This document shows positions 1 through 20,000 of a stretch of DNA of 20,000 bases, one piece after another (within the stretch, counting starts at the first letter, position 1; every line of letters begins with the position of its first letter). The stretch lies in the IMG/VR virus record IMGVR_UViG_3300020577_013366; one strand, 5' to 3'. The stretch comes from an uncultured virus (IMG/VR IMGVR_UViG_3300020577_013366). Taxonomy: Duplodnaviria > Heunggongvirae > Uroviricota > Caudoviricetes. The position numbers were made by a program, and so were the translations under genes. The notes beneath the pieces are model-generated. The model saw nothing but the letters and a program-made list of their open reading frames with translations, searched no databases and was not told the DNA's origin.

Positions 1-456
1 GCCCCTTTCTGCGACACCTGTGGCGCCAAGCTGCTCGGGTCGCTCACGGACTACGGAGCCCGCTGCGAGCTGGAGCACTTCGAGGACTACCATCCCCGCC
101 ACTGCGAAGAGTTGGTGCTCGATCTCGACAAGCCGCCCGCCCCGGGAGACCGGATCGCATGGGCGCTCATCGAGCGCTGCCCAGGCTGGACGCTGGTGAA
201 GGAGCAGACCGGCGCCTACGCCCTGCGCATGGGCCACGACGGTGGGCAGTGGGTGTGCGTCCCCGAGGACCGCCCCGAGCGCGATGGGAGGATCTGGTGG
301 GTCGAGCCGATCGCGTTGTGGATCTGGAGCGCGCGGCGCGAGAAGTACGACCTCGTCACGGTGATCGCCACCGGCCTCACCCGCGAGGAGTGCACCGCCG
401 AGCGCCTGCGCGAGCTGGCCAACCTGTTCGAGTTCACGGAGGCGAGCCGGTCATGA
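1..456 (+). CDS. Hypothetical phage protein, 5' truncated; CxxC motif (FCDTCG)
   Basis: Frame of ORF 112..456 is open back to base 1 (APFCDTCGAKLLGSLTDYGARCELEHF...). High GC3. Stop TGA overlaps the next ATG (ATGA 453-456). Confidence 0.75.
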   Translation, partial: APFCDTCGAKLLGSLTDYGARCELEHFEDYHPRHCEELVLDLDKPPAPGDRIAWALIERCPGWTLVKEQTGAYALRMGHDGGQWVCVPEDRPERDGRIWWVEPIALWIWSARREKYDLVTVIATGLTREECTAERLRELANLFEFTEASRS

Positions 457-902
457 GCCGCCACGAGGAACGCATCCGGCAGCGCCGGGCGAAGCGCCTC
501 GCCGCGGGCGGGCGCCCCGTCGAGCTCGACTGCGAGACGGCCACCGGCACGCCGAAGTGCTGGGGCTGCGCCATCTACGGGCCGCGCAAGTGCACCGAGC
601 AGACGCTGAGCGACGACGTGCACTTGTCCTGCGAGGCCGAGGGCCATCGCCTCGCCGCGGAGCGCGGCGGCCAGCCCTGTGACGACTGCGCCTTCCGCCC
701 CCGCTCGCCCGAGGCGAAGCAGGAGGGCCTGCTCGCCCGGGTCGTCCGGCAGGAGACGCCGTTCTACTGCCACAAGGGCATGCCGCTGGACGGCAAGGGC
801 AAGATGCCAGCTGAGGGCGACTACTTCCCGCGCGACCACAAGCTCTACCCGATCTGCGCCGGCTGGGCTCGCGCGCAGGCTGCTCGAAAGGACAGGCCAT
901 GA
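453..902 (+). CDS. Cys-rich putative Zn-binding phage protein (PCxxCxFR...FYCH...CAGW; resembles DUF6283-type proteins)
   Basis: ATG at 453 is coupled to the upstream stop. The 3' part of ORF 159..902 reads MSRHEERIRQ...CWGC...PCDDCAFRP...PFYCHKG...ICAGW. Family name is from memory of the motif only. Confidence 0.7.
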   Translation: MSRHEERIRQRRAKRLAAGGRPVELDCETATGTPKCWGCAIYGPRKCTEQTLSDDVHLSCEAEGHRLAAERGGQPCDDCAFRPRSPEAKQEGLLARVVRQETPFYCHKGMPLDGKGKMPAEGDYFPRDHKLYPICAGWARAQAARKDRP

Positions 903-1198
903 CCGCCGAAGAAAAAGACGCCGCGATCGAACGCATCGCCGACATCGGGGCCGACCCGCCTCTGCCGCACAACGCACGATGCGCGCTGCTGTCGCTGGTG
1001 GACGAGTTGCTGGCCTATGCCGAGGTCCGCCTGGCTCGCTCCGACGAGCGGCGCCCGCTCTCCCGCATGGAGCGCAACTACACACGGGCTGCGCAGGCCA
1101 ACGCCTGGCGAGGCCTGACCGACGACCTCGTGGAGTACAACGTCGATCCGACCTACCTGTGGATCGAAGCCTTCGAGGTGGTGCTGGCCGATGGGTGA
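899..1198 (+). CDS. Hypothetical protein (99 aa)
   Basis: ATGA overlap at 899-902, protein-like composition, stop overlaps the helicase start. Confidence 0.7.
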   Translation: MTAEEKDAAIERIADIGADPPLPHNARCALLSLVDELLAYAEVRLARSDERRPLSRMERNYTRAAQANAWRGLTDDLVEYNVDPTYLWIEAFEVVLADG

Positions 1199-2759
1199 GC
1201 GCGACCTCAAAGACCTGCACCTCGCGGGCGACCTCGACATGGAGGGTGACATCGAGCCGATGCCGCTCCCCGAGATGTCGCTGGCCGAGGCCGAGGACAT
1301 GTACTTGGCGATCTGCTGCTCGACCCCGAAGTACGCCGACCACAGCCGCGTCCAGGACGCCCACCTGTCGGACCGGGGCAAGATCATCTTGAACGTGATC
1401 CGCGCGGTGCAGGCGCAAGGCTGGTCGCAGGTCACGATCGAGCAGCTCGAGGGCCCGATCGCGGCTGCCACCATCGAGCGCTTCTGGTCGGCGAAGCCCG
1501 CCCGGCTCCGCCCCAAGGTGATTCCCGAGCTCGACCTCGGGCATATCCCCAAGCGCCTCCGGCACTTCGACCCCAACACCAGCATCGGCTTCGCCGAGGA
1601 CGTGCTCCTCGCGGCCTTCGAGAAGGCGAAGTACATCGCCATCCACCTGAAGGCGGCGAAGGTGGCCGAGCAGGACGGGCCGGCGGCGGCGCGGGCGTTC
1701 CTCGCCGAGCGCGAGGCCCGGCTGGCATCGCTCACCCAGGGCGTGCGGTTCACCCACATCAGCGATGTCGCGGCGCAGGTCACCAGCGAGATGCGCCAGC
1801 GGTTCGAGCAGCCGAACACGGACCCGAGCAAGGTCCAGATCGCCACGAACTTCCCGGAGATCGACCGGGTCTGCGGCAACTTCGAGCCCGAGAACGGGAC
1901 GACCATCGCCGGCTGGAACCAGCACGGCAAGAGCACCTTCGCGTTTCAGCTCCTCGGGCAGATGGCGGTGCAGGGCATCCGGGTCGCGGCGATCTCGGCC
2001 GAGGACAAGATGACGCTGACGACCAAGCGCCAGCTCATCTGGCTGCTGTCGGACCTGCGGACGGCGAGGCGGGTGAGCACGAACCAGCCGGTCGGCACCG
2101 GGGCCCCAGACGGCTACGTGTTGCAGGACGTGGTGGAGCTGGAGGCGATCGCCCGCCGCGTCGTGGACAAGATGCCGCTGTTCATGTCGCACTTGCCCGG
2201 ATGCACGATCGAGCAGGCCGACGCGGCGATCGTTGAGGCGGCGCGGTCCGGTGCGCGCGTGGTGCTGTTCGACTACCTGTCGGCCATCGCCGAGCCGCCC
2301 AAGGTCGAGACGATGAAGTGGCGCAACTACTGCCACAAGCGCTTGATGGCGACGGGCAAGAGCAACGGCATCCACACCATCATCTGCGCGCAGCTGAAGC
2401 GTCCGAGCGGCGGCGGCAAGGACGGCACCGGCGCCCGCGACGAGACGAAGCCGCCCACCGCCTACGACATCGAGCTGTGCCCCCAGGCCGAGCAGGGGAG
2501 CGAGAACGTGATGCTGGTGCACCGACCCCAGCGAAACAACTACACGACCGTCGCCGGCCGCCGAGTGCCCTTGTCAGTCGAACAGGCCAGCATCATCGTC
2601 ACGAAAGCCAAAGCGGGCGGCACCGGCACCATCGATCTCGGGTGGTGCAACGCGCGGCACTGCTACGACCGTAGACCGCAGGACCAGCGGCAGGGCAACC
2701 TGGGAGACGGCGGGCCTCGCCCACCAGGAAAGGACGTGCTCGATGAACACCCATTCTGA
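1191..2759 (+). CDS. dnaB: DnaB-like (SF4) replicative DNA helicase
   Basis: SF4 motifs in order: IATNFPEIDRVCG, Walker A AGWNQHGKST, H1a ISAED, Walker B VVLFDYL, H3 ICAQLKR, H4 IELCPQAEQGSENVMLVHR, and IIVTKAKAGGTG (cf. IAKQRNGPTG). Confidence 0.88.
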   Translation: MGERDLKDLHLAGDLDMEGDIEPMPLPEMSLAEAEDMYLAICCSTPKYADHSRVQDAHLSDRGKIILNVIRAVQAQGWSQVTIEQLEGPIAAATIERFWSAKPARLRPKVIPELDLGHIPKRLRHFDPNTSIGFAEDVLLAAFEKAKYIAIHLKAAKVAEQDGPAAARAFLAEREARLASLTQGVRFTHISDVAAQVTSEMRQRFEQPNTDPSKVQIATNFPEIDRVCGNFEPENGTTIAGWNQHGKSTFAFQLLGQMAVQGIRVAAISAEDKMTLTTKRQLIWLLSDLRTARRVSTNQPVGTGAPDGYVLQDVVELEAIARRVVDKMPLFMSHLPGCTIEQADAAIVEAARSGARVVLFDYLSAIAEPPKVETMKWRNYCHKRLMATGKSNGIHTIICAQLKRPSGGGKDGTGARDETKPPTAYDIELCPQAEQGSENVMLVHRPQRNNYTTVAGRRVPLSVEQASIIVTKAKAGGTGTIDLGWCNARHCYDRRPQDQRQGNLGDGGPRPPGKDVLDEHPF

Positions 2760-3135
2760 CGATGCTCATCTCCCGGCCCCCGGGGGATTCTTCAACCCCG
2801 CTGGCCACATCGCCGCGGATGTCTGCTGGTCGGCGCCCGCCAGTGTGCCGGTGAAGCACGCGCAGCGGTTCGCGTGGCGCCTCCGGAGGGCGTTGAGGGG
2901 GCAGATCGACGATGCGACCTGCGCCTGCATCCCCGCCTACACCGGCGGCCGCGGGCGCCCGGTCGCGGTGGACGGGGAGCTCCGCACCCCCGCCTGCTTC
3001 GGCAGCCGCGGCGAGCCGTGGGCGCAGCCGCTCGGCCTCAGCCGGATGTGCGTGCCCGACTTCGAGGCCGAGATCACCGTCATCGATCCGTCGCCGCGCC
3101 GCGGCTTCGCCATCCTCGTGGAGCTCTATTCATGA
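2743..3135 (+). CDS. Hypothetical protein (130 aa)
   Basis: Overlaps the helicase end by 17 nt, ends in an ATGA overlap with alkB, and fills the operon gap with high GC3. Confidence 0.6.
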   Translation: MNTHSDDAHLPAPGGFFNPAGHIAADVCWSAPASVPVKHAQRFAWRLRRALRGQIDDATCACIPAYTGGRGRPVAVDGELRTPACFGSRGEPWAQPLGLSRMCVPDFEAEITVIDPSPRRGFAILVELYS

Positions 3136-3899
3136 TGCGCATCGCCTACAGCGTGCCCGAGCGCGGGTTCTACGTGCTTCGCGGGTGCCACAGCCGCGCC
3201 GACATCGACCTGCTCGTGGAGCAGGTTCGGGACCTGAAGAGCACGCATCCGTTCGGGCAGCCGACGATGCGCGACGGCTCGCCGCTGTCGGTCCGCGTGA
3301 CCAGCTGGGGACCGTGGGGCTGGTGGGGCGACCAGCTCGGCATCCGCTACGTCAACCAGCACCAGAAGAACAAGCAGGCGTGGCCGCGCCTCCCCGCCGG
3401 CTGGACCCGCTACCCCATGGCCTTCCTCTACCTCGCCGCCTGGGACGCCCAGCAGCGGGTGAAGGGCTGGACGCCAGCCTCGTGGAACCTCCCGGATGGC
3501 CCCGCGACCTGGCTCGATCAGGTGGACACCGGCCTCGTGAACTACTACGCGCCCGACGCGGTGCTCGGCTGGCACGTGGACAAGACCGAGACCGACCTGC
3601 GCTCGCCGATCCTCACGATGTCGCTCGGGGCTTCCGCGCGCTTCGAGATCAAGCTGGACGGCGAGACGCACTCGATGATCCTTCACAGCGGCGATGGGTG
3701 CGTGATGGCGGGGCACTCCCGCAACGCAGAGCACCGCATCGTCAAGCTGCTCACGCCCGCCGAGGTGCAGGCGGAACAGCAGGCCGACCTGTTCACCGGC
3801 GCGCCGCCGGCGGACGACATCTACAACCCCATCACCAACGGCGCGCGCCTGTCGATCACCTGGCGCCGCACGGGCCTCCCGCCCGCGAAAGCTCCATGA
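3132..3899 (+). CDS. alkB: AlkB-family 2-oxoglutarate/Fe(II)-dependent dioxygenase (nucleic-acid demethylase/hydroxylase)
   Basis: ATG 3132 (ATGA overlap). Motifs LVNYY, WHVD (HxD), PILTMSLG, LHSGD, AEHRI (distal His) and RLSITWR (RxxxxxR). The N-terminal GWWGDQLGIRY resembles the AlkB nucleotide-recognition lid. Confidence 0.92.
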   Translation: MMRIAYSVPERGFYVLRGCHSRADIDLLVEQVRDLKSTHPFGQPTMRDGSPLSVRVTSWGPWGWWGDQLGIRYVNQHQKNKQAWPRLPAGWTRYPMAFLYLAAWDAQQRVKGWTPASWNLPDGPATWLDQVDTGLVNYYAPDAVLGWHVDKTETDLRSPILTMSLGASARFEIKLDGETHSMILHSGDGCVMAGHSRNAEHRIVKLLTPAEVQAEQQADLFTGAPPADDIYNPITNGARLSITWRRTGLPPAKAP

Positions 3900-4558
3900 C
3901 CACCAACTACTACGGCTCCGACGCGGTCGCCACCGCCGCCCGCATCGGATTGACCACCGCCACCAGCATCCCCGACCTGCTCGATCTCGGCATCGAGCGC
4001 GGGTTCACCCTCTGGCCCGAGTGGGGGCCGACCTTCACCGAGCTCGACAAGCGGATCGAGAACCGGCCGAGCGCGCCGCCGAAGAACCTCGTGGGCAAGC
4101 GGGTCGCCTTCCACAACGGCACCTACTTGGGCGGGCGCAAGGCCATCGGCGCCGCGATCGCCGGCATCTACAACATGCTTCGGACGGCGCAGACCGCCGG
4201 CTGGAATTTCGCCGGCGAGCTGCCCAGCCGCGGTGAGCATGGCCGGCGCGGGGCTGACCGGCGCGGGCGCAACGATGTCCACCTCGGCAGCGGCACTCTG
4301 GCCAAGGGCGACAAGCGGGTCGCCTTCGACGGGAGCAAGATCCCGCTCGCCGCGATCACCTTCACCGCCATCATCACCGGCTTCGAGCTGCCGACCGACA
4401 GCCCGGCGCACCCCTGGCAGTTCGCCAGCGACCCGGCCGACCCCGACTCGTTCTCCTACGGCTGGCACGTTGCCGAGGTCATCGTCCTCGCCACCCCGAT
4501 CCCCTGCTCCGGCCTGCAGGGCTTCTGGCCGCTCAAGACCGCCAAGGTGGGAAGATGA
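3896..4558 (+). CDS. ASCH-domain protein (PUA-like nucleic-acid/modified-base binding)
   Basis: ATG 3896 (ATGA overlap), 3' part of ORF 2912..4558. ASCH signature FTLWPEW...DKRIENR...RVAFHNG and C-terminal PWQF...YGWHVAEV..LATPIPCSGLQGFW. Confidence 0.8.
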   Translation: MTTNYYGSDAVATAARIGLTTATSIPDLLDLGIERGFTLWPEWGPTFTELDKRIENRPSAPPKNLVGKRVAFHNGTYLGGRKAIGAAIAGIYNMLRTAQTAGWNFAGELPSRGEHGRRGADRRGRNDVHLGSGTLAKGDKRVAFDGSKIPLAAITFTAIITGFELPTDSPAHPWQFASDPADPDSFSYGWHVAEVIVLATPIPCSGLQGFWPLKTAKVGR

Positions 4559-5064
4559 ACGCTCCGATCGCCCGCGTGCGCCGGCTGCCGGTGCTGCCGA
4601 AGATCGCCCCGGAGCTCTGTGGCCCCTGCGGCGGCAAGTGCTGCAAGGCCGCCCCCGGCCTCACCGTCCCCGAGGACTGGGAGAGCATGGAGGCACTCGA
4701 GGCCGCCCTGCGCGGCGGCGACTGGGGCCTCCGGACGTGGTGGGGTGACCCGCTCTCGCGCGTGCTCGAGCGCCGCGGACGACGGCATCCCGTCCCGCGG
4801 CTCGTCGAGCGGGTGCTGATCCCGCGGCCGCGAGTGCTGGGCGAGTTTGAACGGGATTTCGGAACCGAGGGCCAGTGCGTCAACCTGCGCGCCACCGGCT
4901 GCACTCTCGGCGACCGCAAGCCGTTCCAGTGCCGCGAGTTGGTGCCGCGAGCACCCGAGGAGGCATGTCGTCTCGCCCCCGAGCACTGGGATGAGGAGAT
5001 CGCCCTCCGCTGGCGCAGCCGCGCCGGGCTGGTGGAGGCGATCGCCAAGCGGGTGTTCGGATGA
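4555..5064 (+). CDS. CxxCxxCC (YkgJ/UPF0153-like) Fe-S/Zn cysteine-cluster protein
   Basis: CGPCGGKCC near the N-terminus and CVNL..TGCTL..RKPFQCR...C at the C-terminus. ATGA coupled at both ends. Confidence 0.8.
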   Translation: MNAPIARVRRLPVLPKIAPELCGPCGGKCCKAAPGLTVPEDWESMEALEAALRGGDWGLRTWWGDPLSRVLERRGRRHPVPRLVERVLIPRPRVLGEFERDFGTEGQCVNLRATGCTLGDRKPFQCRELVPRAPEEACRLAPEHWDEEIALRWRSRAGLVEAIAKRVFG

Positions 5065-5609
5065 GCCAGGCGCACCTCTTCGGCGAGCCACCTGCGGACG
5101 ACGGCTTCGCCACCATCCTGATCGACTCCCCGTGGGAGGAGAAGGGCGGGGGCGGGCGTGGGGCGCAGAACCACTACCATGTGATGCCGCTCCACGACAT
5201 CATCGCGACCATCTACCGATGCCCGCTCTGGCGGCCGGCGAGGAACGCCCACCTGTGGAGCTGGGTCACCGACAACTTCCTCGAGGACGGCCTGTTCCTC
5301 ATGAAGGCGCTCGGCTTCCGGTACATCCGGACCTTTGCGTGGGTGAAGAACTCGATCGGGATCGGGCATTACGGGCGGGGCCAGCACGAGCTGATGCTGT
5401 TCGGGGTCCGCGGCAAGCTCCCGCCGCTACGTGCCGGGTCGAGCGTGATCACCGGCGACAAGCGCGAGCACAGCCGCAAGCCCGAGGAGAGCTACGAGCG
5501 CATCGAGCACACCTCGCCGGGGCCACGCCTGGAGATCTTCGCCAGGTCGAACCGGCCGGGCTGGACGTCGTGGGGGAACGACCCCAACCTGTCCGCCGAG
5601 CCAGCATGA
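5061..5609 (+). CDS. MT-A70 (METTL3/Ime4-like) N6-adenine methyltransferase
   Basis: FATILIDSPW (motif IV, canonical DPPW), HY..M, LWSWVT, LGFRY..FAWVK, GIGHYGRGQHE, HSRKP, RLEIFARSNRPGWTSWGN. Confidence 0.92.
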   Translation: MSQAHLFGEPPADDGFATILIDSPWEEKGGGGRGAQNHYHVMPLHDIIATIYRCPLWRPARNAHLWSWVTDNFLEDGLFLMKALGFRYIRTFAWVKNSIGIGHYGRGQHELMLFGVRGKLPPLRAGSSVITGDKREHSRKPEESYERIEHTSPGPRLEIFARSNRPGWTSWGNDPNLSAEPA

Positions 5610-6112
5610 CCCGCAGCATCCTCCGCCGCGCCACCTTCATCGCCCCCCACTACCTCCAGAGTGAGGCCTCCGGGCGTCCGCTCCCGCGCACCCCCAGCGC
5701 CGTGCTCGCGCAGGCCTCGAAGGCGCAGGCGCAGATCACCGAGACGATCGTCGTGGTCCGCAAGGCCGTCGCCGACGTCGCCGGCGCGACCCTCCCCGGC
5801 AGCGACGCCGAGCTCGAGGGCGTGGTGTTCGATGCGGACATGTTGGCCGACGCCCGCCAGAACTACGAGCGCCCCCGGGGCCACCTGACCAGCCGGTTGA
5901 CGGCCTCGGCACGCGAGCGCCGGGTCAGCGACGTCGGGGCGGTGGTCGGCATCCGGCTCGCCCGCCGGCCCTTCGCCACCGTCCAGGTCCGGATCACCGA
6001 GGTGGTCAAGCCCGGCCGCGAGGTCGCCGTGGCCGTGCTGAACGGCCCCGACACCGGCCTCCGCCTCACCGCGGAGCTCGGCCTGGCCTTCCCCTGGGAC
6101 GTGCTGGTGTAG
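5606..6112 (+). CDS. Hypothetical protein (168 aa)
   Basis: ATG 5606 overlaps the MT-A70 stop (ATGA). 3' part of ORF 4847..6112 with strongly GC3-biased codons. Confidence 0.7.
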   Translation: MTRSILRRATFIAPHYLQSEASGRPLPRTPSAVLAQASKAQAQITETIVVVRKAVADVAGATLPGSDAELEGVVFDADMLADARQNYERPRGHLTSRLTASARERRVSDVGAVVGIRLARRPFATVQVRITEVVKPGREVAVAVLNGPDTGLRLTAELGLAFPWDVLV

Positions 6113-6133
6113 ACGCCGCCGCGCGCGCGGGTC

Positions 6134-6139
6134 TACCCT
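6134..6139 (+). promoter_or_regulatory. Putative -10 box (TACCCT) 6 nt before ATG 6146; leaderless promoter
   Basis: TAnnnT-N6-ATG with no Shine-Dalgarno. The same geometry recurs before five other genes in the window. Confidence 0.5.
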
Positions 6140-6145
6140 CCGACC

Positions 6146-6763
6146 ATGCTGCAGCCCCTGCCCGCCTGGGTCGCCTCCTACCGCCCCTCCCCCGATCCGG
6201 GGGAGTTCTACTACCACTACCTCGTCCGGGTCCTGGGCGAGCTGGACAGGAAGCTCGCGGGCGCGCTCTATGCAGGCGGGTCGCTCACCTCCAGGTTCGG
6301 CGCCGCCGAGCTGGCGGTCCCCGGCTACCGACGCAAGGACATTCCGCACCCGGAGATGTGGCCGAACTTCGTCCCGGTCCTGGCGATGACGATGCTGGTG
6401 CGGCAGGCGATGGTGCTTCAGGGGTTCGGCCCGCTTCGGGTGGTCGCCACCTACCGGCCGATCGGCGGCGCCGCGAAGTCGCTCCACAAGGTCAACCGGG
6501 CGATCGACCTGTCGCCGCTGAAGAAGACGGAGGCGGCCTGCAGAGCTCTCGTTCGAGCGGCGACCTGGGTCTACCAGCAGCACGAGCACCTGCAGGTCGG
6601 CGTCGGCACCTACGGCCCCTACACCGACCGCTCGACGTTGATCCACATCGACGTGGCCGGGCGGAAGAGCCGGAAGTCGTGGCGCCAGATCAAGGGCGTC
6701 AGCGTCGGCTCGGCGGTGCGGGGGCAGCCGGCGGTCCACCTGGAGACTCCGGCTGGTGGATGA
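6146..6763 (+). CDS. Peptidase M15 (Zn D-Ala-D-Ala/LAS-type) putative endolysin
   Basis: VVATYR (cf. SGYR), SLHKVNRAIDL (SxHxxxxAxD), GVGTY and LIHIDV (HxD) motifs of M15A-type peptidases. Confidence 0.8.
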   Translation: MLQPLPAWVASYRPSPDPGEFYYHYLVRVLGELDRKLAGALYAGGSLTSRFGAAELAVPGYRRKDIPHPEMWPNFVPVLAMTMLVRQAMVLQGFGPLRVVATYRPIGGAAKSLHKVNRAIDLSPLKKTEAACRALVRAATWVYQQHEHLQVGVGTYGPYTDRSTLIHIDVAGRKSRKSWRQIKGVSVGSAVRGQPAVHLETPAGG

Positions 6764-6914
6764 TTTCGCCACCGGTCGTGGCGGGGGCACCGGCAGGTAC
6801 CGGCTTCCCGGGGGGACAGGGGTCGGCGAACTTGAGGACCACGAAGCCGACGATGATCACGGCCACGACGATCCAGATCCAGGTACGTCTCGGTTTGGTG
6901 CGCTGCTCAGGCAT
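6699..6914 (-). CDS. Small single-pass membrane protein with Pro-rich tail
   Basis: Basic N-terminus, TM segment WIWIVVAVIIVGFVVL, high GC3 on this strand. The + frame reading DDDHGHDDPDP is its antisense shadow. Overlaps the endolysin 3' end by 65 nt. Confidence 0.55.
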   Translation of the reverse strand: MPEQRTKPRRTWIWIVVAVIIVGFVVLKFADPCPPGKPVPAGAPATTGGEIIHQPESPGGPPAAPAPPSRR

Positions 6915-6941
6915 GATCCTGCGCCGATATCACGCACGAAT

Positions 6942-7289
6942 TTGCCTGTCTACGCGGGGGCTGGAGGCCTCGCATGGATCGAGAGGAACCGCCTCTGGCT
7001 GATTCCGTGGATCTCCGCTTTCATAGCGATGGTGATCGAAGTGCTCGCCGCCCTCTTCGCCTCCCGCCCGATGCCGATCGAAGGGCATGCAGCGCTTGCC
7101 GCGTTCTGGGCCTTCGCGGTGGCGCGCGGTACGGCGCGAGTGCAGAGAATGCGCGCTGGCGAGGCGAGGTTGATCGAATACGCGAGGCGCCGCGGTATCC
7201 CGCTCGACGAAGCGCGCGATGAATGGGAGGCCTTCGAGGCATCGGTGGCTCGCACGCAGCTGCCAGCACGGAGGACCCATGGCGATTAA
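6942..7289 (+). CDS. Putative two-TM membrane protein (holin candidate); start uncertain
   Basis: 3' part of ORF 6756..7289 has two hydrophobic stretches (LWLIPWISAFIAMVIEVLAALF; AALAAFWAFAVA) and a charged tail. In-frame TTG at 6942 chosen to avoid the antisense gene. Confidence 0.4.
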   Translation: MPVYAGAGGLAWIERNRLWLIPWISAFIAMVIEVLAALFASRPMPIEGHAALAAFWAFAVARGTARVQRMRAGEARLIEYARRRGIPLDEARDEWEAFEASVARTQLPARRTHGD

Positions 7290-7446
7290 CACCGCGACGA
7301 TGCCGCAGCTTTCGCCGAACGTGTCGATGCTTCCGGCGGCGGTGATACCCCGCACCCGCAGGTGCCCGCCACCCGTTGAGGACGACGTGGATCTACTCGG
7401 GTATGCCCTCCTGCTGCTCTTGTTCCTCGCCGCGGTGTGGCAATGA
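7279..7446 (+). CDS. Small protein with C-terminal TM anchor (55 aa)
   Basis: GGAGG SD just upstream of ATG 7279. C-terminus LLGYALLLLLFLAAVWQ. Confidence 0.5.
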   Translation: MAINTATMPQLSPNVSMLPAAVIPRTRRCPPPVEDDVDLLGYALLLLLFLAAVWQ

Positions 7447-7501
7447 CGTGGGGTCTACGAGAGACAGTTGATCACGATCACAGGCTGGCCATCATGCGCC
7501 C

Positions 7502-8662
7502 ATGATCATCTCCCTGGTGTTTTCCCTCGCATCCCTCACCTCTTCCCCGGCGGCCGGCCACGTTCCCGTCCCGCCGCCCGTGTTCGCCCCGGGCTGCAAC
7601 CCGCCGGCCAACATCTGCGACACGCTCCGCGCCGACTGCCTCGCCGGCGGTGGTGACCCGGAGCGCTGCGAGCTCGTCGCCGACGCCATCTGCCCCGGCA
7701 GCCCGTGCCTGGCGAAGGACGTGGCGATCCGCGACTTCATCGAGCAGGGCCTGGACTTCGGGGCCATGGCCAAGCACATGGCGGCCGGCCTCGAGGGCTG
7801 CTCCTGCAAGCTCGCCTGTACCGACAGCGACGACCTGTCGCTGCAGATGCTGTTCTCGATCTGCCTCGCCTACCCGTCAGCGATCGGCGACGACTGCGAG
7901 GAGCCGAGCGCCGGGCAGTGTGTTGCGCTGCTCACCCTCAGCGAGGACTACTGCGACATCGACGCGTGCGAGTACGTGCAGTGCCAGCGAGACATCATGG
8001 CGCAGGGGGAGGTGTGCGCCGAGCCGCCGTCGAGCTGCGCGAAGCTGGAGGCCTGCGACGCGGCGGAGAACGGCGGCGCAACGGGTGGCCCCGGCGTTCC
8101 CCATGTCCCCGGCCCGGACGACTGGCACGTCCCGCCCCCCTCGCCGGCCTCCTGCCTGCGCCTCGCCGAGGTGTTCGTCACGCCCGTTGGCGACCCTGAG
8201 GATCGGCAGTGGGTGAAGATCGTCAACATCTGCGACGAGGAGATCTCGACGGACCGCGCCCTCGTCCGATGGACGAAGCCGGGGAAGGGCTGGGCGAACA
8301 ATGGGATCCTGCTCGCCGGCATCACCGCGATCGGCCCCGGCCAGTGCGCCATCGTCGGCGGAGGAGACTCGGTGCCCGAGAACTTCATGCCCAACATCGA
8401 CCTCCCGATCTCGTTCACCCCGCCGACGCTCGATGACGGCGCCCGCGAGGTCGCTGGCATCGGGCTGTTCGACTCGCTCGCCCCGTTCGGCACCCTGCCG
8501 TGGGATGCGGTCGCCTATGGGAAGGGGGTGGCGACCTTCCCCGACGCGCACGGGAAGTCCGCTTCGCCGGTGGTCGTGAAGATGAAGGACGGGCACAGCC
8601 TGGTGCGCAACCATGGCGGCTGGCACGACAGCGCAAACCCGTCGCCGTGCTCGACGTTCTAG
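7502..8662 (+). CDS. Secreted Cys-rich protein with C-terminal lamin-tail-like domain (myxobacterial type)
   Basis: Signal peptide MIISLVFSLASLTSSPAA, many Cys in the N-half, Pro/Gly linker, then LRLAEVFVTP.GDPEDRQWVKIVNICDEEI...GIGLF...DAVAYG typical of LTD domains. Confidence 0.75.
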   Translation: MIISLVFSLASLTSSPAAGHVPVPPPVFAPGCNPPANICDTLRADCLAGGGDPERCELVADAICPGSPCLAKDVAIRDFIEQGLDFGAMAKHMAAGLEGCSCKLACTDSDDLSLQMLFSICLAYPSAIGDDCEEPSAGQCVALLTLSEDYCDIDACEYVQCQRDIMAQGEVCAEPPSSCAKLEACDAAENGGATGGPGVPHVPGPDDWHVPPPSPASCLRLAEVFVTPVGDPEDRQWVKIVNICDEEISTDRALVRWTKPGKGWANNGILLAGITAIGPGQCAIVGGGDSVPENFMPNIDLPISFTPPTLDDGAREVAGIGLFDSLAPFGTLPWDAVAYGKGVATFPDAHGKSASPVVVKMKDGHSLVRNHGGWHDSANPSPCSTF

Positions 8663-10239
8663 CGGGAGGCGATGATCACGTCGGTGTATTCGCGCAGGTA
8701 GAACTTGGCGCCCAGCGGGCCGATCGATGCGACAACAGCCTCGTTTAGCTGGATTGAACCCGCAGAGCTGACGCGCACAGCGTATGTGCTCCCGATGGTC
8801 TTGGTAGCCGCGCTGACATTCGTCAGTGACATCGTGGTCAGGCCGTGGCTGCTGCCGCCAGTCGCGTCGTCCTCCATCTTCAGGAACATGGTGCCGGTCG
8901 TGAGCAGGTTGAACTCGCCGGAGATGACCATGTGCCGCGCCGTCTCGGGCAGCACCATCGCATCGTCGCCGACGATCGACCCCCACATATTGTAGGAGGT
9001 GGGGGCAGCGATCGGCAGATCGGCGGTGAAGACGAAGCCGGTCTTGCGCTTCGGGGCGACTCTTGCTCCGACCACGCGCTGCGTGACGAGGCCGGGTATG
9101 TCGATCGCGTGGAAGGCGGCGCCGACGTAGATCAGCGTCGAGCGCTGCCTGGTGAAGGCGCCCCACAGGTTGTCCGTGAAGGTCCCGGTGGACGCGTTGG
9201 GGTTGCCCCGCAGACCCAGCGGGCCGGTGTTGAGCGACGGGCCCGACGACGACATGAGGACGATGCAGTTGCGGGCGCCGGCGGGCACGGTCGAACTGAC
9301 GCCGGGCGTGGTGGTGTCCGAGATGAAGAGCTCCCGCGGCCCGAGCCACGAGTCGTAGCCGGCGGGGTACGGCGGCGGCGCGACGTAGGCGTGCACGAGC
9401 GTGTTGCCGCCCGGGAGACCGCCGCCCTCGTAGTTGCCGGCCGTGACGAGCGCGATGTTCGCGTTGCTCGGGATGTAGAACGGGAGGCCGTTCTCGGGGA
9501 AGGCCCCTGACATGCTGGTCGCCAGCGTCCCCGAGTAGCCGTCCGAGGCGATCTCCCAGCCGCCGCCGGCCACCCCGAAATTCTCCTGGTACGGGGAGAA
9601 GATGCTGGTCTTGTCCTCGTTGCGGTAGACGCCCCTGCGGGGGGTGAGGAGCGCTCGGCAGTGCCAGATGCGGTCCACGTTCAGGACCACGGCTCCGGCG
9701 GCGACGTAGACGTAGGCGAGCGGGATGCGGCCGGCGGTGCCGGCGGGGAACTTGGGGTTGGCGCCCTCGGTCCCCTTGGTGATGTAGACGGTGGGCGTGC
9801 AGATCTTCAGCGGGGAGAGCGGCGTCGCCACCGGAGCTCCGATCGCCGGGTCGTAGACGTCGAGGATGTCGGGCGGCCCGTCCACGTGGCCGGCGACGAT
9901 CTCGATGGCGTCCCAGCGCGGGTTGGCGCCGCCGGCGTCGAGCGTGACGGTGATCCCGGCGCTGCCGACCTCGATCCACCGGTGCTGCGAGTCGGGGTCG
10001 GGGATCGTCGCGTCGTACTGCACGCCGAGCCCGGTGCCGACCTGGACGTTCATCGTCCCCGCGACGACGGCGGGGATCAGGCCGGAGATGACGCCCGACA
10101 TGCGGACGGCATCGCCGAGGAGGATCCACCGGAGGATCTCCGGGGCGAGACGGCCGATCCAGGCGGACTGGTCGTTCAGGCCATCGCTGGTCATGCGCTG
10201 GCGGGGCTGGAACTCGTAGTGGGTGTTGTCGGCGGCCAC
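8659..10239 (-). CDS. Phage tail/tail-fibre-associated virion protein (526 aa)
   Basis: N-terminal GVISGL...MNVQVGTG...VTLDAGGANPRWDAI...KGTEGANP...IPLAYVYV pattern seen in phage minor tail/fibre attachment domains. Beta-rich G/T/S composition, downstream of baseplate genes. Confidence 0.65.
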   Translation of the reverse strand: MAADNTHYEFQPRQRMTSDGLNDQSAWIGRLAPEILRWILLGDAVRMSGVISGLIPAVVAGTMNVQVGTGLGVQYDATIPDPDSQHRWIEVGSAGITVTLDAGGANPRWDAIEIVAGHVDGPPDILDVYDPAIGAPVATPLSPLKICTPTVYITKGTEGANPKFPAGTAGRIPLAYVYVAAGAVVLNVDRIWHCRALLTPRRGVYRNEDKTSIFSPYQENFGVAGGGWEIASDGYSGTLATSMSGAFPENGLPFYIPSNANIALVTAGNYEGGGLPGGNTLVHAYVAPPPYPAGYDSWLGPRELFISDTTTPGVSSTVPAGARNCIVLMSSSGPSLNTGPLGLRGNPNASTGTFTDNLWGAFTRQRSTLIYVGAAFHAIDIPGLVTQRVVGARVAPKRKTGFVFTADLPIAAPTSYNMWGSIVGDDAMVLPETARHMVISGEFNLLTTGTMFLKMEDDATGGSSHGLTTMSLTNVSAATKTIGSTYAVRVSSAGSIQLNEAVVASIGPLGAKFYLREYTDVIIASR

Positions 10240-10266
10240 GGCGGGCAGCCTACCACGGCGCCAGGG

Positions 10267-12156
10267 TCAGCACGGCGGGGCGTTCGCGGTCTTGGACAGG
10301 ATGATGGAGAAGCCGACGCCGAACGCCCGGATGGCGTTCACCTGCTCCCAGATCGCCTGGTAGACGCCGTTGGCGTTCGTCGGGTAGCCGTCCAGGAAGC
10401 ACATGTCCGCCGCCGAGGCGAGGAACTGCTGGACCGGCTCGAGCCAGACCACCGGCCCCTCGTCGCAGAAGCCGCCGAACTCCCCATCGGCGAGGTAGGG
10501 CGCGAACACGATGAACCAGCCGTAGGAGAAGTTGTCGCTGTCGATGAGCTTCTGCTTGTCCACGGGGAACAGGTCCCCGGCCTGGTAGTAGTCCCCGAAG
10601 TCGAGGTCCGCGAAAAAGCCCGTGAGGCCGTTGCTGACGTCCCACGCGTAGCCGCGCAGGTTGAACGGCGCGAGCTGGCGGTTGACGGCGCGGCGGATGG
10701 CAGCCGGGGTCACCACGTCGGCGAGCTGCTGCACGCGGCGGCGGAGGCTCTCGTCAGACTCGCCATCCGAGATGGCGACGCCGCGCTCTTCGGCGAGAGC
10801 TCCGAGCTCGTTGTCCCGGCCACCGGCGAAGGCCTCCACCCTGGTGAGCTTGAACCCCATTTCCTTCCAGTCGCGCACCGCCCACGAGAGGGTGCCATTC
10901 TCGGGGATGAGCCGGACGGACACCATGTTGCGGATCTTGGCGGCGAGCGGTTGGATGCCGGTGGTGTTGACGACGGCGACGCGCGCGCGAAACCAGTACG
11001 CATCGACCCCGTCCACGGTGGTGACGAGCCAGCCGGCGGGGACGGTCGGGGTGATCGCTCGCGATTGGCCGACGACGTGAAAGCTCTGCGTCGCGTCGAT
11101 GAGACCGGGCACCTGCACCCACGCGCCGTTCCAATATTCCCACACCACCGACCAGTTGCCGGTGGCGGCCGTGGTGACCGCGATGGCGATGCCAACGAAC
11201 GGCTTCTGGTAGCCGAAATAGAACGCGTCGTTGACCACCGGGACGGCAGGGGCGAGCACCACATCGTCGCTGGTGTCGTCGTTGGCCTGGGTCGTGTAGT
11301 CCGTGAACACGCCGCCGTCGTCCAGCTTGGCCGACAGAATCGGCTCCAGCGTCGGGGCATCGTCCACGCTGATCGAGTGGGGAAACAGGCCCGAGTTTGG
11401 CGGGAGCTCCACTTGCGACACGTTCACATCGAGAATTCGTAGGAACCTGCCGACGTTCTCTGAATGCGCAGAGTCGATGATTTCGACGTACAGATCTTTG
11501 TGGGTGCTGGTGAACTGGTCCGGGATTCCGCTGTCCCTGATGACGCTGGGGGCCAGACCCACGGGCGGTAGGATGCTAGCGTTCTGCGAGCTGCGCTGGT
11601 CGCTGAGGTTCTGGTGATCGATGATCGACAGGTCGGGCTCTTTGTTCGGACCTGCGTCAGCCTCGAGCGTGATTAGGCCGCCGTCGTCCGCGTAGAACCC
11701 GAGGTTGCCGACTGTCCCAGGGACCATGCACCGGAAGGTGATCGACTTCTCCGGCTCGGGATCGTTGGCGACCCACCGGACGTCGTGCTCGTTCGTGTAG
11801 AGGCGCCCGCCAGGGCCGCGGAGGATCATCGCCCCCTGCGTGCCGCCCTGCCTGGCGGCCACGTAGCGCGGATCGTTCAGCATCGACATCCGCTTGATCC
11901 GCACCTGCGCGCGCGCGTACTTCCACGTGGACGCGGGCTCAGCCTCGCTGGTGCTGTGCGTCCTGAAGTAGCGCGCCTCGATCTCCCGGTAGACGTGGTC
12001 TGCGCATTTCGCCTGTGTGCGCGCCATCGCCTGATAGATGCGTCCTGCCCCCGGATTCTCCCCGGAGAGCAGTGGGTCGTAATAATCGGGCGGGGTGACG
12101 TTCTGCAGGATGCGGAGATATCCCTCGGCGTCCAGTGGTGTTTCAGGTTCGGCCAT
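10267..12156 (-). CDS. Baseplate wedge-like structural protein (P2 gpI/Mu gp48-like position) with inserted beta-sandwich domains (629 aa)
   Basis: LGALAEERGVAISDGESDESLRRRV...VTPAAIRRAV wedge-type motif; internal WEYWNGAW...DAT.SF...YWFRARV virion domain; GAGGGG SD upstream. Confidence 0.65.
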   Translation of the reverse strand: MAEPETPLDAEGYLRILQNVTPPDYYDPLLSGENPGAGRIYQAMARTQAKCADHVYREIEARYFRTHSTSEAEPASTWKYARAQVRIKRMSMLNDPRYVAARQGGTQGAMILRGPGGRLYTNEHDVRWVANDPEPEKSITFRCMVPGTVGNLGFYADDGGLITLEADAGPNKEPDLSIIDHQNLSDQRSSQNASILPPVGLAPSVIRDSGIPDQFTSTHKDLYVEIIDSAHSENVGRFLRILDVNVSQVELPPNSGLFPHSISVDDAPTLEPILSAKLDDGGVFTDYTTQANDDTSDDVVLAPAVPVVNDAFYFGYQKPFVGIAIAVTTAATGNWSVVWEYWNGAWVQVPGLIDATQSFHVVGQSRAITPTVPAGWLVTTVDGVDAYWFRARVAVVNTTGIQPLAAKIRNMVSVRLIPENGTLSWAVRDWKEMGFKLTRVEAFAGGRDNELGALAEERGVAISDGESDESLRRRVQQLADVVTPAAIRRAVNRQLAPFNLRGYAWDVSNGLTGFFADLDFGDYYQAGDLFPVDKQKLIDSDNFSYGWFIVFAPYLADGEFGGFCDEGPVVWLEPVQQFLASAADMCFLDGYPTNANGVYQAIWEQVNAIRAFGVGFSIILSKTANAPPC

Positions 12157-12655
12157 GGTCCCCTCGCTCGCGCTTGAAGTATCGCAGGAATTCGTCGCTG
12201 CGACCGCCGACGACCTCGGGGCTCGATGGCCGCACGCGCGGCGGCGGCGACGGAGCTGGCGCAGCGGCGGGCGGCGGCTCGGCCCCGGTGGGGACCGCGT
12301 GGATGCCGGGTTTCCACGGCGGCGGCGGCGGCGGAAGCAGAGCGGCCGCGGCCGCCGCCATGTCGATCGCGCCGTGACCGAGACGGAGGGCGGCGGCGCG
12401 GGCCTGCTCGTCGCTGATCACCTTGGCGCCGCGGATGTGGATCCGCGGGTCCTCGCCCGGCTCAACACCCCCGTCCGCCACGGACCGCAGACCGGCGAGC
12501 TCGTCGATGCAGTCGTAGCGCCCGAACACGAACCCGCAGTCGCAGCAGAACGCGTCGGTGATGTGCTTGCACGTGGCGTCGTAGGACACGAACTCCCGCA
12601 TGCCAACGCAATCGGGGCAGAACAGCACGCCGAAGCGCAGCAGGTGGGAGGCCAC
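12143..12655 (-). CDS. Hypothetical protein: N-terminal CxxC Zn-ribbon, Pro-rich C-terminus
   Basis: CPDC...C...CCDC...C, then PPPPPP/APAPSPPP. The stop overlaps the start of the 629-aa gene. Confidence 0.6.
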   Translation of the reverse strand: MASHLLRFGVLFCPDCVGMREFVSYDATCKHITDAFCCDCGFVFGRYDCIDELAGLRSVADGGVEPGEDPRIHIRGAKVISDEQARAAALRLGHGAIDMAAAAAALLPPPPPPWKPGIHAVPTGAEPPPAAAPAPSPPPRVRPSSPEVVGGRSDEFLRYFKRERGDHGRT

Positions 12656-12703
12656 GAGCCGAGGGTGATCGTTCGCGCGCCAACGGTCAATCGCGGTATG
12701 TGA

Positions 12704-12742
12704 AACTAAATAGTTGACACTCTACAATCGTTCTAGTATACC
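12704..12742 (+). promoter_or_regulatory. Sigma70-like promoter for the DUF932 gene with overlapping palindrome
   Basis: Most AT-rich patch of the window. Perfect TTGACA (12714-12719), 17-bp spacer, TATACC (12737-12742; imperfect -10). Inverted repeat AACTA-AA-TAGTT (12704-12715). Confidence 0.6.
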
Positions 12743-12816
12743 GATATTCGTTGCTTCGGTTGCGGCGCCGCTTCGCCGCCGGACTGGCCTTCCGCAAAGG
12801 CCCAGGAGAAATGCTC

Positions 12817-13914
12817 ATGTCACACGAAGTAGAGTCGATGTTCTCTGTTGGCGCTCGCCCCTGGCATGGTCTCGGGCACGTCCTCGCCGGTCACCCCTCC
12901 ATCGCGGAGGCCATCATCCTCGCGGGGCTGAACTGGACCGTCGAGCCGCGCCACCTGTTCACGGACGTCGTGCCGTGCGGCCACCTGATCAAGGTGCCGA
13001 ACCACAAGGCCATCGTCAGGCAGGACAACGGCGCCGTCCTCGGCGTGGTCGGCGACGACTTCACCCCGTTGCAGAACTCGGACGCGCTCGGGTTCTTCGC
13101 GCCGCTGATCGACGAGGGCCTGCTGGTGCTCGAGACGGCCGGGTCGCTCCGGGACGGCAAGCGGGTGTGGGTCATGGCCAAGGTCCCCGGCGTCCCCGAG
13201 GTGGTCGCGCCGGGCGACATCGTCGATCAGTACCTCCTCCTCTGCCACGGCCACGATGGCAGCCTCGCCCTCCGGGTCGGCTTCAATGCCGTGCGGGTGG
13301 TCTGCGCGAACACCCTCGCCGCCGCGCTCGAGCATGGTGACGGGATGGCGGTGCTGCGCCACACGGCGGGCATGGGTGAGGCGCTGGCCCAGTTTCGTAC
13401 GGTGGTCGCCGCGCAGATCCGGCACTTCCGGGAGAGCGCGGACGCGTGGCGCCTCCTCGCCTCGCGCAAGTGCGACGACGCCACCTTCACCCGCTACTTG
13501 CTGCGGGTCGCCGCGGTCGCCCGCGGGCTCGGCGACGACGAGGTCCGCGAGAGCATGCCGACCGGCAAGCTGGGTTCGCGCCTCGTCGCCGCGGTCGCTC
13601 CGCTGTTCACCGGCGGCGCGGGCAACGACGTGGCCGGGATCCGCGGGACGTGGTGGGCCGCGTACAACGCGATCACGCAATGGCTCACCCACGAGCGCGG
13701 CAGCTCCATCGGCAGCCCGCGCGATCGGGCCGAGCGGCGGTTCGAGGCGCTCCACCTCGGCGAGGGTCGGCGCCTGTCCATGCGCGCGCTCATGCTGGCG
13801 ATCGAAGGGGCGGAGGCCAGCGGCGGCGCGACGGTGCTGGCCCTGCCGCCTGGCGATGACGTGGTGATCCCCACCACCATCCCCGCGAACGCCACGGACG
13901 GCACGGCGATGTGA
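12817..13914 (+). CDS. DUF932-family phage/plasmid protein (TIGR03299-like)
   Basis: AGGAG SD 8 nt before ATG 12817. Motifs MSHEVESMFSV..PWHGLG, AGLNWTV, LGVVG..FTPLQN, ETAGSL.DGKRVW, YLLL..GHDGS, VRVVCANTL, LRHT, GTWWAAYNAIT. Confidence 0.9.
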   Translation: MSHEVESMFSVGARPWHGLGHVLAGHPSIAEAIILAGLNWTVEPRHLFTDVVPCGHLIKVPNHKAIVRQDNGAVLGVVGDDFTPLQNSDALGFFAPLIDEGLLVLETAGSLRDGKRVWVMAKVPGVPEVVAPGDIVDQYLLLCHGHDGSLALRVGFNAVRVVCANTLAAALEHGDGMAVLRHTAGMGEALAQFRTVVAAQIRHFRESADAWRLLASRKCDDATFTRYLLRVAAVARGLGDDEVRESMPTGKLGSRLVAAVAPLFTGGAGNDVAGIRGTWWAAYNAITQWLTHERGSSIGSPRDRAERRFEALHLGEGRRLSMRALMLAIEGAEASGGATVLALPPGDDVVIPTTIPANATDGTAM

Positions 13915-13921
13915 CCCGGCG

Positions 13922-13960
13922 GCGCGGGCGAGGGCGCCACGGACGGCCCCTCGCCCGCGC
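13922..13960 (+). terminator. 13-bp perfect stem-loop after DUF932 (terminator/processing hairpin, no U-tract)
   Basis: GCGCGGGCGAGGG (13922-13934) pairs with CCCTCGCCCGCGC (13948-13960), 7 nt after the stop. Confidence 0.5.
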
Positions 13961-13980
13961 TCCCGGCCCCCGAGGTCACC

Positions 13981-14595
13981 ATGCGCAGCACGTTCCTCCT
14001 CCTCCTCCTCACCCTCGCCGCCTGCGATGTCGCGGGCCGCCCTGCCGGTCCCCCGAGCGGCCCCGGCATCTACCCCGACGCCAGCACCGGCGCCCCGGGC
14101 ACCGACGAGCCCCGGCTCGACCTCGGCGACACCCCGCCGCTCCCCGACCTCCCCGCGGAGGGCACATCCGGGGCCGGGGGCGAAACCACGGGCGAGATCG
14201 CCGAAACTGGGTCTAGCTCTTCGTCTGGGGCATCTGCGGCCGGTGGCGAGACCACGTCGACTGGCGAGGCATCCTCGAGCTCGACGGGCGAGGCCGGGTC
14301 GTCCACCGGGGAGCCCGCGCCGGTCTGTGGCGACGGGGTGTGCGACCCGGCCGAGCGCGCGCCGTGCTGGTCGTGGGCGGACGGGCACTGGGGCCCGGGC
14401 TTCTGCGCGGAGGACTGCATGAAGGACCCGGCCTGCGTGGCGGTCCTGGACTGCCCCTGCAGCCCCGAGGCGGCGGCGGTCAAGTCGTGGTGCTACGCCG
14501 ACCCGCCTCCGGCCTGCTCGGCCACCGCCCCGGGCGGTGCGTGCGGGATCTCTGACGCGCTCGCGTTCTTCATGTGGTCCGCCAAGTGCGGGTGA
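13981..14595 (+). CDS. Myxobacterial-type lipoprotein with S/T/G-rich linker and Cys-rich (CGDGVCD) domain
   Basis: Lipobox MRSTFLLLLLTLAAC, low-complexity SSTGE repeats, CGDGVCDPAE..C motif like myxobacterial disulfide repeats; GAGG SD. Confidence 0.8.
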   Translation: MRSTFLLLLLTLAACDVAGRPAGPPSGPGIYPDASTGAPGTDEPRLDLGDTPPLPDLPAEGTSGAGGETTGEIAETGSSSSSGASAAGGETTSTGEASSSSTGEAGSSTGEPAPVCGDGVCDPAERAPCWSWADGHWGPGFCAEDCMKDPACVAVLDCPCSPEAAAVKSWCYADPPPACSATAPGGACGISDALAFFMWSAKCG

Positions 14596-14602
14596 GCTTG
14601 CG

Positions 14603-14637
14603 GCCCTGCGCGGAGGTGCTGGCCCTCTGCGCAGGGC
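14603..14637. terminator. Bidirectional hairpin between convergent genes
   Basis: GCCCTGCGCGGAGG (14603-14616) pairs with CCTCTGCGCAGGGC (14624-14637): 14-bp stem with one G-U and a 7-nt loop, filling the gap between two stop codons. Confidence 0.6.
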
Positions 14638-14643
14638 GCCCGG

Positions 14644-14979
14644 TCAACCCCGAGGCGCCCGCGCTCGCTTCTTGGTCCCCGCGGCGGCCAGGGCGGCCTC
14701 GATGTCGGCCAGGGCGGCGGCGTCCATTTTCGTCGCCGTCTCCGGCCAGCGGTCGGCGAAGGACTTGCCCTCCATGGCGCACGCCGCCGCCTGCTCGAGC
14801 GGCTCGCGGACGGCCGAGCGCTCGCCGATGTGCTGCTTCGCCACCGGGCTATCCGAGTCCTTCAGATCGACCAGCGTGGCGGTGACGAGCGCCTTGGGGT
14901 CCTGGGGCTTGTCGCGCGCGATGATGGTGTGCATGAGGCCGATGGCCTCGGTCACGATGAGCTTGAAGTTTTCGTCCAC
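14644..14979 (-). CDS. Hypothetical helical protein (111 aa)
   Basis: Protein-like composition, high GC3, TACCAT-N6-GTG upstream. Confidence 0.65.
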   Translation of the reverse strand: MDENFKLIVTEAIGLMHTIIARDKPQDPKALVTATLVDLKDSDSPVAKQHIGERSAVREPLEQAAACAMEGKSFADRWPETATKMDAAALADIEAALAAAGTKKRARAPRG

Positions 14980-14998
14980 GCGCCGATGGTACCCCAGA

Positions 14999-16135
14999 TC
15001 ACAGCCCGTTGATCTTCACGAGGTCAGCGCGGGTCCGGAAGGCCTTGGCCGAGCTCGTGGGATACATGTCATCGATCGGGAAGATGATGCAGTCGTCGGG
15101 AGCGAACACCGTGTCGGCGAAGCGGAGCAGCGTGGCGAAGATGTAGCCGATGGAGAGCGGCGAGCCGTTCGTGAGGAGGCCGATGTCCTGCACGAGCGCC
15201 GTCCTGATCTGCTCGCGCACGTCGTTCGTGGTGTTGGCGTTCTTGAACTGCAGCCCGTTGATCTCGATCGGCACGTAGACCGATGTCCCGCCGAACACCG
15301 CGACCGGGACCCCGAGTGCGCGCGTCTCGTCCATGACCGCGATCACGCGCGCGGCCAGGGCGGCGTTGCCGTTGCCGGCCCGGTCTGCGACCGTGACCTG
15401 CCCGCGCCACTTCGGGAGCTTCGTCCACGGGTTTAGCCGCTCCTCGGCCACGGCGATCGCCACACCCGGCACCGTCCGGGCCGCGTACTCGATCGCCGCC
15501 TTCGTCCCCTTCCGAGCCGCCGACCAGAACCCCCGCGCGCGCGCGGCGAGCTGGCCGTCCTCCTCGCGCGGAGCTCCGCCGGCTGCGGGCTCGAGGTTCG
15601 TGCAGATGAGAGTCTCGTCCTCCTCCGCGCGGTCCATGATGTCGGTGATCGTGTCCGCCAGCACGTTGCCGTCGCTGCCGGCCGTGGTGCAGTAGGCGAA
15701 CACCTCGATCGGCCCCTTGTCCCCCTCCTGGAACACGATGGTCTGCGTGGTCCTGAAGACGATCCCGTTCTTGCTCTTCGTCCCCACCCGGCTCTGCGCG
15801 GGCAGGGAGAAACCGGTGGTGCCGTTGCGGCGGAAGGACAGCATGGCCACCGCGACCTGGGCGTCGCGCCGGGGCTCGAAGTCGTCGCCGTAGCGGTCGT
15901 AGATCAGCCGGTCGAGCACGGACCCGCCGATCTTCACCGCGGTGACGAACTGGATCTCGGCCAGCTTCGTGTCCAGGTAGAGGGCGGTCTCCTCGCTCAT
16001 CGACGCGTTGACGTGACAGACGATGTTGGCGGTGCTCTCGGGCTCGCGCGCGAGCGCCACGGTGAATGGCGAGGGCCGGATGGCGATGCCGCGGAAACCC
16101 GCGTTCAGGATGTCGGCGTAGGTCGGGGCGGGCAT
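14999..16135 (-). CDS. Baseplate J/gp47-like protein
   Basis: LDRL...R.DAQVAVAMLSF.R...LPAQSRV.T...FRT...CTTAGSDGNV.ADTIT...TNLEPAAGG..REED..L.AR...GTKAAIEYAARTVPGV is the canonical Baseplate_J layout. Confidence 0.9.
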   Translation of the reverse strand: MPAPTYADILNAGFRGIAIRPSPFTVALAREPESTANIVCHVNASMSEETALYLDTKLAEIQFVTAVKIGGSVLDRLIYDRYGDDFEPRRDAQVAVAMLSFRRNGTTGFSLPAQSRVGTKSKNGIVFRTTQTIVFQEGDKGPIEVFAYCTTAGSDGNVLADTITDIMDRAEEDETLICTNLEPAAGGAPREEDGQLAARARGFWSAARKGTKAAIEYAARTVPGVAIAVAEERLNPWTKLPKWRGQVTVADRAGNGNAALAARVIAVMDETRALGVPVAVFGGTSVYVPIEINGLQFKNANTTNDVREQIRTALVQDIGLLTNGSPLSIGYIFATLLRFADTVFAPDDCIIFPIDDMYPTSSAKAFRTRADLVKINGL

Positions 16136-16141
16136 GGCGGC

Positions 16142-17002
16142 TCACTTGGTCGGGATCGAGAGCGACAGCAGATATTCGCGGCCGTCCAGGAGCTCCGCCG
16201 AGACGAGCAGCTCCACGAACACGTCGTTGCCGAGGATGCGCGCCTGCGCTGTGCACCCGGCCGAGCTGACGAGGCTGTCGGTCCTGGCCATGGCGGCGAC
16301 GTTTTGTGCGATCGCGGTGAGGATGTCGGCGGTGAGGGCCTGGCCGATCTGCAGGTCCACCCCGTTGTTCGACCACGTGAAGGCCCGGCGCTGCTGGGTC
16401 AGGCGGCGGATGAGGCGCTTTTTGAACGCCTCGAGCTCAGGCTGCAGCGCGATGTCCCCGGTGTCCTTGTACCGCCAGACCCCGGGCAGCGTCTCGAAGC
16501 CGGGCAGGTAGCCGTCGTCCAGGTCGCGGAAGCGCTGGTCGAGCCGGTCCGGGGCGTTGCGGAGCGCGGCGGCGAAGGGGGCGTACACTTCCCAGGCGGT
16601 CTCGCCCGCGAAGTCCTCGCAGTCGGCCCCGTGGAGCTCTCCGACCACCTCGATCCGGTGGATGATCCCGCCCTCCATGTCGCGGTCGGTCCAGATGTGG
16701 ATCTGGGTGGGGTCGTCGGGATCGGCGCGGCAGCGGGCGAGCGCGATCCGGCGGGTGGGGACCTGCGCGCCCTCGGGAACATACGGAGGATCCGCCGGAA
16801 TGGTTGGGTCCACCGGCGTGATCACGTAGTTCTCGGGGTTGATCGCCGACTTCAGGCCGGCGGGATCGTCGGCCTGGGGGATCCGGTCGAAGAACAGGAT
16901 GATCCGGTTCCGCGCGCCGGGCACCGCGGCCAGGATCGTGATCAGCCCGGGGCCGCCGAAGGGCCCGTCCTCGCCGAAGGGCTGGAGCCCGAACTGGCTC
17001 AC
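16142..17002 (-). CDS. Baseplate protein with C-terminal gp25/gpW-like wedge domain and N-terminal Ig-like region
   Basis: C-terminal GDIALQPELEAFKKRLIRRLT...TW...GVDL resembles gp25/GPW. Lies immediately upstream of baseplate J. Confidence 0.6.
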   Translation of the reverse strand: MSQFGLQPFGEDGPFGGPGLITILAAVPGARNRIILFFDRIPQADDPAGLKSAINPENYVITPVDPTIPADPPYVPEGAQVPTRRIALARCRADPDDPTQIHIWTDRDMEGGIIHRIEVVGELHGADCEDFAGETAWEVYAPFAAALRNAPDRLDQRFRDLDDGYLPGFETLPGVWRYKDTGDIALQPELEAFKKRLIRRLTQQRRAFTWSNNGVDLQIGQALTADILTAIAQNVAAMARTDSLVSSAGCTAQARILGNDVFVELLVSAELLDGREYLLSLSIPTK

Positions 17003-17106
17003 GGCGCCTCCTGGACGTCCTCGTCCACCCTGAAAGCGGCCTCGTCGGTATCGGTGTCGACCGTCAGCGCGGTCTCGTCAATGTCCTCGTCGGCCTGGAT
17101 CGCCAC
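16999..17106 (-). CDS. Small acidic 35-aa ORF (MAIQADEDIDETALTVDTDTDEAAFRVDEDVQEAP), not in the ORF track
   Basis: GTG at 17106 is preceded by TGG-TAGCCT-N6. The stop forms a GTGA overlap with the start at 17002, and the ORF contains the GGAGG SD for that gene. Confidence 0.55.
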   Translation of the reverse strand: MAIQADEDIDETALTVDTDTDEAAFRVDEDVQEAP

Positions 17107-17187
17107 CGCGCGAGGCTACCACGAGAGCGCCGAACCCCGCGAGCTGGCGCTTGACACCGGTTTGCGGCAGCCCCACGAGGAGAGGCC

Positions 17188-18096
17188 ATGGGAAGAGCCG
17201 AAGAATTCCAGGCCGAGGGCCGGGGCCAGACCTTCAACTACCGGCCGAGCCAGCTGCGCCTGGTCACCGACGAAGCCTCGCCGCTGTACGACCCCCGCGT
17301 GCACGAGGCGCCGTCGCGCGAGTTCATCAACAGCATCAAGCGGCGCGGGGTGATGTTCCCCGGCCTCGCCACCCAGCGCATCGACGATGACGGCAAGCCG
17401 TTCCTCGGGGTGGTGTGCGGTCGGTGGCGGGTAGCAGGTGCCGAGATCGCGTACCGCGAGCTCGAAGCGGAGGGCAAGCCCTTCCCCGGCCGCCCGCGCA
17501 CGCCCCAGAGCAAGGGCCTGGTGCCGATGCTGCTGGTCAACGATCTGACCGACGAGGAGATCCGCGAGATCATCGTGGAGGAGAACGAGCAGCGGCGCGC
17601 CGACACGCTCGCCGGGAGGATCGCCAAGGCGAACGGGATGTTCGCCGAGTACAAGGCCACGGCCGACGCCGAGGGCGAGCCGTTCCGCGAGGCCGACGCG
17701 CTCAAGAAGATCGCGTTGTCGTTCGGGGTGCCGGTCTCGACGGTGAAGCGCTGGCGGGAGGTGCCCGCGCTGTCGGCACCTGCTCGAAAGGCCATCTATG
17801 CGGGCGACGTGCCGATCGGCCAGGTCGATGACCTGAAGCTGATGTCGGCCGCCAACCAGGCGAAGGCGGTCGAGCAGGCGAAGGCTGCCGGCGCCAGTAG
17901 CACGAAGGCGGCGCGCAAGGCCACGGCCGACGTGCCCAAGGCCGCTGAGCAGAAGCAGGCCCGCCGCTCGCGCGCGGCGATCGAGACGAAGATCGCCGCG
18001 CTGCAACCGGGCGGCTCGATGCTCGGTGGCCACCCTGAAGCTCGGCGCGGAATCGTGAACGCGCTCAAGTGGGTGCTCGGGGAGGACACGCTGTAG
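17188..18096 (+). CDS. parB: ParB/Srx-like domain protein with HTH (phage ParB family)
   Basis: GAGGAG SD. PLYDPRV...INSIKRRGV..P, VVCGRWR (GxRR-like box), EENEQR, and HTH IALSFGVPVSTVKRW; Ala/Lys-rich tail. Confidence 0.8.
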   Translation: MGRAEEFQAEGRGQTFNYRPSQLRLVTDEASPLYDPRVHEAPSREFINSIKRRGVMFPGLATQRIDDDGKPFLGVVCGRWRVAGAEIAYRELEAEGKPFPGRPRTPQSKGLVPMLLVNDLTDEEIREIIVEENEQRRADTLAGRIAKANGMFAEYKATADAEGEPFREADALKKIALSFGVPVSTVKRWREVPALSAPARKAIYAGDVPIGQVDDLKLMSAANQAKAVEQAKAAGASSTKAARKATADVPKAAEQKQARRSRAAIETKIAALQPGGSMLGGHPEARRGIVNALKWVLGEDTL

Positions 18097-18198
18097 CGCC
18101 TGTCTCGGTGCGCCTCACAGGGAGGTTGGGAGGCGGGTGAAGTCCCGCGAAGCCGCAGCAATCGCGCTGCGGCAGAGGCCCACAGGAGCAACAGCATC

Positions 18199-18519
18199 AT
18201 GAGCGAACAGACCGAATCCGATACCAGCGGCGTGTACCACCTGCACGGCCAGCTCTTCTATCGCCACGAGGACGGCAAGGTGTTTTCGTCCTCCATTTCC
18301 CACATCGCGCAGGCGTACCGCGACGAGGCTCCGTTCGTGTTCTCCTTCGCCGAGGACGTGCCCGCCGACGCGGAGCGCTACAGCCCGCGCGAGGACAGCG
18401 TGGCGGCGGCGCGCATGGACGCGTGGACCGAAGCTTGCGACATCCACGCCAACCCGATCGCCGCCGATGTCTGGGCCCGGGCTGTCGCCGTCGCTCATTC
18501 CGGAGCGGCCTCGGCCTGA
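18199..18519 (+). CDS. Hypothetical protein (106 aa)
   Basis: AGGAG SD upstream, protein-like composition. Confidence 0.65.
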   Translation: MSEQTESDTSGVYHLHGQLFYRHEDGKVFSSSISHIAQAYRDEAPFVFSFAEDVPADAERYSPREDSVAAARMDAWTEACDIHANPIAADVWARAVAVAHSGAASA

Positions 18520-18556
18520 CCTTGCAGCCCCCGCCACGGATGGCCACCTACTCCGC

Positions 18557-18943
18557 ATGAACAACGTCACCCCCATCCGGCCGCGGCAGCCGATGACCCC
18601 AGCTCGGGCCATCGCGCTCGCGCTCGCGGCCGCCTCCGAGTTCCTGCGCCGCACGCAGGTGCTCGCCAAGAAGTATCCCGTGGGCGACATCGCGGTCGCC
18701 GTGATCCTCGCCGATAGCAGCGAGGATGAGGCGCTGGTGGGCCGCATGGCAGGCAAGGCCGCGCACGCGGTCTGGCGGCTGCTCGGGATCGCCGAGGACG
18801 GCTCCGATGTCCCGCTTCCGCCCTCCGACGAGAGCGTGGAGGAGGCCTGCGCCGGAGCTCTGAGCCGCGGGGCCGATGATGCTGGCGGTGAGTTTGCGGC
18901 CGCGCTTCGACGCGTCGCCGACCTGCTCGGGGTTCCGCGGTGA
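18557..18943 (+). CDS. Hypothetical protein (128 aa, MNNVTPIRP...)
   Basis: ATG 18557 within ORF 18467..18943. The stop forms a GTGA overlap with the methyltransferase start. Confidence 0.6.
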   Translation: MNNVTPIRPRQPMTPARAIALALAAASEFLRRTQVLAKKYPVGDIAVAVILADSSEDEALVGRMAGKAAHAVWRLLGIAEDGSDVPLPPSDESVEEACAGALSRGADDAGGEFAAALRRVADLLGVPR

Positions 18944-20000
18944 GCGCTCCGTTCGGCCGTGCGGGCGCCGCTGTCGTGGCCGCGGTGTTCACCGTCCTGC
19001 ACCTGTTCTCAGGGTCAGGTGGTCTCGCCAAGGGCTTCCACGACGCCGGCTTCACCAGCGCCGGCAACATCGACATGGACCCGCGGGCCTGTACCGACCT
19101 GCGCAACCTCTGCGGCACCCCGGCGATCGAGGCGGACATCGGCAAGATGGACCCCGCGGGCCTGCGCGCGCTGGTGCCCGAGTGCCCGGACGTAGCCGCC
19201 TCCAGTTCGCCGTGCGTGGGCTTCTCGGGCTGCTTGCCCGAGGTAACCAGCAAGACCGCGAAGTATCAGGAGTTCAACTCGCTGGCGCTGCACGGGGTCT
19301 GGCTGCTCCTGGAGGCCTGGAAGGGCAACCGGACGGGCCGCAAGGTCCCCGGGATGATCGTGTTTGAGAACGTCCCGCGCATCATGACGCGCGGGCGCAA
19401 GCTCCTCGAGCACCTGATCGGCCTCCTCCACGCCGAGGGCTACGCGGTGGACATGCGGACGCACGACTGCGGCGAGCTCGGCCGCGGGGTCGCGCAGAAG
19501 CGCCGCCGGTTCCTACTGGTCGCGCGCCACATGCCGACCGTGCAGGACTTCCTCCGCAAGCCGCCCGCCTACTCGCCGCTGGCGATCCGCGAGGTGCTGT
19601 GGCAGCTGGCGCCGCCACGCCCGGGCGGCCCCGACCATATGCACCGGCTGCCCTCGCTGAGCGCCAAGAACTGGCTCCGGCTCGCGTGCATCCGCGCCGG
19701 CGGCGACTGGCGCGACCTGCCCGCCGAGGTCTGGATCTACCACTGCGAGAGCGTCGACCTCGAGGCCGTCACCGGCATCCGCTGGAACCACTGCGTGGGG
19801 CGCCACGACGGCAAGCTCGGCGTGCTCGACTGGGAGCGGCCGAGCAAGACGATCATCGGCAAGGCGCGGGTCTGCAACACCTGGAACGCCTGCGCCGACC
19901 CGAGGGTCGACTGGCCGGCGACCACCCACGGCGGGCGGCCCGACTGCTACGGCATGACCGACGAGCGGCGCCCGAGCGGCACCGTGCGCGGCGAGCAGAC
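18940..20000 (+). CDS. DNA (cytosine-5)-methyltransferase (Dcm-like), 3' truncated by the window; not in the ORF track
   Basis: Translated manually from GTG 18940 and open to the end: motif I LHLFSGSGG, IV SSPCVGFS (catalytic PC), VI FENVPR, VIII AQKRRRF. Confidence 0.92.
   Translation, partial: MSAPFGRAGAAVVAAVFTVLHLFSGSGGLAKGFHDAGFTSAGNIDMDPRACTDLRNLCGTPAIEADIGKMDPAGLRALVPECPDVAASSSPCVGFSGCLPEVTSKTAKYQEFNSLALHGVWLLLEAWKGNRTGRKVPGMIVFENVPRIMTRGRKLLEHLIGLLHAEGYAVDMRTHDCGELGRGVAQKRRRFLLVARHMPTVQDFLRKPPAYSPLAIREVLWQLAPPRPGGPDHMHRLPSLSAKNWLRLACIRAGGDWRDLPAEVWIYHCESVDLEAVTGIRWNHCVGRHDGKLGVLDWERPSKTIIGKARVCNTWNACADPRVDWPATTHGGRPDCYGMTDERRPSGTVRGEQ

Follow-up and report, generated by a model that had tools for sequence, protein, structure and literature searches.

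In human cells, the ASCC3 helicase is described as making single-stranded DNA for the AlkB homologue ALKBH3; TRIP4 and ALKBH3 are reported to bind ASCC3 mutually exclusively, and loss of TRIP4 to leave alkylation sensitivity unchanged (PMC10076317). Among ASCH proteins, YqfB and EOLA1 are described as acting on ac4C, ASCH enzymes being able to hydrolyse N-acyl bases (bioRxiv 10.64898/2026.08.01.741249). A neighbourhood link between ASCH and methylase genes in bacteria has already been published from computational work (PMC4738411), and DNA methylases have been described as alkylating off target, with AlkB repairing the damage (bioRxiv 10.64898/2026.01.24.701492). The DNA considered here, a 20,000-nucleotide stretch from an uncultured tailed virus (hereafter the window), carries genes for an AlkB-type dioxygenase, an ASCH-fold protein, a cysteine-rich protein and an MT-A70 methyltransferase next to one another. 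An earlier note had proposed them as a candidate system in which a base modification is written, read and erased. We lean instead to the view that this is an early phage operon of mosaic make-up, in which a repair AlkB and an ASCH protein stand beside an orphan methylase that counters restriction, and that the four genes move separately rather than forming a conserved machine.

The gene block and its setting

The window has a GC content of 70%, and its setting is that of a tailed phage or prophage. Positions 899-6112 hold eight plus-strand genes without any intergenic gap, a DnaB-like helicase among them, and probably constitute one co-transcribed block. The first gene is a small ORF of 99 aa (899..1198; GC3 0.84), which has no match in Pfam, PHROG, NCBIfam or PADLOC and shares 8 nt with the helicase gene. 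The DnaB-like replicative helicase itself (522 aa, 1191..2759) matches Pfam DnaB_C (3.2e-16) as well as phrog_19 and phrog_239 (~5e-16). Between helicase and AlkB lies the gene of a 130-aa protein, g04 (2743..3135), for which Pfam, PHROG and NCBIfam gave no family match and an Atlas search no usable lead; weak homologues (33% identity, E ~8e-10) are situated immediately 5' of AlkB in two other loci, L009 and L016. The four consecutive genes at 3132..5609 come next, exactly where they had been reported, and the block closes with a 168-aa protein (5606..6112; GC3 0.98) that finds no match in Pfam, PHROG, NCBIfam or PADLOC. Third-position GC reaches 0.94 in the AlkB and ASCH genes, 0.88 in the Cys-cluster gene and 0.93 in the MT-A70 gene, indicating, in a window this rich in GC, that all four ORFs are coding. 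Their assignment to a phage helicase operon is supported too: besides the DnaB_C match, the window contains Baseplate_J, DUF932/TIGR03299 and a C5-cytosine DNA methyltransferase, the second methylase of the element, which occupies 18940..19998 on the plus strand and runs past the window end (Pfam DNA_methylase 4.1e-16; phrog_116 6e-29; TIGR00675 8e-12). Every junction among the AlkB, ASCH, Cys-cluster and MT-A70 genes is an ATGA stop/start overlap, as had been noticed before, but this coupling is not special to the four: five ATGA junctions in series, starting with the overlap of g04 and AlkB and ending with that of MT-A70 and the 168-aa gene, tie six genes together.

The four gene products

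The AlkB identity of the first product (P0001, 255 aa, 3132..3899) is borne out by a match to Pfam 2OG-FeII_Oxy_2 that covers the full 194-position profile and scores 102.1 bits where the cut-off is 31.2 (E 6e-29). The best solved relatives of the AlkB profile are E. coli AlkB (E 3.6e-28) and then ALKBH1 (1.5e-15), with which the phage protein shares the complete domain, the iron-binding H-x-D...H and the R-x5-R motif; as a further likeness to E. coli AlkB, its lid segment aligns to residues 33-110 of chain 3khc. Residues H148, D150, H201, R239 and R245 do not vary across 17 homologues. The first three align within the E. coli AlkB core to the H, D and H of HQD and SRLFYH, and the two arginines align to RYNLTFRQ of the same protein, solely in a low-scoring third stretch. 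It differs from this kind of enzyme in its phage-borne location and in a score of 85.7 bits against TIGR00568, below the 231-bit equivalog cut-off, so that the protein is not an orthologue. The lid region contains ~20 extra residues, and two residues past the metal-binding Asp, at T152, all 17 family members have Thr or Ser where E. coli AlkB has Asp, which suggests that the substrate may differ from the classical one. The protein looks like a repair enzyme.

The AlkB subfamily is rare and phage-linked, with 16 homologues found in a search of 5.8 billion sequences and three IMG/VR loci. This rarity, the unlike pocket residue T152 and a published suggestion to that effect for the few AlkB genes of phages (PMC7824862) are consistent with a counter-defence enzyme that would remove methyl marks with a protective or regulatory role in host DNA, or would strip such marks from phage DNA so that it evades methylation-dependent (type IV) restriction, with MT-A70 giving a different protective mark. 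We regard such a role as improbable. The nearest solved relatives are those named above, and AlkB has no PADLOC match, although that library holds defence proteins and not anti-defence proteins. The position behind a DnaB-like helicase, moreover, suits replication-coupled repair at least equally well; it recurs in four other loci (L009-L012, with helicase homologues of 42-44% identity upstream of AlkB), though in only 4 of the 10 loci with upstream sequence. A sub-threshold UDG-like gene lies 3' of AlkB in L009 and L016.

The ASCH identity of the second product (P0002, 220 aa, 3896..4558) was missed by Pfam, whose ASCH model gives no match, and confirmed by structure. Its AlphaFold model (pLDDT 92.2) aligns in VIA-align to CXorf40A/EOLA1 (Z 11.5), TRIP4 ASCH (11.3), ZmASCH (9.3) and YqfB (6.6), and 14 of the 15 best-ranked Foldseek rows are ASCH-domain entries, the remaining one being human EOLA1. 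Homologues comprise 604 cluster representatives; across 51 sequences, conservation is seen at T38, K52, E55 and R57, which have the same spacing as the residues S7/K21/E24/R26 given for the TRIP4-like clade (bioRxiv 10.64898/2026.08.01.741249). P0002 shares with the TRIP4/EOLA1-like clade the PUA-like barrel and the identically spaced S/T...KxxExR motif, and its kin recur near DNA methylases, as bacterial ASCH genes do by adenine methylases. It differs from that clade in escaping the Pfam model, in a 34-residue helical N-terminal extension, in an insert at ~105-150 with a low-confidence Arg/Gly-rich loop, and in the methylases that neighbour its relatives, which come from four families, C5 among them.

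For the third product (P0003, 169 aa, 4555..5064), the earlier assignment to CxxCxxCC proteins is loosely right, in that the protein carries eight cysteines and is YkgJ-like, but marginal: it scores 19.1 bits against Pfam CxxCxxCC, below the 23-bit cut-off, and its literal motif, CGPCGGKCC, has the spacing CxxCxxxCC. We found only two homologues. The three known sequences share C22, C25, C29 and C30, together with C108, C116, C126 and C138, without variation; all three give sub-threshold Pfam scores (19.1-20.5 bits) and resemble YkgJ/CxxCxxCC proteins (PF03692, UPF0153) in an N-terminal CxxC...CC cluster followed by later cysteines. An Atlas feature search links P0003 at 0.94 to mostly viral clusters, with PF03692 in 16-25% of their members. 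No solved relative structure was found, and the AlphaFold model (pLDDT 33) offers no confident predicted structure. We describe P0003 as a putative metal-binding protein.

The MT-A70 identity of the fourth product (P0004, 182 aa, 5061..5609) stands on matches to Pfam MT-A70, at 55.9 bits where the cut-off is 23.9 (E 6.6e-15), and to phrog_359 'DNA methyltransferase' (3.4e-45). PADLOC type II MTase models also match it (3.5e-36), with no PADLOC match among the six genes neighbouring MT-A70, and its best solved relatives are 7f4r (1.1e-23; deposited as 'MT-a70 family protein') and METTL3 (1e-17). In the catalytic motif, DSPW replaces the DPPW of the family, and D22, P24 and W25 are invariant. 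P0004 is of the same family and size class as the orphan phage MT-A70 methylases (phrog_359; type II models), which occur in at least 570 IMG/VR stretches, and is likewise located among early/replication genes. Homologues are present in 269 cultured-phage records; the neighbours were different in all three that were examined. Unlike those orphan methylases, P0004 is the catalytic domain alone, without HTH or ParB extension and with the DSPW motif, and it is at most 51% identical to the IMG/VR relatives retrieved and <41% to those of cultured phages. It is probably, on these sequence matches, an orphan N6-adenine DNA methylase.

Distribution of the four genes in other phages

Co-occurrence was counted with profiles built in this analysis, in the flanking sequence of each locus. 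At 15 AlkB loci (AlkB identity 36-63%), a count that omits the nearest relative's contig and other Logan/ENA contigs whose AlkB is 56-74% identical, the most relevant range, the flanks contain no ASCH-like or Cys-cluster gene (0/15) and no clear MT-A70 (0/15), the sole MT-A70 row (L004, E 2e-4) being a Pfam N6_N4 methylase. AlkB is found at 0 of 17 ASCH-like loci, which include one MT-A70 (L018) and one Pfam CxxCxxCC neighbour (L030). The 80 MT-A70 loci have neither AlkB nor a member of the Cys-cluster family, and two have an ASCH-like gene (L034, L052). Whole MT-A70 virus records, 49 in number and derived from 50 of the 80 loci picked for longer contigs, contain ASCH twice, CxxCxxCC once, ~50 kb from the methylase, and AlkB never (0/49); whole ASCH-like records contain MT-A70 in 1/17, CxxCxxCC in 3/17 and AlkB in 0/17. 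In the record of L018, a 195-kb phage, the ASCH-like gene and MT-A70 fall within ~6.6 kb together with a weak match (14.5 bits) to CxxCxxCC.

The nearest relative, alone, apparently retains three or more of the four genes on one contig: the closest matches of AlkB (82% identity), Cys-cluster (79%) and MT-A70 (73%) each come from a contig of 67,360 bp. Their apparent presence together at 73-82% identity suggests that the set is stable over some divergence. Beyond this relative, co-conservation of the four genes fails. The recurrent linkage of alkB, ASCH, YkgJ and MT-A70 is not seen, the other three accompanying AlkB at none of the 15 loci, and the separation of the genes in other phages argues for a lineage-specific accessory mix and not for a conserved writer/reader/eraser machine. 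The self-contained reversible circuit proposed earlier fails this test, which had been named beforehand as one that could refute it.

One pair of genes does show a modest link, to some degree a real one. Of the nine methylase genes in records bearing an ASCH-like gene, five lie within 2.5 kb of it, where uniform placement would give 0.88 (P ~5e-4); P is ~0.07 if both gene types are restricted to one third of the genome. These adjoining methylases belong to four unrelated families (MT-A70, N6_N4, D12 and C5), and in 5 of 8 near-complete phage records with an ASCH-like gene a search for the four families finds no methylase. Such proximity, the translational coupling of the four genes, the apparent trio in the 67,360-bp relative and a published proposal that sporadic phage AlkB resets methyl marks (PMC7824862) would favour a methylation module, in which MT-A70 writes m6A on phage DNA, AlkB proofreads or erases misplaced methyls or resets marks, ASCH reads the mark and steers an enzyme, and the Cys-cluster protein contributes a subunit, either structural or DNA-binding. 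We consider this module unlikely, given the complete absence of AlkB from the MT-A70 and ASCH-like records, the absence of ASCH from 47 of 49 MT-A70 records and the ASCH-bearing phages without these methylases. Adjacency to four unrelated methylase families is a poor fit to a reader of a single mark, the solved relatives of AlkB are repair-type enzymes, and the coupling reaches unrelated flanking genes.

A four-gene hypermodification system, also put forward earlier, fails on co-conservation as well. Here MT-A70 would methylate a base, AlkB would oxidise the methyl to a stable hydroxymethyl or formyl group, and ASCH and the Cys-cluster protein would elaborate or trim the product. All that speaks for it in the block is that these enzyme classes are combined and their genes coupled, to which the N-acyl hydrolysis described for ASCH enzymes may be added. 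The block has none of the transferase, kinase or glycosylase genes of known hypermodification clusters in Pfam, PHROG or NCBIfam, and N6-hydroxymethyl and N6-formyl adenine from AlkB-family enzymes are called metastable in the source cited above for the bacterial ASCH link (PMC4738411). We find this pathway very hard to credit.

Proposed roles and comparison with described systems

In the mosaic operon that we favour, the block would belong to the replication/early module of a ~70% GC tailed phage or prophage, where four separately mobile accessory genes, all handling base methylation, would have gathered in one phage lineage. MT-A70 would be an orphan type-II-like N6-adenine DNA methylase, its mark on phage DNA sparing that DNA from host restriction enzymes. 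Of the counter-defence module suggested earlier, this ordinary reading of an orphan phage methylase survives. AlkB would act in repair by direct reversal, as a dioxygenase akin to E. coli AlkB and ALKBH1, clearing aberrant N-methyl lesions (1mA/3mC type) from single-stranded DNA behind the helicase; part of this damage may be the off-target product of the two methylases that the phage itself encodes. The ASCH protein, with an intact T...KxxExR pocket, would bind or hydrolyse a modified base or nucleotide, and would tend to adjoin DNA methylases of any family without needing one. The eight-cysteine protein is predicted to bind zinc or an iron-sulfur cluster.

The human ASCC3 system with ALKBH3 or TRIP4 resembles the phage block in uniting a helicase with an AlkB homologue and a protein that has an ASCH domain. 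The phage helicase is of the DnaB type and not Ski2-like, and AlkB and ASCH are unlinked in other phages; we take the analogy as a resemblance only. The eukaryotic m6A set (METTL3-METTL14, YTH, ALKBH5/FTO) has in common with the block the MT-A70, PUA-like and AlkB-like dioxygenase superfamilies. It differs in its reader and eraser: YTH domains reach just Z 5-6 against the phage ASCH model, and none of the 21 PDB matches of the phage AlkB profile is an FTO or ALKBH5 chain. Unlike those of the eukaryotic m6A set, the targets of the phage enzymes are most likely DNA.

A probable early operon of overlapping genes

Eight plus-strand genes follow one another with zero intergenic gap between positions 899 and 6112 of the window, which has a GC content of 70%. 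The block opens with a 99-aa ORF (899–1198), followed by a DnaB-like helicase (1191–2759; Pfam DnaB_C, 3.2e-16) and a 130-aa protein with no family assigned (2743–3135). Then come the four genes singled out by an earlier note: an AlkB-type dioxygenase (3132–3899), an ASCH-fold protein (3896–4558), a protein with a cysteine cluster (4555–5064) and an MT-A70 methylase (5061–5609). A 168-aa protein (5606–6112) closes the block. ATGA stop/start overlaps occur at five successive junctions, from the 130-aa gene through the 168-aa gene, and at the two earlier junctions the genes share 8 and 17 nt. The third-position GC of the four genes (0.88–0.94) marks them as coding, and their description as a packed, ATGA-linked series was correct. 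Translational coupling, however, is a property of the operon as a whole and sets no four-gene unit apart.

The element is a tailed phage or prophage. Genes elsewhere in the window encode Baseplate_J, a DUF932/TIGR03299 protein of the 'phage/plasmid-like' kind and a C5-cytosine DNA methylase (18940–19998, plus strand, running past the window end; Pfam 4.1e-16, phrog_116). With this second methylase on the same element, the phage has at least two methylases besides AlkB. The window's proteins are on record from a metagenome contig of 75,202 bp. Just after the early block, a 205-aa protein (6146–6763, plus strand) shows a weak Peptidase_M15_3 match (19.8 versus 23 bits) and a weak endolysin PHROG match. 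Rfam at gathering scores returned no matches, and no tRNA genes were found. Scans of positions 1–8800 gave no promoters; of terminator-like sites there were three (2.4 expected), each of them minus-strand and none convincing. The listed sequencing runs matching the window include no RNA dataset, and an Atlas search with the 130-aa gene before AlkB yielded no lead (best score 0.81).

Identities of the four proteins

The dioxygenase matches the 2OG-FeII_Oxy_2 family (PF13532) over the entire profile (positions 1–194 of 194; 102.1 bits against a gathering score of 31.2) and contains the H-x-D...H iron triad together with a 2-oxoglutarate-binding R-x5-R near the C-terminus, which confirms its assignment to AlkB. 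The residues H148, D150, H201, R239 and R245 are invariant across 17 AlkB-family sequences; the first three align within the E. coli AlkB core, and the two arginines only in a low-scoring stretch. The corresponding E. coli residues are usually numbered H131/D133/H187 and R204/R210. In a PDB search with the family profile, E. coli AlkB ranks first (3.6e-28), followed by ALKBH1 (1.5e-15), with no FTO or ALKBH5 chains among the 21 matches. Scores against the NCBIfam equivalogs TIGR00568 (85.7 bits, cut-off 231) and NF011930 (82.1 bits, cut-off 267) are far too low for a chromosomal bacterial alkB orthologue, and therefore place the protein in a divergent AlkB subfamily. Two positions past the metal-binding Asp, at residue 152 (3585–3587), every one of the 17 members has Thr or Ser, versus Asp in wild-type E. 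coli AlkB. That Asp touches the exocyclic amine of 1mA and 3mC, and the substrate range of the phage enzymes may thus differ from the classical one. This phage-borne subfamily, defined here with its changed pocket residue, is rare: a search of 5.8 billion proteins returned 16 homologues. A single-protein IMG/VR scan with AlkB gave no match, the homologous loci having come via alignments, and at E 1e-3 tblastn matched the AlkB, ASCH and Cys-cluster proteins to none of 50,697 cultured-phage records.

The ASCH assignment is borne out by the fold match to solved ASCH domains and by a pocket signature. The Pfam profile (PF04266) does not match the window's protein itself; it matches 3 of 51 family members weakly (best E 0.0076), and one relative, at 7704–8192 of locus L052, just passes the cut-off (21.6 versus 21.2 bits). 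An AlphaFold model built from the 51 sequences has a pLDDT of 92.2, and its comparison with about 48,000 chains by VIA-align ranks ASCH domains at the top: mouse CXorf40A/EOLA1 (6kir; Z 11.5, 137 residues aligned, rmsd 3.0), TRIP4 (Z 11.3 for 8alz, and 10.6), Zymomonas ZmASCH (5guq; Z 9.3) and YqfB (9kyf; Z 6.6). EVE and YTH domains rank lower (Z 5–6). The best 15 Foldseek matches comprise 14 ASCH-domain entries and human EOLA1, at E values of only 4e-3 to 6e-2, and a PDB search with the family profile recovers ZmASCH (E 0.005). A single-protein IMG/VR scan recovered one short fragment only (locus L001).

The conserved core of the ASCH family reads TLWPEW...K-x-x-E-N-R. Its pocket signature consists of T38, K52, E55 and R57, that is, Ser/Thr and, 14 residues on, K-x-x-E-x-R; among the 51 sequences E55 and R57 are invariant, and 90% or more retain T38 and K52. 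The spacing is identical to that of S7/K21/E24/R26, the signature of the TRIP4-like clade in the available part of a recent preprint (bioRxiv 10.64898/2026.08.01.741249), which also gives EOLA1 and YqfB as ac4C deacetylases. The phage protein may be an enzyme and more than a reader. A large phage family (604 cluster representatives at E <= 1e-3; phrog_3193, 'unknown function') is now assigned to the TRIP4/EOLA1-like clade of ASCH proteins and has the complete pocket signature; abundant in phages and with an enzyme-like pocket, it is the most useful lead of this analysis. Window positions 4205–4345 (residues ~105–150) encode an insert absent from most family members, with an Arg/Gly-rich loop (residues ~110–130) modelled at low confidence.

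The methylase matches PF05063 at 55.9 bits (gathering 23.9; profile positions 1–171 of 172), phrog_359 at 3.4e-45 and PADLOC type II methylase models at 3.5e-36, and its family profile finds in the PDB 7f4r, deposited as 'MT-a70 family protein' (1.1e-23), and METTL3 (1e-17). These matches bear out its MT-A70 identity. The protein consists of the catalytic domain alone. Generic motif IV is (D/N)PP(W/Y/F); here it reads D22-S23-P24-W25, and in 14 close homologues, with the consensus DPPW, D22, P24 and W25 do not vary. Its substrate would be DNA N6-adenine, as the PHROG and PADLOC names and the phage setting suggest. Nine other proteins scanned against PADLOC gave no match and Pfam found no nuclease family, so no restriction partner was detected; restriction enzymes frequently escape profile detection. 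Cultured-phage records with an MT-A70 homologue number 269; among the three inspected, the homologue adjoins a restriction endonuclease gene in one, a Holliday-junction resolvase gene in another and a second methylase gene in the third.

The remaining protein had been called a CxxCxxCC protein. A YkgJ-like cluster of eight cysteines is indeed present, invariant in the three available sequences, only two homologues having been found. Its spacing, however, is CxxCxxxCC (CGPCGGKCC) in all three rather than the literal CxxCxxCC, and the PF03692 score of 19.1 bits lies below the gathering score of 23, as do those of the homologues (19.4 and 20.5). Judged from its sequence, the protein is YkgJ-like and is not filed as a PF03692 member. 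Its ESM Atlas features lead, as a hint only, to clusters of mostly viral proteins, part of which carry PF03692. AlphaFold on the three sequences gave no usable model (pLDDT 32.7), a PDB profile search with the family found no match below E 0.3, and NCBIfam has no model matching the ASCH, Cys-cluster or MT-A70 proteins.

Co-conservation of the four genes

The earlier note had proposed that the four genes form a self-contained system in which a modified base is written, read and erased. Profiles of each family were built and used to search all six frames of 15 AlkB, 17 ASCH-like and 80 MT-A70 loci, the last a subset of at least 570 IMG/VR relatives found with a 14-sequence alignment, a 28-sequence one being too diverse. 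The resulting counts apply to contigs other than the 67,360-bp contig described below and those with AlkB at 56–74% identity. The AlkB loci contain no ASCH-like gene, no clear MT-A70 gene and no Cys-cluster family member; a weak MT-A70 row in locus L004 (E 2e-4) is a Pfam N6_N4 methylase gene. The ASCH-like loci hold MT-A70 once (L018), and the MT-A70 loci hold an ASCH-like gene twice (L034 and L052); neither set contains AlkB or the Cys-cluster family.

Whole virus records give the same picture. A Pfam search of MT-A70 records (50 of the 80 loci, chosen for longer contigs; 49 records covered) found no AlkB, two ASCH matches and one CxxCxxCC match about 50 kb away. The 17 ASCH-like records hold no AlkB, one MT-A70 and three CxxCxxCC matches: one adjacent (L030), one about 9 kb off and one of 14.5 bits about 5 kb off. 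The ASCH-like family is absent from all three AlkB-bearing records, two of which contain an N6_N4 methylase, adjoining AlkB in L004 and with both matches at least several kb away in the other; an MT-A70 Pfam search of the AlkB-bearing records G001 and G002 found no match, nor did its controls, so little weight attaches to this search by itself. No locus or record examined besides the window has more than two of the four families at significant scores. Upstream of AlkB, a DnaB-like helicase is found in L009–L012 and a homologue of the 130-aa protein in L009 and L016, and the other AlkB loci holding upstream sequence (L002/L015, L003, L004, L006 and L013) have different genes there. The recurrent linkage of four families across phages was thus not found, and the self-contained four-gene system fails the co-conservation test in gathered loci and whole records alike. 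The four-gene arrangement is specific to this phage lineage.

Within the lineage, AlkB, the Cys-cluster protein and MT-A70 have their nearest relatives (82%, 79% and 73% identity, respectively) on record with the same longest contig of 67,360 bp, so the set is probably intact in a sister phage. A shared longest contig is an indirect sign of co-location and cannot show absence; sequences more than 50% identical are merged in the representative library, which hence is silent on the ASCH gene of this contig. Contigs without differing letters, covering parts of window 800–7000, were found in runs of three studies, one of which holds the stretch whole. Two of the three are anaerobic-digester and riverine metagenomes, which indicates that the phage occurs in more than one habitat. 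The identical contigs reach parts of all four genes, and no gene-loss variant was seen among them. Two joints in run X4 were rejected, with a shorter side of only 20–22 letters. A true writer/proofreader/reader module would suit the sister contig, and is unlikely given the failure of the families to recur together elsewhere.

Several arrangements in the gathered loci are of separate interest. Directly after AlkB, L009 (1526–2602) and L016 (1077–1973) encode proteins with a sub-threshold match to the uracil-DNA glycosylase superfamily (20–21 bits versus a cut-off of 24.3), which hints at a repair pairing. L010, L011 and L012 have identical DnaB and AlkB matches and diverge downstream of AlkB, L012 continuing into bacterial-looking DNA with GidA- and Crp-like genes and L010/L011 into a long unknown ORF; the divergence is a prophage boundary or an assembly chimera. 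In the 194,905-bp record of L018 (G054, a jumbo-size phage), a 14.5-bit CxxCxxCC match, the ASCH-like gene and MT-A70 lie within about 6.6 kb (~54.6–61.2 kb), a 93-aa ORF separating the latter two. A 318-aa protein of L030 (3028–3984) has a significant CxxCxxCC domain (32.3 bits) and ends 14 nt before the ASCH-like gene, the sole Cys-cluster/ASCH pair found besides the window.

ASCH genes beside methylases and readings of the operon

A DNA methylase lies within 2.5 kb of the ASCH-like gene in 5 of 17 loci; the 17 include near-duplicates (L021/L024/L029 and L023/L025). The partners are MT-A70 (L018), N6_N4 (L019), C5 (L022 and L032) and D12 (L026). In whole records, 5 of 9 methylase genes fall within this distance, versus 0.88 expected under uniform placement (P ~5e-4), or P ~0.07 on the assumption that both gene types occur in one third of the genome only. 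The proximity agrees with the accessible portion of PMC4738411, which states that bacterial ASCH domains are fused to N6A methylases or share operons with them. The counts are a first quantitative test of the published view that places ASCH genes next to DNA methylases. Five of the 8 near-complete ASCH-bearing records have no member of the four methylase families searched. With four unrelated partner families, C5 included, and these records without any of them, ASCH is no dedicated reader of one phage-written mark. The association is modest and already published, and it alone survives of the system-level interpretation, the observation and domain calls of the earlier note being essentially right.

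One conserved family, 58–65% identical, lies directly downstream of the ASCH-like gene in L019 (4524–5090), L023 (4553–5101), L027 (4537–5088) and L030 (4572–5093), and two members match Pfam RuvC. In Gordonia phage Malisha the MT-A70 gene is followed by one for a Holliday-junction resolvase.

The operon is probably a mosaic phage early operon, the best-supported reading. MT-A70 and the C5 methylase at 18940 would be orphan methylases shielding phage DNA from restriction, AlkB would repair N-methyl lesions on single strands exposed at the fork, and the ASCH protein would bind or hydrolyse a modified base or nucleotide. The available text of bioRxiv 10.64898/2026.01.24.701492 describes off-target alkylation by DNA methylases that AlkB repairs. 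A mosaic operon, if this is correct, is one more of its kind and has descriptive value. Counter-defence by mark-stripping is proposed for rare phage AlkB genes in the part of PMC7824862 at hand; the rarity of the present subfamily recalls that proposal, and such a role for this AlkB is very improbable. To a hypermodification pathway, which would likewise draw on a methylase and an oxygenase, we give hardly any credence.

Quite improbable, too, is that the phage lineage runs its own DNA adenine-methylation cycle. The minimal MT-A70 would write m6A; the divergent AlkB, with Thr for the substrate-contacting Asp, would remove or oxidise it on helicase-made single strands; and the TRIP4-like ASCH protein, with its intact catalytic-type pocket, would recognise or process the modified base. 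For such a cycle speak the apparent stability of the set in the nearest relative and the above-chance proximity of ASCH genes and methylases. The helicase–AlkB–ASCH order recalls human ASCC3 with ALKBH3 and TRIP4, as a resemblance only. In the accessible text of PMC10076317, binding of TRIP4 to ASCC3 excludes that of ALKBH3 and vice versa, and loss of TRIP4 leaves alkylation sensitivity unchanged; we therefore dropped the analogy beyond this likeness. If it existed, the methylation cycle would be the first viral one with a dedicated eraser, and a prokaryotic-virus counterpart both of eukaryotic writer/eraser/reader logic and of helicase-coupled dealkylation by ASCC–ALKBH3.
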